IMG/VR virus record: IMGVR_UViG_3300022188_000577
Span: 1 to 11,416 of that record
Reading direction: 5' to 3' (one strand)
Length of the DNA: 11,416 bases
Shown here: one piece after another, positions 1 to 11,416 of the stretch
How positions within the stretch are numbered: position 1 is the stretch's first letter
How the letters are laid out: every line of letters starts with the position of its first letter
The notes under the pieces: generated by a model
The model's database searches: none
What the model was told of the DNA's origin: nothing
What the model saw: the letters and a program-made list of their open reading frames with translations, nothing else
Made by a program: the position numbers and the translations under genes

Positions 1-66
1 AGCTTGAAGGTTTAACCGTTATCTGAATGTATGTAGAATCCACATCCAAATCCGTTAGAATTCCTT
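1..66 (+). repeat. Terminal direct repeat, copy 1 (circular assembly overlap)
   Basis: agcttgaagg...ttagaattcctt is identical to 11351-11416. Confidence 0.98.
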
Positions 67-1132
67 TATACTCTAATTCCGAACCATACCAAACCTCAAT
101 TACAAATGGATTAAAGTATTCCCAATCGTCTTCATAGAACTTATGCCATGTCCCATCATCATACGGATTTGTGAGCTTTGCGTATAATATCTCGACTTCT
201 TCTGTTAGTCCGTTTTCATCCGTTTGGGCTTCTGCTATTAAGTTGTTGTTTCTATCATATACTTTAACAACTCTGCCATATAATGGATTACCGTTTATAT
301 CTGTAACCTTGAATACTACTGTATAAACTCTTTGGATTTCTCCGCTTATATCTCCTTCAGCCAAATACCACCCGATTTTCCAGTTATGCGGTTTACAGTT
401 TACATATTTAGCCACATTCGGAGAGCGCAACCTGTAAACATTCGCTAACCTATCTTTTGACGAACCTCTTAAATTTCTAAAAACTTGCCCAGCAGAGTTT
501 ACGACCCATGTCATTTGCGCAACAGTCGTCTTAATGTAAACATCCTGAACGTCGCAATTAACCACGTCTTCCATATAACCCCATTTGCCCGTTATTATGT
601 TCTTGTGAAACTCAGTATATCTTAAGTCTCTCACTACATTGTGGAATAAACAACCTTTAACTTCCTTTGCATATCCTCTAAAGTCAAATCTATGTGAATC
701 ATCTCTTAGTATAAAGCTACACGCATAAAACTTAACATCGCTATCTTTCTCAACATTGAAGTATGCGATATATGAGCTTTGATATAGCACAAATGTACAT
801 CCTTTTTGATAATTTTCTTCTCCATCTGTAATTACTTTCTCACCAAAAGTAGCGTTACAGTTTGCTTTAAAGTTTATAATGCGTTCACCATTATAGCTTG
901 CTTGAGTTTCAACTACTAAAACCGTTCCCTTCTCTTCGAATAGCGTTTCAGTGCTACCATCGCCGAATTGAAGCTTAGCAGTAGTTTTGTAAACACATTC
1001 GCTAAGTTTCGTGAATTTTCCCCATCCATTATTTACGTCGGCTTGATAAATATCCTCAAAAGTGTAAGGGCTTCCGTTTTTTGACCCTACTACTGTAATT
1101 GTATTGGTTGTAGAATCGTAAGTTATCGGCAT
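1..1132 (-). CDS. 400-aa putative adhesin/terminal fibre protein, N-terminal 377 codons; continues across the junction at 11350->11280
   Basis: Hand translation: ATG at 1132 (2 nt after the upstream stop), no stop down to base 1. Begins MPITYDSTTNTITVVGSKNGSPYTFEDIYQADVNNGWG. Beta-rich middle, then a prealbumin/carboxypeptidase-regulatory-like motif VFKVTDINGNPLYGRVVKVYDRNNNLIAEAQTDENG. Function is inferred. Confidence 0.88.
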   Translation of the reverse strand, partial: MPITYDSTTNTITVVGSKNGSPYTFEDIYQADVNNGWGKFTKLSECVYKTTAKLQFGDGSTETLFEEKGTVLVVETQASYNGERIINFKANCNATFGEKVITDGEENYQKGCTFVLYQSSYIAYFNVEKDSDVKFYACSFILRDDSHRFDFRGYAKEVKGCLFHNVVRDLRYTEFHKNIITGKWGYMEDVVNCDVQDVYIKTTVAQMTWVVNSAGQVFRNLRGSSKDRLANVYRLRSPNVAKYVNCKPHNWKIGWYLAEGDISGEIQRVYTVVFKVTDINGNPLYGRVVKVYDRNNNLIAEAQTDENGLTEEVEILYAKLTNPYDDGTWHKFYEDDWEYFNPFVIEVWYGSELEYKGILTDLDVDSTYIQITVKPSS

Positions 1133-1134
1133 AT

Positions 1135-1410
1135 TTACAATGGATATTCTTCTGGAATTTCTTCACATTGGCTTAGGTCTATCTCTACGTTAATGTCTGA
1201 AACGTCAATCGTATCTTTCTCGTATTCTTTTAGACGTTCAGGAATTTCTAATCCTTGTAGCTTTAACGTTGCTACGTATAGTATCTTAAACTTTTCTGGA
1301 ACTTTGTCCCAATCCATCCTATACCACTTGTCATTGCAAGGAAACACTATCTCTAAGTTTTCTCCGCTTTGGTTCACGTTTATCAAATTGAATGGTATTT
1401 TTACTATCAT
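1135..1410 (-). CDS. Hypothetical protein, 91 aa (fibre operon)
   Basis: ATG start, 1-2 nt gaps to both neighbours, typical composition. Confidence 0.8.
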   Translation of the reverse strand: MIVKIPFNLINVNQSGENLEIVFPCNDKWYRMDWDKVPEKFKILYVATLKLQGLEIPERLKEYEKDTIDVSDINVEIDLSQCEEIPEEYPL

Positions 1411-1411
1411 A

Positions 1412-1762
1412 TTACTTATAAAACTCTGATATCTTAATTAAATTGCCGTTTTCATCATATATCAAATCTCTCTTTAATTGAATAGTTTGATTAGCTTCTT
1501 CATCAAATACATAAAAAACGATTTGCTTTAAAGTAGAATCTTCATAAATAAACTCTACGTCTAATATTTTCACTATAACTTCTTTATATTCGTTTGTAGA
1601 AGTATCTTTATAATATATTACATTTCTATTCTTATATAATGTAAATATTGGGTCTCTTAATATCACTTCATGCTTGTCTACGTAAGCTACTAACTTATTC
1701 CAATCCTTCGCATATAATACCTCTCCCTCTCTTTTTCTTAACTCGTTGTATACCTCTCCCAT
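1412..1762 (-). CDS. Putative virion fibre/adaptor protein, 116 aa
   Basis: N-terminal GEVLYAKDWNKLV resembles the G-x-x-(I/L)-x-A-x-x-WN motif of viral fibre N-termini; C-terminal LIYDENGNL beta-hairpin. Function is inferred. Confidence 0.7.
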   Translation of the reverse strand: MGEVYNELRKREGEVLYAKDWNKLVAYVDKHEVILRDPIFTLYKNRNVIYYKDTSTNEYKEVIVKILDVEFIYEDSTLKQIVFYVFDEEANQTIQLKRDLIYDENGNLIKISEFYK

Positions 1763-1771
1763 TGTTATATA

Positions 1772-2425
1772 TTATATTATTATGATATAGTTATTATCTC
1801 CATACCAATCTATGATTACTTTTTTCGTCATTACGTAACTATTATAGGGTTTTTCAGAATATACGTCAACGATTACGTTTAATATTCTACATAATTCATC
1901 GTAAAACGTATTTTTTGTTATGTTATTATGTATTTCAATACATAAATTTGGCTTGTCTCTCTTTAAAACTTCGTATGCACCTAATAAAACGTTATACTCG
2001 TGTCCTTCCGTATCTATTTTAATAAAATCTACTTTTATGTTATTGAATAAGTTATCAATCGTTTCAGTCTCTACGTCGTAAGTATCTTTTGTTTTAACTT
2101 CTTTATGCTTGTCATCAACTATTGAAGAATGAACTAACGTCTCTTTATCGTAAAACCTCGTTTTTCCTTTTATACTTGATAAAGCTATGTTATAACAAAA
2201 GACTTTCTTATTTAACAATCCCAATTCTTCCATATTTTTAATTAAAATGTTGTATAACTTTTTGTTAGGTTCAAATGCATAAACTTTTTCTGAAATTTGT
2301 GATAAAAAATAAGACCATTGCCCATCTGATGCTCCAATGTCTATTGCCACATTATACTTCTTATCCTTGAAATATTCCTTTATTTTCTTTTCGTGGACAT
2401 TCCATTTAAGTATCTCAATCACCAT
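1772..2425 (-). CDS. FkbM-family SAM-dependent methyltransferase
   Basis: Motifs IDIGASDG, VYAFEPN, NIALS, TIDNL, FIKIDTEGHEYNVLLGA, IEIH. Confidence 0.93.
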   Translation of the reverse strand: MVIEILKWNVHEKKIKEYFKDKKYNVAIDIGASDGQWSYFLSQISEKVYAFEPNKKLYNILIKNMEELGLLNKKVFCYNIALSSIKGKTRFYDKETLVHSSIVDDKHKEVKTKDTYDVETETIDNLFNNIKVDFIKIDTEGHEYNVLLGAYEVLKRDKPNLCIEIHNNITKNTFYDELCRILNVIVDVYSEKPYNSYVMTKKVIIDWYGDNNYIIII

Positions 2426-3123
2426 TTTACCTTATCTAATATATCCTTTTCCGATAACTTTCCTTTAAACTCTATTAGTATAAAGTTATCATACTGTAAA
2501 CAATTATCAATTACTTCAATATATTCCGCATATACTTTTTTTAACATGTCTTTAAATGTTTCCTTTGTTAATTCATTATATGGAAAGTAATCAAATATCT
2601 TTCTAAAAAATACTGAAATCATAAAGGCATTAGTTATCTGCTTCCCCATTGCATACTTGTCAGTTTTATCCCACCAACCCATGTAAGAATTATATACTTC
2701 TTCAACAGGTCTTTTCAACGCTATAACTTTACAATGCTTAAATCTTTCACATATTTCCTTTAAATGTATCCATATGTAAACATCTTTTATTAACCAATTT
2801 CCATCCAATCTATCTATTTCTCTTAATATTCTTAGATAACTCCCTCCTACTTCAATATCTGGATACAAGTTCCAAACCCATTCGTGCATCCATGTTTTTG
2901 CATTTTCATAAATTCGTTCAAGTAATTCTTTTGGTAGCTTATAATAATCGTGGTTAATTTCACCTATTACGTCGTGAGTTAAGCAATTTCCTCTTAACGC
3001 AAACTCTGGATAATCTTTATTGAAAGGTTCATACAATCCATATAAGTTATAATGTTCTTTTAATACTTTATATGTGAATGCTGTTCCCGTTCTCGGAAAA
3101 GAAATTATCATGAACTTAATCAT
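2419..3123 (-). CDS. PAPS-dependent sulfotransferase
   Basis: N-terminal 5'-PSB loop ISFPRTGTAF, then YEPF, and 3'-PB-like motif VIALKRPVEEVYNSY. Overlaps the methyltransferase start by 7 nt. Confidence 0.85.
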   Translation of the reverse strand: MIKFMIISFPRTGTAFTYKVLKEHYNLYGLYEPFNKDYPEFALRGNCLTHDVIGEINHDYYKLPKELLERIYENAKTWMHEWVWNLYPDIEVGGSYLRILREIDRLDGNWLIKDVYIWIHLKEICERFKHCKVIALKRPVEEVYNSYMGWWDKTDKYAMGKQITNAFMISVFFRKIFDYFPYNELTKETFKDMLKKVYAEYIEVIDNCLQYDNFILIEFKGKLSEKDILDKVKW

Positions 3124-3144
3124 GTTAAAAAAATAATTACACTA

Positions 3145-3152
3145 TTTTTAAA
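3145..3152 (-). promoter_or_regulatory. Candidate archaeal TATA box for the sulfotransferase operon
   Basis: TTTAAAAA on the minus strand, 22-29 nt upstream of the ATG at 3123, preceded by purine-rich GGAGAA. Confidence 0.45.
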
Positions 3153-3238
3153 TTCTCCGTCTTTTTAATAATCTTCTTAATAAACTTTTCTTTTCATACA
3201 ATTTCATTATCACATATATTATAAAAAATAATATTAGG

Positions 3239-3532
3239 TTAGCAAGCAAATCTACTACGTTCATTTCTTTGTTCTTCTTCAACTTTTTCTATAAAACTCT
3301 TCACGACGTTCTGGTAAGTATCGAGTATCACTGTAATCGTGTTCAAAGTTGCAAACGCCGATGCATACAGTAATGTTATAGCGTCCATTTCTTGCCCTTT
3401 TTCCTTTAGCTTTTCATTATAAGCTTCTGCTATTTCTTCAAGTAAGCTTACATACTCATCTACTATCTTTTTTAATCTCTTTTTTGATATCTCCTCTGCT
3501 TCTTTGAACCTTCTGTACACTATCATCCTCAT
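3239..3532 (-). CDS. Hypothetical helical/coiled-coil protein, 97 aa
   Basis: ATGA overlap with the upstream gene; charged helical composition. Confidence 0.8.
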   Translation of the reverse strand: MRMIVYRRFKEAEEISKKRLKKIVDEYVSLLEEIAEAYNEKLKEKGQEMDAITLLYASAFATLNTITVILDTYQNVVKSFIEKVEEEQRNERSRFAC

Positions 3533-3801
3533 TTCAATATGAATTCAATTTCTATTCCATCCTTGAACTTAACCCAGATTGTATCGTTCTTTCTTACTTC
3601 ATATGATATACCATCATCCTTTGATTTTGCGTATAATTTGTTATTATGAACGAATAAATCATCTAATTCATCAAGGTTATACTGATCGTCTATCAAAGTT
3701 ATCGATTCTATGTCTTCTTTATTTTTCTTTATATACTCTATAAATTTCCTTATCTTTTCAACTTTTTTTCTATTGAAAAAGTTTGTTATCACGTTTCCCA
3801 T
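3529..3801 (-). CDS. Hypothetical protein, 90 aa
   Basis: ATG preceded by an SD-like GTGA; overlaps both neighbours. Confidence 0.8.
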   Translation of the reverse strand: MGNVITNFFNRKKVEKIRKFIEYIKKNKEDIESITLIDDQYNLDELDDLFVHNNKLYAKSKDDGISYEVRKNDTIWVKFKDGIEIEFILK

Positions 3802-4004
3802 ATTATCACTACAGTTCTATTTCCTTTTTTCTTCGTTTTTATTTCTTCTTTTATTTCTAATTCTTTTACTGCTGAATATACAGCTCCTATCGTTGAATTC
3901 GCTTCTTTCACTATTTCCTTTACCAACTCTGATAATTCTATTTCCTTTATTCCTTTTGCTTTTAACTCATTTATTTTTTTCAAGATGTGTTCTTTCAATG
4001 TCAC
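3789..4004 (-). CDS. Winged helix-turn-helix DNA-binding protein 1 (71 aa from a GTG start)
   Basis: Aligns without gaps to 8883..9089 if it starts at GTG 4004. A TATA/BRE sits 27-34 nt upstream of that GTG, so the track start at 4052 is probably too long. Confidence 0.72.
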   Translation of the reverse strand: MTLKEHILKKINELKAKGIKEIELSELVKEIVKEANSTIGAVYSAVKELEIKEEIKTKKKGNRTVVIIWET

Positions 4005-4030
4005 GTTAATGTTATTTATTATCATCATCA

Positions 4031-4044
4031 TATTTAAATTTTTC
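4031..4044 (-). promoter_or_regulatory. BRE + TATA box for the wHTH1 operon
   Basis: Minus strand reads GAAAAA-TTTAAATA. Confidence 0.6.
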
Positions 4045-4066
4045 TTCATCAACTCGAAAATTAAAC

Positions 4067-4114
4067 AAATTGTTAAACGAATTTTTTGATAAATTGTTTG
4101 ATAAATTATTGAAT
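4067..4114. repeat. Four imperfect tandem 12-bp repeats
   Basis: aaattgttaaac / gaattttttgat / aaattgtttgat / aaattattgaat. Confidence 0.6.
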
Positions 4115-4175
4115 AAATGGTCCATTAGAGTATTTACTTTACAAAAATACTATATTTTATTTAACGACAATTACT

Positions 4176-4183
4176 TTTAATAA
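4176..4183 (+). promoter_or_regulatory. Candidate TATA box for 4209..4421
   Basis: TTTAATAA 26-33 nt upstream of the ATG. Confidence 0.45.
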
Positions 4184-4208
4184 GTTACTTGATACGTTAC
4201 TTATTAAA

Positions 4209-4421
4209 ATGTCTTACAACAAAGTTTCAAAGCTTTTTAAAAGCGTTTCGTGTTTGTTTAAACTGATTGAACTTTTTGAGAGAATTGATAATTTCCAAAA
4301 GGATCTAATTATTATAAAAGAGAGGATTAAATACATTAACGACGAAGTTACAGAAATTAAAAAAGACGTTAAAGAGTTAAGAAAGTTTATTTTCGAAATC
4401 TTAATTAAAAACAAGAAGTAA
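4209..4421 (+). CDS. Small coiled-coil protein, 70 aa
   Basis: Heptad pattern RIDNFQKDLIIIKERIKYINDEVTEIKKDVKELRKFI; upstream TATA box. Confidence 0.7.
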   Translation: MSYNKVSKLFKSVSCLFKLIELFERIDNFQKDLIIIKERIKYINDEVTEIKKDVKELRKFIFEILIKNKK

Positions 4422-4425
4422 TCCA

Positions 4426-4593
4426 TTATTTTATTATCTTAACGATTCTTTCAAACGTTGGTTTGTTCTTTAACATTACTCTAAAGACTTTATTACAATA
4501 AGGACATCTTTTCGTCCAATTGTATTTGTTATTCGATTTTGGTTGATATTTCATTGTTTTATTACAATGTGGGCATTGAACTATTAATATCAT
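4426..4593 (-). CDS. C4 zinc-ribbon protein, 55 aa (absent from the ORF track)
   Basis: Hand translation MILIVQCPHCNKTMKYQPKSNNKYNWTKRCPYCNKVFRVMLKNKPTFERIVKIIK*, with two CPxC motifs. Starts 9 nt after the upstream stop. Confidence 0.85.
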   Translation of the reverse strand: MILIVQCPHCNKTMKYQPKSNNKYNWTKRCPYCNKVFRVMLKNKPTFERIVKIIK

Positions 4594-4602
4594 ATTAACG
4601 AT

Positions 4603-5043
4603 TTATAATAAATAATATTTATTAAGTTGCGACGTTCCTAAGACGAAAGCTTTCTTAAATTCATAAGGTCTTTCATACCTATTGTATATTATTATCTTAT
4701 CTATTTCGTTTAAAATATCAGGGTTTAAGTTATACTTTGAAAACTCTTGCTTGATAATTGATACGTATCTTTCCCTATCAACTTTCCATTTATACTTTAA
4801 TTGCGTTTTGAATAGTTTTTGAGCGTATAACAAGTAAGTTTGTAATTCTATTGGTGTTAAGTTATACTTTTGTAAAACTCTTTTAACAGTTTGTAATATC
4901 CTTTGTTCAAACAAAAAATTAACTGTCCAGTTGTTTTTATATTTCTCAAAGTCTATTTTATCAATCGTGTAATTGTTAACGTAATTGTTAGTTCCTTCAA
5001 TGTCCCAGTTGCACTTTACTTTATAAAATTGCATTTTACTCAT
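4603..5043 (-). CDS. SIRV2-type capsid-fold paralog (putative minor structural protein), 146 aa
   Basis: VKRVLQKYNLTPIELQTYLLYAQKL...FSKYNLNPDILNEI matches the MCP C-terminal bundle (VGAILDSHGVPPNQRPFYINVAREV...WISRGLDPAIIDEI) and is clearly paralogous to 10878..11273. Confidence 0.78.
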   Translation of the reverse strand: MSKMQFYKVKCNWDIEGTNNYVNNYTIDKIDFEKYKNNWTVNFLFEQRILQTVKRVLQKYNLTPIELQTYLLYAQKLFKTQLKYKWKVDRERYVSIIKQEFSKYNLNPDILNEIDKIIIYNRYERPYEFKKAFVLGTSQLNKYYLL

Positions 5044-5057
5044 TGTTTAATTATGTT

Positions 5058-5146
5058 ACCCTTGATTTATAAACATTGAACCCTATGTGACCACTTGCCC
5101 TGTAATCCGACATGACCCTTGACTTAAATACTTTGAACCCTGCGTG
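5058..5146. repeat. Two 32-bp direct repeats, 57-bp period (5058-5089 and 5115-5146)
   Basis: acccttgatttataaacattgaaccctatgtg vs acccttgacttaaatactttgaaccctgcgtg, 26/32 identical. Confidence 0.85.
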
Positions 5147-5534
5147 TTACACTTACTTTATTCATAATCATTATTATCTTTAACTTCTTCGCCATCTCGA
5201 ATAGGTCTTTATACTTATTGACGTCTATATCGTGTTTTTTAATGAAATCAAGTATGTTTTGATAAATTAACTCAAAAGTTTTGTTTGTAAACTTTCTATG
5301 CTTGTAAACTATTTTTTTACAAAACGAAAACGTTAGCATTGCGTCCCACGACGTCCATTCACACCTTTCTATCTTTCTATTTGCATAATCTATAAAGTGT
5401 TTTTCAACTTCTAACTGATAAGCTAATTCATAATATACTTTATCATATGTTAACTCCTTTACTTTTGAAAATATGAGTTCCTGTTGTTGCTTGTTAAACT
5501 TGTTATAAGCTCTTTTTAAAGAATATTTAAGCAT
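5124..5534 (-). CDS. Divergent capsid-fold paralog, 136 aa (possibly 160 aa via a +1 shift, ending at 5051)
   Basis: TAATG coupling to the upstream gene. FSFCKKIVYKHRKFTNKTF...IKKHDID resembles MCP INVAREVYRLSRKFAGQTL...ISRGLD. Confidence 0.65.
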   Translation of the reverse strand: MLKYSLKRAYNKFNKQQQELIFSKVKELTYDKVYYELAYQLEVEKHFIDYANRKIERCEWTSWDAMLTFSFCKKIVYKHRKFTNKTFELIYQNILDFIKKHDIDVNKYKDLFEMAKKLKIIMIMNKVSVTRRVQSI

Positions 5535-6415
5535 TAAAAACCTCTACTTTGTCTATATTCTCTTAATACATCAAATTGAGTCGAATATGTAACTATTACA
5601 TGTTTTGCTATATCCTTATACCTTCTAACAAAATAATCTAATATCCTAAACAATTTCATTTTAACCCTATTTAAATAGTATCTTTTTCTTTCGTTTATTC
5701 TTTGCATTTTTCTTGTTAAATACTTTCTCATCCAATCTTCATAATTATCAACATACCTTTTTCTATACTCCAAGTATCTAACTTTATATCTCAATTTATA
5801 ATATGCTCTGTATACTTTGTTTTCCTTTGCTTTGTTAACTAAATCATTTAATGTGCTTATCAACTCAGAAGCTTTTGTTTTGTCATGTTCTTTATTAATT
5901 AATTTTTCATAATATTCAAGAGTATCCTCATATGCGTCTATTATTTTTAAATGTATATCATATGTTTTGTGTTGTTTTAACATATTCTTAAACGACTCAA
6001 CATCGTTTTTATAGTCATTTATTATCGATTCAATTTCGTTTAAAACCTCTTTTGCTTTATCATAATTTTTTGATTTAATTAAGTTTTTAACAAGCTCAAA
6101 CTTATTTCTTATTAAGTAATTTCTATCTCTTAATCTTCTTTCAACTGAATCAAGATCAACACCTCTTGCTTTTTGATACATATGTATGTAGAAAGGTAAA
6201 TTATCTATACAAAACCATACAGCCATTACAATTATTGAAATTAGTGCTGGGTTTATATCTATTCTATTTTCATCAATTATATATTGAAAATCTTTGTATC
6301 TTGATTTTAATCTGCTTAAAATTTCGTCATATTTTCTTATTATCTTATATCTTATTGAATCATATTTTCCTAAATAATACATTAATCTCTGTTCTGCTTC
6401 TTTTCCGGATATCAT
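5534..6415 (-). CDS. Basic alpha-helical protein, 293 aa, probably structural or DNA-binding
   Basis: Long ORF directly downstream of the MCP; rich in K/R/Y; helical. N-terminus (RLMYYLGKYD) weakly recalls the MCP N-terminal arm. Confidence 0.75.
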   Translation of the reverse strand: MISGKEAEQRLMYYLGKYDSIRYKIIRKYDEILSRLKSRYKDFQYIIDENRIDINPALISIIVMAVWFCIDNLPFYIHMYQKARGVDLDSVERRLRDRNYLIRNKFELVKNLIKSKNYDKAKEVLNEIESIINDYKNDVESFKNMLKQHKTYDIHLKIIDAYEDTLEYYEKLINKEHDKTKASELISTLNDLVNKAKENKVYRAYYKLRYKVRYLEYRKRYVDNYEDWMRKYLTRKMQRINERKRYYLNRVKMKLFRILDYFVRRYKDIAKHVIVTYSTQFDVLREYRQSRGF

Positions 6416-6421
6416 TATAAT

Positions 6422-6431
6422 AAAAAATAAA
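6422..6431 (-). terminator. Candidate archaeal oligo(T) terminator after the MCP gene
   Basis: TTTATTTTTT 15 nt after the stop; the same motif follows 8883..9089. Confidence 0.4.
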
Positions 6432-6446
6432 GTTAGTTAGATGCTA

Positions 6447-6809
6447 TTAATAGACGCAAGTTATTCCAAATAACGCCAAAATCTCGTCAATTATGGCTGG
6501 GTCTAAACCTCTTGAAATCCACTTGCTTCTTACTATGCAAGCCTCGTTAGTTAACGTTTGCCCTGCAAATTTCCTTGATAACCTGTAAACTTCTCTTGCA
6601 ACATTGATATAGAAAGGTCTTTGGTTTGGAGGAACTCCGTGCGAGTCTAAAATAGCACCTACTTGAGTTTCTATTGTTGCTAAGTTGCTAAATTGTGTAT
6701 CAACTTGCTCTACCATTATATCCTTTAACGCTGTAAATCTACTTTGAATTACTGTTGGGTCGACTTTTGCTTCATACTTTTTCTTCCTATATACGTCAGA
6801 CCTTACCAT
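6447..6809 (-). CDS. Major capsid protein, SIRV2/AFV1-type (Adnaviria helical MCP), 120 aa
   Basis: Basic N-terminal arm RSDVYRKKKYEAKVDPTV, then V-x-A-I-L-x-x-x-G-V...R-x-x-Y and a terminal GLDPAIIDEI. As I recall it, this parallels the rudivirus coat pattern (RYAKWQAKF...NPTV...VSAVLTQYGI...NRAIY...NPQVLDAV). Has its own strong TATA box and a downstream T-tract. Confidence 0.85.
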   Translation of the reverse strand: MVRSDVYRKKKYEAKVDPTVIQSRFTALKDIMVEQVDTQFSNLATIETQVGAILDSHGVPPNQRPFYINVAREVYRLSRKFAGQTLTNEACIVRSKWISRGLDPAIIDEILALFGITCVY

Positions 6810-6835
6810 CTCAATATATAATGTATTTTTACTAC

Positions 6836-6850
6836 TATATAAAGTTTATC
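6836..6850 (-). promoter_or_regulatory. BRE + TATA box of the MCP promoter
   Basis: Minus strand GATAAAC-TTTATATA; TATA is 27-34 nt upstream of ATG 6809. Confidence 0.7.
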
Positions 6851-6890
6851 TTGTTGTTTCACTTTTGAGTTATCAAGAACCCATTGTGTT

Positions 6891-6903
6891 CAAAATTTAT
6901 AAA
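6891..6903 (+). promoter_or_regulatory. BRE + TATA box of the divergent zinc-finger operon
   Basis: CAAAA-TTTATAAA; TATA is 23-30 nt upstream of ATG 6926. Confidence 0.65.
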
Positions 6904-6925
6904 TGAAAGGTCATGTTGGTATATT

Positions 6926-7084
6926 ATGTCAAAGGTAACCTTGTGTCCCAGATGTAATAATAATATGAAGAGTATTTATATTAAGAGAGGAGGAAAGTAC
7001 GTTATCATAGGAAAAATTTGTTTAAATTGCAAGTTATACTTCTTTTATGATATTGATACCAAAGGAAAACGTGATAAGACTTGA
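6926..7084 (+). CDS. C4 zinc-ribbon protein, 52 aa
   Basis: MSKVTLCPRC...ICLNC. ATG 6926 fits the TATA spacing; the track start at 6884 lies upstream of the promoter. Confidence 0.78.
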   Translation: MSKVTLCPRCNNNMKSIYIKRGGKYVIIGKICLNCKLYFFYDIDTKGKRDKT

Positions 7085-7412
7085 GGAAAACAAGTGTATT
7101 AGAAAGTTAGAGGACTTGTTAGACGCTGAAATAAAGACTTTAGAAAAGTTCATTAACAAAGCTTCTGAAGTTAAAAGAAGATTGTATAAGTTAGATTTAG
7201 ACGAAGACGTTAAAAAAAATGTGTTATCTGCTTACGATGAGATAGTAAGTAAGTATGTTTACGAGAATGTAATTAAAAACATCGTTTATTACACTTTATT
7301 AATATGTTACGCCAAAGTTCTAAAAGAAAAACGAAAGTTATTTTGTTATGAGGATTCAAAAGGTGCAATATACGTTCATTACCTCCCTCACATAAAAGAG
7401 TTGCAAAAATAA
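7047..7412 (+). CDS. Hypothetical helical protein, 121 aa
   Basis: ATG start, overlaps the zinc-finger gene, typical composition. Confidence 0.78.
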   Translation: MILIPKENVIRLEENKCIRKLEDLLDAEIKTLEKFINKASEVKRRLYKLDLDEDVKKNVLSAYDEIVSKYVYENVIKNIVYYTLLICYAKVLKEKRKLFCYEDSKGAIYVHYLPHIKELQK

Positions 7413-7435
7413 ACTATTCCTATCATTGTTAAGAT

Positions 7436-8596
7436 TTAAGTAGATAAATGTAACAAGAATTTTGGATAATTGTTTTCCGCGAGAAACTTATCGTAATACT
7501 TTTTAGTTGCTTTTCTCTTTTTTTCTGTTAAATCTTGATTCTTATAAGCTTTTAACATAGTTTTTGCTAATTCAGAAGCTTCGTATTCGTAGTATTCGCA
7601 CATAAATCCATGTTCGTTTGGTTTTTGTATTATCGATTCATAATCAAAGAAATACGCAACGTCTTCTCTTATTAACTCTTTAAACAATTGATGTTTAACG
7701 CATATTACACAGTTATTAAAATATAAAGATTCTGCAATTGGCATGCAAAAACCTTCTGACTTTGAAGAAACAACATAAACTTTACTTACATTGTATAAAC
7801 TCAATATTTCCTTATAGGATAAGCTTCCTCCTAAATCAAGTTGTATTATCCTTTTCTTTTCTATTAACTTTTTTATGAATTTGTGTTGCTTTAAGTTGTA
7901 ATCTGTTATTAAAACGTGCACGGTATCTTCTATCTTGTTTTTTAAACAATGTTTATAAAACATAGTTAAAGCTTTTACGTATTTATCCCATCCTTTTCTT
8001 GTATTTTTGTTTGCATTTGTCATATAAACGAACTTATCAGTTAAATCAACGTTATAGTTTTCTTTAAAGAATTCATACGCCCAATCTTTTAGTTTTTTGG
8101 CATCATTTATATAACTTTTTGGTATGGAGTGATAAATTACGTCTGTTATTTTTACGTCGTGTTTTCTTATTATGTTGTAAGTGTAATAAGAATTTGCTAT
8201 TATTTTAGCATACTTTGAAATATTTTGTAGATTTAACTTCAAAAGTAAGTTTTTGTATAAAGTGTCTCCTTCGACTGTGTAATATATGATATTTCTTTTT
8301 TTAGTTGACATTGAAATAACGTGAGTTAAGTTCGAAACGTAAAAAGAACCAAGAGGAACTATGAATATTCTTTTATCAAATAGTTGCATCTTTCTTATAA
8401 AGTTAGAAGATAAAGAATTTTCAAATATGTCAATGTATGCGTGAATTTGATTTTGTTTTAATATCTCAGAAATCGTTTCTGCTACGTTTTTAAAAGATAT
8501 AGCGTCTACGTAAAAAATAGCAACCGTTGACGATTTCAAATCGTCCAAATAATCTGATATCGATTGTGAAAGAGTGGTGTCGTCTCGCCACTTCAT
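7436..8596 (-). CDS. GT-B fold glycosyltransferase, family GT4
   Basis: IANSYYT, VIYHSI, RKGWD and the signature VVSSKSEGFCMPIAES (E-x7-E). GT4 enzymes are common in rudiviruses and lipothrixviruses. Confidence 0.92.
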   Translation of the reverse strand: MKWRDDTTLSQSISDYLDDLKSSTVAIFYVDAISFKNVAETISEILKQNQIHAYIDIFENSLSSNFIRKMQLFDKRIFIVPLGSFYVSNLTHVISMSTKKRNIIYYTVEGDTLYKNLLLKLNLQNISKYAKIIANSYYTYNIIRKHDVKITDVIYHSIPKSYINDAKKLKDWAYEFFKENYNVDLTDKFVYMTNANKNTRKGWDKYVKALTMFYKHCLKNKIEDTVHVLITDYNLKQHKFIKKLIEKKRIIQLDLGGSLSYKEILSLYNVSKVYVVSSKSEGFCMPIAESLYFNNCVICVKHQLFKELIREDVAYFFDYESIIQKPNEHGFMCEYYEYEASELAKTMLKAYKNQDLTEKKRKATKKYYDKFLAENNYPKFLLHLST

Positions 8597-8604
8597 TTTT
8601 CATC

Positions 8605-8640
8605 AAACTTTTAAAAAAATTATCGAACAAATTTTTCAAT
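8605..8640. repeat. Three imperfect tandem 12-bp repeats resembling 4067-4114
   Basis: aaacttttaaaa / aaattatcgaac / aaatttttcaat. Confidence 0.45.
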
Positions 8641-8657
8641 CTTTTTTAATCATCTAA

Positions 8658-8806
8658 CAGTTGTGATTTTATTATTAGTTTTATTATACAATACTTCAGG
8701 ATATATATTAGCAAAAAATCAATAGTATTGTATTATAGTAGTAATAATTAATTAAAGTAATTATCAAATAGTTAATTAATTAAATTAAAAAATAAAATCA
8801 CTACTG
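8658..8806. repeat. Nested inverted repeats in the longest intergenic region (candidate origin)
   Basis: Outer pair 8658-8673/8791-8806 (15/16). Inner pairs 8682-8695/8724-8737 (13/14) and 8745-8755/8772-8782 (11/11). Confidence 0.75.
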
Positions 8807-8843
8807 AGTTAAAAAAAATCTGTCGATTTTCGGATAACACACC

Positions 8844-8858
8844 GCAAAGGTTTAATAT
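8844..8858 (+). promoter_or_regulatory. BRE + TATA box for the wHTH2 operon
   Basis: GCAAAGG-TTTAATAT; TATA is 25-32 nt upstream of ATG 8883. Confidence 0.7.
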
Positions 8859-8882
8859 GCTAAAGCTAATAATAAAATAACC

Positions 8883-9089
8883 ATGAACGTGAAGCAACTT
8901 GTATTACTACTGCTACAAGATTATAAGGACATGGGGGTTACCAAAATAGAGGAAAGGGTATTGGTAGAGGAAGTTATAAAGAGAACAGGATGTCACAGGC
9001 AGACTGTGTATAACGTAATACATTGGTTAAAAGTTAGAGGTGTAATAAGGGTTGAAGGCTCGGGTAGGAACAAGTTTATCTTACTTTAA
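8883..9089 (+). CDS. Winged helix-turn-helix DNA-binding protein 2, 68 aa
   Basis: LVEEVIKRTGCHRQTVYNVIHWLKVRGVIRVEG is a typical HTH recognition helix followed by L-x-x-x-G-x-I and a wing. Confidence 0.85.
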   Translation: MNVKQLVLLLLQDYKDMGVTKIEERVLVEEVIKRTGCHRQTVYNVIHWLKVRGVIRVEGSGRNKFILL

Positions 9090-9100
9090 TTTATTTTTTT
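9090..9100 (+). terminator. Candidate oligo(T) terminator after wHTH2
   Basis: TTTATTTTTTT immediately after the stop. Confidence 0.35.
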
Positions 9101-9110
9101 AAAATCGTAT

Positions 9111-9863
9111 ATGAAGTATCGTTATAGGGATATAACATATAGACTTAAAAGGTACAAACTGTACTGGAAACAAAGACTTTATTATATTTTAGTTGATTTG
9201 ATAAAAGAACGCGCGTCTGAAAGGTTATTAGATGAATTAACTAAGCAAATGTTTTTTGAGTGGATTGTTATTCCTAAACTAAAATCTTTAGGATTTACAG
9301 ACGAAGAGTTAAGGAGAATGTTTCCTTCATATCTCGGATATGCAAAGAAGTTGTGGAACAAAAAATACAAGTATGTTTTTTCTTCTTTAGACGTTGAACA
9401 CGATAACGTTTATTACGAAATGATTCAAAGAGGATTCGATAAAGAAAAGAGTAAAACAGCGTTAAATATTGGTAGAAAACATCCTGTCGTTGCAAAAGCT
9501 TATATTAAAGTTTCGTCAACTCCTTTAATTTATCCACCCCTTCTAAAAGCACTTCCCGTTTCTACTAAATTTAGTTACGAAATAGTTCCACCAATATTAG
9601 TATCAAAAGAGTTAAAAACTAAATTTAGTTACAAATTAACTCCACCTTTAACTGTTGAAAAAGAAATTAACGTATCTTTTAATTACTCTCTAGTCCCACC
9701 TTTGGAAGTTGAAAAAGAAATTAACGTGTCTTTTAACTATTCGCTTGTTCCACCAATCAAAATATCGAAAGAAGTTAACGTATCTTTTAATTACGAACTA
9801 GTTCCACCCTTAAAAGTTATAAAAGAAATTGAAATTATATTTAACTATGAAATTACAAGCTAA
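9111..9863 (+). CDS. Capsid-fold N-terminal domain fused to six 18-aa repeats (putative terminal/fibre anchor), 250 aa
   Basis: VIPKLKSLGF...PSYLGYAKKLWNKKYKY...MIQRGFD matches the paralog pattern; C-terminal repeats of the type VPPLEVEKEINVSFNYSL. Confidence 0.78.
   Translation: MKYRYRDITYRLKRYKLYWKQRLYYILVDLIKERASERLLDELTKQMFFEWIVIPKLKSLGFTDEELRRMFPSYLGYAKKLWNKKYKYVFSSLDVEHDNVYYEMIQRGFDKEKSKTALNIGRKHPVVAKAYIKVSSTPLIYPPLLKALPVSTKFSYEIVPPILVSKELKTKFSYKLTPPLTVEKEINVSFNYSLVPPLEVEKEINVSFNYSLVPPIKISKEVNVSFNYELVPPLKVIKEIEIIFNYEITS
9531..9854 (+). repeat. Six tandem 54-bp coding repeats
   Basis: YPPLLKALPVSTKFSYEI / VPPILVSKELKTKFSYKL / TPPLTVEKEINVSFNYSL / VPPLEVEKEINVSFNYSL / VPPIKISKEVNVSFNYEL / VPPLKVIKEIEIIFNYEI. 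Confidence 0.95.
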
Positions 9864-10866
9864 GGTAATACTGAAAATAATAAAAAAAGACGGTAGGGAA
9901 GTAGTTATCGAAAAAGAGTGCAATAGTTTTCACGAAAACTTTTTCAGAATGTTAAAGTCTGTGTATACGAATGACTTAGTTATAACGAATAGGGATGGTT
10001 CAACAACAACTTTAAATCACTTCGAAAAAGTAAGCATTATAAACACAGACGGAACGAAATACACGAAATGGAGGATTGCAATAGGACAAGGAATTTCAGA
10101 TAACGATTTAACGACAATTATCGACGAAAAAGACGCTACAGTTGAATTAGACGAAGCTAACAGAGTTGCAACTGATTACGCAAAGTTTGGTCCTTACTCA
10201 GAATCAAAAACGATTGACGCCGTAGCACTTTATGTAAAAACTAACTTTAGTTCTGGTGCGGGAAAGTTTGCTTGGTCTTTTAACGCACCTTTGCTTTTGG
10301 AAAATGTCGGGACAACGACGATAGAGGCTGGAGACGTTTTAGTAGTTGGAATACAAACTAAGTTAGTCGCAGGGACAAACGTAACGATTCACGATTCTTT
10401 TGTCTATGTTTCTTTATCGTTTTTAGCGTATTACATGATTGAATACGAATATTCACCTGTGGGCGATGACCAACTTCAAATAGCTTCAAAATATAAAGAT
10501 TTAGCTTTGAGTGGTAACGCAGACTACTGGGCTTATTACGATAGTTATTACGACGAAAAACTCGATTTCTTGAATCATTCAGCAGAAATGAAAATTTATC
10601 ATTCTGATGGGACTTCTGTAACTGAATCTGCAACTGCAACGATTGATTTAACTAATAGAAAAGTTATAATCTACGCTTCTCACTTTTATTCAGAATCAAA
10701 GACAGTGACGAAAGTAGAACTTTACATTCGTTTAAAAGGATGGTATTATAGCGATGGATGGGTGCAAGGCGCGTTGTATCACAAACTTTTAACTGCAGAT
10801 AACTTGAACGTAACAGTGGACGTTAACTACACGTTTAAACCAAAGTTTGAAATATCTATACCTTAA
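9847..10866 (+). CDS. Beta-rich putative virion terminal-structure protein with an internal duplication, 339 aa
   Basis: Likely start is ATG 9847. Two related halves, each containing NR...YA...YSESKT(I/V)..V.LY. IAIGQG recalls tail-fibre/baseplate N-terminal domains. Confidence 0.75.
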   Translation: MKLQAKVILKIIKKDGREVVIEKECNSFHENFFRMLKSVYTNDLVITNRDGSTTTLNHFEKVSIINTDGTKYTKWRIAIGQGISDNDLTTIIDEKDATVELDEANRVATDYAKFGPYSESKTIDAVALYVKTNFSSGAGKFAWSFNAPLLLENVGTTTIEAGDVLVVGIQTKLVAGTNVTIHDSFVYVSLSFLAYYMIEYEYSPVGDDQLQIASKYKDLALSGNADYWAYYDSYYDEKLDFLNHSAEMKIYHSDGTSVTESATATIDLTNRKVIIYASHFYSESKTVTKVELYIRLKGWYYSDGWVQGALYHKLLTADNLNVTVDVNYTFKPKFEISIP

Positions 10867-10877
10867 CGAAAATATTT

Positions 10878-11273
10878 ATGACGTGTAAACATTGGAACTT
10901 TCAAGGATACTTTAAGTATAAGCAAAGTTGGACTGACGAAAGGTTAAAAGAGAAAATTGAACCAATTGTAGATAGAATTATAAATAAGTGGAAATCTTGG
11001 CAAATAAGGTTGGACTTTTGCTTAAACAACGTTAAAAGAGTTTTAGATAGATTTGACATAACATCCGTTCAAAGAAAATATTATTTACTTTATGCTATTT
11101 TATTATGGTCTGTAATGTTTTTGTATGAATGGTTGGTCGATAGGAAAAGAGAACATTCTATTTTGAGATATAAGTTCGAAAGTTACGGCTTAGATCCGAA
11201 CATTCTAAACGAAATAGATAGAGTTGTTATATGGAACAAAGTTATTCAGCCTGTTAACAGGTTTTGGGAATAA
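10878..11273 (+). CDS. SIRV2-type capsid-fold paralog (putative minor structural protein), 131 aa
   Basis: VKRVLDRFDITSVQRKYYLLYA...KFESYGLDPNILNEID matches both the MCP and 4603..5043. Confidence 0.8.
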   Translation: MTCKHWNFQGYFKYKQSWTDERLKEKIEPIVDRIINKWKSWQIRLDFCLNNVKRVLDRFDITSVQRKYYLLYAILLWSVMFLYEWLVDRKREHSILRYKFESYGLDPNILNEIDRVVIWNKVIQPVNRFWE

Positions 11274-11279
11274 TTATCC

Positions 11280-11350
11280 TTATATAAACTTAAATGCCGT
11301 CATCTTTGCGTCGTGTTTCTTAATCTCGTTGTATATATCGCTTAAAGTAA
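11280..11350 (-). CDS. C-terminal end of the 400-aa junction-spanning protein
   Basis: In frame with 1..1132: ...VKPSS|FTLSDIYNEIKKHDAKMTAFKFI*. TAA at 11280-11282 is 6 nt from the convergent stop at 11273. Confidence 0.85.
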
Positions 11351-11416
11351 AGCTTGAAGGTTTAACCGTTATCTGAATGTATGTAGAATCCACATCCAAA
11401 TCCGTTAGAATTCCTT
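11351..11416 (+). repeat. Terminal direct repeat, copy 2 (circular assembly overlap)
   Basis: Identical to 1-66. Confidence 0.98.

What the first reader, a model, noticed from the sequence alone, without database searches (positions are those of the whole stretch)
1..11416. Minimal (11.35 kb), circularly assembling virus with an Adnaviria-type capsid: candidate new lineage
Seen: exact 66-nt terminal overlap, an intact 400-codon ORF crossing it, and a SIRV2-like MCP. Established: cultured Tokiviricetes (rudi-, lipothrix-, ungula- and tristromaviruses) have linear dsDNA genomes of about 16 kb or more with defined ends. Inference: this is a smaller lineage whose genome is circular, concatemeric or circularly permuted. 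That raises the question of how a protein that wraps A-form DNA into a helix handles a circle. With SIRV2-like packing the particle would be only about 300 nm long. I cannot tell whether related metagenomic genomes are already described.
Basis: partly seen in the sequence, partly recalled or inferred. Interest (0 to 1): 0.9.

Follow-up and report, generated by a model that had tools for sequence, protein, structure and literature searches.

The report
Small circular-mapping archaeal filamentous-type virus genome
This is a complete 11.35-kb genome of an uncultivated archaeal virus from deep-sea vent metagenomes that has the capsid protein of the rod-shaped, linear-DNA "Adnaviria" viruses but assembles reproducibly as a circle, as do at least four smaller relatives. 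That contradicts the realm's current definition as linear genomes of 17.6-41.5 kb with inverted terminal repeats.

Summary
All three observations hold. The ends share an exact 66-nt direct overlap, giving a unit of 11,350 bp. A 400-codon ORF on the minus strand runs across the join. ORF 6447-6809(-) is a SIRV2-fold major capsid protein: two Pfam models pass their thresholds, the AlphaFold model has pLDDT 96, and the best PDB matches are the SIRV2 and SSRV1 capsid proteins.

The circular map is not an artefact of one assembly. A contig from another sample wraps more than one full turn with a different breakpoint. A third assembly crosses the join, and a diverged relative carries the junction ORF intact in mid-contig. 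None of the partial contigs of this virus that I recovered carries foreign flanks, and there are no inverted terminal repeats.

Relatives with the same capsid genes also assemble as circles of 9.5, 9.2, about 8.9 and 5.1 kb. The 5.1-kb one was recovered four times with four different breakpoints, so the window is not the minimal member.

The window encodes four capsid-fold proteins, plus glycosyltransferase, methyltransferase and sulfotransferase-like enzymes. It has no recognisable replication protein or integrase.

I found no description of circular Adnaviria in the searchable literature. Assemblies alone cannot tell whether the packaged DNA is a closed circle or a linear molecule cut from concatemers. 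The host is unknown.

The parts
1..66 (.). Left copy of the exact 66-nt terminal direct overlap. It marks where the assembler cut the cyclic map and is not a biological end.
   Evidence: D3. L019 and L025 read straight through this point.
11351..11416 (.). Right copy of the 66-nt overlap. The unique unit is 1-11350.
1..1132 (-). First 377 codons of the 400-aa junction-crossing ORF. The protein is acidic and beta-rich with a weak Ig-like / carboxypeptidase-regulatory-like segment at aa 271-310. It is probably a terminal or host-recognition structural protein (inferred).
   Evidence: It is 54% identical to a 440-aa ORF lying intact in mid-contig in L026/L013. No PDB or GenBank virus match.
11283..11416 (-). 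C-terminal end and stop codon of the junction-crossing ORF.
   Evidence: (called as a 44-aa fragment).
1135..1762 (-). Two small acidic ORFs (91 aa at 1135-1410, 116 aa at 1412-1762) of unknown function.
1772..2425 (-). FkbM-family SAM-dependent methyltransferase.
   Evidence: PF05050 at 84.7 bits; phrog_8156 at E 1e-30. It is 43% identical to the L027 homologue.
2419..3123 (-). Sulfotransferase-like protein with an N-terminal P-R-T-G-T loop. Among the relatives examined, only this virus has it.
   Evidence: PF13469 at E 4.5e-5 and PF17784 at 22.7 bits against a cutoff of 22.8. Sequence. Only one distant homologue among 5.8 billion proteins.
3239..3801 (-). Two small ORFs (97 and 90 aa). Segment 3497-3785 is a strain-variable patch.
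   Evidence: One search found 66 substitutions, largely with third-codon-position periodicity and no indels, between two variants that have identical flanks. This patch explains the L025 wrap and contig ends near it.
3789..4052 (-). 87-aa basic winged-helix-like protein, a candidate DNA-binding regulator.
   Evidence: Weak PF21128 MCM4_WHD hit, E 0.006; pI 9.5.
4053..4213 (.). AT-rich non-coding region (GC about 22%) with 12-nt tandem repeats at 4061-4118. It is a candidate replication origin or regulatory region (inferred).
4426..4593 (-). 55-aa zinc-ribbon protein with two CxxC pairs.
4603..5043 (-). MCP3, a third capsid-fold paralogue (146 aa). It is 35% identical to MCP2.
   Evidence: blastp E 1e-20 to MCP2. 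PF12193 at E 0.003 and PF21660 at E 0.02. E 2.8e-9 against the 69-sequence MCP1 profile. A TATA-like box lies at -30.
5124..6415 (-). Two basic ORFs: 136 aa at 5124-5534 and 293 aa at 5534-6415. The larger is coiled-coil with one hydrophobic segment. They lie directly downstream of MCP1, and their function is unknown.
6447..6809 (-). MCP1, the SIRV2-fold major capsid protein (120 aa).
   Evidence: The protein is 100% conserved on 12 contigs. A TTTATATA box lies at -34.
7047..7412 (+). 121-aa ORF of unknown function.
7436..8596 (-). Group 1 glycosyltransferase. It contains a strain-variable patch at about 7798-7913.
   Evidence: PF00534 at 54 bits; phrog_2170. The variable patch coincides with the ends of four contigs.
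8597..8882 (.). AT-rich divergent intergenic region with several imperfect inverted repeats. It is a promoter region and an alternative origin candidate (inferred).
   Evidence: I9, I12, I16.
8883..9089 (+). 68-aa winged helix-turn-helix protein.
   Evidence: Weak TrmB and HTH hits. Homologues lie upstream of MCP1 in L026 and L027.
9111..9863 (+). Minor structural protein. It has an N-terminal capsid-like domain of about 105 aa and C-terminal 18-aa tandem repeats encoded at 9641-9830.
   Evidence: hhalign against the MCP profile gave probability 95.6% and E 1e-8. hmmsearch E 7e-6. TRF period 54. Homologues occur in L026, L027, L028 and L029.
9829..10866 (+). 345-aa acidic, beta-rich protein conserved in L026 and L027. 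It is a probable structural protein.
   Evidence: The AlphaFold model was poor (pLDDT 51), so no fold assignment was made.
10878..11273 (+). MCP2, a capsid-fold paralogue (131 aa) and the probable heterodimer partner of MCP1.
   Evidence: It is 58-59% identical to the genes immediately downstream of MCP1 in L026 and L027. hhalign MCP1 family against MCP2 family gave 91.8% and E 7e-7. E 6e-9 against the MCP1 profile.

Best explanation
The window is the complete genome, one 11,350-bp unit, of an uncultivated archaeal virus from deep-sea hydrothermal metagenomes.

The virion is built from SIRV2-fold capsid proteins. MCP1 (6447-6809) and its diverged paralogue MCP2 (10878-11273) most likely form a heterodimer that wraps double-stranded DNA into a helical nucleoprotein filament, as in lipothrixviruses and tristromaviruses. 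A third paralogue, MCP3, and a minor protein with a capsid-like N-domain and a repeat-rich C-domain are accessory structural parts. The beta-rich 400-aa and 345-aa proteins are candidates for the particle ends and host recognition.

A glycosyltransferase, an FkbM methyltransferase and a sulfotransferase-like enzyme probably modify virion proteins or glycans. Small winged-helix and zinc-ribbon proteins probably regulate transcription from archaeal TATA-type promoters.

The genome has no inverted terminal repeats, no replication protein and no integrase. Its map is cyclic. I therefore propose that at least the intracellular form is a covalently closed circle (or head-to-tail concatemers of it), copied by the host replisome from one of the two AT-rich repeat-bearing intergenic regions.

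It belongs to a wider, so far undescribed group of small genomes (5.1-11.4 kb) that map as circles and carry the same capsid gene set.

Shown: the capsid fold, the paralogues, the cyclic map and its reproducibility, the absence of terminal inverted repeats, and the existence of circular-mapping relatives. Inferred: the heterodimer, the roles of the other proteins, the origin, replication by the host, and the topology of the packaged DNA.
For: Capsid fold.

Paralogues. MCP1 and MCP2 are adjacent in L026 and L027. Tandem capsid genes also occur in L032 and L045.

Cyclic map of this virus:
- Exact 66-nt overlap.
- L019, from another assembly, is colinear across the join, covering 10098-11416 and then 1-890.
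- L025, from another sample and 11,830 nt long, runs 3903 down to 1 and then 11416 down to 3424. That is more than one turn with a different breakpoint. Its redundant 480 nt is a strain bubble with identical flanks.
- The junction ORF has a 54%-identical homologue intact in mid-contig in L026.
- All the partial contigs of this virus align to the window over essentially their whole length, with no foreign flanks.
- Shared contig ends at 7798 and near 3903-3982 coincide with strain-variable patches.

No long inverted repeat, no tRNA, no Walker A motif or H-x-H tripeptide, and no replication or integrase domains.

Circular-mapping relatives:
- L027: 9,514-bp unit with a 127-nt overlap. An ORF crosses the join, and L026 is colinear across it.
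- L028: 9,198-bp unit with a 127-nt overlap.
- L029: about 8.9 kb with an imperfect wrap.
- L032, L046, L047, L048: units of 5,098 or 5,062 bp with overlaps of 89, 144, 141 and 77 nt and four different breakpoints.

TATA-like boxes lie at -26 to -34 of operon-leading genes.
Against: - No reads were available. Short-read assemblies give the same cyclic map for a closed circle, for head-to-tail concatemers, and for a terminally redundant permuted linear genome.
- No virion, host or replication gene is known, so the packaged form and autonomy are unproven.
- The 66-nt overlap is not a standard assembler k-mer length.
- The capsid tree does not resolve the small circular-mapping genomes as one clade. 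Two well-supported small-genome clades sit in an unresolved backbone together with clades from larger contigs.
- All structurally studied capsids of this fold wrap linear DNA (ICTV profile).
- MCP2 and MCP3 were assigned to the fold by sequence profiles only, not by a model.
Confidence: 0.7

Rival explanations
1. The packaged genome is linear, and the cyclic map comes from replication intermediates or terminal redundancy. Either head-to-tail concatemers are cut to unit length or slightly more, or the ends are circularly permuted. In that case the virion would be an ordinary, though short, Adnaviria-type rod holding linear A-form DNA.
For: Short-read assemblies cannot separate this from a true circle. 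Every solved capsid of this fold wraps linear DNA (PDB hits). Metagenomic DNA includes intracellular forms.
Against: Known members of the realm have inverted terminal repeats with hairpin or protein-capped ends, which do not give head-to-tail junctions. None is present here. Breakpoints differ among assemblies, and no contig end behaves like a fixed terminus once strain bubbles are accounted for. In a helical rod the particle length follows the DNA length, so headful-type permutation has no obvious mechanism (inference).
Confidence: 0.2
2. It is not an autonomous virus. It would be a plasmid-like or satellite element that carries capsid genes and depends on a helper virus or on the host for replication and perhaps for egress.
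For: There is no recognisable replication, integration or egress gene in the window or in its small relatives. The genomes are very small, down to 5.1 kb. A related but larger-genome virus type occurs in the same kind of samples.
Against: About a third of the genome is structural, with four capsid-fold genes plus conserved beta-rich proteins. These genes are conserved at the protein level among strains and relatives. Other small archaeal viruses, such as the 5.3-kb bacilliform Aeropyrum virus APBV1, also lack recognisable replication genes (general knowledge). No plasmid record matches.
Confidence: 0.08
3. It is an assembly artefact or a fragment. The circle would be a false join through a repeat, and the real genome would be a larger linear one with inverted terminal repeats.
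For: The 66-nt overlap is an unusual length. Strain mixtures are present in the samples.
Against: Three independent assemblies from different samples and assemblers agree on the junction. An ORF with a conserved homologue spans it. None of the partial contigs of this virus recovered here carries extra sequence. Four relatives give the same result, one of them four times over.
Confidence: 0.02

Closest known systems
Alphalipothrixviruses (Sulfolobus filamentous virus 1, Sulfolobales Beppu filamentous viruses 1 and 2; Lipothrixviridae)
   Same: They hold the closest capsid protein by sequence: about 30-32% identity over 86-89% of MCP1. MCP1 passes Pfam SFV1_VP4, and the best BFVD structural match is the SBFV2 capsid protein. 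They also have two capsid paralogues and glycosyltransferases.
   Different: Their genomes are 37-38 kb, linear and have terminal inverted repeats. No other gene of the window matches them. The window is 11.35 kb, maps as a circle, and has four capsid-fold genes.
Rudiviruses SIRV2 and SSRV1 (Rudiviridae)
   Same: Same capsid fold: Foldseek TM 0.70 to 3j9x and 0.65 to 6wq0. They also have a methyltransferase, a glycosyltransferase, and a minor structural protein with a capsid-like domain (literature).
   Different: Rudiviruses have a homodimeric capsid and a linear genome of 24-35 kb with hairpin ends and inverted repeats. They also encode a Holliday-junction resolvase and a very large terminal-fibre protein. 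None of these was found here.
"Samediviridae" (candidate family of Thermococcales filamentous viruses from hydrothermal vents; preprint PMC12934983)
   Same: Same habitat type and data sources, the same SIRV2-fold MCP-1 and MCP-2, small genomes by the realm's standards, and glycosyltransferase modules.
   Different: They are described as 12.3-22.2 kb and 34-54.5% GC. The complete genomes are linear with inverted terminal repeats. [quoted passage not shown] The window has none of these, is 29.6% GC, and maps as a circle.
Aeropyrum pernix bacilliform virus 1 (Clavaviridae)
   Same: It is a functional analogy only: a small (5.3 kb) circular dsDNA genome inside a rigid helical rod, with no recognisable replication genes (general knowledge). 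It shows that a circle can be packed in a rod.
   Different: Its capsid protein has an unrelated fold. No clavavirus structure appears among the Foldseek hits.
Aeropyrum coil-shaped virus (Spiraviridae) and Portogloboviridae
   Same: Both are precedents for a circular genome coated as a helical nucleoprotein. In the first, two halves of the circle intertwine. In the second, the nucleoprotein is wound into a coil inside a shell (abstract for Portogloboviridae; general knowledge for Spiraviridae).
   Different: They have different capsid proteins, and the first has single-stranded DNA. No sequence or fold relation to the window was detected.

Membership tests
Realm Adnaviria | Alpha-helical SIRV2-fold major capsid protein | tested here: met
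   Pfam thresholds passed. Model pLDDT 96. Top PDB hits are the SIRV2, SSRV1 and AFV1 capsid proteins.
Realm Adnaviria | Linear dsDNA genome with terminal inverted repeats | tested here: not met
   No inverted terminal repeat. The longest inverted pair is 37 nt at 70%. The map is cyclic in three assemblies. The topology of the packaged DNA itself could not be tested.
Realm Adnaviria | Genome size 17.6-41.5 kb (ICTV profile 2025) | tested here: not met
   The unit is 11,350 bp. Relatives are 5.1-9.5 kb.
Realm Adnaviria | Encapsidated DNA in the A-form, wrapped by capsid-protein dimers | not testable with these tools
   This needs cryo-EM of particles or of reconstituted filaments.
Lipothrixviridae / Tristromaviridae type capsid | Two paralogous capsid proteins forming a heterodimer | tested here: inconclusive
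   Two or more paralogues are present, and they are adjacent in relatives. Dimer formation was not modelled or tested.
Lipothrixviridae | Shared gene content beyond the capsid protein | tested here: not met
   tblastn of MCP2, the 250-aa, 345-aa and 400-aa proteins against GenBank phage and archaeal virus records gave no match at E <= 1. No nucleotide match either.
Rudiviridae | Single-MCP homodimeric capsid, Holliday-junction resolvase, large terminal-fibre protein, hairpin-ended linear genome | tested here: not met
   Several paralogues are present. There is no Hjc or other nuclease domain, and no ORF longer than 400 aa. No inverted repeats.
"Samediviridae" (candidate) | Core of PCNA, MCM-like protein, AEP primase, SSB and AAA+ ATPase-wHTH; linear genome with inverted terminal repeats | tested here: not met
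   None of these domains was found. No Walker A motif in any ORF. GC and size fall outside the described ranges.
Clavaviridae | APBV1-type capsid protein | tested here: not met
   The capsid protein is SIRV2-fold. No clavavirus chain appears among the Foldseek PDB hits.

The most novel reading that the evidence does not exclude
A family-level or higher clade of viruses uses the Adnaviria capsid protein to package covalently closed circular dsDNA of 5-11 kb. This would require an architecture not seen in any solved member, for example two antiparallel arms of the circle co-wound with U-turns at both particle ends. The extra capsid paralogues (MCP3 and the capsid-like minor protein) would be specialised for the return strand or the turns. 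The realm's defining trait of a linear genome with inverted terminal repeats would then be a derived or non-universal feature. Small circular forms could even be close to the ancestral state.
Probability: 0.4. Interest if true: 0.9.

Novelty: new variant of a known kind. Interest (0 to 1): 0.77.

Why it matters
The realm Adnaviria is defined, and even named in its founding paper, by linear A-form dsDNA genomes. The current ICTV profile gives 17.6-41.5 kb with terminal inverted repeats.

A reproducible set of 5-11 kb genomes that map as circles and carry the hallmark capsid gene would widen that definition and halve or quarter the minimum genome size. It would also pose a concrete structural question: how does a dimer that clamps one duplex into a one-start solenoid deal with a molecule that has no ends?

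These genomes are small enough to synthesise and reconstitute with two to four proteins. That makes the assembly of A-form nucleoprotein filaments directly testable in vitro.

They also show that public vent and hot-spring metagenomes hold a layer of very small archaeal viruses with no recognisable replication genes.

Tried and rejected
- Host assignment failed. Two scans of 185,579 species genomes, one with the MCP1 alignment and one with the methyltransferase, found nothing. The sulfotransferase-like protein has no close cellular homologue. There are no tRNA or integrase clues. The low GC (29.6%) only hints at a low-GC vent archaeon.
- The structure of the 345-aa protein was predicted from three sequences. 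It came out at pLDDT 51, so it was not used for a fold search.
- Replication genes were sought with Pfam, PHROGs, NCBIfam, PDB sequence search and simple motif scans, in the window and in L027, L028 and L032. Nothing was recognisable.
- I asked whether the ends shared by several contigs (7798; 3903-3982) could be physical genome ends. I rejected this: they coincide with strain-variable patches, and other contigs cross them.
- I asked whether L025's 480-nt redundancy could be an imperfect terminal direct repeat of a linear genome. This is unlikely. The two copies differ only in a central 290 nt with codon-periodic substitutions, the flanks are identical, and L004 crosses the region.
- An MCP1 tree meant to show that the small genomes form one clade left the backbone unresolved.
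- There were no Rfam families, no plasmid match, and no nucleotide match to GenBank phage or archaeal virus records.
- Literature searches for circular Adnaviria found none. Papers in subscription journals are not covered.

Full report
**Observation**

The window (11,416 nt, 29.6% GC) begins and ends with the same 66 nt. No longer direct overlap and no inverted terminal repeat exist (family D3). Removing one copy gives a unit of 11,350 bp.

On the minus strand an ORF starts at ATG 1132, passes through position 1 and 11350, and stops at 11283. It is 400 codons.

ORF 6447-6809(-) encodes a 120-aa protein that passes the curated thresholds of two Pfam families of archaeal filamentous-virus coat proteins: PF12193 at 29.2 bits and PF25647 at 28.5 bits. 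It matches the capsid proteins of Sulfolobus filamentous virus 1 and the Beppu filamentous viruses at about 30% identity.

A model built on 69 homologues has mean pLDDT 96 and consists of five helices. Its best PDB matches are the SIRV2 capsid protein (3j9x, TM 0.70/0.66), the SSRV1 capsid protein, the SIRV-YNP coat C-terminal domain (rmsd 1.0 Å over 69 residues), and both AFV1 capsid proteins. The best match among predicted viral structures is the SBFV2 capsid protein.

**Is the circle real?**

The window is IMG/VR UViG 3300022188_000577, which is JGI contig Ga0190313_1001739. I collected every contig in the public collections that encodes the identical MCP1, the 131-aa protein next to the junction, or the 91-aa protein on its other side. 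I added a metagenome scan and aligned everything to the window. Four results matter.

- L019 (ENA ERZ27248110, MEGAHIT, 2,144 nt) is colinear with window 10098-11416 and continues into 1-890. An independent assembly therefore reads through the join.
- L025 (Ga0190314_1000610, another sample, 11,830 nt) equals window 3903 down to 1, followed by 11416 down to 3424. That is one full turn plus 480 nt, cut at a different place.
  - The two copies of that 480 nt differ only in the central segment 3497-3785. There are 66 substitutions, no indels, and largely third-codon-position periodicity. The flanks (3424-3496 and 3786-3903) are identical.
  - This is the signature of two co-occurring strains forming a bubble in a cyclic assembly graph, not of a terminal repeat.
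- A diverged relative from the same sample (L013, the same contig as L026; MCP1 74% identical) carries a 440-aa homologue of the junction ORF, 54% identical over 392 residues. It lies intact in the middle of a 9.7-kb contig, and nucleotide similarity runs straight across the window's join.
- Every partial contig of this virus aligns to the window over essentially its whole length. None brings in foreign sequence.

Several contigs end at 7798 and near 3903-3982. Those points coincide with strain-variable patches, and other contigs cross them.

The window has no inverted repeat longer than 37 nt at 70%, no tRNA and no integrase domain. An assembly artefact, a fragment of a larger genome and an integrated element are therefore all very unlikely.

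Assemblies cannot say whether the molecule is a closed circle, a head-to-tail concatemer, or a permuted linear molecule.

**Relatives**

A profile of MCP1 finds 988 protein clusters (at 50% identity) with E <= 0.001 and 316 with E <= 1e-10 among 1.84 billion representatives. The capsid family is therefore widespread in metagenomes. Where I could recover the surrounding DNA, the small genomes all map as circles.

| Locus | Contig | Unit | GC | MCP1 identity | Evidence for a cyclic map |
|---|---|---|---|---|---|
| L027 | Ga0190363_1002880 | 9,514 bp | 30.8% | 73% | Exact 127-nt overlap; a 370-aa ORF crosses the join; L026 is colinear across it |
| L028 | Ga0207433_10019047 | 9,198 bp | 49.9% | 50% | Exact 127-nt overlap; an ORF crosses the join |
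| L029 | Ga0272448_1010739 | about 8.9 kb | 49.5% | 47% | The contig start is repeated near its end at 99.4% identity, with an indel variant |
| L032 | Ga0180300_10007205 | 5,098 bp | 44.8% | 41% | Exact 89-nt overlap |

The L032 sequence was recovered again in three other assemblies: JGI 3300028891, ENA ERZ27227314 and ENA ERZ650341. Their overlaps are 144, 141 and 77 nt. Each has a different breakpoint, and the units are 5,098, 5,062 and 5,098 bp.

L032 carries two tandem capsid genes. It also carries a 324-aa protein with a capsid-like N-terminus fused to a concanavalin-A-like lectin domain.

The window is therefore one member, and not the smallest, of a set of 5-11 kb genomes that map as circles.

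Larger contigs with related MCP1 genes also exist: 20-33 kb (L002, L023, L024), and rudivirus-like fragments with Hjc or giant ORFs (L035-L038).

An MCP1 tree gives two well-supported small-genome clades, window/L026/L027 and L028/L029. The backbone is unresolved, and clades from larger contigs sit in the same polytomy. A single origin of the small circular-mapping forms is therefore not shown by this 120-aa protein. Among the genomes compared, MCP2 was found only in the small ones.

**Gene content and how it probably works**

Coding density is 89%. Genes run leftward on the minus strand from 6809 and from 8596, and rightward from 8883. They converge at 11273/11283.

There are four capsid-fold genes.

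- MCP1 (6447-6809).
- MCP2 (10878-11273). It is 58-59% identical to the gene immediately downstream of MCP1 in L026 and L027. The profile-profile match to MCP1 has probability 91.8% and E 7e-7. The two share a C-terminal motif of the form G-L-D-P-x-I-hydrophobic-D/N-E-I.
- MCP3 (4603-5043). It is 35% identical to MCP2, has weak Pfam coat-protein hits, and scores E 2.8e-9 against the MCP1 profile.
- The 250-aa protein (9111-9863). Its first 105 or so residues align to the capsid profile (hhalign 95.6%, E 1e-8). Its C-terminus consists of 18-aa tandem repeats. This resembles the capsid-like minor structural proteins reported for rudiviruses, ahmunviruses and chiyouviruses.

The adjacency of MCP1 and MCP2 in relatives, and tandem pairs in L032 and L045, point to a heterodimeric capsomer as in lipothrixviruses and tristromaviruses. 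This is an inference.

The 345-aa and 400-aa proteins are acidic and beta-rich. The 345-aa one is conserved in L026 and L027, and the 400-aa one in L026. Neither has detectable relatives in the PDB or in GenBank virus records. I take them to be end or adsorption proteins, again by inference.

The enzymes are a group 1 glycosyltransferase, an FkbM methyltransferase and a sulfotransferase-like protein with a P-R-T-G-T loop. The first two are common in this realm. The third is unusual.

No ORF has a Walker A motif or an H-x-H tripeptide. No replication, recombination or integration domain was found in the window or in L027, L028 or L032. Replication by the host machinery is therefore the simplest reading.

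Two regions are candidate origins. One is the AT-rich region 4053-4213, with 12-nt tandem repeats. The other is the divergent intergenic region 8597-8882, with inverted repeats. The winged-helix proteins are candidate recruiters. All of this is inference.

TATA-like boxes lie 26-34 nt upstream of MCP1, MCP3 and two other operon-leading genes. This fits archaeal transcription, but such motifs are frequent in a 30%-GC sequence.

**Comparison with what is known**

[quoted passage not shown] Metagenomic additions are all presented as linear or incomplete. I found no statement of a circular genome for any of them. They are:

- Ahmunviridae
- Chiyouviridae
- Baiyanvirus and other Asgard-associated rods
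- Demeterviridae and Gaiaviridae
- the Thermococcales-associated candidate family Samediviridae

Samediviruses are the nearest in habitat and size at 12.3-22.2 kb. Their complete genomes have inverted terminal repeats. Their core includes PCNA, an MCM-like protein, a primase, an SSB and an AAA+ ATPase. Their GC is 34-54.5%. The window fails each of these tests.

By sequence the nearest classified viruses are alphalipothrixviruses, at about 30% capsid identity and with nothing else shared. The window therefore works like a member of the realm in its capsid, but it does not meet the realm's genome definition and does not fall in any described family.

Functional precedents for a circular genome in a helical or coiled nucleoprotein exist with unrelated capsid proteins: Clavaviridae, Spiraviridae and Portogloboviridae.

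Scaling from the ICTV figures gives a particle of roughly 260-300 nm for 11.35 kb. This is an extrapolation.

**Limits**

- There are no reads, particles or host.
- The metagenome 3300022188 is a high-temperature marine sample; a Njordarchaeales bin has been reported from it.
- Host searches failed.
- Literature in subscription journals could not be searched, so prior description cannot be excluded.

**Verdict**

The window is best described as a new variant of a known kind: a virus with an Adnaviria-type capsid and a small genome that maps as a circle, belonging to a group of at least five such genomes. Whether the circle is what gets packaged is the open question, and it can be tested directly.

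Noticed in passing
L032 (Ga0180300_10007205) 1-5187; also L046, L047, L048: This is a 5,098-bp genome that maps as a circle. It has two tandem SIRV2-type capsid genes and a capsid-like protein fused to a concanavalin-A-like lectin domain. It was recovered in four assemblies with four different breakpoints and would be the smallest genome with this capsid fold.
   Followed up: partly
L013/L026 2348-2686: The 9.7-kb relative from the same sample encodes a Csx3-family protein (PF09620). Csx3 is a ring nuclease type known to degrade cyclic oligoadenylate signals of type III CRISPR systems, so this may be a counter-defence gene. It lies in an insertion that is absent from L027.
   Followed up: no
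window 2419-3123 (-): A sulfotransferase-like gene with a PAPS-loop-like P-R-T-G-T motif. It is unusual in an archaeal virus, and only one distant homologue turned up among 5.8 billion proteins.
   Followed up: partly
window 9641-9830 (+): A 3.5-copy tandem repeat of 54 nt encodes an 18-aa unit at the C-terminus of the capsid-like minor protein. Homologues in L026 and L027 have more, and more diverged, copies.
   Followed up: partly
window 3497-3785 and about 7798-7913: These are two strain-variable patches, with 66 and 20 substitutions, in otherwise 99.8%-identical co-occurring strains. They explain why many contigs end at the same points. A more distant strain (L021, 92.5% identity over 33-3764) also exists.
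   Followed up: yes
window 9829-9863: The 345-aa ORF (TTG start at 9829; the JGI gene call, converted from its locus coordinates, starts at about 9847) overlaps the end of the 250-aa ORF in another frame. In other lineages the capsid-like domain and a beta-rich domain are fused in one protein. I did not test whether the two are ever joined here.
   Followed up: no
L027 2601-3569: The 9.5-kb relative encodes a nucleotidyltransferase fused to a cupin / mannose-6-phosphate-isomerase-like domain, next to its glycosyltransferase and methyltransferase. Together these form a small sugar-activation module.
   Followed up: no
L045 (Logan SRR26080960) 530-1261: Two adjacent 119-aa capsid genes lie on a 1.4-kb contig. 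This is another tandem pair in a lineage about 47% identical to the window's MCP1.
   Followed up: no
one search hit list: Many capsid-profile hits are 200-490 aa long with the capsid domain at the N-terminus, and a few have it at the C-terminus. Fusions of the capsid fold to other domains are therefore common in metagenomes.
   Followed up: no

What the first reader, a model, noticed from the sequence alone, without database searches (positions are those of the whole stretch)
1..11350. No recognisable replication, integration, packaging or egress gene in an apparently complete genome
Seen: almost all sequence is accounted for by ORFs. I find no Walker A/B NTPase, HUH Rep, polymerase/primase, tyrosine recombinase or Holliday-junction resolvase motifs, and no clear transmembrane protein. 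Inference: replication depends on host machinery recruited by small proteins (two wHTH, two Zn ribbons, coiled coils), or the element is a satellite, or one of the unknown ORFs (293 aa, 121 aa, 97 aa, 90 aa) is a new type of initiator.
Basis: partly seen in the sequence, partly recalled or inferred. Interest (0 to 1): 0.7.

Follow-up and report, generated by a model that had tools for sequence, protein, structure and literature searches.

The report
Small circular archaeal filamentous-virus genome
This is the complete 11.35-kb circular-mapping genome of an uncultivated archaeal virus from Guaymas Basin that builds its particle from rod-virus (SIRV2-type) coat proteins; that explains the missing packaging motor, its replication genes remain unidentified, and its small circular genome falls outside the published definition of such viruses.

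Summary
The window is an 11,350-bp unit plus an exact 66-nt end overlap. Two independent assemblies cross or wrap the junction, and a 400-aa ORF is intact only when the ends are joined. Coding density is 92%. Pfam, PHROGs, NCBIfam, PDB sequence searches and motif scans find no polymerase, primase, helicase, Rep, integrase, resolvase, terminase or lysis protein.

ORF 6447-6809 is a SIRV2-type (realm Adnaviria) major capsid protein: it passes two Pfam gathering scores, and its AlphaFold model (pLDDT 88.5) has SIRV2, SSRV1 and AFV1 coat proteins as best PDB matches. Three further ORFs (131, 146 and 250 aa) carry the same domain. A coat that assembles around DNA needs no packaging ATPase, so that absence is ordinary.

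The unusual part is the genome. Classified adnaviruses are linear, 17.6-41.5 kb, with inverted terminal repeats. This one and seven relatives (5.1-10.9 kb) map as circles, while a 20-kb relative has 123-nt ITRs. MCP paralogues are the only genes shared by all eight circular genomes.

Replication most likely relies on the host replisome. Two wHTH proteins next to AT-rich repeat regions are candidate origin or operator binders; this is inference only.

The parts
1..66 (.). Exact copy of 11351-11416: the end overlap of a circular-mapping assembly, lying inside the 400-aa ORF.
1..1132 (-). N-terminal 377 aa of a 400-aa beta-rich protein, a putative fibre or adsorption protein. The ORF continues across the junction into 11280-11350. 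It has an Ig-like or CarboxypepD_reg-like segment near residues 271-310 (sub-threshold) and a 54% identical homologue in L003.
11280..11350 (-). C-terminal end and stop codon of the junction-spanning 400-aa ORF.
1135..1410 (-). 91-aa acidic ORF with no homologue, in one operon with the fibre-like gene.
1412..1762 (-). 116-aa ORF with no homologue.
1772..2425 (-). FkbM-family SAM methyltransferase, 217 aa.
   Evidence: PF05050, 1.1e-23; TIGR01444, 4.8e-31
2419..3123 (-). Probable sulfotransferase, 234 aa, with an N-terminal PAPS-loop-like motif. Pfam scores are borderline.
   Evidence: Sulfotransfer_3 24.3 bits against GA 27; Sulfotransfer_4 22.7 against 22.8; one search found no PDB match
3239..3532 (-). 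97-aa helical ORF of unknown function.
3529..3801 (-). 90-aa ORF of unknown function.
3789..4052 (-). Small winged-helix-like DNA-binding protein (87 aa; 86 aa from the ATG start), paralogous to the 68-aa protein at 8883-9089.
   Evidence: MCM4_WHD 6e-3, sub-threshold; 7e-4 to the 68-aa ORF
4059..4122 (.). About five tandem 12-nt units in a 156-nt intergenic region of 19% GC, directly upstream of the wHTH gene. Candidate operator or origin iterons.
   Evidence: (36/48 matches at period 12; 0 of 300 shuffles reach this)
4209..4421 (+). 70-aa ORF called by JGI. It is not hydrophobic; the weak PHROG 'holin' hit is not credible.
4426..4593 (-). 55-aa zinc ribbon with two CxxC pairs.
4603..5043 (-). 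MCP2 paralogue b, 146 aa, SIRV2-type coat domain.
   Evidence: 3e-21 to the 131-aa ORF; weak Sulf_coat_C
5059..5140 (.). Two copies of a 25-nt motif (CCCTTGAYTTAWAWACWTTGAACCC), 57 nt apart, containing a TATA-like box upstream of the 146-aa gene.
   Evidence: 2 matches against 0 expected
5124..5534 (-). 136-aa basic helical ORF, not MCP-like, with no homologue.
5534..6415 (-). 293-aa basic, all-helical ORFan with one TM-like segment (residues about 52-70). Function unknown.
6447..6809 (-). Major capsid protein 1 (120 aa), SIRV2-type alpha-helical fold: the Adnaviria hallmark.
   Evidence: PF12193 29.2 > 25.2; PF25647 28.5 > 27; 6d5f 6e-6, 6wq0 1e-5, 3j9x 7e-3; pLDDT 88.5; top 9 Foldseek hits are adnavirus coat proteins; TM 0.69 to 3j9x
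6926..7084 (+). Zinc ribbon. The mechanical ORF starts at TTG 6884; the likely start is ATG 6926 (52 aa), 23 nt after a TTTATAAA box.
7047..7412 (+). 121-aa helical ORF of unknown function.
7436..8596 (-). GT1-family glycosyltransferase, 386 aa, shared with 3 other circular relatives and with the linear relative.
   Evidence: 2e-14; 1.6e-19
8597..8882 (.). Longest non-coding region (286 nt, 20% GC) between divergent genes, with several inverted repeats and a 24-nt AT-rich tandem. Candidate origin and promoters, upstream of the second wHTH gene.
   Evidence: I9, I12, I16; (marginal: 5 of 300 shuffles)
8883..9089 (+). 68-aa winged-helix-like protein, conserved in L003 and L018 (77 aa).
   Evidence: TrmB 8.4e-4, sub-threshold
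9111..9863 (+). 250-aa MCP-like minor structural protein: N-terminal coat-like domain plus a C-terminal array of 18-aa (54-nt) repeats at about 9570-9856.
   Evidence: hhalign E 4.5e-5; homologues L003 358 aa and 183 aa
9829..10866 (+). 345-aa (339 aa by the JGI call) beta-rich protein, conserved in L003 and L018. Probably structural.
10878..11273 (+). MCP2 paralogue a, 131 aa, orthologous to the MCP2 of relatives.
   Evidence: 58% to the L003 128-aa protein; 1.6e-5 to MCP1; MCP1 against MCP2 profiles: 97.4%, E 1.5e-11

Best explanation
The window is the whole genome of an uncultivated archaeal virus from Guaymas Basin hydrothermal-vent metagenomes. It is an 11,350-bp molecule that maps as a circle.

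Capsid (shown). It encodes SIRV2-type (Adnaviria) capsid proteins: MCP1 (120 aa), two MCP2 paralogues (131 and 146 aa) and a 250-aa protein with an N-terminal MCP-like domain.

Assembly (inferred by analogy with solved adnavirus virions). MCP1/MCP2 dimers polymerise directly around the double-stranded DNA. That is why no terminase, portal or packaging ATPase exists. The MCP-fusion protein and the beta-rich 345-, 400-, 116- and 91-aa proteins would form terminal or adsorption structures. The GT1 glycosyltransferase, FkbM methyltransferase and sulfotransferase-like enzyme would modify virion glycans.

Replication (inferred). The genome carries no recognisable replication enzyme, and the clade has no shared non-structural gene. 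It therefore most likely replicates as an episome with the host replisome. The two paralogous small winged-helix proteins sit next to the two longest AT-rich, repeat-bearing intergenic regions and are the best candidates for origin or operator binding.

Integration is unlikely and the egress route is unknown.
For: Identity
- MCP1 passes the gathering scores of two adnavirus coat families.
- It matches solved SFV1, SSRV1 and SIRV2 coat chains by sequence and alphalipothrixvirus MCP genes by tblastn.
- Its AlphaFold model (pLDDT 88.5) has SIRV2, SSRV1 and AFV1 coat proteins as its nine best PDB matches.
- MCP1 and MCP2 profiles align at 97.4% probability. The 250-aa N-terminus aligns at E 4.5e-5.

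Topology
- (see the observation check).

Clade
- Seven further circular-mapping genomes span 5.1-10.9 kb: L018, L019, L020, L023, L025, L029/L030 and L031.
- Several end overlaps equal the assembler k-mer (141, 127, 30), and two assemblies of one virus (L029, L030) have different breakpoints.
- A 19,963-bp relative has a perfect 123-nt ITR, so the method does detect linear genomes.
- The only family present in all eight circular genomes is the MCP domain, with 30 proteins at 3-5 per genome.

No replication gene
- for the window; for relatives.

Cis elements
- The 12-nt x5 array at 4059-4122 is reached by 0 of 300 shuffles. The 286-nt AT-rich region carries inverted repeats. The two wHTH proteins are paralogues.

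Known practice
- ICTV states that adnaviruses share no core genes other than MCPs and use diverse replication strategies.
Against: - Circularity is inferred from assemblies, not from reads or DNA ends. A terminally redundant or concatemeric molecule would assemble the same way.
- The SIRV2-type coat is known only on linear DNA, so packaging of a circle has no structural precedent in the realm.
- Absence of replication genes is a negative result at profile-HMM sensitivity. About 13 small ORFs are unannotated and only two proteins were folded.
- The 12-nt array overlaps the expected promoter of the wHTH operon, so simple autoregulation explains it as well as an origin does.
- Two relatives (L029, L031) do encode a RecA-like P-loop ATPase with Walker A and B motifs. 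Clade members are therefore not uniformly free of DNA-metabolism genes.
- The host is unknown. The only hint is a relative binned in an Aenigmatarchaeota MAG.
Confidence: 0.6

Rival explanations
1. One of the lineage-specific ORFans (293, 136, 121, 97 or 90 aa, or a wHTH or zinc-ribbon protein) is a new kind of replication initiator that nicks or melts an origin and loads host enzymes.
For: The window-specific genes have no homologues or annotation. The non-structural module differs between clade members, as expected if each lineage carries its own replication solution. Sister genomes L029 and L031 carry DUF932 plus a RecA-like ATPase in that variable part. An iteron-like array lies beside a DNA-binding gene.
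Against: No catalytic motif (HUH, Walker A, DxD-type) lies in any real ORF. The 293-aa protein is predicted as an all-helical, coiled-coil-like protein with a TM-like segment and no fold match. The other candidates are at most 136 aa.
Confidence: 0.22
2. The element is a satellite, or one segment of a multipartite virus, and takes its replication functions from a co-infecting relative or a second segment.
For: At least two other MCP-bearing contigs occur in the same Guaymas sample: L003 (Ga0190313_1002200) and L032 (Ga0190313_1002255). The smallest relative, L023 (5.1 kb), encodes little beyond MCP-domain proteins, a fibre-like protein and a zinc finger.
Against: The window encodes a full set of its own coat, fibre-like and glycosylation genes, unlike satellites that borrow a capsid. 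L003 is a homologous, parallel genome (MCP1 74%, MCP2 58%, fibre-like protein 54%), not a complementary segment, and it also lacks replication genes. The virus was assembled in several samples as the same single circle.
Confidence: 0.08
3. The true molecule is linear, like all classified adnaviruses. The circular map would be an artefact of terminal redundancy, circular permutation or replicative concatemers.
For: All described SIRV2-type MCP viruses have linear genomes with ITRs. A 20-kb member of the same MCP clade is linear with 123-nt ITRs. The 66-nt overlap does not equal a usual assembler k-mer.
Against: A linear ITR genome cannot yield a direct end overlap. No internal ITR-like pair exists; the best inverted repeat is 28 nt at 82%. 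Three assemblies break the circle at different places. Every unit-length relative behaves the same way, several with k-sized overlaps. An ORF spans the junction.
Confidence: 0.1

Closest known systems
Realm Adnaviria: Lipothrixviridae (SFV1, SBFV2, AFV1), Rudiviridae (SIRV2, SSRV1), Tristromaviridae
   Same: MCP with the SIRV2-type helical fold. Two diverged MCP paralogues, as in the heterodimeric families. A glycosyltransferase near the MCP gene. MCP-domain minor structural proteins, as reported for Baiyanviruses, Chiyouviridae and Ahmunviridae. No packaging ATPase.
   Different: The genome maps as a circle of 11.35 kb without ITRs, against linear 17.6-41.5 kb genomes with ITRs. There is no rudivirus-type Rep, Holliday-junction resolvase or pyramid (PVAP) protein. 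MCP identity to alphalipothrixviruses is only about 30%, and the clade is separated from them with 100/100 support.
'Samediviridae' and Ahmunviridae (marine hydrothermal adnaviruses; preprint PMC12934983)
   Same: Deep-sea vent origin, SIRV2-type MCP-1 and MCP-2, a glycosyltransferase module and compact genomes of 12-22 kb.
   Different: Samediviruses are linear with ITRs. All encode an AAA+-wHTH ATPase, SSB, an MCM-like protein and AEP PriS, and nearly all encode PCNA. None of these is detectable here.
Clavaviridae (Aeropyrum pernix bacilliform virus 1)
   Same: Own knowledge: a small circular dsDNA genome (about 5 kb) packed into a rod by a helical coat protein, with no recognisable replication, integration or packaging genes.
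   Different: The coat protein here is of the SIRV2 type, not the APBV1 type. No sequence relationship was seen in any search.
IMGVR_UViG_3300014911_000574 (19,963 bp, Guaymas Basin), uncharacterised
   Same: MCP1 45% identical, a shared GT1 and MCP-domain fusion proteins. It also has no Pfam-detectable replication gene.
   Different: It is linear with perfect 123-nt ITRs and encodes a 1,498-aa coiled-coil protein.

Membership tests
Adnaviria (realm) | Major capsid protein with the SIRV2-type alpha-helical fold | tested here: met
   PF12193 29.2 bits (GA 25.2) and PF25647 28.5 (GA 27). PDB phmmer 6d5f 6e-6, 6wq0 1e-5, 3j9x 7e-3. AF2 pLDDT 88.5 with Foldseek top hits 3j9x (TM 0.69), 6wq0, 3fbz, 3f2e, 3fbl and 5w7g.
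Adnaviria (realm) | Linear dsDNA genome with inverted terminal repeats | tested here: not met
   Direct 66-nt end overlap, a junction-spanning ORF and two other assemblies crossing the junction. No ITR was found. The same test detects a 123-nt ITR in a 20-kb relative. Read-level confirmation was not possible.
Adnaviria (realm) | Genome size 17.6-41.5 kb (ICTV profile 2025) | tested here: not met
   The unit is 11,350 bp. Relatives measure 5.1-10.9 kb.
Adnaviria (realm) | A-form DNA wrapped by MCP dimers in a filamentous virion | not testable with these tools
   Needs particles and cryo-EM. Only the presence of MCP1 and MCP2 paralogues is shown.
Heterodimeric-capsomer adnaviruses (Lipothrixviridae, Tristromaviridae, Ungulaviridae) | Two diverged MCP paralogues | tested here: met
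   MCP1 (120 aa) and MCP2 (131 aa, plus a 146-aa duplicate). Profile-profile comparison gives 97.4% and E 1.5e-11. Both types occur in relatives. Heterodimer formation itself was not tested.
Rudiviridae | HUH Rep, Holliday-junction resolvase and pyramid-forming egress protein | tested here: not met
   No such Pfam, PHROG or NCBIfam hits. No HUH motif lies in a real ORF.
'Samediviridae' (proposed) | Core AAA+-wHTH ATPase, SSB, PCNA, MCM-like protein and AEP PriS; linear genome with ITRs | tested here: not met
   None detected. The genome maps as a circle.
Satellite virus or capsid-parasitic element | Lacks its own capsid genes and depends on a helper's particle | tested here: not met
   Four MCP-domain genes and fibre-like genes are present. 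Dependence on a helper for replication was not testable.
Temperate or integrating element | Integrase or recombinase, att site or tRNA fragment, copies inside host chromosomes | tested here: not met
   No integrase hit. No tRNA or Rfam match. MCP searches of 185,579 species genomes found only one free-standing wrapping contig of about 9.5 kb.

The most novel reading that the evidence does not exclude
These elements could be the first lineage of SIRV2-type (Adnaviria) viruses with truly circular and very small genomes of 5-11 kb. They occur in deep-sea (Guaymas) and terrestrial (Yellowstone) geothermal sites, and some may infect DPANN archaea. Three consequences would follow. First, the coat would have to accommodate a closed DNA loop; for instance, the DNA could double back at the rod ends, with the multiple MCP paralogues and MCP-fusion proteins specialised for the turns. 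Second, the realm's defining 'linear genome' trait would fail. Third, viruses made of little more than coat-protein paralogues would replicate entirely through host factors.
Probability: 0.45. Interest if true: 0.8.

Novelty: new variant of a known kind. Interest (0 to 1): 0.62.

Why it matters
Adnaviria is defined by linear A-form dsDNA genomes with inverted terminal repeats. Papers state that SIRV2-type coat genes are exclusive to such viruses.

A well-populated set of circular-mapping genomes one third to one half the size of the smallest classified member would have three effects:
- it would widen the realm's definition;
- it would pose a concrete structural question, namely how this coat wraps a closed circle;
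- it would provide minimal genomes, down to 5.1 kb, in which coat-protein paralogues are the only shared genes, which is useful for asking what the minimal requirements of an archaeal virus are.

The family is not rare. A profile of its MCPs finds 1,533 clusters at 50% identity with E <= 1e-3 and 625 with E <= 1e-10. That total probably includes MCPs of other adnaviruses.

For the original question, the result separates two kinds of absence. Missing packaging genes are ordinary for this virion type. How such genomes replicate is a real open problem.

Tried and rejected
- Family libraries. Pfam, PHROGs and NCBIfam scans of the ORFs gave no replication, recombination, packaging or lysis family. 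Weak hits to AAA-ATPase_like, TraH, TrbJ, holin and MCM winged-helix domains are all far below cut-offs, and I rejected them as evidence.
- Motifs. Six-frame scans for Walker A, HUH and polymerase B motifs hit only outside real ORFs.
- 293-aa protein. No homologue among 5.8 billion proteins. The single-sequence AlphaFold model is poor (pLDDT 62.5), and Foldseek returns only generic helical bundles with E >= 0.04. No functional conclusion.
- 136-aa protein. It looked like a fifth MCP paralogue in a MAFFT alignment, but hhalign rejects this (probability 0.1%).
- PDB sequence searches with the 136-, 121-, 234- and 377-aa proteins and with the MCP2 profile found nothing. The polyubiquitin 'hits' to MCP1 are summed repeats of a 25-residue chance match.
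- tblastn of the fibre-like and 345-aa proteins against phage records, and of MCP1 against plasmids, gave no match.
- RNA genes. No tRNA or Rfam families.
- Conserved non-coding DNA. A search in relatives found nothing beyond chance.
- Hydrophobic ORF 3710-4009 (+). It is antisense to two K/E-rich genes and is treated as spurious.
- GC skew follows gene orientation and gives no independent origin signal.
- Host assignment. A scan of species genomes with the MCP1 alignment found nothing. The MCP2 alignment found one contig binned in an Aenigmatarchaeota MAG, which is only a weak hint.
- Not used: the third large protein search, because the remaining candidates are short ORFans, and the third fold search, because no further model was available.

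Full report
**1. What the window is**

The window is IMG/VR contig IMGVR_UViG_3300022188_000577, also known as JGI Ga0190313_1001739. A paper that used the same scaffolds describes Ga0190313 and Ga0190314 as Guaymas Basin hydrothermal vent metagenomes. GC content is about 30%.

Bases 1-66 are repeated exactly at 11351-11416, so the unit is 11,350 bp. Joining the ends creates a 400-aa minus-strand ORF that starts at 1132, runs through base 1 and stops at 11280. Two other assemblies show the same join:
- L015 (ENA ERZ27248110, MEGAHIT, 2,144 bp) aligns without a break across 11350|1 at 99% identity.
- L016 (Ga0190314_1000610, 11,830 bp) covers more than one unit starting from a different breakpoint.

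There is no inverted terminal repeat. The genome therefore maps as a circle. Without reads I cannot exclude a terminally redundant or concatemeric molecule.

**2.

Twenty-one ORFs cover 92.3% of the unit. Against Pfam, PHROGs and NCBIfam, the only matches at or above curated thresholds are:
- an FkbM methyltransferase (1772-2425);
- a GT1 glycosyltransferase (7436-8596);
- the archaeal filamentous-virus coat families (6447-6809).

The 234-aa protein is a borderline sulfotransferase. No Walker A or HUH motif falls in a real ORF. There are no tRNA or Rfam matches.

Two corrections apply. The 293-aa protein has one TM-like segment. The two 'wHTH' assignments rest on sub-threshold hits, although the two proteins are paralogues of each other.

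**3.

ORF 6447-6809 (120 aa) is an Adnaviria-type major capsid protein. The evidence is as follows:
- It passes the gathering scores of PF12193 (Sulf_coat_C) and PF25647 (SFV1_VP4).
- It matches the solved coat chains 6d5f, 6wq0 (SSRV1) and 3j9x (SIRV2) by sequence.
- It matches annotated MCP genes of SFV1 and SBFV1/2 at about 30% identity.
- An AlphaFold2 model built on an 18-sequence alignment reaches pLDDT 88.5.
- The nine best Foldseek matches in the PDB are all adnavirus coat proteins: 3j9x with TM 0.69, then 6wq0, 3fbz, 3f2e, 3fbl and 5w7g.

The 131-aa and 146-aa ORFs are a second MCP type. They match each other at 3e-21, and the 131-aa ORF matches MCP1 at 1.6e-5. The MCP1 and MCP2 profiles align at 97.4% probability.

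The 250-aa ORF has an MCP-like N-terminus (hhalign E 4.5e-5), and its homologues in relatives hit MCPs directly. It also carries a C-terminal array of 18-residue repeats. MCP-domain minor structural proteins have been reported in other adnaviruses.

In this virion type the coat polymerises around the DNA. The lack of a terminase, portal or packaging ATPase is therefore expected, not anomalous. That step rests on established knowledge of the solved SIRV2, SSRV1 and AFV1 virions.

**4. Relatives**

Searches with the MCPs brought in eight circular-mapping genomes, counting the window:

| Genome | Unit (bp) | Evidence for the circular map |
|---|---|---|
| Window | 11,350 | 66-nt overlap, L015 and L016 |
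| L029/L030 | 10,938 | overlaps 141 and 121 nt; two assemblies offset by 108 nt |
| L031 | 10,050 | overlap 30 nt |
| L025 | about 9,538 | contig wraps at 86% identity |
| L018 | 9,514 | overlap 127 nt |
| L019 | 9,198 | overlap 127 nt |
| L020 | 8,937 | contig wraps at 99% identity |
| L023 | 5,098 | overlap 89 nt |

L030 comes from Washburn Spring, Yellowstone. L025 was binned in a Candidatus Aenigmatarchaeota MAG.

By contrast, IMGVR_UViG_3300014911_000574 (19,963 bp, Guaymas) has MCP1 45% identical to the window's and ends in a perfect 123-nt inverted repeat. It is a conventional linear adnavirus genome, which shows that the test can tell the two topologies apart.

In an MCP tree the 13 clade members separate from alphalipothrixviruses with 100/100 support. 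The position of the linear subclade relative to the circular genomes is unresolved.

A profile of the clade's MCPs finds 1,533 clusters (at 50% identity) with E <= 1e-3 and 625 with E <= 1e-10. All of the top 150 have E below 5.2e-20. They are either about 120 aa long or 200-500 aa with the MCP domain at the N-terminus. The full count probably includes MCPs of other adnaviruses.

**5. Gene content of the clade**

Clustering the proteins of the eight circular genomes gives only one universal family, the MCP domain, with 30 proteins at 3-5 per genome. A large coiled-coil protein is present in five genomes and GT1 in four. Everything else is lineage-specific.

Pfam scans of the non-MCP proteins of the relatives find:
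- glycosyltransferases, methyltransferases and a cupin;
- a Csx3 ring nuclease;
- RHH and wHTH proteins;
- lectin domains, including an MCP-ConA-lectin fusion in the 5.1-kb genome.

They find no polymerase, primase, helicase, Rep or integrase.

There is one exception. L029 and L031 encode DUF932 next to a roughly 205-aa RecA-like ATPase with clear Walker A and B motifs (AAA_24 at 6e-5, below cut-off). The non-structural module is thus exchangeable, and the window's version contains no NTPase.

**6. How it most likely replicates**

Shown: there is no recognisable replication enzyme and no conserved non-structural gene in the clade.

Inferred: the genome replicates as an episome using the host replisome.

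The best candidate cis elements are the two longest non-coding regions. Each lies directly upstream of one of the two paralogous wHTH genes.
- Region 4053-4208 (19% GC) holds about five tandem 12-nt units at 4059-4122. At period 12 there are 36/48 matches, a value reached by none of 300 shuffles.
- Region 8597-8882 (286 nt, 20% GC) holds several inverted repeats and a 24-nt AT-rich tandem. Its significance is marginal, with 5 of 300 shuffles reaching it.

Both regions also contain the promoters of those genes, so plain autoregulation is an equally good reading.

The 293-aa ORFan has no homologue, a low-confidence all-helical model and no fold match. It cannot be assigned. A new initiator among the ORFans remains possible; I put it at about 0.2.

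A satellite or segmented lifestyle is less likely, at about 0.08. The element has its own capsid genes, and the co-occurring relative L003 is a parallel genome, not a complement.

Integration is unlikely. There is no integrase and no tRNA-like sequence. In 185,579 species genomes the only MCP match was a free-standing wrapping contig.

Egress is unknown. No PVAP-like or holin-like protein was found, and the weak PHROG holin hit of the non-hydrophobic 70-aa ORF is not credible.

**7. Comparison with what is known**

The ICTV profile defines adnaviruses as linear dsDNA viruses of 17.6-41.5 kb with terminal inverted repeats. It notes that they share no core genes other than the MCPs and use diverse replication strategies. 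The Odinarchaeum paper calls SIRV2-family MCP genes exclusive to filamentous viruses with linear genomes.

I checked recent surveys of Thermococcales, Bathyarchaeia, Nitrososphaeria and Asgard viromes. They describe new adnavirus families, none with a circular genome:
- Thermococcales 'Samediviridae' are linear with ITRs, 12-22 kb, and encode SSB, PCNA, an MCM-like protein and PriS.
- The Bathyarchaeia, Nitrososphaeria and Asgard surveys report no circular adnavirus genome either.

The window meets the fold criterion of the realm. It fails the topology and size criteria, and it lacks the core genes of Rudiviridae and 'Samediviridae'.

It probably works like a heterodimeric-capsomer adnavirus in assembly. 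In genome type and dependence on the host it resembles the small circular rod virus APBV1 (own knowledge). I rate it a new variant of a known kind.

**8. Verdict**

Part of it (packaging) is ordinary for this virion type. Part of it (replication) is typical of small archaeal viruses and remains unsolved.

The main weakness is that topology is inferred from assemblies only.

Noticed in passing
window 9570-9856: A 54-nt (18-aa) tandem repeat, 4-6 copies at 60-80% identity, forms the C-terminal half of the 250-aa MCP-like protein (motif ...KEINVSFNYSLVPPL.V.). It probably forms a repetitive beta structure displayed from the virion.
   Followed up: partly
window 5059-5083 and 5116-5140: Two copies of a 25-nt motif containing a TATA-like box (0 expected by chance). 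One lies upstream of the 146-aa MCP2b gene and the other inside the 3' end of the 136-aa gene. A looser inverted copy lies at 6882-6911, in front of the zinc-ribbon gene.
   Followed up: partly
window 3710-4009 (+): A 99-aa, extremely hydrophobic ORF lies antisense to the 90-aa and 87-aa genes. It is most likely an artefact of reading K/E-rich AT-rich coding sequence backwards, not a membrane protein.
   Followed up: no
L003:2348-2686 (Ga0190313_1002200, same sample): A related virus (MCP1 74% identical) encodes a Csx3 family protein (PF09620, 3.1e-24). This is probably a cyclic-oligoadenylate ring nuclease used against type III CRISPR, which implies a host with such a system.
   Followed up: no
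L023 (Ga0180300_10007205; 5,098-bp unit), 457-1431: The smallest circular relative carries two MCPs plus a 324-aa fusion of an MCP domain to a ConA-like lectin (Laminin_G_3, 2e-27), a ready-made receptor-binding coat subunit. The whole genome has about 7-10 genes.
   Followed up: partly
L002/L034 (IMGVR_UViG_3300014911_000574): A 19,963-bp relative with perfect 123-nt inverted terminal repeats, so a complete linear genome. It encodes a 1,498-aa coiled-coil protein whose C-terminus resembles the MCP domain, two GT1 enzymes, a methyltransferase and a type I phosphodiesterase.
   Followed up: partly
L029:2456-3875 and L031:7431-8823: Two circular relatives of 10-11 kb encode DUF932 followed by a roughly 205-aa RecA-like ATPase (Walker A GASWIGKS or GKAWVGKS; Walker B IIIDS or IVIDS). 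This is the only NTPase seen in the clade.
   Followed up: partly
L025 (JAJHRL010000018.1): A circular-mapping relative of about 9.5 kb sits in a Candidatus Aenigmatarchaeota (DPANN) MAG. It carries five MCP-domain genes. Its last 1,258 nt repeat the first 1,246 nt at 86% identity, as if two strains were merged while wrapping the circle.
   Followed up: partly
window 6447-6809: phmmer against the PDB ranks polyubiquitin chains first (E about 3e-9). The cause is a 25-residue chance match (GVPPNQ against GIPPDQ) summed over nine ubiquitin repeats. This is an artefact to ignore.
   Followed up: yes
L032 (Ga0190313_1002255, same sample as the window): A third MCP-bearing contig in the same sample (9,547 bp, GC 41%) has a 1,695-aa protein. 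Its MCP groups with the linear 20-kb relative.
   Followed up: no

What the first reader, a model, noticed from the sequence alone, without database searches (positions are those of the whole stretch)
1772..3123. Coupled sulfotransferase + FkbM methyltransferase, with a GT4: viral glycan sulfation/methylation toolkit
Seen: overlapping sulfotransferase and FkbM genes plus a GT4 at 7436..8596, together about 2.5 kb or more than 20% of a minimal genome, and the only recognisable enzymes. Established: ligamenviral capsids are glycosylated and these viruses encode GTs; FkbM-family enzymes are O-methyltransferases often found in glycan loci. Inference: the virus builds a methylated, sulfated glycan on its capsid or fibres, or remodels the host surface. 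A sulfotransferase implies the host supplies PAPS. DNA modification is a less likely alternative.
Basis: partly seen in the sequence, partly recalled or inferred. Interest (0 to 1): 0.65.

Follow-up and report, generated by a model that had tools for sequence, protein, structure and literature searches.

The report
Sugar sulfation and methylation genes in archaeal virus
A small filamentous archaeal virus from deep-sea vents carries a divergent sulfotransferase next to a sugar-type methyltransferase, plus a glycosyltransferase, which most likely build a sulfated, methylated sugar coat; no sulfotransferase turned up in the sequenced archaeal viruses or papers I could search.

Summary
ORF 2419-3123(-) (234 aa) and ORF 1772-2425(-) (217 aa) overlap by 7 nt, and ORF 7436-8596(-) is a GT4. 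Together they take 22% of an 11,350-nt genome.

FkbM and GT4 pass their curated cut-offs. The 234-aa protein falls just below all three Pfam sulfotransferase cut-offs. It does belong to a roughly 50-cluster family whose profile hits only sulfotransferases. The family loop reads G-x-P-R-[TS]-[AG]-T-[TS], with no Walker lysine, and the protein carries an R-x3-E-x3-S motif. Its best whole-protein structural neighbours are sulfotransferases (TM 0.76), not kinases (TM 0.56).

Family members elsewhere repeatedly sit beside methyltransferases, glycosyltransferases and sugar-nucleotide enzymes. This holds in a Desulfurococcales genome and in two other contigs that carry a related capsid gene. A sister virus (capsid protein 73% identical) has GT4, a sugar-1-phosphate nucleotidylyltransferase and FkbM in a row, with no sulfotransferase found on the 9.6-kb contig.

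The glycan-tailoring reading is therefore well supported by comparison. The acceptor (virion, host surface or lipid) and the use of PAPS remain untested. The host is unknown. I rate this a new variant of a known kind, of moderate interest.

The parts
2419..3123 (-). 234-aa divergent sulfotransferase-family protein (P0001). PAPS-binding loop P10-R-T-G-T14, invariant E32-P33 and K113-D114, 3'-phosphate motif R138-x3-E142-x3-S146. Soluble.
   Evidence: Pfam scores are sub-threshold in three sulfotransferase families. There are 50 family representatives. The family profile hits only sulfotransferases in the PDB. 32 of 46 members hit Sulfotransfer_3 and none hits a kinase family. The AF2 model has pLDDT 95.4. 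The best Atlas neighbours are sulfotransferases, TM 0.76 and 0.74. No hydrophobic segment.
1772..2425 (-). 217-aa FkbM-family SAM-dependent methyltransferase (P0002). Motifs DIGASDG at 29, AFEP at 50, IDTEGHE at 137.
   Evidence: PF05050 84.7 bits and TIGR01444 108.1 bits. phrog_8156 scores 1e-30. The closest relative, P0054 (43% identity), lies in a sister virus next to a sugar-nucleotide gene and a GT4.
2419..2425 (-). 7-nt overlap ATGGTGA holding the FkbM start and the sulfotransferase stop
   Evidence: Read directly. Contigs from three runs span this junction with no differences.
7436..8596 (-). 386-aa GT4-type glycosyltransferase (P0003). RKG at 200, E281-x7-E289.
   Evidence: PF00534 54 bits and phrog_2170 1.6e-19. 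It is 35% identical over 382 aa to the GT4 of sister virus L045 and 27% to the GT4 beside the capsid gene of L026.
3143..3152 (-). TATA-like TTTAAAAATA 20-29 nt upstream of the sulfotransferase ATG. Possible promoter of the unit running from the sulfotransferase and FkbM genes through the 116-aa, 91-aa and 400-aa genes. Inferred only.
   Evidence: Sequence read. The five genes lie on one strand with gaps of 9 nt or less. No transcript data were available.
2..1762 (-). Three genes downstream of FkbM on the same strand: 116 aa, 91 aa, and a 400-aa protein that reads across the record's end repeat to 11280. The 400-aa protein has a weak Ig-like domain and is highly variable between samples. It is a candidate fibre or host-recognition protein.
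   Evidence: ORFs. Wrap-around ORF. Weak Big_1/bMG3 hits. Fragmented contigs, many variants and loose ends over 1-1300.
6447..6809 (-). 120-aa major capsid protein of the SIRV/SFV1 type. This is context and places the virus among filamentous archaeal viruses.
   Evidence: Sulf_coat_C 29.2 bits (cut-off 25.2) and SFV1_VP4 28.5 bits (cut-off 27). tblastn gives 30-32% identity to the SBFV2 and SFV1 capsid proteins.

Best explanation
The three genes form a cytoplasmic glycan-tailoring set. The GT4 transfers a sugar from a nucleotide sugar. The FkbM enzyme O-methylates the sugar with SAM. The 234-aa enzyme O-sulfates it with host-made PAPS.

Proposed active site of the 234-aa enzyme: Arg11 and Thr12-Thr14 of the loop hold the 5'-phosphosulfate. 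Arg138 and Ser146 hold the 3'-phosphate. Glu32, or the Lys113-Asp114 pair, acts as base.

Shown: the family memberships, the motifs, the fold, the solubility of all three proteins, and the recurring linkage of this sulfotransferase family with methyltransferases, glycosyltransferases and sugar-nucleotide enzymes in cells and in related viruses.

Inferred: the donor (PAPS), the order of the reactions, and the acceptor. My best guess for the acceptor is a glycan on virion surface proteins. The sulfotransferase-FkbM pair heads a tightly packed same-strand gene string that ends in a hypervariable fibre-like protein, and filamentous relatives have glycosylated virion proteins.
For: Sulfotransferase identity:
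- The profile of 46 family members hits only sulfotransferases among solved structures (5tiz 5.5e-5, Stf1 2zq5 8.7e-5, TPST).
- 32 of 46 members hit Sulfotransfer_3, 19 hit Sulfotransfer_4, and none hits a kinase family.
- The loop columns are G39, P43, R41, T/S42, A/G46, T/S46 of 46, with zero Lys at the Walker position. E32, P33 and K113 are invariant.
- P0001 has R138-x3-E-x3-S146, which fits the RXXXDXXXS 3'-phosphate motif. An Arg plus Ala loop is also seen in Stf0 (PMC11625862).
- The model has pLDDT 95.4. Atlas neighbours are sulfotransferases, TM 0.76 and 0.74 over 220 and 207 of 234 residues, against shikimate kinases at TM 0.56 over 161 residues.

Glycan context of homologues:
- GT4-ST-methyltransferase-phosphodiesterase operon in a Desulfurococcales MAG.
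- GT4-ST; ST next to a methyltransferase; methyltransferase-ST.
- GT-ST-GT-epimerase-methyltransferase.
- GT2/GtrA-ST; ST with GT2, FkbM, GT4 and GT87 nearby; GT-methyltransferase-ST-GT.
- The small methyltransferase is one orthologous family in four of these contexts.
- L023 and L035 also encode a capsid-protein relative.

Sister virus L045: capsid protein 73% identical, with GT4, sugar-1-phosphate nucleotidylyltransferase/cupin and FkbM in a row.

Other points:
- No hydrophobic segments in the three enzymes.
- The sulfotransferase-FkbM junction is intact in three vent runs. The single variant in the sulfotransferase gene is synonymous, at D114.
- SFV1 virion proteins are glycosylated.
Against: - P0001 itself misses all three Pfam gathering scores and has no PDB hit as a single sequence.
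- Against solved structures the fold does not separate kinases from sulfotransferases: shikimate kinase Z 11.7 against sulfotransferases at Z 10.6 and 10.2.
- The PB serine is poorly conserved in the family (S 14 of 46, A 14 of 46).
- The viral GT4 is not the orthologue of the cellular GT4 that flanks the family (21% identity), and it lies 4.3 kb from the pair.
- The 120-aa capsid protein has no N-X-S/T site.
- A relative with a capsid protein 45% identical has two GT4s but no sulfotransferase or FkbM, so the pair is accessory.
- The host is unknown, so PAPS supply is only plausible.
- There are no activity, transcript or virion data.
Confidence: 0.55

Rival explanations
1. The chemistry is the same but the target differs. 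The enzymes rewrite host glycans, either lipid-linked N-glycan precursors or the glycans of S-layer, pilus or receptor proteins. This would mask receptors, block superinfection or ease release, rather than decorate the virion.
For: All three enzymes are soluble and would meet lipid-linked precursors at the cytoplasmic face. The same sulfotransferase family sits in a cellular GT4-ST-methyltransferase operon. The capsid protein has no N-X-S/T site. The SFV1 authors leave 'viral and/or host proteins' open.
Against: The pair lies in one gene string with a fibre-like variable protein. Relatives keep a GT4 beside the capsid gene. Nothing here separates the two targets directly.
Confidence: 0.2
2. 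The sulfotransferase and methyltransferase act on something other than a protein-linked glycan. Candidates are a glycolipid or lipid head group of the envelope, a small metabolite, or a tyrosine or serine of a protein directly.
For: The loop resembles that of Stf0, a glycolipid-pathway trehalose sulfotransferase. The family profile weakly hits tyrosylprotein sulfotransferases (E 0.03-0.05). The nearest GenBank relatives by capsid protein are enveloped.
Against: Neighbourhoods are dominated by glycosyltransferases, an NDP-sugar epimerase and nucleotidylyltransferases. A glycolipid sugar would still be a glycan target.
Confidence: 0.1
3. The 234-aa protein is not a working PAPS sulfotransferase. 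It could be a P-loop kinase-like enzyme with another donor, or an inactive binding protein.
For: It misses the Pfam cut-offs. The top Z-scores against solved structures are shikimate kinases and the top Foldseek hit is an adenylate kinase. The PB serine is variable in the family.
Against: No Walker lysine occurs in any of 46 members. No kinase family is hit by any member. The whole-length structural match favours sulfotransferases. The loop and Arg138 are conserved across roughly 25-30% identity, and the only variant seen is synonymous.
Confidence: 0.08
4. The pair modifies viral DNA or RNA to evade host defence.
For: Only that viruses often carry nucleic-acid methyltransferases.
Against: The FkbM family (PF05050/TIGR01444) is an O-methyltransferase family. 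P0002 has no (D/N/S)PP(Y/F) motif (sequence). I know of no PAPS-dependent DNA modification (from memory). All contexts are sugar-related.
Confidence: 0.02

Closest known systems
Mycobacterium tuberculosis Stf0 and Stf1 carbohydrate sulfotransferases (Sulfotransfer_3-like)
   Same: The PAPS-binding loop uses Arg, with Ala in most family members (P0001 itself has Gly13), as in Stf0. Stf1 (2zq5) is the second-best PDB profile hit. An acidic residue after strand 2 (E32 here) could be the base, as in glutamate-type sulfotransferases.
   Different: Sequence identity is too low for a single-sequence hit. This family is about 230-290 aa, archaeal or archaeal-viral, and uncharacterised. The acceptor is unknown.
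Schistosome oxamniquine-activating sulfotransferases (Sulfotransfer_4, e.g. 5tiz, 4mua)
   Same: Best PDB profile hit (5.5e-5). They share the G-L-P-R-T-G-T loop, an Asp aligned with D114, and the T-I-R-D...S 3'-phosphate segment aligned with R138..S146. Structural Z is 10.2 over 183 residues.
   Different: They are eukaryotic small-molecule enzymes and have no glycan context.
Glycosylation genes of filamentous archaeal viruses such as SFV1 (Lipothrixviridae)
   Same: Related capsid protein. SFV1 encodes five glycosyltransferases and a GDP-mannose 4,6-dehydratase, and its VP3, VP4 and VP5 are glycosylated.
   Different: No sulfotransferase or FkbM gene of these families was found in GenBank archaeal viruses. 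No paper in the library pairs sulfotransferase with these virus families. This genome is three times smaller.
Virus-encoded glycan tailoring in giant viruses
   Same: Viruses that encode their own sugar-modifying enzymes beyond glycosyltransferases. Chlorovirus glycan methyltransferases are from memory. Putative sulfotransferases in Megavirinae are mentioned in PMC11625862.
   Different: Those are eukaryotic giant viruses of hundreds of kilobases. Here the set sits in an 11-kb archaeal virus.
FkbM-type O-methyltransferases of polysaccharide loci, e.g. Vibrio cholerae RfbT
   Same: P0002 passes the FkbM models. Several of its relatives also hit PF05575 V_cholerae_RfbT.
   Different: Identity to any named enzyme is low. 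The position methylated is unknown.

Membership tests
PAPS-dependent sulfotransferase superfamily | Strand-loop-helix PAPS-binding loop with a conserved Lys or Arg and Gly or Ala, and no Walker-A lysine | tested here: met
   P0001 has F-P-R-T-G-T-A at 9-15 between strand 2-7 and helix 14-25. The family columns are R41, A/G46, T/S46 of 46, with 0 Lys at the Walker position. The definition comes from PMC11625862.
PAPS-dependent sulfotransferase superfamily | Strand-turn-helix 3'-phosphate site (RXXXDXXXS) with a serine on the helix | tested here: met
   R138-P-V-E-E142-V-Y-N-S146 follows strand 132-137 and lies in helix 140-153. In the family Arg/Lys is present in 37 of 46 but Ser in only 14 of 46.
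PAPS-dependent sulfotransferase superfamily | Central parallel beta-sheet fold matching sulfotransferases over the whole protein | tested here: met
   Atlas gives sulfotransferase clusters at TM 0.76 and 0.74 with 220 and 207 of 234 residues aligned, against kinases at TM 0.56 with 161 aligned. Against solved structures the core alone does not separate the two.
PAPS-dependent sulfotransferase superfamily | Catalytic base (His or Glu) | tested here: inconclusive
   Candidates are E32 (46 of 46), H50 (45 of 46) and D114 (45 of 46, aligned to the Asp of the schistosome enzymes). No coordinates or ligand model were available to choose between them.
PAPS-dependent sulfotransferase superfamily | Pfam curated score cut-off | tested here: not met
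   P0001 scores 24.3 vs 27, 22.7 vs 22.8 and 16.9 vs 22. Relatives score better, with a best E of 2e-8.
PAPS-dependent sulfotransferase superfamily | PAPS binding and sulfate transfer | not testable with these tools
   This needs a biochemical assay.
FkbM methyltransferase family (PF05050 / TIGR01444) | Curated model cut-offs and the SAM-binding motif | tested here: met
   84.7 bits vs 22.7 and 108.1 bits vs 37.7. DIGASDG at 29, acidic AFEP at 50, IDTEGHE at 137.
GT4 glycosyltransferases (Glycos_transf_1) | Curated cut-off and the E-x7-E motif | tested here: met
   54 bits vs 26.4. E281-x7-E289 and RKG at 200. The N-terminal half has no Glyco_transf_4 hit.
Filamentous archaeal viruses with SIRV2-type capsid proteins (Tokiviricetes / Ligamenvirales) | Capsid protein of the SIRV/SFV1 coat-protein families | tested here: met
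   Sulf_coat_C 29.2 bits (cut-off 25.2) and SFV1_VP4 28.5 bits (cut-off 27). 30-32% identity to the SBFV2 and SFV1 capsid proteins.
Filamentous archaeal viruses with SIRV2-type capsid proteins (Tokiviricetes / Ligamenvirales) | Linear genome with inverted terminal repeats | tested here: not met
   The record ends in a 66-nt direct repeat, and a 400-aa ORF is complete only when read across the junction. Relative G352 is classed as having inverted terminal repeats. An assembly artefact is not excluded.

The most novel reading that the evidence does not exclude
An uncharacterised family of PAPS sulfotransferases, habitually paired with a methyltransferase and glycosyltransferases, is a recurring and horizontally exchanged accessory module of hydrothermal filamentous archaeal viruses and their hosts. 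Such virions, or infected cells, would carry sulfated and methylated glycans. I found no prior report of virus-encoded sulfation in archaeal viruses. The family would also offer a handle on the still unidentified archaeal glycan sulfotransferases.
Probability: 0.4. Interest if true: 0.7.

Novelty: new variant of a known kind. Interest (0 to 1): 0.55.

Why it matters
Archaeal glycans are known to carry sulfate and methyl groups, yet according to a 2024 review the archaeal sulfotransferases remain uncharacterised. This family gives concrete, small, soluble candidates with a conserved gene context, in both cells and viruses.

For virology, it shows that an 11-kb filamentous virus spends a fifth of its genome on sugar chemistry. 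Close relatives swap the gene upstream of FkbM, a sulfotransferase here and a sugar-nucleotide enzyme in the sister virus. This points to fast diversification of the virion or cell-surface glycan, probably under host-recognition or stability pressure at high temperature.

Tried and rejected
- Single-sequence searches of P0001 gave nothing against PDB, NCBIfam, GenBank phages and archaeal viruses or IMG/VR. PHROGs gave only one weak hit, to a family of unknown function.
- Foldseek and VIA-align against solved structures could not separate kinases from sulfotransferases.
- Alignment A3 found only four weak, non-family sulfotransferase-like genes in IMG/VR, at 13-28 bits.
- Co-occurrence with PAPS genes is not discriminating. 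APS kinase and ATP sulfurylase are present in two of the three cellular holders of the family, but APS kinase is in 134 of 351 genomes of that class anyway.
- The host search by DNA matches in 351 genomes gave only chance-level short matches.
- The viral GT4 is not the orthologue of the cellular GT4 beside the family.
- The 219-aa neighbour of P0010 is not an FkbM.
- The three sulfotransferases on capsid-bearing contigs do not form a clade. There is therefore no single viral origin, although the tree is unrooted and most rows are of unknown source.
- The L023 capsid-like protein has no Pfam hit. Its link rests on pairwise comparison and a home-made HMM.
- No complex prediction was run because I make no binding claim.
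Full report
**What the window is.** The 11,416-nt window is a whole IMG/VR virus record. Its first and last 66 nt are identical, so the unit genome is 11,350 nt, with about 30% G+C. A 120-aa ORF (6447-6809, minus strand) passes the Pfam cut-offs of two coat-protein families of filamentous archaeal viruses: Sulf_coat_C at 29.2 bits and SFV1_VP4 at 28.5 bits. It is 30-32% identical to the capsid proteins of SBFV2 and SFV1. The same DNA occurs in at least ten hydrothermal-vent metagenome runs.

**The observation.**
- The first two share the 7 nt ATGGTGA.
- The 217-aa protein is a clear FkbM methyltransferase: PF05050 84.7 bits and TIGR01444 108.1 bits. It has the SAM motif DIGASDG and the family's IDTEGHE motif.
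- The 386-aa protein is a clear GT4: PF00534 54 bits, with E281-x7-E289.
- The three genes take 2520 nt, or 22% of the genome. No other ORF reaches the cut-off of an enzyme family.
- Short overlaps and gaps of 1-13 nt are the rule on this strand. The overlap alone therefore says little about functional coupling.

**Is the 234-aa protein a sulfotransferase?** On its own it misses all three Pfam cut-offs: 24.3 vs 27, 22.7 vs 22.8 and 16.9 vs 22. It finds nothing in the PDB. An exhaustive HMMER search found 50 representative clusters, and I aligned 46 of them (A1). Four lines of evidence then agree.
1. The A1 profile hits only sulfotransferases among solved structures: schistosome enzymes, mycobacterial Stf1 and tyrosylprotein sulfotransferases. 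Only a few unrelated chains appear, all above E 0.5.
2. 32 of 46 members hit Sulfotransfer_3, 19 hit Sulfotransfer_4 and 7 hit Sulfotransfer_1. None hits any kinase family.
3. The loop after strand 1 reads G-x-P-R-[TS]-[AG]-T-[TS], with no lysine at the Walker position in any member. P0001 also has R138-x3-E142-x3-S146 on a strand-turn-helix. A recent review gives the PAPS loop with Lys or Arg (Arg plus Ala in Stf0) and the RXXXDXXXS 3'-phosphate site as the definition of the superfamily (PMC11625862).
4. The AlphaFold model is confident, with pLDDT 95.4 and pTM 0.92. Against solved structures it scores about equally with shikimate kinases (Z 11.7) and sulfotransferases (Z 10.6, 10.2), because the two share a core. 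Against ESM Atlas models, however, the two best neighbours are sulfotransferase clusters covering 220 and 207 of 234 residues (TM 0.76, 0.74). Kinases cover only about 161 residues (TM 0.56).

That test is not met, because the PAPS sites are present. The catalytic base is not settled. E32 is invariant, H50 and D114 are nearly so, and D114 aligns with an Asp of the schistosome enzymes.

**What the family does, judged from its neighbours.** I looked up the genomic place of eleven family representatives other than the window's own protein.
- In a Desulfurococcales MAG the gene lies in an overlapping string of GT4, sulfotransferase, small class-I methyltransferase and phosphodiesterase-family protein, among ordinary cellular genes.
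- Elsewhere the arrangements are: GT4-ST; ST next to the small methyltransferase; methyltransferase-ST overlapping; GT-ST-GT-NDP-sugar epimerase-methyltransferase; GT2/GtrA-ST; ST with GT2, GtrA, an FkbM (30.5% identical to the window's), GT4 and GT87 within 6 kb; and GT-methyltransferase-ST-GT.
- Two contigs were too short to judge, and one showed no sugar genes.
- The small methyltransferase is one orthologous family in four of these places, at 32-59% identity.
- The pairing of a sulfotransferase with a methyltransferase and glycosyltransferases is thus a property of the family, not of this genome. In the window the methyltransferase role is filled by a non-homologous FkbM enzyme.

**Relatives of the virus.** Two of the contigs above, L023 and L035, also encode a relative of the window's capsid protein (pairwise E 3e-9; HMM E 8e-34). 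They have very different G+C, 45% and 53%. The module therefore recurs in capsid-bearing contigs, most likely related filamentous viruses of different hosts. Their sulfotransferases do not form one clade in a maximum-likelihood tree.

The closest relative of the window's FkbM (P0054, 43% identity) lies in a 9.6-kb contig, L045, which is a sister virus.
- Identities to the window: capsid protein 73%, a capsid paralogue 59%, GT4 35% over 382 aa.
- Its gene order is GT4, then a sugar-1-phosphate nucleotidylyltransferase with a mannose-6-phosphate-isomerase-type cupin domain (four Pfam families above cut-off), then FkbM.
- The slot directly upstream of FkbM thus holds a sugar-nucleotide enzyme there and the sulfotransferase here.

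A more distant relative (L026, capsid protein 45% identical, inverted terminal repeats) has two GT4s, one beside the capsid gene, but neither FkbM nor the sulfotransferase. In this lineage GT4 looks conserved, FkbM is shared by the closest pair, and the sulfotransferase is an accessory gain.

**Integrity.** Contigs from three runs cover 1683-3474, 1387-3195 and 1683-3066 without a single difference. They span the junction between the two genes and the flanks. The one variant seen in the sulfotransferase gene in a fourth run (2782 A>G) is a synonymous change in the codon of the near-invariant D114.

**Mechanism proposed.**
- All three enzymes lack hydrophobic segments, so they work in the cytoplasm, where SAM, PAPS and nucleotide sugars are found.
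- I propose that GT4 adds a sugar, and that FkbM and the sulfotransferase cap it with O-methyl and O-sulfate.
- The sulfotransferase and FkbM genes head a tight same-strand string (gaps of 9 nt or less) followed by 116-aa, 91-aa and 400-aa genes. A TATA-like TTTAAAAATA lies 20-29 nt before the first ATG.
- The 400-aa protein has a weak Ig-like domain. In the metagenomes it is broken into many variant contigs with loose ends, as expected of a host-recognition protein.
- SFV1 virion proteins VP3-VP5 are glycosylated.
- On these grounds I favour virion proteins as the acceptor. This is inference. Remodelling of host envelope glycans through lipid-linked precursors, or of glycolipids, fits the same data.
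- The 120-aa capsid protein has no N-X-S/T site. The 250-aa ORF 9111-9863 has an N-terminal capsid-like domain and 18-aa repeats carrying NVS and NYS sites. It is one candidate carrier.

**PAPS supply.** The virus encodes no ATP sulfurylase or APS kinase. Two of the three cellular genomes that hold the family have both genes side by side. APS kinase is also present in 134 of 351 genomes of that class, so this shows plausibility only. The host of the window virus could not be named.

**Novelty.**
- No GenBank phage or archaeal-virus record has a detectable relative of P0001. FkbM relatives there are all from bacteriophages.
- IMG/VR gave no other family member by the pattern scans I could run.
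- No paper in the library mentions a sulfotransferase together with Lipothrixviridae, Rudiviridae, Tokiviricetes or Ligamenvirales.
- Virus-encoded sugar tailoring is known in other systems, and putative sulfotransferases are reported in giant viruses. I therefore rate this a new variant of a known kind. It consists of a divergent, uncharacterised sulfotransferase family and its recurrent pairing with methyltransferases in vent archaea and their filamentous viruses.

**Limits.**
- There is no biochemical, transcript or virion evidence.
- Most family members come from short metagenomic contigs of unknown organism.
- The neighbourhood count covers eleven places (two too short to judge) and has no formal background model.

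Noticed in passing
window 1-66 and 11351-11416; ORF 1132 down to 2, continuing to 11280: A 66-nt direct terminal repeat. The 400-aa ORF gains its last 23 residues and its stop only when read across the junction. This suggests a circular or permuted genome, unusual for viruses with this capsid type. Relative G352 has inverted terminal repeats. An assembly artefact through a shared variable region is not excluded.
   Followed up: partly
window 6447-6809(-), 10878-11273(+), 4603-5043(-), N-terminus of 9111-9863(+): Three to four paralogues of the capsid-protein fold in an 11-kb genome. The 131-aa and 146-aa proteins are 35% identical (E 2e-21). The 131-aa protein matches the capsid protein at E 1e-5. 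The 250-aa N-terminus matches the capsid HMM at E 4e-5. From memory, rudiviruses have one such protein and lipothrixviruses two.
   Followed up: partly
window 9570-9856: A tandem array with a 54-nt period encodes 18-aa repeats at the C-terminus of the 250-aa capsid-like protein. The repeats carry NVS and NYS sites, five in total. This is a possible glycan carrier on the virion surface.
   Followed up: partly
window 1-1300: In four vent runs this stretch is covered by many short variant contigs with loose ends. Summed depth reaches about 8000 at 801-1000 in X1, against about 25 for the rest of the genome. It is either a hypervariable region or one shared with other abundant elements.
   Followed up: no
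L003/L008 6847-10140 (Desulfurococcales MAG CAZTBM010000017): A cellular operon of GT4, a sulfotransferase-family gene, a small class-I methyltransferase and a PF01663 phosphodiesterase-family protein, all overlapping. It sits among housekeeping genes such as Alba and an M24 peptidase. It is a candidate archaeal glycan sulfation and methylation locus.
   Followed up: partly
L034 (GCA_054042665.1, JBPKUR010000003.1, 17533-30399): A 42-kb contig carries a family-B DNA polymerase, an XPD-like helicase, an AAA_25/Rad51-like ATPase, the sulfotransferase family gene, GT2, GtrA, an FkbM, a GT4-like gene and GT87. It may be another mobile element or virus with the same chemistry.
   Followed up: no
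L045 (JGI 3300021472 Ga0190363_1002880), 1133-4189: The sister virus has GT4, a sugar-1-phosphate nucleotidylyltransferase/cupin and FkbM in a row. A virus-encoded nucleotide-sugar synthesis gene in a genome of about 10 kb.
   Followed up: yes
window 3196-3374: One run (X5) shows a cluster of substitutions and a 12-nt deletion at 3266, within and just before the 97-aa ORF 3239-3532 directly upstream of the sulfotransferase. The sulfotransferase-FkbM stretch is nearly invariant in the same runs.
   Followed up: no
window 3789-4052(-) and 8883-9089(+); 4426-4593(-) and 6884-7084(+): Two small winged-helix proteins that are weak paralogues (E 7e-4), and two small zinc-ribbon proteins. They are probable regulators.
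   Followed up: no

What the first reader, a model, noticed from the sequence alone, without database searches (positions are those of the whole stretch)
4603..11273. At least five capsid-fold paralogs in three loci: a virion built from one specialised fold
Seen: 6447..6809, 4603..5043, 10878..11273, the N-terminal domain of 9111..9863 and, more weakly, 5124..5534 share V-x-x-x-L-x-x-x-(G/N/D)...Y-(L/I)-x-(Y/V)-A-x-x-(L/V)...(RG/YG/YN)-(L/F)-(D/N). 5534..6415 may be a sixth. Established: characterised adnaviruses use one MCP (homodimer) or two (heterodimer). Inference: the 120-aa gene with its own promoter is the major subunit. The others could be initiator, terminator or adaptor subunits that insert in the helix and carry appendages, possibly building two different virion ends.
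Basis: partly seen in the sequence, partly recalled or inferred. Interest (0 to 1): 0.85.

Follow-up and report, generated by a model that had tools for sequence, protein, structure and literature searches.

The report
Capsid-fold gene family in archaeal virus
A small filamentous-type archaeal virus from a Guaymas Basin hydrothermal vent metagenome carries four certain and one probable copy of the helical capsid fold that builds rod-shaped archaeal viruses, one of them fused to a fibre-like repeat. This is more copies per genome than I found described, but fusions of this fold to other domains are already published.

Summary
The observation largely holds. The 120-aa gene (6447-6809) is a genuine SIRV2-fold major capsid protein (MCP), scoring above the Pfam cut-offs. 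The 146-aa gene, the 131-aa gene and the N-terminal 140 residues of the 250-aa gene are true paralogs:
- hhalign against MCP profiles gives probability 87-96% and E 1e-6 to 5e-9, while about 170 control comparisons never went below E 0.019.
- The AlphaFold model of p146 finds six adnaviral MCP structures as its top six PDB hits.

The 136-aa gene is probable only: 81% against a 19-sequence profile, but its model matched no MCP. The 293-aa gene is not a member.

The family splits into two sequence classes: class I (p120, p250N, probably p136) and class II (p131, p146). A natural class I-class II fusion exists. Relatives keep the triad of small class I, small class II and class I fused to an appendage domain, which in one relative is a ConA-like lectin.

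Most likely p120 builds the body, probably paired with p131, and p250 anchors a repeat fibre through its capsid-like domain. The roles are inferred, not shown.

MCP-like minor structural proteins and three-MCP genomes were published in 2026, so this is a new variant of a known kind.

Seen in passing: the genome maps as an 11,350-bp circle, unlike the linear genomes described for Adnaviria.

The parts
6447..6809 (-). p120: class I SIRV2-fold major capsid protein (MCP1-like)
   Evidence: It passes the Pfam cut-offs: Sulf_coat_C E 1.1e-6 and SFV1_VP4 E 2.1e-6. tblastn finds SFV1 VP4 and the SBFV2 MCP at 30-32% identity. The profile containing it hits the SSRV1 (6wq0) and SIRV2 (3j9x) coat proteins at E 5e-9 and 7e-8. 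It is 74% identical to the MCP of L003.
6836..6843 (-). TATA-like box (TTTATATA), 27-34 nt upstream of the p120 ATG
   Evidence: Read directly from the sequence. Its function is inferred from the known archaeal promoter layout and was not tested.
6416..6432 (-). T-rich tract between the p120 stop and the p293 start; possibly a partial terminator
   Evidence: Read from the sequence. L003 has a similar T-rich tract after its MCP. This is weak evidence in a genome of 29% G+C.
10878..11273 (+). p131: class II capsid-fold paralog, the conserved ortholog of the class II gene in relatives (candidate MCP2)
   Evidence: blastp vs p146 E 1e-24 and vs p120 E 3e-4. hhalign vs MCP profiles gives 87.1% / 4e-6 and 93.6% / 2e-7. 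It is 58% identical to the L003 128-aa gene that directly follows the MCP there, 46% to the L023 126-aa protein and 36% to the L016 126-aa protein.
4603..5043 (-). p146: class II capsid-fold paralog, a divergent duplicate specific to this lineage
   Evidence: Pfam hit to Sulf_coat_C is below threshold (E 0.0032). hhalign vs the MCP profile gives 89.1% / 2.3e-6 over 110 columns. In the AlphaFold model, residues 38-120 form four helices at pLDDT 77-92. Its top six Foldseek PDB hits are all adnaviral MCPs: 3j9x, 6wq0, 3f2e (TM 0.77, rmsd 1.6 A over 73 columns), 5w7g_B, 3fbz and 3fbl. A TATA-like TTTATAAA lies at 5066-5073.
9111..9530 (+). p250 N-terminal domain: class I capsid-fold domain (anchor)
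   Evidence: hhalign vs the MCP profile gives 96.0% / 4.7e-9 over 111 columns. An exhaustive HMMER search of 1.84 billion proteins with this family found, outside its own family, only three proteins. Each of these also matches the MCP profile at 95-97%, and two sit at the MCP position of viral contigs.
9534..9857 (+). p250 C-terminal domain: six tandem 18-aa repeats (PP-L/I-x-V-x-K-E-I-N-V-S-F-N-Y-x-L-V type) carrying five N-x-S/T sequons; putative fibre or appendage
   Evidence: TRF finds period 54 at 9641-9830. A regex finds six units at residues 142-249. The C-terminal part of the L022 378-aa ortholog matches this region (E 8e-5).
5124..5534 (-). p136: probable, structurally unconfirmed, degenerate class I capsid-fold paralog
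   Evidence: hhalign gives 75.1% / 2.5e-5 vs B2, 81.3% / 1.2e-5 vs the 19-sequence class I profile, and only 21.6% / 1e-3 vs B3. None of 150 shuffles reached its score. Its AlphaFold model (pLDDT 73) matched no MCP in PDB or BFVD. No homolog was found outside this virus.
5534..6415 (-). p293: NOT a capsid-fold paralog; coiled-coil-rich protein with one hydrophobic, transmembrane-like segment (about residues 52-70)
   Evidence: No profile similarity, whole or in three segments (E >= 0.028). Pfam gives only weak coiled-coil or spectrin-type hits. The Kyte-Doolittle 19-residue maximum is 2.09.
9829..10866 (+). p345: beta-rich acidic protein encoded between p250 and p131; the most strain-variable gene and a candidate host-recognition component
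   Evidence: It is 31% identical to the L003 366-aa protein, which likewise follows the p250 ortholog. It differs at 24 positions from the second assembly L020, while all capsid-fold genes except p131 (one mismatch) are identical there. It has no Pfam family.
1..66 (.). Exact 66-nt direct terminal repeat (identical to 11351-11416): the contig closes into an 11,350-bp circular map
   Evidence: The independent assembly L020 reads straight through the junction. A 400-aa ORF (1132 down to 1, continuing 11350 down to 11280, minus strand) is continuous across it.

Best explanation
The window is the complete, circular-mapping 11.35-kb genome of an uncultured filamentous-type archaeal virus from Guaymas Basin. 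It has expanded the SIRV2-type helical capsid fold into a small gene family with a division of labour.

The copies fall into two sequence classes:
- Class I: p120, the N-domain of p250, and probably p136.
- Class II: p131 and p146.

Proposed roles:
- p120 is the major DNA-coating subunit.
- The conserved class II protein p131 is most likely its heterodimer partner (MCP2-like), as in most adnaviruses.
- p250 uses its class I domain as an anchor that co-assembles with the capsid lattice, probably at a filament end and paired with a class II subunit. It displays a C-terminal repeat fibre, probably glycosylated, next to the variable protein p345.
- p146 is a lineage-specific extra copy. It may form a second specialised pair with its neighbour p136, if p136 is real.

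Shown: the homology, the fold of p146, the two classes, the domain fusions, and conservation of the triad in relatives. Inferred: stoichiometry, pairing, and location in the virion.
For: - Homology and fold.
- Two classes: p250N and p136 match class I profiles and not class II (p250N 96% vs 11.8%; p136 75% vs 0.2%). p146 and p131 match each other at E 1e-24 and class I at only 87-94%.
- Natural fusion of the two classes: P0009 (329 aa, from the same ENA assembly as L004/L007, fragments of this virus and of its L003-type relative) has an N-domain matching class I (96.7% / 5e-10) and a C-domain matching class II (95.2% / 3e-8).
- Gene order: in L003, L004, L005 and L022 the class II gene directly follows the MCP gene.
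- Conserved triad (small class I, small class II, class I plus a roughly 250-aa C-terminal domain) in L022, L023 and L024. L027 lacks class II and instead has two tandem small class I genes.
- Anchor plus appendage: the L027 324-aa protein is a class I domain plus a ConA-like lectin (Laminin_G_3, E 2e-27). p250 is a class I domain plus six 18-aa repeats.
- Published MCP-like minor structural proteins in rudi-, ahmun-, chiyou- and baiyanviruses.
- p120 as the major subunit: Pfam above cut-off, highest conservation, TATA-like box and downstream T-tract.
Against: - No expression, proteomic or multimer-modelling data exist; the tool set offered no multimer prediction.
- In this genome, and in L023/L024, the class II gene lies after the fusion/fibre genes rather than next to the MCP. 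Here p131 starts 11 nt after p345, with no clear promoter of its own.
- T-rich tracts follow the MCP gene both here and in L003.
- Both points fit class II being a low-abundance partner of the fusion protein rather than a co-major subunit.
- The N-domain of P0009 is slightly closer to the p250N family than to the MCPs, so the fusion is equally compatible with a p250:p131 pairing.
- P0009 is known from a single 1.36-kb contig.
- In L016 a separate MCP pair exists alongside a class II gene.
- The p136 model did not match MCP structures.
- Class II proteins have a Trp/aromatic-rich N-terminus unlike the typical basic DNA-wrapping helix.
Confidence: 0.55

Rival explanations
1. p120 alone builds the filament body as a homodimer, as in rudiviruses. 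All other capsid-fold proteins (p131, p146, p250, p136) are low-copy initiator, terminator or adaptor subunits at the ends, perhaps as class I:class II cap heterodimers such as p250:p131 and p136:p146.
For: - T-rich terminator-like tracts directly follow the MCP gene here and in L003.
- p131 is encoded right after p250-p345, and the class II gene follows the fusion gene in L023 and L024.
- The P0009 N-domain is closest to the p250N family.
- L016 has a standard MCP pair plus a separate class II gene.
- p120 resembles the homodimeric rudiviral MCPs as well as SFV1 VP4.
- p136 and p146 are adjacent, and p146 has its own TATA-like box.
Against: - The class II gene is MCP-adjacent in L003/L022.
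- Every non-rudiviral adnavirus characterised so far uses two MCPs.
- The one relative without class II has two tandem small MCP genes instead.
- T-rich spacers are expected anyway at 29% G+C.
Confidence: 0.3
2. Some of the extra paralogs (especially p146 and p136) are not virion components at all. They could be intracellular DNA-binding or assembly factors, or inhibitors of competing viruses, derived from the capsid fold.
For: [quoted passage not shown]
- p146 and p136 occur only in this virus lineage and lack orthologs in L003, L022, L023 and L024.
- p136 has lost the RGLD-type motif.
Against: - They lie in the MCP operon, between the MCP gene and the downstream genes.
- p146 keeps all three family motifs and a confidently modelled MCP-type bundle.
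- There is no positive evidence for any other function.
Confidence: 0.12
3. The resemblance is a compositional or helical-periodicity artefact among lysine-rich helical proteins of an AT-rich genome.
For: All the proteins are basic (pI 9.0-9.6) and helical. Pairwise identities to p120 are only 12-22%. Pfam fails to call p131, p250 and p136.
Against: - About 170 control comparisons with other helical, basic ORFs of the same and related genomes never fell below E 0.019.
- Shuffles never reached the p136 score.
- The p146 model retrieves only adnaviral MCPs at the top of 350,542 PDB chains.
- The exhaustive search with the p250N profile retrieved MCP-like proteins and nothing else.
- For p136 alone, the artefact reading keeps a probability of about 0.3.
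Confidence: 0.03

Closest known systems
Heterodimeric MCP1/MCP2 pairs of Lipothrixviridae, Ungulaviridae and Tristromaviridae (e.g. SFV1 VP4/VP5, AFV1 ORF132/ORF140)
   Same: There are two divergent paralogs of the SIRV2 fold. The genes are adjacent in relatives of this virus (L003/L022), as VP5-VP4 are in SFV1. p120 is about 30% identical to SFV1 VP4. The p146 model superposes on AFV1 and SIRV MCP structures.
   Different: - Class II shows no sequence similarity to SFV1 VP5.
- In this genome the class II ortholog is not next to the MCP gene.
- There are two class II and two to three class I copies.
- The genome is 11.35 kb and maps as a circle, whereas those viruses have linear genomes of 17.6-41.5 kb with inverted terminal repeats.
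MCP-like minor structural proteins of adnaviruses: the rudiviral Q8QL30 family, and N-terminal MCP-like plus C-terminal jelly-roll (DUF6385) proteins of BaiyanV2, Chiyouviridae and Ahmunviridae (Microbiome 2026, PMC13700489)
   Same: p250 and its relatives (L003 358 aa, L022 378 aa, L023 379 aa, L024 375 aa, L027 324 aa) have an N-terminal MCP-like domain followed by a non-helical C-terminal domain. In L027 that domain is a ConA-like jelly-roll lectin.
   Different: - No DUF6385 hit.
- The C-terminal part of p250 is six 18-aa tandem repeats.
- No detectable sequence similarity to SIRV2 ORF488, ORF564 or ORF1070.
- Here the MCP-like domain is recognisable at sequence-profile level (96%), not only through structure modelling.
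'Hydrothermal vent rod-like virus' with three short MCP homologs (92, 93 and 100 aa) (PMC13700489)
   Same: More than two MCP-fold genes in one hydrothermal-vent adnavirus-like genome, which the authors read as a more complex packaging pattern.
   Different: This genome has four to five copies of 120-146 aa plus one fusion. I could not compare the sequences, because that genome was not available in the tools.
Rudiviridae (SIRV2): a single MCP forming a homodimer, with terminal fibres made of P1070
   Same: The p120-containing MCP profile (A3) hits the SIRV2 coat protein at E 7e-8, and SIRV2 ORF134 matches the enriched class I profile (hmmsearch E 3.9e-11; hhalign 90.7%). A glycosyltransferase gene lies near the MCP gene.
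   Different: No P1070, P564 or P488 homologs. There are several MCP paralogs. The map is circular. No Holliday-junction resolvase or other rudiviral replication gene was recognised.

Membership tests
SIRV2-fold major capsid protein family of Adnaviria (Pfam Sulf_coat_C PF12193, SFV1_VP4 PF25647, MCP_C PF21660) | The sequence matches the curated family model above its gathering score | tested here: met
   Met for p120 only: 29.2 bits against a cut-off of 25.2, and 28.5 against 27. p146 is below threshold (18.0 bits, E 0.0032). p131, p250, p136 and p293 have no hit.
SIRV2-fold major capsid protein family of Adnaviria | Significant profile-profile similarity to MCPs over the helical-bundle region | tested here: met
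   p250N 96.0% / 4.7e-9, p146 89.1% / 2.3e-6, p131 87.1% / 4e-6. The SIRV2 MCP itself scores 90.7% / 1.2e-6 as a yardstick, and controls stayed at E >= 0.019. p136 scores 81% / 1.2e-5 against the class I profile but 21.6% against the MCP-centred profile, so it is inconclusive. p293 does not meet the feature.
SIRV2-fold major capsid protein family of Adnaviria | The predicted structure is the four-helix bundle and superposes on solved MCPs | tested here: inconclusive
   Met for p146: the top six PDB hits are all adnaviral MCPs, with TM 0.76-0.77 and rmsd 1.6-1.9 A to 3f2e and 3fbl. Not met for p136: no MCP among the hits, best E 1.1-2.5.
SIRV2-fold major capsid protein family of Adnaviria | Forms homo- or heterodimers that wrap A-form dsDNA and make up the bulk of the virion | not testable with these tools
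   No multimer or protein-DNA prediction was available, and no virion data exist.
Realm Adnaviria (as described in the ICTV profile 2025) | Linear dsDNA genome of 17.6-41.5 kb with terminal inverted repeats | tested here: not met
   The contig has an exact 66-nt direct terminal repeat and no inverted terminal repeat, giving a unique length of 11,350 bp. A 400-aa ORF is continuous across the junction, and the independent assembly L020 reads through it (definition). A circular map does not prove that the virion DNA is circular.
MCP-like minor structural proteins (N-terminal MCP-like domain plus C-terminal beta domain; PMC13700489) | N-terminal MCP-like domain followed by a distinct C-terminal domain | tested here: met
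   In p250, residues 1-137 are class I and residues 142-249 are six 18-aa repeats. The relatives L023_379, L024_375 and L027_324 score 95.5-97.7% for the N-domain.
MCP-like minor structural proteins (N-terminal MCP-like domain plus C-terminal beta domain; PMC13700489) | The C-terminal domain is a single jelly-roll of the DUF6385 type | tested here: not met
   No DUF6385 hit in p250, p345 or the relatives' fusion proteins. L027_324 instead carries Laminin_G_3, a ConA-like lectin, at E 2e-27.
MCP-like minor structural proteins (N-terminal MCP-like domain plus C-terminal beta domain; PMC13700489) | Present in virions as a minor, terminal component | not testable with these tools
   This needs virion proteomics or cryo-EM/ET.

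The most novel reading that the evidence does not exclude
This virus and its relatives (L022, L023, L027) would be a previously undescribed adnavirus-like lineage with very small genomes (about 5-11 kb) that are truly circular. The DNA would be coated by combinatorial class I:class II capsid-fold heterodimers: one pair for the filament body and specialised pairs (p250:class II, p136:p146) for the ends. A circle folded into a rod has two DNA turn-back ends, which would call for such dedicated cap subunits. One of those subunits would carry the receptor-binding fibre or lectin.
Probability: 0.15. Interest if true: 0.85.

Novelty: new variant of a known kind. Interest (0 to 1): 0.58.

Why it matters
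Adnaviruses are defined by one capsid fold used once or twice per genome. How their filaments are started, ended and fitted with receptor-binding structures is largely unknown.

This 11-kb genome devotes about a fifth of its coding capacity to four or five copies of that fold. Its relatives fuse the fold to a lectin or to each other. Together these give a compact, testable system for one idea: that filament ends and appendages are attached by capsid-like adaptor subunits, much as vertex or portal specialists derive from major capsid proteins in other viruses.

The two-class pattern and the natural class I-class II fusion give concrete pairs to model or co-express.

Separately, a circular-mapping 11.35-kb genome with an adnaviral MCP and no recognisable replication gene does not fit the current description of the realm. 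It deserves checking.

Tried and rejected
- Megablast of the whole window against phage and archaeal-virus records: no match.
- tblastn of p146 against the same records: none.
- Word-indexed protein searches with p146 and with the p146/p131 alignment: only the family itself.
- IMG/VR scans with p146, A1 and A2: only the window itself.
- Two scans of 185,579 reference genomes, with the MCP and class II alignments: nothing, so there is no host or provirus lead.
- PDB sequence searches with the class II and p250N profiles: no MCP.
- Class II vs SFV1 VP5 / SBFV2 gp34: no similarity.
- SIRV2 minor structural proteins ORF488, ORF564, ORF1070, ORF309 and ORF436 vs all three profiles: nothing. I therefore could not link p250 by sequence to the published rudiviral MCP-like protein.
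- p293 as a sixth paralog, whole and as residues 1-110, 100-200 and 185-293: rejected. Its 'ARGVD' stretch, which resembles the RGLD motif by eye, is not supported by any profile alignment.
- p136 structure: modelled with an alignment that already contained MCP-like sequences, which biases the model towards the fold. It still did not retrieve MCPs.
- Selection test between the window and L020: uninformative, because apart from one mismatch in p131 the capsid-fold genes are identical.
- Candidate family 'Samediviridae' (Thermococcales adnaviruses from vents): rejected as the home of this virus. Those genomes are linear with inverted terminal repeats, 12-22 kb, 34-54% G+C, and encode PCNA, MCM and PriS.
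- The L002 359-aa protein as a second tandem-MCP protein: only its C-terminal half is MCP-like.

Full report
WHAT THE WINDOW IS

The window is the whole contig IMGVR_UViG_3300022188_000577. It comes from a Guaymas Basin hydrothermal vent metagenome. G+C is about 29%. No nucleotide-level relative exists among deposited phage and archaeal-virus genomes.

THE 120-AA GENE IS A REAL ADNAVIRAL MCP

- p120 (6447-6809, minus strand) passes the curated Pfam cut-offs for Sulf_coat_C (29.2 bits, cut-off 25.2) and SFV1_VP4 (28.5 bits, cut-off 27).
- By tblastn it finds only lipothrixviral MCPs: SFV1 VP4 and SBFV2 gp33, at 30-32% identity.
- A profile containing it hits the solved coat proteins of SSRV1 (6wq0, E 5e-9) and SIRV2 (3j9x, E 7e-8).

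THE OTHER CANDIDATES

Within the window:
- p146 and p131 are plain paralogs (blastp E 1e-24, 33-36% identity over 121 residues).
- p131 hits p120 at E 3e-4.

Relatives were needed to build profiles:
- L003, from the same sample, has an MCP 74% identical. It carries orthologs of p131 (57%), of the p250 N-domain (two copies, 44%) and of p345 (31%).
- Profile-profile comparison gave 89.7% / E 1.8e-6 for the p146/p131 family vs the MCP family, and 76.8% / E 2.1e-5 for the p250N family vs the MCP family. Both cover the same 75 columns of the bundle.
- An exhaustive HMMER search of 1.84 billion proteins with the p250N profile found, outside its own family, only three proteins.
- Each of these three also matches the MCP profile at 95-97%.
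- Two of them have basic N-termini and lie at the MCP position of glycosyltransferase-MCP gene clusters. They bridge p250N to the MCPs.

With these added to the profiles:
- p250N scores 96.0% / 4.7e-9.
- p146 scores 89.1% / 2.3e-6.
- p131 scores 87.1% / 4e-6.
- The undisputed SIRV2 MCP scores 90.7% / 1.2e-6 against the same profile.

Controls: every other window ORF, and unrelated proteins of related loci, about 170 comparisons in all, never went below E 0.019.

Structure: the AlphaFold model of p146 has a four-helix core (residues 38-120, pLDDT 77-92). Its six best matches among 350,542 PDB chains are all adnaviral MCPs: SIRV2, SSRV1, the SIRV coat C-terminus (TM 0.77, rmsd 1.6 A), and AFV1 ORF132/ORF140. 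They are capsid-fold paralogs.

p136 AND p293

p136 aligns over its whole length with class I profiles:
- 75.1% / 2.5e-5 vs B2, and 81.3% / 1.2e-5 vs a 19-sequence profile.
- None of 150 shuffles reached its score.
- The motifs are in register but degenerate.
- Its AlphaFold model (pLDDT 73) was built with MCP-like sequences in the alignment, yet retrieved no MCP from PDB or BFVD.
- It has no homolog outside this virus.
I rate it about 0.65 likely to be a decayed class I copy.

p293 shows no similarity in any form. It is a coiled-coil-rich protein with one hydrophobic segment and is not a sixth copy.

A profile scan of all ORFs of this virus found no further members.

TWO CLASSES AND HOW THEY MAY WORK

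The copies fall into two classes:
- Class I: p120, p250N, p136.
- Class II: p131, p146.
p250N and p136 match class I profiles and not class II.

Evidence that class II is the partner of a class I domain:
1. P0009 is a 329-aa ORF from an ENA assembly of unstated origin that also yielded fragments of this virus (L007) and of its L003-type relative (L004). It is a natural fusion: its N-domain is class I (96.7%) and its C-domain is class II (95.2%).
2. In L003, L004, L005 and L022 the class II gene follows the MCP gene directly, as VP5/VP4 do in SFV1.
3. The relatives L022, L023 and L024 each keep one small class I gene, one small class II gene and one class I-plus-C-terminal-domain fusion. L027 lacks class II and has two tandem small class I genes instead.

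p131 is the conserved class II ortholog: 58%, 46% and 36% identity to the relatives, against 31%, 36% and 28% for p146.

The fusion proteins support the adaptor idea. The L027 324-aa protein is a class I domain plus a ConA-like lectin (E 2e-27). p250 is a class I domain plus six 18-aa repeats carrying five N-glycosylation sequons.

My best reading:
- p120, probably together with p131, coats the DNA.
- p250 is a capsid-anchored fibre or adaptor.
- p146, and perhaps p136, form a lineage-specific specialised pair.

It is supported by T-rich tracts after the MCP gene and by the class II gene lying behind the fibre genes here and in L023/L024. It cannot be excluded. Nor can a non-virion role for some copies, as reported for the second MCP paralog of some rudiviruses.

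COMPARISON WITH WHAT IS KNOWN

- The ICTV profile states one MCP in rudivirids, two paralogous MCPs in the other families, and genus-specific minor proteins at the termini.
- A 2026 paper already reports an MCP-like domain in a conserved rudiviral/ahmunviral minor structural protein.
- The same paper reports N-terminal MCP-like plus C-terminal jelly-roll (DUF6385) proteins in BaiyanV2, Chiyouviridae and Ahmunviridae, and a vent virus with three short MCP homologs.
- So the principle is known.

What is new here:
- The number of copies (four to five in 11 kb; five in the 24.7-kb relative L016).
- The clear two-class structure.
- A covalent class I-class II fusion.
- New appendage types: 18-aa repeats and a ConA-like lectin.
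No DUF6385 is present, and there is no sequence link to the SIRV2 minor proteins.

GENOME TOPOLOGY (OUTSIDE THE FINDING)

- The contig ends in an exact 66-nt direct repeat and has no inverted terminal repeat.
- A 400-aa ORF is continuous across the junction.
- The independent assembly L020, from another Guaymas sample, reads through the junction and breaks elsewhere.
- The genome is therefore complete at 11,350 bp and maps as a circle. It could equally be a head-to-tail concatemer or a permuted form.
- Three relatives also end in exact direct repeats: L022 (127 nt), L023 (127 nt) and L027 (89 nt). However, L023 and L024 break at nearly the same place, so for those a linear genome with direct terminal repeats is not excluded.
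- Described adnaviruses are linear, 17.6-41.5 kb, with inverted terminal repeats.
- No replication protein was recognised. The recognisable enzymes are a GT1 glycosyltransferase, an FkbM-type methyltransferase and a sulfotransferase-like protein.

VERDICT

- The finding is a new variant of a known kind and of moderate interest.
- The genome topology is a more unusual side observation.

Noticed in passing
window 1-66 and 11351-11416; L020: An exact 66-nt direct terminal repeat with no inverted terminal repeat. A second assembly from another Guaymas sample (L020, 11,830 nt) reads through the junction, and its own ends overlap by 480 nt at 86% identity. The genome is complete at 11,350 bp and maps as a circle, unlike the linear 17.6-41.5 kb genomes described for Adnaviria.
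   Followed up: partly
window 1-1132 (minus strand), continuing 11350-11280: A 400-aa beta-rich ORF spans the contig junction, so it is absent from ordinary ORF lists. It has weak Ig-like hits (bMG3 and Big_1, E 1e-3 to 7e-3) and ends 6 nt from the stop of p131. It may be a fibre or receptor-binding protein.
   Followed up: partly
L022 (9641 nt), L023 (9325 nt), L027 (5187 nt): Related contigs with MCPs 42-73% identical also end in exact direct repeats of 127, 127 and 89 nt, suggesting small circular-mapping genomes of about 5.1-9.5 kb. L023 and L024 break at almost the same position, however, so real ends with direct terminal repeats are not excluded for them.
   Followed up: partly
L015:175-1164 (P0009): A single 329-aa ORF that is a natural tandem of a class I and a class II capsid-fold domain, i.e. 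a covalent 'heterodimer'. It is known from one 1.36-kb contig of ENA assembly ERZ27248007, which also yielded fragments of the window virus (L007) and of its L003-type relative (L004).
   Followed up: partly
L027:457-1431: A 324-aa protein with an N-terminal capsid-fold domain (95.5%) and a C-terminal ConA-like lectin (Laminin_G_3, E 2e-27). It looks like a receptor-binding protein anchored by a capsid-like domain.
   Followed up: yes
L016 (24.7-kb contig, ENA ERZ27296354): 3144-3524, 3872-4249, 4304-4687, 9995-10405, 10409-10918: A more distant filamentous-virus-like contig also carries five capsid-fold genes: one class II and four class I, in two clusters. Expansion of the fold is therefore not unique to the window.
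   Followed up: partly
window 9534-9857: The C-terminal part of p250 is six tandem 18-aa repeats. Three of the six repeats, the third to the fifth, carry N-x-S/T sequons (NVS and NYS), five in total. The genome also encodes a GT1 glycosyltransferase (7436-8596), an FkbM-type methyltransferase (1772-2425, E 1e-23) and a sulfotransferase-like protein (2419-3123, below the Pfam cut-off). This suggests a modified glycan coat.
   Followed up: no
window 9829-10866 and 7436-8596, compared with L020: Among the 12 genes compared between the two assemblies of this virus, nearly all differences fall in p345 and the glycosyltransferase (24 mismatches each; pN/pS about 0.3-0.4). The capsid-fold genes are identical apart from one mismatch in p131. 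This pattern is expected for host-interaction genes.
   Followed up: partly
L003:2348-2686 and L004:1403-1741: The closest relative encodes a 112-aa protein with a precomputed Pfam Cas_csx3 hit upstream of its MCP. It may be a ring-nuclease-type anti-CRISPR. The window has no counterpart.
   Followed up: no
window 8883-9089 and 3789-4052: p68 and p87 are paralogous small winged-helix proteins (blastp E 3e-7), each at the head of a gene block. p55 and p66 are small zinc-ribbon proteins. No replication initiator, polymerase, integrase or ATPase was recognised anywhere in the 11.35-kb genome.
   Followed up: partly
window 10878-10950; alignment A1: Class II proteins share a conserved aromatic N-terminal motif (W-N/D-F/I-E/Q-G-Y/T) in place of the basic N-terminus seen in class I MCPs. 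Its role is unknown.
   Followed up: no

What the first reader, a model, noticed from the sequence alone, without database searches (positions are those of the whole stretch)
8658..8806. Three-way nested inverted repeat: candidate origin, packaging or linearisation site
Seen: in the longest (286 bp) and extremely AT-rich intergenic region, an outer stem cagttgtgattttatt/aataaaatcactactg encloses two hairpins, tattatacaatact/agtattgtattata and taattaattaa/ttaattaatta. The structure is flanked by the 12-bp array and the wHTH2 promoter. Inference: a branched cruciform or a symmetric protein-binding platform. With no Rep gene visible, it is the best candidate for the origin, or for the site where the circle is opened or capsid assembly nucleates. 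A structured ncRNA is an alternative.
Basis: partly seen in the sequence, partly recalled or inferred. Interest (0 to 1): 0.6.

Follow-up and report, generated by a model that had tools for sequence, protein, structure and literature searches.

The report
Boxed AT-rich operator and probable origin
The nested inverted repeat is real: it is the best-folding and most easily melted stretch of this small, circular-mapping archaeal filamentous-virus genome, but it reads best as three copies of a protein-binding box around an unwinding tract (an operator and probably the replication origin), not as a proven cruciform, packaging or cutting site.

Summary
At 8658-8806 an outer stem (15/16) encloses two hairpins (13/14 and 11/11). 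The 149 nt fold far better than shuffles (z -4.4 as DNA, -4.9 and -4.7 as RNA; 0 of 200 shuffles). It has the lowest folding energy of the whole 11.35-kb genome although it has the lowest GC (16%), and it is also the least stable duplex.

Two things change the picture. First, the left arm has a second, equally good partner (8861-8886), which lies between the TATA-like box and the ATG of the adjacent 68-aa winged-helix gene. Second, hairpin 2 is simply two direct copies of a self-complementary 12-mer. So the "stems" look like repeated binding boxes.

Best reading (confidence 0.4, inferred): a viral winged-helix protein binds three boxes, represses its own operon, and brackets a 117-bp, 14%-GC unwinding tract where host machinery starts replication.

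No Rep gene, canonical mini-ORB, dif site or Rfam family was found, and GC skew gives no signal. All six other assemblies (five contigs, one 98.6-99.8% variant genome) carry an identical region, so covariation could not be tested. There is no evidence for a packaging or linearisation role.

Context: the capsid protein has the SIRV2 fold, yet the genome maps as a circle, whereas its relatives are linear with inverted terminal repeats.

The parts
8597..8882 (.). Divergent 286-nt intergenic region between the glycosyltransferase gene (minus strand) and the winged-helix gene (plus strand). It is the longest non-coding stretch, at 19.6% GC.
8658..8678 (+). It reads CAGTTGTGATTTTATTATTAG towards the centre.
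8786..8806 (-). Box S2, the right arm of the outer stem. It is inverted relative to S1: 15/16 complementary over the outer 16 nt, with an exact 11-nt core AATAAAATCAC.
8861..8886 (-). Box S3, a third copy in the same orientation as S2. 8866-8881 matches the reverse complement of S1 at 15 of 16 positions. It lies between the TATA-like box and the ATG of the 68-aa gene and runs over the start codon.
   Evidence: (I2)
8674..8790 (.). 117-bp core between the boxes, 13.7% GC. It contains the least stable duplex windows of the whole genome and is the candidate DNA-unwinding element.
8682..8737 (.). Hairpin 1, or dyad: arms 8682-8695 and 8724-8737, 13/14 complementary, 28-nt spacer.
8744..8788 (.). 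Hairpin 2, which is two direct copies (spacing 28) of a self-complementary TTAATTAATTAA-type palindrome.
   Evidence: (D1, I12)
8852..8859 (+). TATA-like box TTTAATAT, 24-31 nt upstream of the ATG at 8883. The spacing matches that of the TATA-like boxes before the capsid gene and the 146-aa gene, which implies a nearly leaderless mRNA (inferred).
8883..9089 (+).
   Evidence: weak TrmB/HTH matches; pLDDT 87; winged-helix folds
8628..8651 (.). Left flank. It holds a TATA-like A/T run resembling the region upstream of the 87-aa winged-helix gene (17 of 25 by eye) and a 2-copy 10-bp repeat at 8632-8651. It is the probable promoter area of the glycosyltransferase gene (inferred).
7436..8596 (-). 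GT1-family glycosyltransferase gene, transcribed leftwards from the region.

Best explanation
The element is most likely a double-stranded DNA control module, not a structure that must fold.

A 16-21-bp box occurs three times in the divergent intergenic region. S1 and S2 face each other across a 117-bp, 14%-GC tract that is the easiest DNA in the genome to melt. S3 sits between the TATA-like box and the start codon of the adjacent 68-aa winged-helix gene.

Proposed mechanism:
1. A sequence-specific protein binds the boxes. The best candidate is that winged-helix protein; the 87-aa one at 3789-4052 is the alternative.
2. Binding at S3 blocks RNA polymerase recruitment, so the protein represses its own operon.
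3. Binding at S1 and S2 brackets, and possibly loops, the AT tract.
4. Because the virus encodes no recognisable replication protein, host machinery opens that tract to start replication of the circular genome.
5. The inner 'hairpins' are dyad or palindromic binding sites.

Shown: the repeats and their statistics, the duplex-stability minimum, the promoter geometry, the winged-helix fold, and the absence of Rep-like domains. Inferred: protein binding, autoregulation and origin function.
For: - The box occurs three times. Two independent 16-nt inverted-repeat pairs with at most 1 mismatch share the left arm, against 0 of 500 shuffles with two such pairs.
- S3 lies exactly between the TATA-like box and the ATG. 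From general knowledge, this is the usual position of archaeal repressor sites.
- The next gene folds as a winged helix. Its structural neighbours include DNA-binding repressors, the viral proteins F93 and F-112, the AspA centromere-binding protein, and the MCM and ORC winged-helix domains.
- The core is the least stable duplex at 60, 100 and 150-nt windows: about 3.1-3.3 sd less negative than the mean (that is, less stable) and clear of the runner-up.
- It lies in the longest intergenic region, between divergent genes.
- No ORF matches a replication protein.
- Other viruses encoding related SIRV2-type capsid proteins also carry repeated boxes in their long intergenic regions. L011 has a TTTTCACATATGTGAAAA palindrome, seen in three sites by the repeat finder and in four by the core-motif count, three of them just upstream of called genes. 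L287 has at least 9 direct TGTGAACAT repeats.
- The stems need long loops (28, 16 and 117 nt). With RNA parameters the fold is gone between 70 and 80 C, and the sample is a hot hydrothermal one. Both argue against a folded form being the active one.
Against: - No relative carries a diverged copy, so neither box conservation nor covariation could be tested. All six other copies of the region are 100% identical.
- There is no canonical mini-ORB core (consensus from PMC1904270).
- The GC-skew minimum is about 2 kb away, and the skew tracks gene strand.
- There are only three boxes. S3 has GTTA where S1 and S2 have GTGA.
- The winged-helix fold is generic, and 68 aa is small for an initiator.
- AT-rich promoter regions are often the least stable DNA for reasons unrelated to replication.
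- No read or transcript data could be obtained.
Confidence: 0.4

Rival explanations
1. Structured RNA. Either (a) a long 5' leader of the winged-helix operon, in which the left arm pairs alternatively with S2 or with S3 just before the start codon and so switches translation, or (b) a separate small non-coding RNA.
For: The RNA folds are as exceptional as the DNA fold (z -4.9 on the + strand, -4.65 on the - strand). In a 261-nt + strand fold the left arm pairs with S3 next to the ATG. The + strand has no T-run of 5 or more inside the element. TATA-like runs exist upstream, at 8609-8620.
Against: No Rfam family matches at E <= 1. The proximal TATA-like box at 8852-8859 predicts a nearly leaderless mRNA that would exclude the element. 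Both mismatches are T:T (A:A on the other strand), so no G-U pairs point to a strand. The - strand carries T6 runs that would stop archaeal RNA polymerase (general knowledge). There is no covariation or transcript data.
Confidence: 0.15
2. The three-way junction acts as single-stranded or extruded DNA. It would be an origin of the single-strand-origin or rolling-hairpin kind, or a nick or priming site, like the single-strand origins (sso) of rolling-circle (RCR) plasmids, the Ff phage intergenic hairpins or the T-shaped parvovirus terminal hairpin.
For: This is the best ssDNA fold in the genome. Its size and shape (149 nt, one stem enclosing two hairpins) resemble those elements (comparison from memory). 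The genome is small and circular-mapping with no polymerase.
Against: No HUH or other nickase domain was found in any ORF. The capsid protein has the SIRV2 fold, which in the solved virions wraps double-stranded A-form DNA. The left arm has two alternative partners. Long loops and all-AT stems are unfavourable for cruciform extrusion and melt by 70-80 C in the RNA-parameter calculation.
Confidence: 0.12
3. Packaging-nucleation site, fold-back tip, or the site where the circle is linearised for encapsidation.
For: It is the only large symmetric non-coding element. Relatives by capsid protein are linear with inverted terminal repeats, so a circular replicative form might need opening. The second least stable region (3097-3246) lies roughly opposite on the circle.
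Against: All seven assemblies cross the region intact. The two full-length contigs end at different, unrelated places: window position 1 and position 3424. There is no similarity to the relatives' terminal repeats. No packaging signal is known for this virus realm (from memory). The antipodal coincidence is weak, at roughly 1 in 5 given how few intergenic regions there are.
Confidence: 0.08
4. No dedicated function. Either a decayed mobile element of the MITE type (miniature inverted-repeat transposable element, bounded by terminal inverted repeats) or repeat-prone AT-rich filler.
For: A 149-bp unit bounded by 16-bp inverted repeats is MITE-like. Hairpin 2 is low-complexity.
Against: No target-site duplication flanks it. 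No second copy exists in the genome. Scans of viral, genome and metagenome collections gave only single chance hits or the same virus. The statistics exclude chance. The region is invariant, while variable patches of the 98.6-99.8% variant end 24 nt to its left.
Confidence: 0.08
5. Site-specific recombination site: dimer resolution by a host XerA-type recombinase, or an attachment site.
For: Circular replicons need dimer resolution. The region is dyad-rich and non-coding.
Against: There is no match to the Thermococcales dif consensus, even with 3 mismatches allowed (consensus from PMC4640148). There is no integrase gene and no tRNA-like sequence. The host is unknown, so its own dif site could not be compared.
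Confidence: 0.05

Closest known systems
Archaeal chromosomal origins (ORB - AT-rich unwinding element - inverted ORB, bound by Orc1/Cdc6)
   Same: Inverted recognition boxes flank an AT-rich, easily melted tract in a long non-coding region. The architecture is as described in PMC1904270 and PMC4640148.
   Different: The boxes lack the conserved TTCC and GAA core of ORB and mini-ORB, and no mini-ORB cluster occurs anywhere in the genome. There is no orc1/cdc6 gene next to it. There are only two flanking boxes plus one on a promoter.
Iteron-plasmid origins with an autoregulated winged-helix initiator (such as F RepE or pPS10 RepA; from memory)
   Same: Repeated boxes lie next to an AT-rich tract, a further copy overlaps the promoter of the adjacent winged-helix gene, and no other replication gene is present.
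   Different: The boxes are not a tandem direct array. The protein has 68 aa and a single winged helix, and it shows no sequence match to Rep families. The host is archaeal.
Control region of the circular Sulfolobus spindle-shaped virus SSV1 (divergent T5/T6/Tind promoters with repeated operator boxes bound by the small repressor F55; from memory)
   Same: A divergent promoter region of a small circular archaeal virus genome with repeated boxes that overlap a core promoter. It is also the suspected origin.
   Different: The boxes and the regulator fold are unrelated (F55 is ribbon-helix-helix). Nothing has been tested here.
Ff phage intergenic region and the single-strand origins (sso) of rolling-circle (RCR) plasmids (from memory)
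   Same: The longest non-coding region of a small circular genome of a filamentous virus, holding the strongest nucleic-acid fold in the genome.
   Different: Those elements act in single-stranded DNA and depend on a nickase. No such gene is present, and the capsid protein is of the type that coats double-stranded DNA.
Parvovirus / AAV T-shaped terminal hairpin (from memory)
   Same: A three-way junction of about 145-150 nt: one stem enclosing two small hairpins.
   Different: Here it is internal in a circular map, not terminal. There is no Rep or NS1 gene, and the stem arm has an alternative partner.

Membership tests
Archaeal ORB/mini-ORB origin | Repeated boxes with the conserved mini-ORB core (TTCC...GAA, e.g. 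TTCCAGTGGAAAT; PMC1904270) | tested here: not met
   3 matches at 3 mismatches, fewer than the 4.5 expected from shuffles, and none in the intergenic region. The boxes read CAGTWGTGATTTTATT.
Archaeal ORB/mini-ORB origin | Inverted boxes flanking an AT-rich unwinding element | tested here: met
Archaeal ORB/mini-ORB origin | Adjacent orc1/cdc6 initiator gene, or demonstrated Orc1 binding | tested here: not met
   No AAA+ or Orc domain in any ORF. Binding cannot be tested with these tools.
Rolling-circle double-strand or single-strand origin | HUH Rep or nickase gene in the replicon | tested here: not met
Rolling-circle double-strand or single-strand origin | Strong, orientation-specific ssDNA fold in a non-coding region | tested here: inconclusive
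   The fold is the best in the genome, but both strands fold about equally well and no function can be tested.
Iteron-type origin with autoregulated initiator | Tandem direct iterons (3 or more) | tested here: not met
   Three boxes in mixed orientation, spaced 128 and 80 bp apart
Iteron-type origin with autoregulated initiator | A box or operator overlapping the promoter of the adjacent DNA-binding gene | tested here: met
   S3 lies between the TATA-like box and the ATG. Binding itself was not tested.
Parvovirus-type terminal hairpin | Located at the end of a linear genome, with a Rep-binding element | tested here: not met
   It is internal in a circular map, and there is no Rep.
MITE / small transposable element | Terminal inverted repeats plus a target-site duplication plus multiple copies | tested here: not met
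   Terminal inverted repeats are present, but there is no duplication. No further paired copies appear.
Known RNA families (Rfam 15), tRNA/tmRNA | Covariance-model or ARAGORN match | tested here: not met
XerA/dif dimer-resolution site (Thermococcales type) | Two 11-bp inverted arms separated by 6 bp that match the consensus (PMC4640148) | tested here: not met
   0 matches at 3 mismatches or fewer. The host's own dif site is unknown.
Adnaviria-type filamentous virus (context of the element) | SIRV2-fold major capsid protein | tested here: met
   The 120-aa protein passes the Pfam cut-offs for PF12193 and PF25647. The model (pLDDT 85) has SIRV2, SSRV1, SFV1 and AFV1 capsid proteins as its top PDB matches.
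Adnaviria-type filamentous virus (context of the element) | Linear genome with inverted terminal repeats | tested here: not met
   A 66-nt direct terminal repeat lies inside an ORF. A second assembly is circularly permuted. Relatives G002 and G003 do have inverted terminal repeats. Physical topology was not tested.

The most novel reading that the evidence does not exclude
This is the first circular-genome member of the SIRV2-capsid (Adnaviria-type) filamentous viruses. It has no replication genes, and this single boxed AT-rich element serves as the host-dependent origin. It may also be the point where the circle folds back or is opened for packaging into a rod, with the second AT-rich intergenic region (3124-3238) roughly opposite on the circle marking the other tip.
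Probability: 0.1. Interest if true: 0.7.

Novelty: new member of a known kind. Interest (0 to 1): 0.4.

Why it matters
If the boxes and the AT tract are the operator and origin, they would be the only cis-acting replication and regulation element identified for an uncultivated hydrothermal-vent virus lineage that has no close relatives. This virus pairs the capsid protein of linear filamentous archaeal viruses with a circular map and no replication genes. The element would give a concrete handle for binding assays, for origin mapping, and for asking how a circular genome can be handled by a capsid type known only from linear DNA. As a sequence feature alone it is an ordinary kind of thing: an AT-rich, repeat-bearing control region between divergent genes.

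Tried and rejected
- **Covariation.** Five further contigs (L003, L005, L006, L007, L255) have a 100% identical region, so no test was possible.
- **Relatives through proteins.** The glycosyltransferase and the 250-aa protein have no relatives in the 5.8-billion-protein word search. The 345-aa protein has one, at 81% identity, on a 1.1-kb contig without the region. IMG/VR scans with these proteins found nothing. The large profile search was used once, on the capsid paralogs, because the word searches had left relatives open. It gave 278 family members, but their contigs share no intergenic similarity with this region.
- **A wide capsid alignment** (A3) was too diverged for the locus scan, so a narrower one (A4) was used.
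- **MITE idea.** The pattern was too short to be decisive. The paired-arm scan of metagenomes found only the same virus plus chance pairs.
- **Canonical mini-ORB and Thermococcales dif:** absent.
- **The palindrome seen in relative L011:** absent here.
- **Bacterial promoter and terminator scan:** not informative for an archaeal virus.
- **Fused-telomere idea.** The three dyads have different centres (8732, 8709.5 and 8763.5), and nothing resembles the relatives' terminal repeats. This is not supported.
- **DNA-parameter folding above 60 C** gave nonsensical energies and was ignored.
- **Two scripts timed out**.
- **136-aa protein as a capsid paralog:** not supported.

Full report
**What the window is.** The window is a complete IMG/VR virus record of 11,416 nt whose first and last 66 nt are identical. 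The repeat lies inside an open reading frame that continues across the junction. A second assembly from a sibling sample (L255, 11,830 nt, 98.6-99.8% identical) is the same genome, circularly permuted to start at window position 3424. The map is therefore a circle of 11,350 bp at 29.5% GC.

Genes run leftwards from 8596 and rightwards from 8883, apart from a short plus-strand island at 6884-7412. The 120-aa protein (6447-6809) passes the Pfam cut-offs for the rudivirus and lipothrixvirus coat families. Its model (pLDDT 85) has the SIRV2, SSRV1, SFV1 and AFV1 capsid proteins as its top PDB matches. Relatives found through this protein (43-45% identity) are 20-33 kb, and two of the three carry inverted terminal repeats. 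The published hydrothermal-vent families with this capsid fold are likewise linear (PMC9894754; PMC12934983, supplement).

None of the 21 ORFs matches a replication protein, integrase or nickase. What is recognisable is a GT1 glycosyltransferase, an FkbM methyltransferase, a sulfotransferase-like protein, zinc ribbons and two small winged-helix proteins.

**The observation.** All three inverted repeats are at the stated coordinates.
- The outer stem is 15/16, with a T:T mismatch at 8662/8802.
- Hairpin 1 is 13/14, with a T:T mismatch at 8685/8734 and a 28-nt loop.
- Hairpin 2 is 11/11, with a 16-nt loop.

The 149 nt fold to -20.0 kcal/mol as ssDNA (z -4.35), -31.2 as + strand RNA (z -4.91) and -26.5 as - strand RNA (z -4.65). 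None of 200 dinucleotide shuffles does as well in any of the three. This window has the lowest energy of all 1,135 windows although its GC (16%) is the lowest, and it has the largest GC-corrected deviation, -3.8 sd.

1. The left arm has two partners. Besides 8786-8806 (S2), it is complementary to 8861-8881 (S3). 8866-8881 is the reverse complement of 8663-8678 at 15 of 16 positions (I2). Two independent 16-nt inverted-repeat pairs with at most one mismatch never occurred in 500 shuffles of the 286-nt region, and one occurred in only 9.
2. S3 lies between a TATA-like box (8852-8859) and the ATG (8883) of the 68-aa winged-helix gene. That box sits at the same distance from its start codon as the TATA-like boxes before the capsid gene and the 146-aa gene.
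3. Hairpin 2 consists of two direct copies, 28 bp apart, of a self-complementary 12-mer (D1). It is as much a pair of palindromic sites as a hairpin.
4. The 117-bp core between S1 and S2 (13.7% GC) holds the least stable duplex of the genome at 60, 100 and 150-nt windows. It is 3.1-3.3 sd less stable than the mean and well clear of the runner-up.
5. In a longer RNA fold the left arm switches to S3. In the ssDNA fold it stays with S2.
6. With RNA parameters the whole fold disappears between 70 and 80 C. The source metagenome is hydrothermal and contains hyperthermophile genomes.

**Conservation.** The region is 100% identical in five further contigs from JGI, ENA and Logan assemblies. It is also identical in the variant genome L255, whose 124 differences are clustered. 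One cluster (8378-8573, the N-terminus of the glycosyltransferase) ends 24 nt before the intergenic region. Because the differences are clustered, the invariance has little statistical weight, and no covariation test is possible.

The closest other virus is L011 (capsid protein 74% identical) and a second virus from the same sample is L287; neither shares intergenic sequence with the window. Both nonetheless carry their own repeated boxes. L011 has a TTTTCACATATGTGAAAA palindrome at three sites by the repeat finder, and at four by the core-motif count, three of them just upstream of called genes. L287 has at least nine direct TGTGAACAT repeats in a 755-nt intergenic region that also holds its least stable duplex. 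Repeated protein-binding boxes in the long non-coding region are therefore a shared habit of viruses with this capsid type.

**Tests of specific identities.**
- No Rfam family and no tRNA.
- No mini-ORB core (consensus from PMC1904270).
- No Thermococcales-type dif site (consensus from PMC4640148).
- No target-site duplication and no other copy in viral, genome or metagenome collections beyond the same virus.
- Cumulative GC skew bottoms at about 6400-6800 and follows gene orientation, so it gives no independent origin signal.
- The 68-aa protein folds confidently as a winged helix (pLDDT 87). Its neighbours are generic: an MCM C-terminal winged helix, BlaI, STIV F93, SSV1 F-112, AspA and an ORC winged helix.

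**Interpretation.** The simplest account of three copies of one box, one of them on a core promoter next to a winged-helix gene, is a protein-binding platform on double-stranded DNA. The simplest account of two inverted boxes bracketing the most meltable tract of a replicon that has no replication genes is an origin used by host machinery. The two are compatible, as in plasmids whose initiator also represses its own promoter (comparison from memory). I commit to this combined model at 0.4. Protein binding, autoregulation and origin function are all inferred.

The rivals are listed with their tests:
- a leader or small RNA that uses the alternative pairings (0.15);
- a true single-stranded three-way junction acting as origin (0.12);
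- a packaging, fold-back or opening site (0.08);
- a non-functional or mobile remnant (0.08);
- a recombination site (0.05).

**Limits.** The host is unknown. No genetic code other than table 11 was needed.

Noticed in passing
window 1-66 = 11351-11416; L255 (whole): A virus with a SIRV2-fold capsid protein maps as an 11.35-kb circle. The direct terminal repeat lies inside an ORF, and a second assembly is circularly permuted. Two of its three IMG/VR relatives by capsid protein, and the published families with this capsid fold, are linear with inverted terminal repeats. The physical topology is untested.
   Followed up: partly
window 6447-6809 (-), 4603-5043 (-), 10878-11273 (+), 9111-9500 (+): There is one clear capsid gene plus three probable paralogs (hhalign probability 75-81%, E about 1e-5), an unusually high number for 11 kb. 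The 136-aa protein (5124-5534) is not supported as a paralog.
   Followed up: partly
window 9606-9848: Four to five tandem 54-nt (18-aa) repeats form the C-terminal half of the 250-aa protein, whose N-terminus resembles the capsid protein.
   Followed up: no
window 4061-4118 and 4175-4209: Upstream of the other winged-helix gene (3789-4052, minus strand) there are true 12-bp tandem repeats (about 3 copies) and an 11-bp perfect inverted repeat ending at the start of the 70-aa ORF. This is the second-ranked region in the GC-corrected folding scan.
   Followed up: no
window 3501-3800, 8378-8573, 10001-10250 (versus L255): The 124 differences from the sibling-sample variant are confined to a few patches: two small ORFs, the N-terminus of the glycosyltransferase and part of the 345-aa protein. 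The rest of the genome is almost identical, which suggests recombination cassettes or targeted diversification.
   Followed up: partly
L287 555-1105; L011 255-278, 761-784, 2749-2774, 3203-3216: Other viruses with a related capsid protein (L287 from the window's own sample, L011 from an ENA assembly that also holds the window's virus) carry repeated boxes with a shared TGTGA core. L287 has at least 9 direct TGTGAACAT repeats in a 755-nt intergenic region. L011 has palindromes, three of them just upstream of called genes. The window's boxes contain TTGTGAT and TAGTGAT.
   Followed up: partly
window 3097-3246 (intergenic 3124-3238): The second least stable duplex region of the genome lies almost opposite the element on the circle: the element's antipode is 3057 and this region is centred near 3172. 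Because there are only a few intergenic regions, the coincidence is weak.
   Followed up: no
window 1772-3123 and 7436-8596: The genome encodes an FkbM-type methyltransferase, a sulfotransferase-like protein and a GT1 glycosyltransferase, probably for modifying virion or host glycans.
   Followed up: no
window 4209-4421 (+) and 4214-4426 (-): Two 70-aa ORFs overlap almost exactly on opposite strands. Gene callers chose the plus-strand one, which is coiled-coil-like.
   Followed up: no
L011 1403-1741: The closest relative's contig encodes a small protein with a Cas Csx3 domain hit (precomputed Pfam). It may be a virus-borne ring-nuclease-type anti-CRISPR.
   Followed up: no

What the first reader, a model, noticed from the sequence alone, without database searches (positions are those of the whole stretch)
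9111..9863. Capsid-fold domain fused to six PP-punctuated 18-aa beta repeats
Seen: six 54-bp units, each x-P-P followed by an alternating hydrophobic strand ending F-(S/N)-Y-x-(L/I). Units 3 and 4 are nearly identical, suggesting recent expansion. The gene overlaps the next one. Inference: the capsid domain anchors in the helix, while the repeats form a beta-fibre stalk or a ruler/scaffold donating one strand to each copy of a partner such as the 339-aa protein. Repeat number would then set appendage length or stoichiometry. The NVS sequons in units 3-5 could be glycosylated.
Basis: partly seen in the sequence, partly recalled or inferred. Interest (0 to 1): 0.65.

Follow-up and report, generated by a model that had tools for sequence, protein, structure and literature searches.

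The report
Capsid-derived protein with beta-repeat tail
A small filamentous archaeal virus from deep-sea vents encodes a protein whose front half is a diverged copy of its own DNA-wrapping coat protein and whose back half is six 18-residue beta-strand repeats; it is most likely a coat-anchored stalk or adaptor for attachment proteins, but its fold and partners are unproven.

Summary
ORF 9111-9863 (+) encodes 250 aa. Residues 141-248 are six exact 18-aa units (54 nt): x-P-P, a short strand, K-E, then an alternating strand ending F-[SN]-Y-x-[LI]. Periodicity is far beyond chance (54 lag-18 identities; maximum 24 in 20,000 shuffles). The gene overlaps the next one by 17 nt.

The capsid inference is supported. 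A profile of the N-domain from four relatives aligns end to end with the virus's own SIRV2-type major capsid protein (hhalign score 35.5-37.8; shuffled null 11.2 +/- 2.3).

The 'recent expansion' inference is not supported. Units 3 and 4 share 16/18 residues but only 42/54 bases (dN 0.12, dS about 1.2).

Only four distinct relatives exist (plus near-identical cluster variants), all from vent metagenomes. Every array-bearing one is followed by a homologue of the 339-aa gene. Arrays differ among relatives: 6 x 18 aa, or 9-10 F-x-Y units at mostly 20-aa spacing, with one clean 20-aa indel.

The array fold is unresolved: AF2 twice, ESMFold, Pfam and PDB gave nothing. It fits the triple beta-spiral consensus loosely and resembles 18-aa arrays in phage tail proteins.

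Best reading: a capsid-derived minor structural adaptor or stalk. This is a new variant of a known kind.

The parts
9111..9863 (+). Whole gene, 250 aa (P0001): capsid-like N-domain, linker, six 18-aa repeats
   Evidence: four distinct family members in vent metagenomes; nt-identical copy in an independent contig, L011
9111..9500 (+). N-terminal domain (aa 1-130), a diverged SIRV2-type capsid-protein paralogue; aa 1-35 are strongly basic (net +8)
   Evidence: hhalign of profile A2 against MCP profile A4: 106 columns, probability 79-85%, score 35.5-37.8, against a column-shuffled null of 11.2 +/- 2.3 with maximum 20.1. The MCP is the top hit among all 20 window ORFs. Charge.
9501..9530 (+). Linker (aa 131-140); it follows the family-invariant R122, H124 and P125
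9531..9854 (+). Six tandem 54-nt / 18-aa units (aa 141-248); unit 1 is degenerate and units 3-5 carry NVS
9847..10866 (+). Downstream 339-aa gene overlapping by 17 nt; conserved neighbour of every array-bearing family member; variable between strains
10878..11273 (+). 131-aa capsid-protein-like paralogue, last gene of the same-strand cluster
8883..9089 (+). 68-aa winged-helix protein, first gene of the same-strand cluster
6447..6809 (-). Bona fide major capsid protein, 120 aa, used as the reference for the N-domain
   Evidence: Pfam PF12193 and PF25647 above cut-off; PDB 6d5f, 6wq0 and 3j9x
4603..5043 (-). 146-aa capsid-protein-like paralogue
1..1132 (-). Main part of a 400-aa beta-rich protein that continues across the record ends (11280-11350). 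In relatives its homologue sits next to family members.
11280..11350 (-). C-terminal end of the same 400-aa protein, across the circular junction

Best explanation
P0001 is a minor structural protein derived from the capsid protein of a small filamentous, Adnaviria-like archaeal virus from hydrothermal vents. Shown: aa 1-~120 are a diverged paralogue of the virus's own DNA-wrapping SIRV2-fold major capsid protein and keep a strongly basic N-terminal helix. Also shown: aa 141-248 are six 18-aa beta-type repeats kept by purifying selection, and the length and type of this array vary among relatives. Inferred: the N-domain co-assembles with the capsid protein into the nucleoprotein helix, at low copy or at an end. 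The repeat array then projects outward as an extended beta stalk of tunable length. It serves as an adaptor for the co-transcribed, strain-variable 339-aa protein, and perhaps for the 400-aa beta-rich protein, in host attachment. The most likely array fold is an oligomeric fibre-shaft type, triple-beta-spiral-like, that does not fold as a monomer.
For: N-domain:
- Profile-profile match to the MCP covers nearly the whole MCP (MCP 6-111 of 120; P0001 9-118). Score is 35.5-37.8 against a shuffled null of 11.2 +/- 2.3 with maximum 20.1.
- The MCP is the best of all 20 ORFs in the window.
- The MCP itself hits the solved SFV1, SSRV1-type and SIRV2 coat proteins.
- AF2 predicts an all-helical 1-106, at low confidence. 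Net charge of aa 1-35 is +8.

Array:
- The period is exact and the strand is amphipathic. Units 3/4 give dN/dS of about 0.1.
- All array-bearing members share the F-x-Y core and end right after it.
- There is a clean 20-aa one-unit indel between P0016 and P0002.
- The unit fits the beta-spiral consensus positions c, e, g, j, k and m given in PMC3150272.
- The 18-aa array of a phage protein carrying a fibre-tail adaptor domain (P0012) matches better than 300 of 300 within-unit permutations.

Context:
- A 339-aa homologue follows every array-bearing member. Start and stop overlap by 17 nt in the window and in L005, and lie 2 nt apart in L002, L006, L007 and L009.
- The short paralogue P0020 directly precedes the 440-aa homologue of the 400-aa protein.
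- ICTV states that the terminal structures of adnavirions are built of genus-specific minor proteins (PMC12282232).
Against: There is no usable 3D model of either domain (pLDDT 36.7 and 27.8). The N-domain matches no Pfam capsid model directly and no PDB coat protein directly. Known beta-spiral fibres carry a C-terminal head that registers the trimer (my own knowledge), whereas P0001 stops right after the last unit. Capsid proteins of this fold act as dimers (PMC12282232), so a trimeric shaft would need a symmetry mismatch. No virion, expression or interaction data exist, and no RNA runs hold the sequence. The match to the beta-spiral consensus is loose and needs a 3-residue insertion.
Confidence: 0.45

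Rival explanations
1. The array is a monomeric beta-solenoid (cross-beta, one 18-aa coil per unit, about 3 nm long). It decorates the virion surface along its whole length, with P0001 acting as an alternative capsomer subunit rather than a terminal adaptor.
For: Invariant F14/Y16, N15 and K8/E9 columns would form the ladders typical of solenoids. An 18-residue coil length is known from beta-rolls and left-handed beta-helices (my own knowledge). The genome holds several capsid paralogues that could form mixed capsomers.
Against: Three predictors that often recognise regular solenoids gave no confident model. The array has no capping elements. The 120-aa and 128/131-aa pair already looks like the usual heterodimer.
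Confidence: 0.2
2. One reading: each 18-aa unit donates one strand to one copy of the 339-aa protein, so that unit number sets the stoichiometry of an appendage.
For: Adjacency of the two genes is conserved in all array-bearing genomes seen, with overlapping or abutting stop and start. Arrays and the 339-aa family both diverge between lineages.
Against: There is no direct evidence. Unit number differs by one between close relatives whose 364-370-aa partners are alike. Adjacency alone is weak evidence.
Confidence: 0.1
3. P0001 is not in the virion. It is a capsid-derived DNA-binding or assembly factor, such as a scaffold, a genome-end binder or a regulator, and its repeats mediate self-association in the cell.
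For: The N-terminus is basic. The gene lies directly after a winged-helix regulator gene. No structural evidence places it in virions.
Against: It sits in a cluster with capsid paralogues and large beta-rich proteins in three genome types. The match to the capsid protein spans the whole domain, not only the DNA-binding helix.
Confidence: 0.12

Closest known systems
SIRV2-type major capsid proteins of Adnaviria (Pfam PF12193, PF25647, PF21660; PDB 3j9x, 6d5f, 6wq0)
   Same: The N-domain aligns over about 106 positions with the virus's own member of this family. It has a basic N-terminal helix and a helical prediction.
   Different: It is too diverged to hit the Pfam or PDB sequences directly. 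It also carries a 120-aa C-terminal extension, which I do not know from any described MCP of this fold (my knowledge; the ICTV profile describes only one or two plain MCPs).
Paralogous MCP pairs of lipothrixviruses, ungulaviruses and tristromaviruses (heterodimeric capsomers)
   Same: Capsid gene duplication and divergence within one genome (PMC12282232). Here the copies are 120, 131 and 146 aa plus this N-domain.
   Different: This genome has four MCP-like genes rather than two, and one of them is fused to a repeat array.
Triple beta-spiral fibre shafts (adenovirus fibre, reovirus sigma1)
   Same: A repeat with alternating hydrophobic residues, a P/G turn and a short second strand. Consensus positions c, e, g, j, k and m (PMC3150272) are all matched in 5 of 6 unit junctions, read directly from the sequence.
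   Different: The period is 18 aa, not 15. There is no sequence match to Pfam or PDB fibres, no C-terminal head, and trimerisation was not tested.
Orsay virus CP-delta (capsid protein covalently fused to a fibre)
   Same: Same architecture: a capsid domain followed by a repeat-built beta fibre in one polypeptide, incorporated at low copy (PMC7565637).
   Different: Orsay is an RNA virus with an icosahedral capsid, a pentameric beta-bracelet and 8-aa motifs. The resemblance is analogy only.
18-aa arrays in tailed-phage proteins P0011 (Ig domains like solved phage tail proteins) and P0012 (gp77 fibre-tail adaptor domain)
   Same: Same 18-aa period, and a shared order of a P or G turn, K-[QE]-[IV], and F three to four residues on. 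The match beats all 300 within-unit permutations.
   Different: No shared flanking domains. No structure is known for these arrays either. Convergence cannot be excluded.

Membership tests
SIRV2-type major capsid protein superfamily | Direct match to a family model above the curated cut-off | tested here: not met
   No Pfam capsid family for P0001, P0002, P0003, P0016 or P0020, even at E<=10. The profile A2 finds no coat protein in the PDB.
SIRV2-type major capsid protein superfamily | Profile-profile similarity over the whole domain to a bona fide member | tested here: met
   A2 against A4: 106 columns, probability 79-85%, score about 10 sd above the column-shuffled null. Best of 20 ORFs in the window. 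A4 is itself anchored to 6d5f, 6wq0 and 3j9x.
SIRV2-type major capsid protein superfamily | All-alpha fold: long N-terminal helix plus helical bundle | tested here: inconclusive
   The AF2 model has helices at 2-33, 37-43, 46-59, 64-87 and 98-106, but mean pLDDT is 36.7, so no fold search was justified.
SIRV2-type major capsid protein superfamily | Basic N-terminal arm able to contact DNA | tested here: met
   Net charge is +8 in aa 1-35, against +4 in aa 1-30 of the MCP. This is a sequence proxy only.
SIRV2-type major capsid protein superfamily | Forms dimeric capsomers that wrap A-form DNA in virions | not testable with these tools
   Needs virions or reconstitution.
Triple beta-spiral fibre shaft | Repeat with hydrophobic c, e, g, k, m and P/G at j (PMC3150272) | tested here: met
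   F14=c, Y16=e, L18=g, P3=j, L4=k, V6=m at five unit junctions, with 3 extra residues before c. The pattern is loose, so this is a lead only.
Triple beta-spiral fibre shaft | Sequence relation to known shafts | tested here: not met
   No PDB or Pfam hit for the protein, the array or a two-unit profile at E<=10.
Triple beta-spiral fibre shaft | C-terminal head or registration domain | tested here: not met
   The protein ends two residues after the last unit. Relatives also end at F-x-Y-T-T.
Triple beta-spiral fibre shaft | Homotrimer | not tested
Beta-solenoid repeats | One coil per unit, with stacked ladders and a confident solenoid model | tested here: inconclusive
   The invariant columns are compatible. 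The ESMFold and AF2 models are of low confidence.

The most novel reading that the evidence does not exclude
A family of capsid-derived adaptors. Copies of the helical capsid protein have been turned into sockets that plug into the nucleoprotein helix and carry length-tunable beta-repeat shafts, each paired with its own attachment protein: P0001 with the 339-aa protein, and the short paralogue with the 400/440-aa protein. This would be the first fibre covalently fused to a helical archaeal capsid protein, and a new 18-20-aa fibre repeat shared in form with tailed phages.
Probability: 0.25. Interest if true: 0.75.

Novelty: new variant of a known kind. Interest (0 to 1): 0.55.

Why it matters
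How filamentous archaeal viruses build their ends and attach to hosts is poorly known. The terminal proteins are genus-specific and mostly unrelated to one another. A capsid paralogue fused to a repeat shaft would show a simple route from coat protein to attachment apparatus, and a way to tune reach by adding or dropping units. The repeat is also an uncharacterised beta-repeat class with look-alikes in phage tail proteins. The host virus is itself unusual. Its genome is 11.35 kb, apparently circular or circularly permuted, with 29% G+C and four capsid-like genes. It occurs in vent samples from at least eight separate sample and study codes.

Tried and rejected
Structure and complex prediction:
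- Pair prediction of the 339-aa protein with residues 131-250 gave no verdict (ipSAE 0.01 and 0.06). It is evidence neither for nor against binding.
- AF2 of the full protein with a 4-row alignment gave pLDDT 36.7. AF2 of the 20-aa-type array of P0016 gave pLDDT 27.8. Both were unusable, so no fold search was run.
- The ESM Atlas model has pLDDT 0.46. Its structural neighbours are meaningless and its feature hits are unnamed phage clusters.

Searches that found nothing useful:
- Pfam and PHROGs gave nothing for P0001.
- PDB searches by sequence or profile gave nothing for the protein, the array, P0012's array or the 339-aa family.
- The phage collection gave no hit by DNA or protein.
- IMG/VR pattern scans with P0001, A2 and A4 found no relatives.
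- An 18-column HMM of the unit was too short to discriminate.

Ideas rejected:
- The 176-aa member is not an array-less orthologue whose genome also lacks the 339-aa gene. L009 carries both the short and the long paralogue.
- Membership of the candidate 'Samediviridae' or of Ahmunviridae is rejected. Samediviruses are linear, 12-22 kb, 34-55% G+C, with PCNA, an MCM-like protein and PriS; the ahmunvirus genomes described are linear and about 19.6-23.3 kb. None of these genes is recognisable here.
- Most large-protein hits of the big search are unrelated repeats matched through periodicity and composition.

Full report
**The observation**

The ORF at 9111-9863 (+) encodes 250 aa. PP dipeptides lie at residues 142, 160, 178, 196, 214 and 232, exactly 18 apart. 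This defines six 54-nt units starting at 9531, 9585, 9639, 9693, 9747 and 9801.

The unit reads x-P-P-[LI]-x-[VI]-x-K-E-[ILV]-x-[VTI]-x-F-[SN]-Y-x-[LI]. P2, P3, F14 and Y16 are invariant. Unit 1 is the most degenerate.

Tandem Repeats Finder reports the 54-nt period for the best 3.5 copies, and the repeat finder shows the same spacing from 9570. Within aa 141-248, 54 of 90 positions are identical at lag 18. The maximum over all lags in 20,000 shuffles was 24.

The 339-aa gene starts at ATG 9847. This start agrees with the N-termini of its homologues and gives a 17-nt overlap. NVS sequons occur in units 3-5, and NYS sequons also in units 3-4.

**'Recent expansion' is not supported**

Units 3 and 4 share 16 of 18 residues but only 42 of 54 bases. 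Six of the 16 conserved codons differ synonymously. NG86 gives dN 0.117 and dS 1.21, a ratio of about 0.1 (only 18 codons, so this is rough). The protein-level likeness is therefore maintained by selection, not by youth.

Some exchange between units does occur in the population. In a variant strain (L008) the last unit has seven base changes clustered within 12 nt. They turn it into the consensus I-N-V-S-F-N form, as expected from conversion by another unit.

**The genome**

The window is a whole virus record with an exact 66-nt direct terminal repeat. An independent 11,830-nt contig from another sample (L011) equals window 3424-11416 followed by 1-3903, with a single copy of the 66 nt. The genome is therefore a circular or circularly permuted molecule of 11,350 bp.

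G+C is about 29%. The sequence occurs in hydrothermal-vent metagenomes under at least eight separate sample and study codes.

ORF 6447-6809 (-) is a bona fide SIRV2-type major capsid protein. It matches Pfam PF12193 and PF25647 above their cut-offs. Its profile hits the solved coat proteins 6d5f, 6wq0 and 3j9x. Two further paralogues of 146 and 131 aa are 35% identical to each other and match the capsid profile (probability 89%).

The genome also encodes a GT1 glycosyltransferase, a sulfotransferase-like protein and an FkbM methyltransferase. No replication gene is recognisable.

Classified Adnaviria have linear genomes of 17.6-41.5 kb with inverted terminal repeats and one or two capsid proteins (PMC12282232). 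The vent filamentous viruses described so far are linear and larger; the candidate 'Samediviridae' also encode PCNA, an MCM-like protein and PriS (PMC12934983 and its supplement). This virus fits none of them.

**The N-terminal domain**

P0001 itself matches no Pfam, PHROG or PDB entry. Pairwise BLASTP against the capsid protein gives only a weak hit, but at the homologous position.

The exhaustive search of 1.8 billion representatives found two true relatives, P0002 (358 aa) and P0003 (176 aa). A profile word search added P0016 (378 aa). The four share about 40% identity over residues 1-130.

The profile of these N-domains aligns with the capsid-protein profile over 106 columns: P0001 9-118 against 6-111 of 120. 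Probability is 79-85% and the score 35.5-37.8. The reversed capsid profile scores 16.0, and 150 column-shuffled versions score 11.2 +/- 2.3 with a maximum of 20.1. Against all 20 ORFs of the window, the capsid protein is the top hit (31.5) and the 146-aa paralogue is second (20.1). Everything else scores 16.6 or less.

Residues 1-35 carry a net charge of +8. AF2 predicts helices throughout 2-106, at low confidence. I conclude, at about 0.8, that the N-domain is a diverged capsid-protein paralogue. The fold itself is not shown.

**The family and its context**

- In L005, L006 and L007 the order is MCP(120), paralogue(128), a 67-aa gene on the opposite strand, P0016, then a 364-370-aa homologue of the 339-aa protein at 30% identity.
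- In L009 the order is the same up to the 67-aa gene. There follow the short member P0020 (176 aa), a 440-aa homologue of the window's 400-aa protein, a P0002-type long member, and a 366-aa homologue.
- So every array-bearing member is followed by a 339-aa homologue, and the short paralogue precedes the other large beta-rich protein. Stop and start overlap by 17 nt in the window and L005, and lie 2 nt apart in L002, L006, L007 and L009.
- The short form is a paralogue, not an orthologue that lost its array.

**Array variation**

All long members share the core [IV]-x-F-x-Y-x-L and end directly after an F-x-Y strand. The period and the turn differ. P0001 has six units of 18 aa with PP. P0002 has nine and P0016 ten F-x-Y units, the last five or six intervals at 20 aa, with Gly in the turn. 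P0016 and P0002 differ by exactly one 20-aa unit.

Within the window's own strain group, contigs from three runs and L011 span the array without indels, and the gene in L011 is identical at the base level. A cluster variant differs at two residues, both in the N-domain.

One low-depth contig in run X4 departs inside unit 3. It carries 35 other bases that stay in frame and, by my hand translation, give a 22-aa unit of the unit-2 type. The contig then ends. This hints at a different array in that strain and is unresolved.

**Fold of the array**

The fold is not resolved. The ESM Atlas model, AF2 on the whole protein and AF2 on the longer P0016 array are all of low confidence. A two-unit profile finds nothing in the PDB, and Pfam finds nothing at E<=10. 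Two leads remain.

1. The unit fits the published triple beta-spiral consensus, which has hydrophobic c, e, g, k and m and P/G at j (PMC3150272). Here F14, Y16, L18, P3, L4 and V6 fill those positions, with three extra residues lengthening the first strand. The pattern is loose. P0001 also lacks the C-terminal head of known fibres.
2. The big search found 18-aa arrays in two tailed-phage proteins. P0012 ends in a gp77 fibre-tail adaptor domain. P0011 starts with Ig domains like those of solved phage tail proteins. P0012's array scores 50.4 bits against P0001's array, compared with 4.0 +/- 6.2 (maximum 44.4) for 300 within-unit permutations that keep period and composition. The order of residues in the unit is therefore shared, by descent or by convergence.

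Other large hits of that search are unrelated repeats.

**Mechanism**

I commit to a capsid-derived minor structural protein. The N-domain enters the nucleoprotein helix beside the capsid proteins. The array projects outward as an extended, probably oligomeric, beta stalk whose length is set by unit number. It links the capsid to the co-transcribed 339-aa protein, which is the most variable part of the region between strains.

Shown: the homology of the N-domain, the repeat anatomy, selection on the units, variation among relatives, and synteny. Inferred: virion location, oligomeric state and partner. The Orsay virus CP-delta fusion is a precedent for a capsid protein covalently carrying a fibre (PMC7565637).

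**Glycosylation**

The five sequons all lie in units 3-5 and recur in the L008 variant's last unit. They are not conserved in P0002 or P0016. The virus has its own glycan-modifying genes, but no tool here can test modification.

**Limits**

The homotrimer was therefore not tested.
- No RNA data exist for this virus.
- No host could be assigned.

Noticed in passing
window 1-66 and 11351-11416; L011: The 66-nt direct terminal repeat is an assembly overlap. An independent 11,830-nt contig runs across the junction with one copy of it, so the genome is an 11,350-bp circle or a circularly permuted molecule. Classified Adnaviria are linear, 17.6-41.5 kb, with inverted terminal repeats (PMC12282232).
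   Followed up: partly
window 6447-6809 (-), 4603-5043 (-), 10878-11273 (+), 9111-9500 (+): There are four capsid-protein-like genes in an 11-kb genome. Known adnavirians have one or two.
   Followed up: partly
window 9847-10866 (+), especially 10033-10179: The 339-aa gene is the strain-variable hotspot of the region. Dense substitutions occur in runs X3 and X4 and in L011, and an 81%-identical variant exists (P0018). In L011 the P0001 gene has no change at all.
   Followed up: partly
window 7436-8596 (-), 2419-3123 (-), 1772-2425 (-): A glycan-modification set: GT1 glycosyltransferase, a sulfotransferase-like protein and an FkbM methyltransferase. Relatives also carry a nucleotidyltransferase-cupin (mannose-1-P type) gene.
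   Followed up: no
L009 2348-2686 (+): A related virus contig carries a gene with a precomputed Pfam Cas_csx3 hit, a possible virus-borne ring nuclease acting against type III CRISPR signalling.
   Followed up: no
window 8597-8882: An AT-rich gap between divergent gene clusters holds a 24-nt tandem repeat (8743-8795) and several inverted repeats (I7, I9, I12). It is a candidate promoter or origin region.
   Followed up: no
L008 1-105 versus window 9759-9863: In a variant strain, the last repeat unit differs by seven bases clustered within 12 nt. The changes restore the consensus I-N-V-S-F-N, which looks like gene conversion between units.
   Followed up: partly
run X4 contig at window 9648: A low-depth contig leaves the reference inside unit 3 with 35 in-frame bases, which by hand translation give a 22-aa unit of the unit-2 type. 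X4 has no depth over 9688-9835. This may be a different array in that strain.
   Followed up: partly
window 3710-4009 (+): A 99-aa, very hydrophobic ORF lies antisense to two minus-strand genes. It is probably a by-product of strand composition rather than a gene.
   Followed up: no
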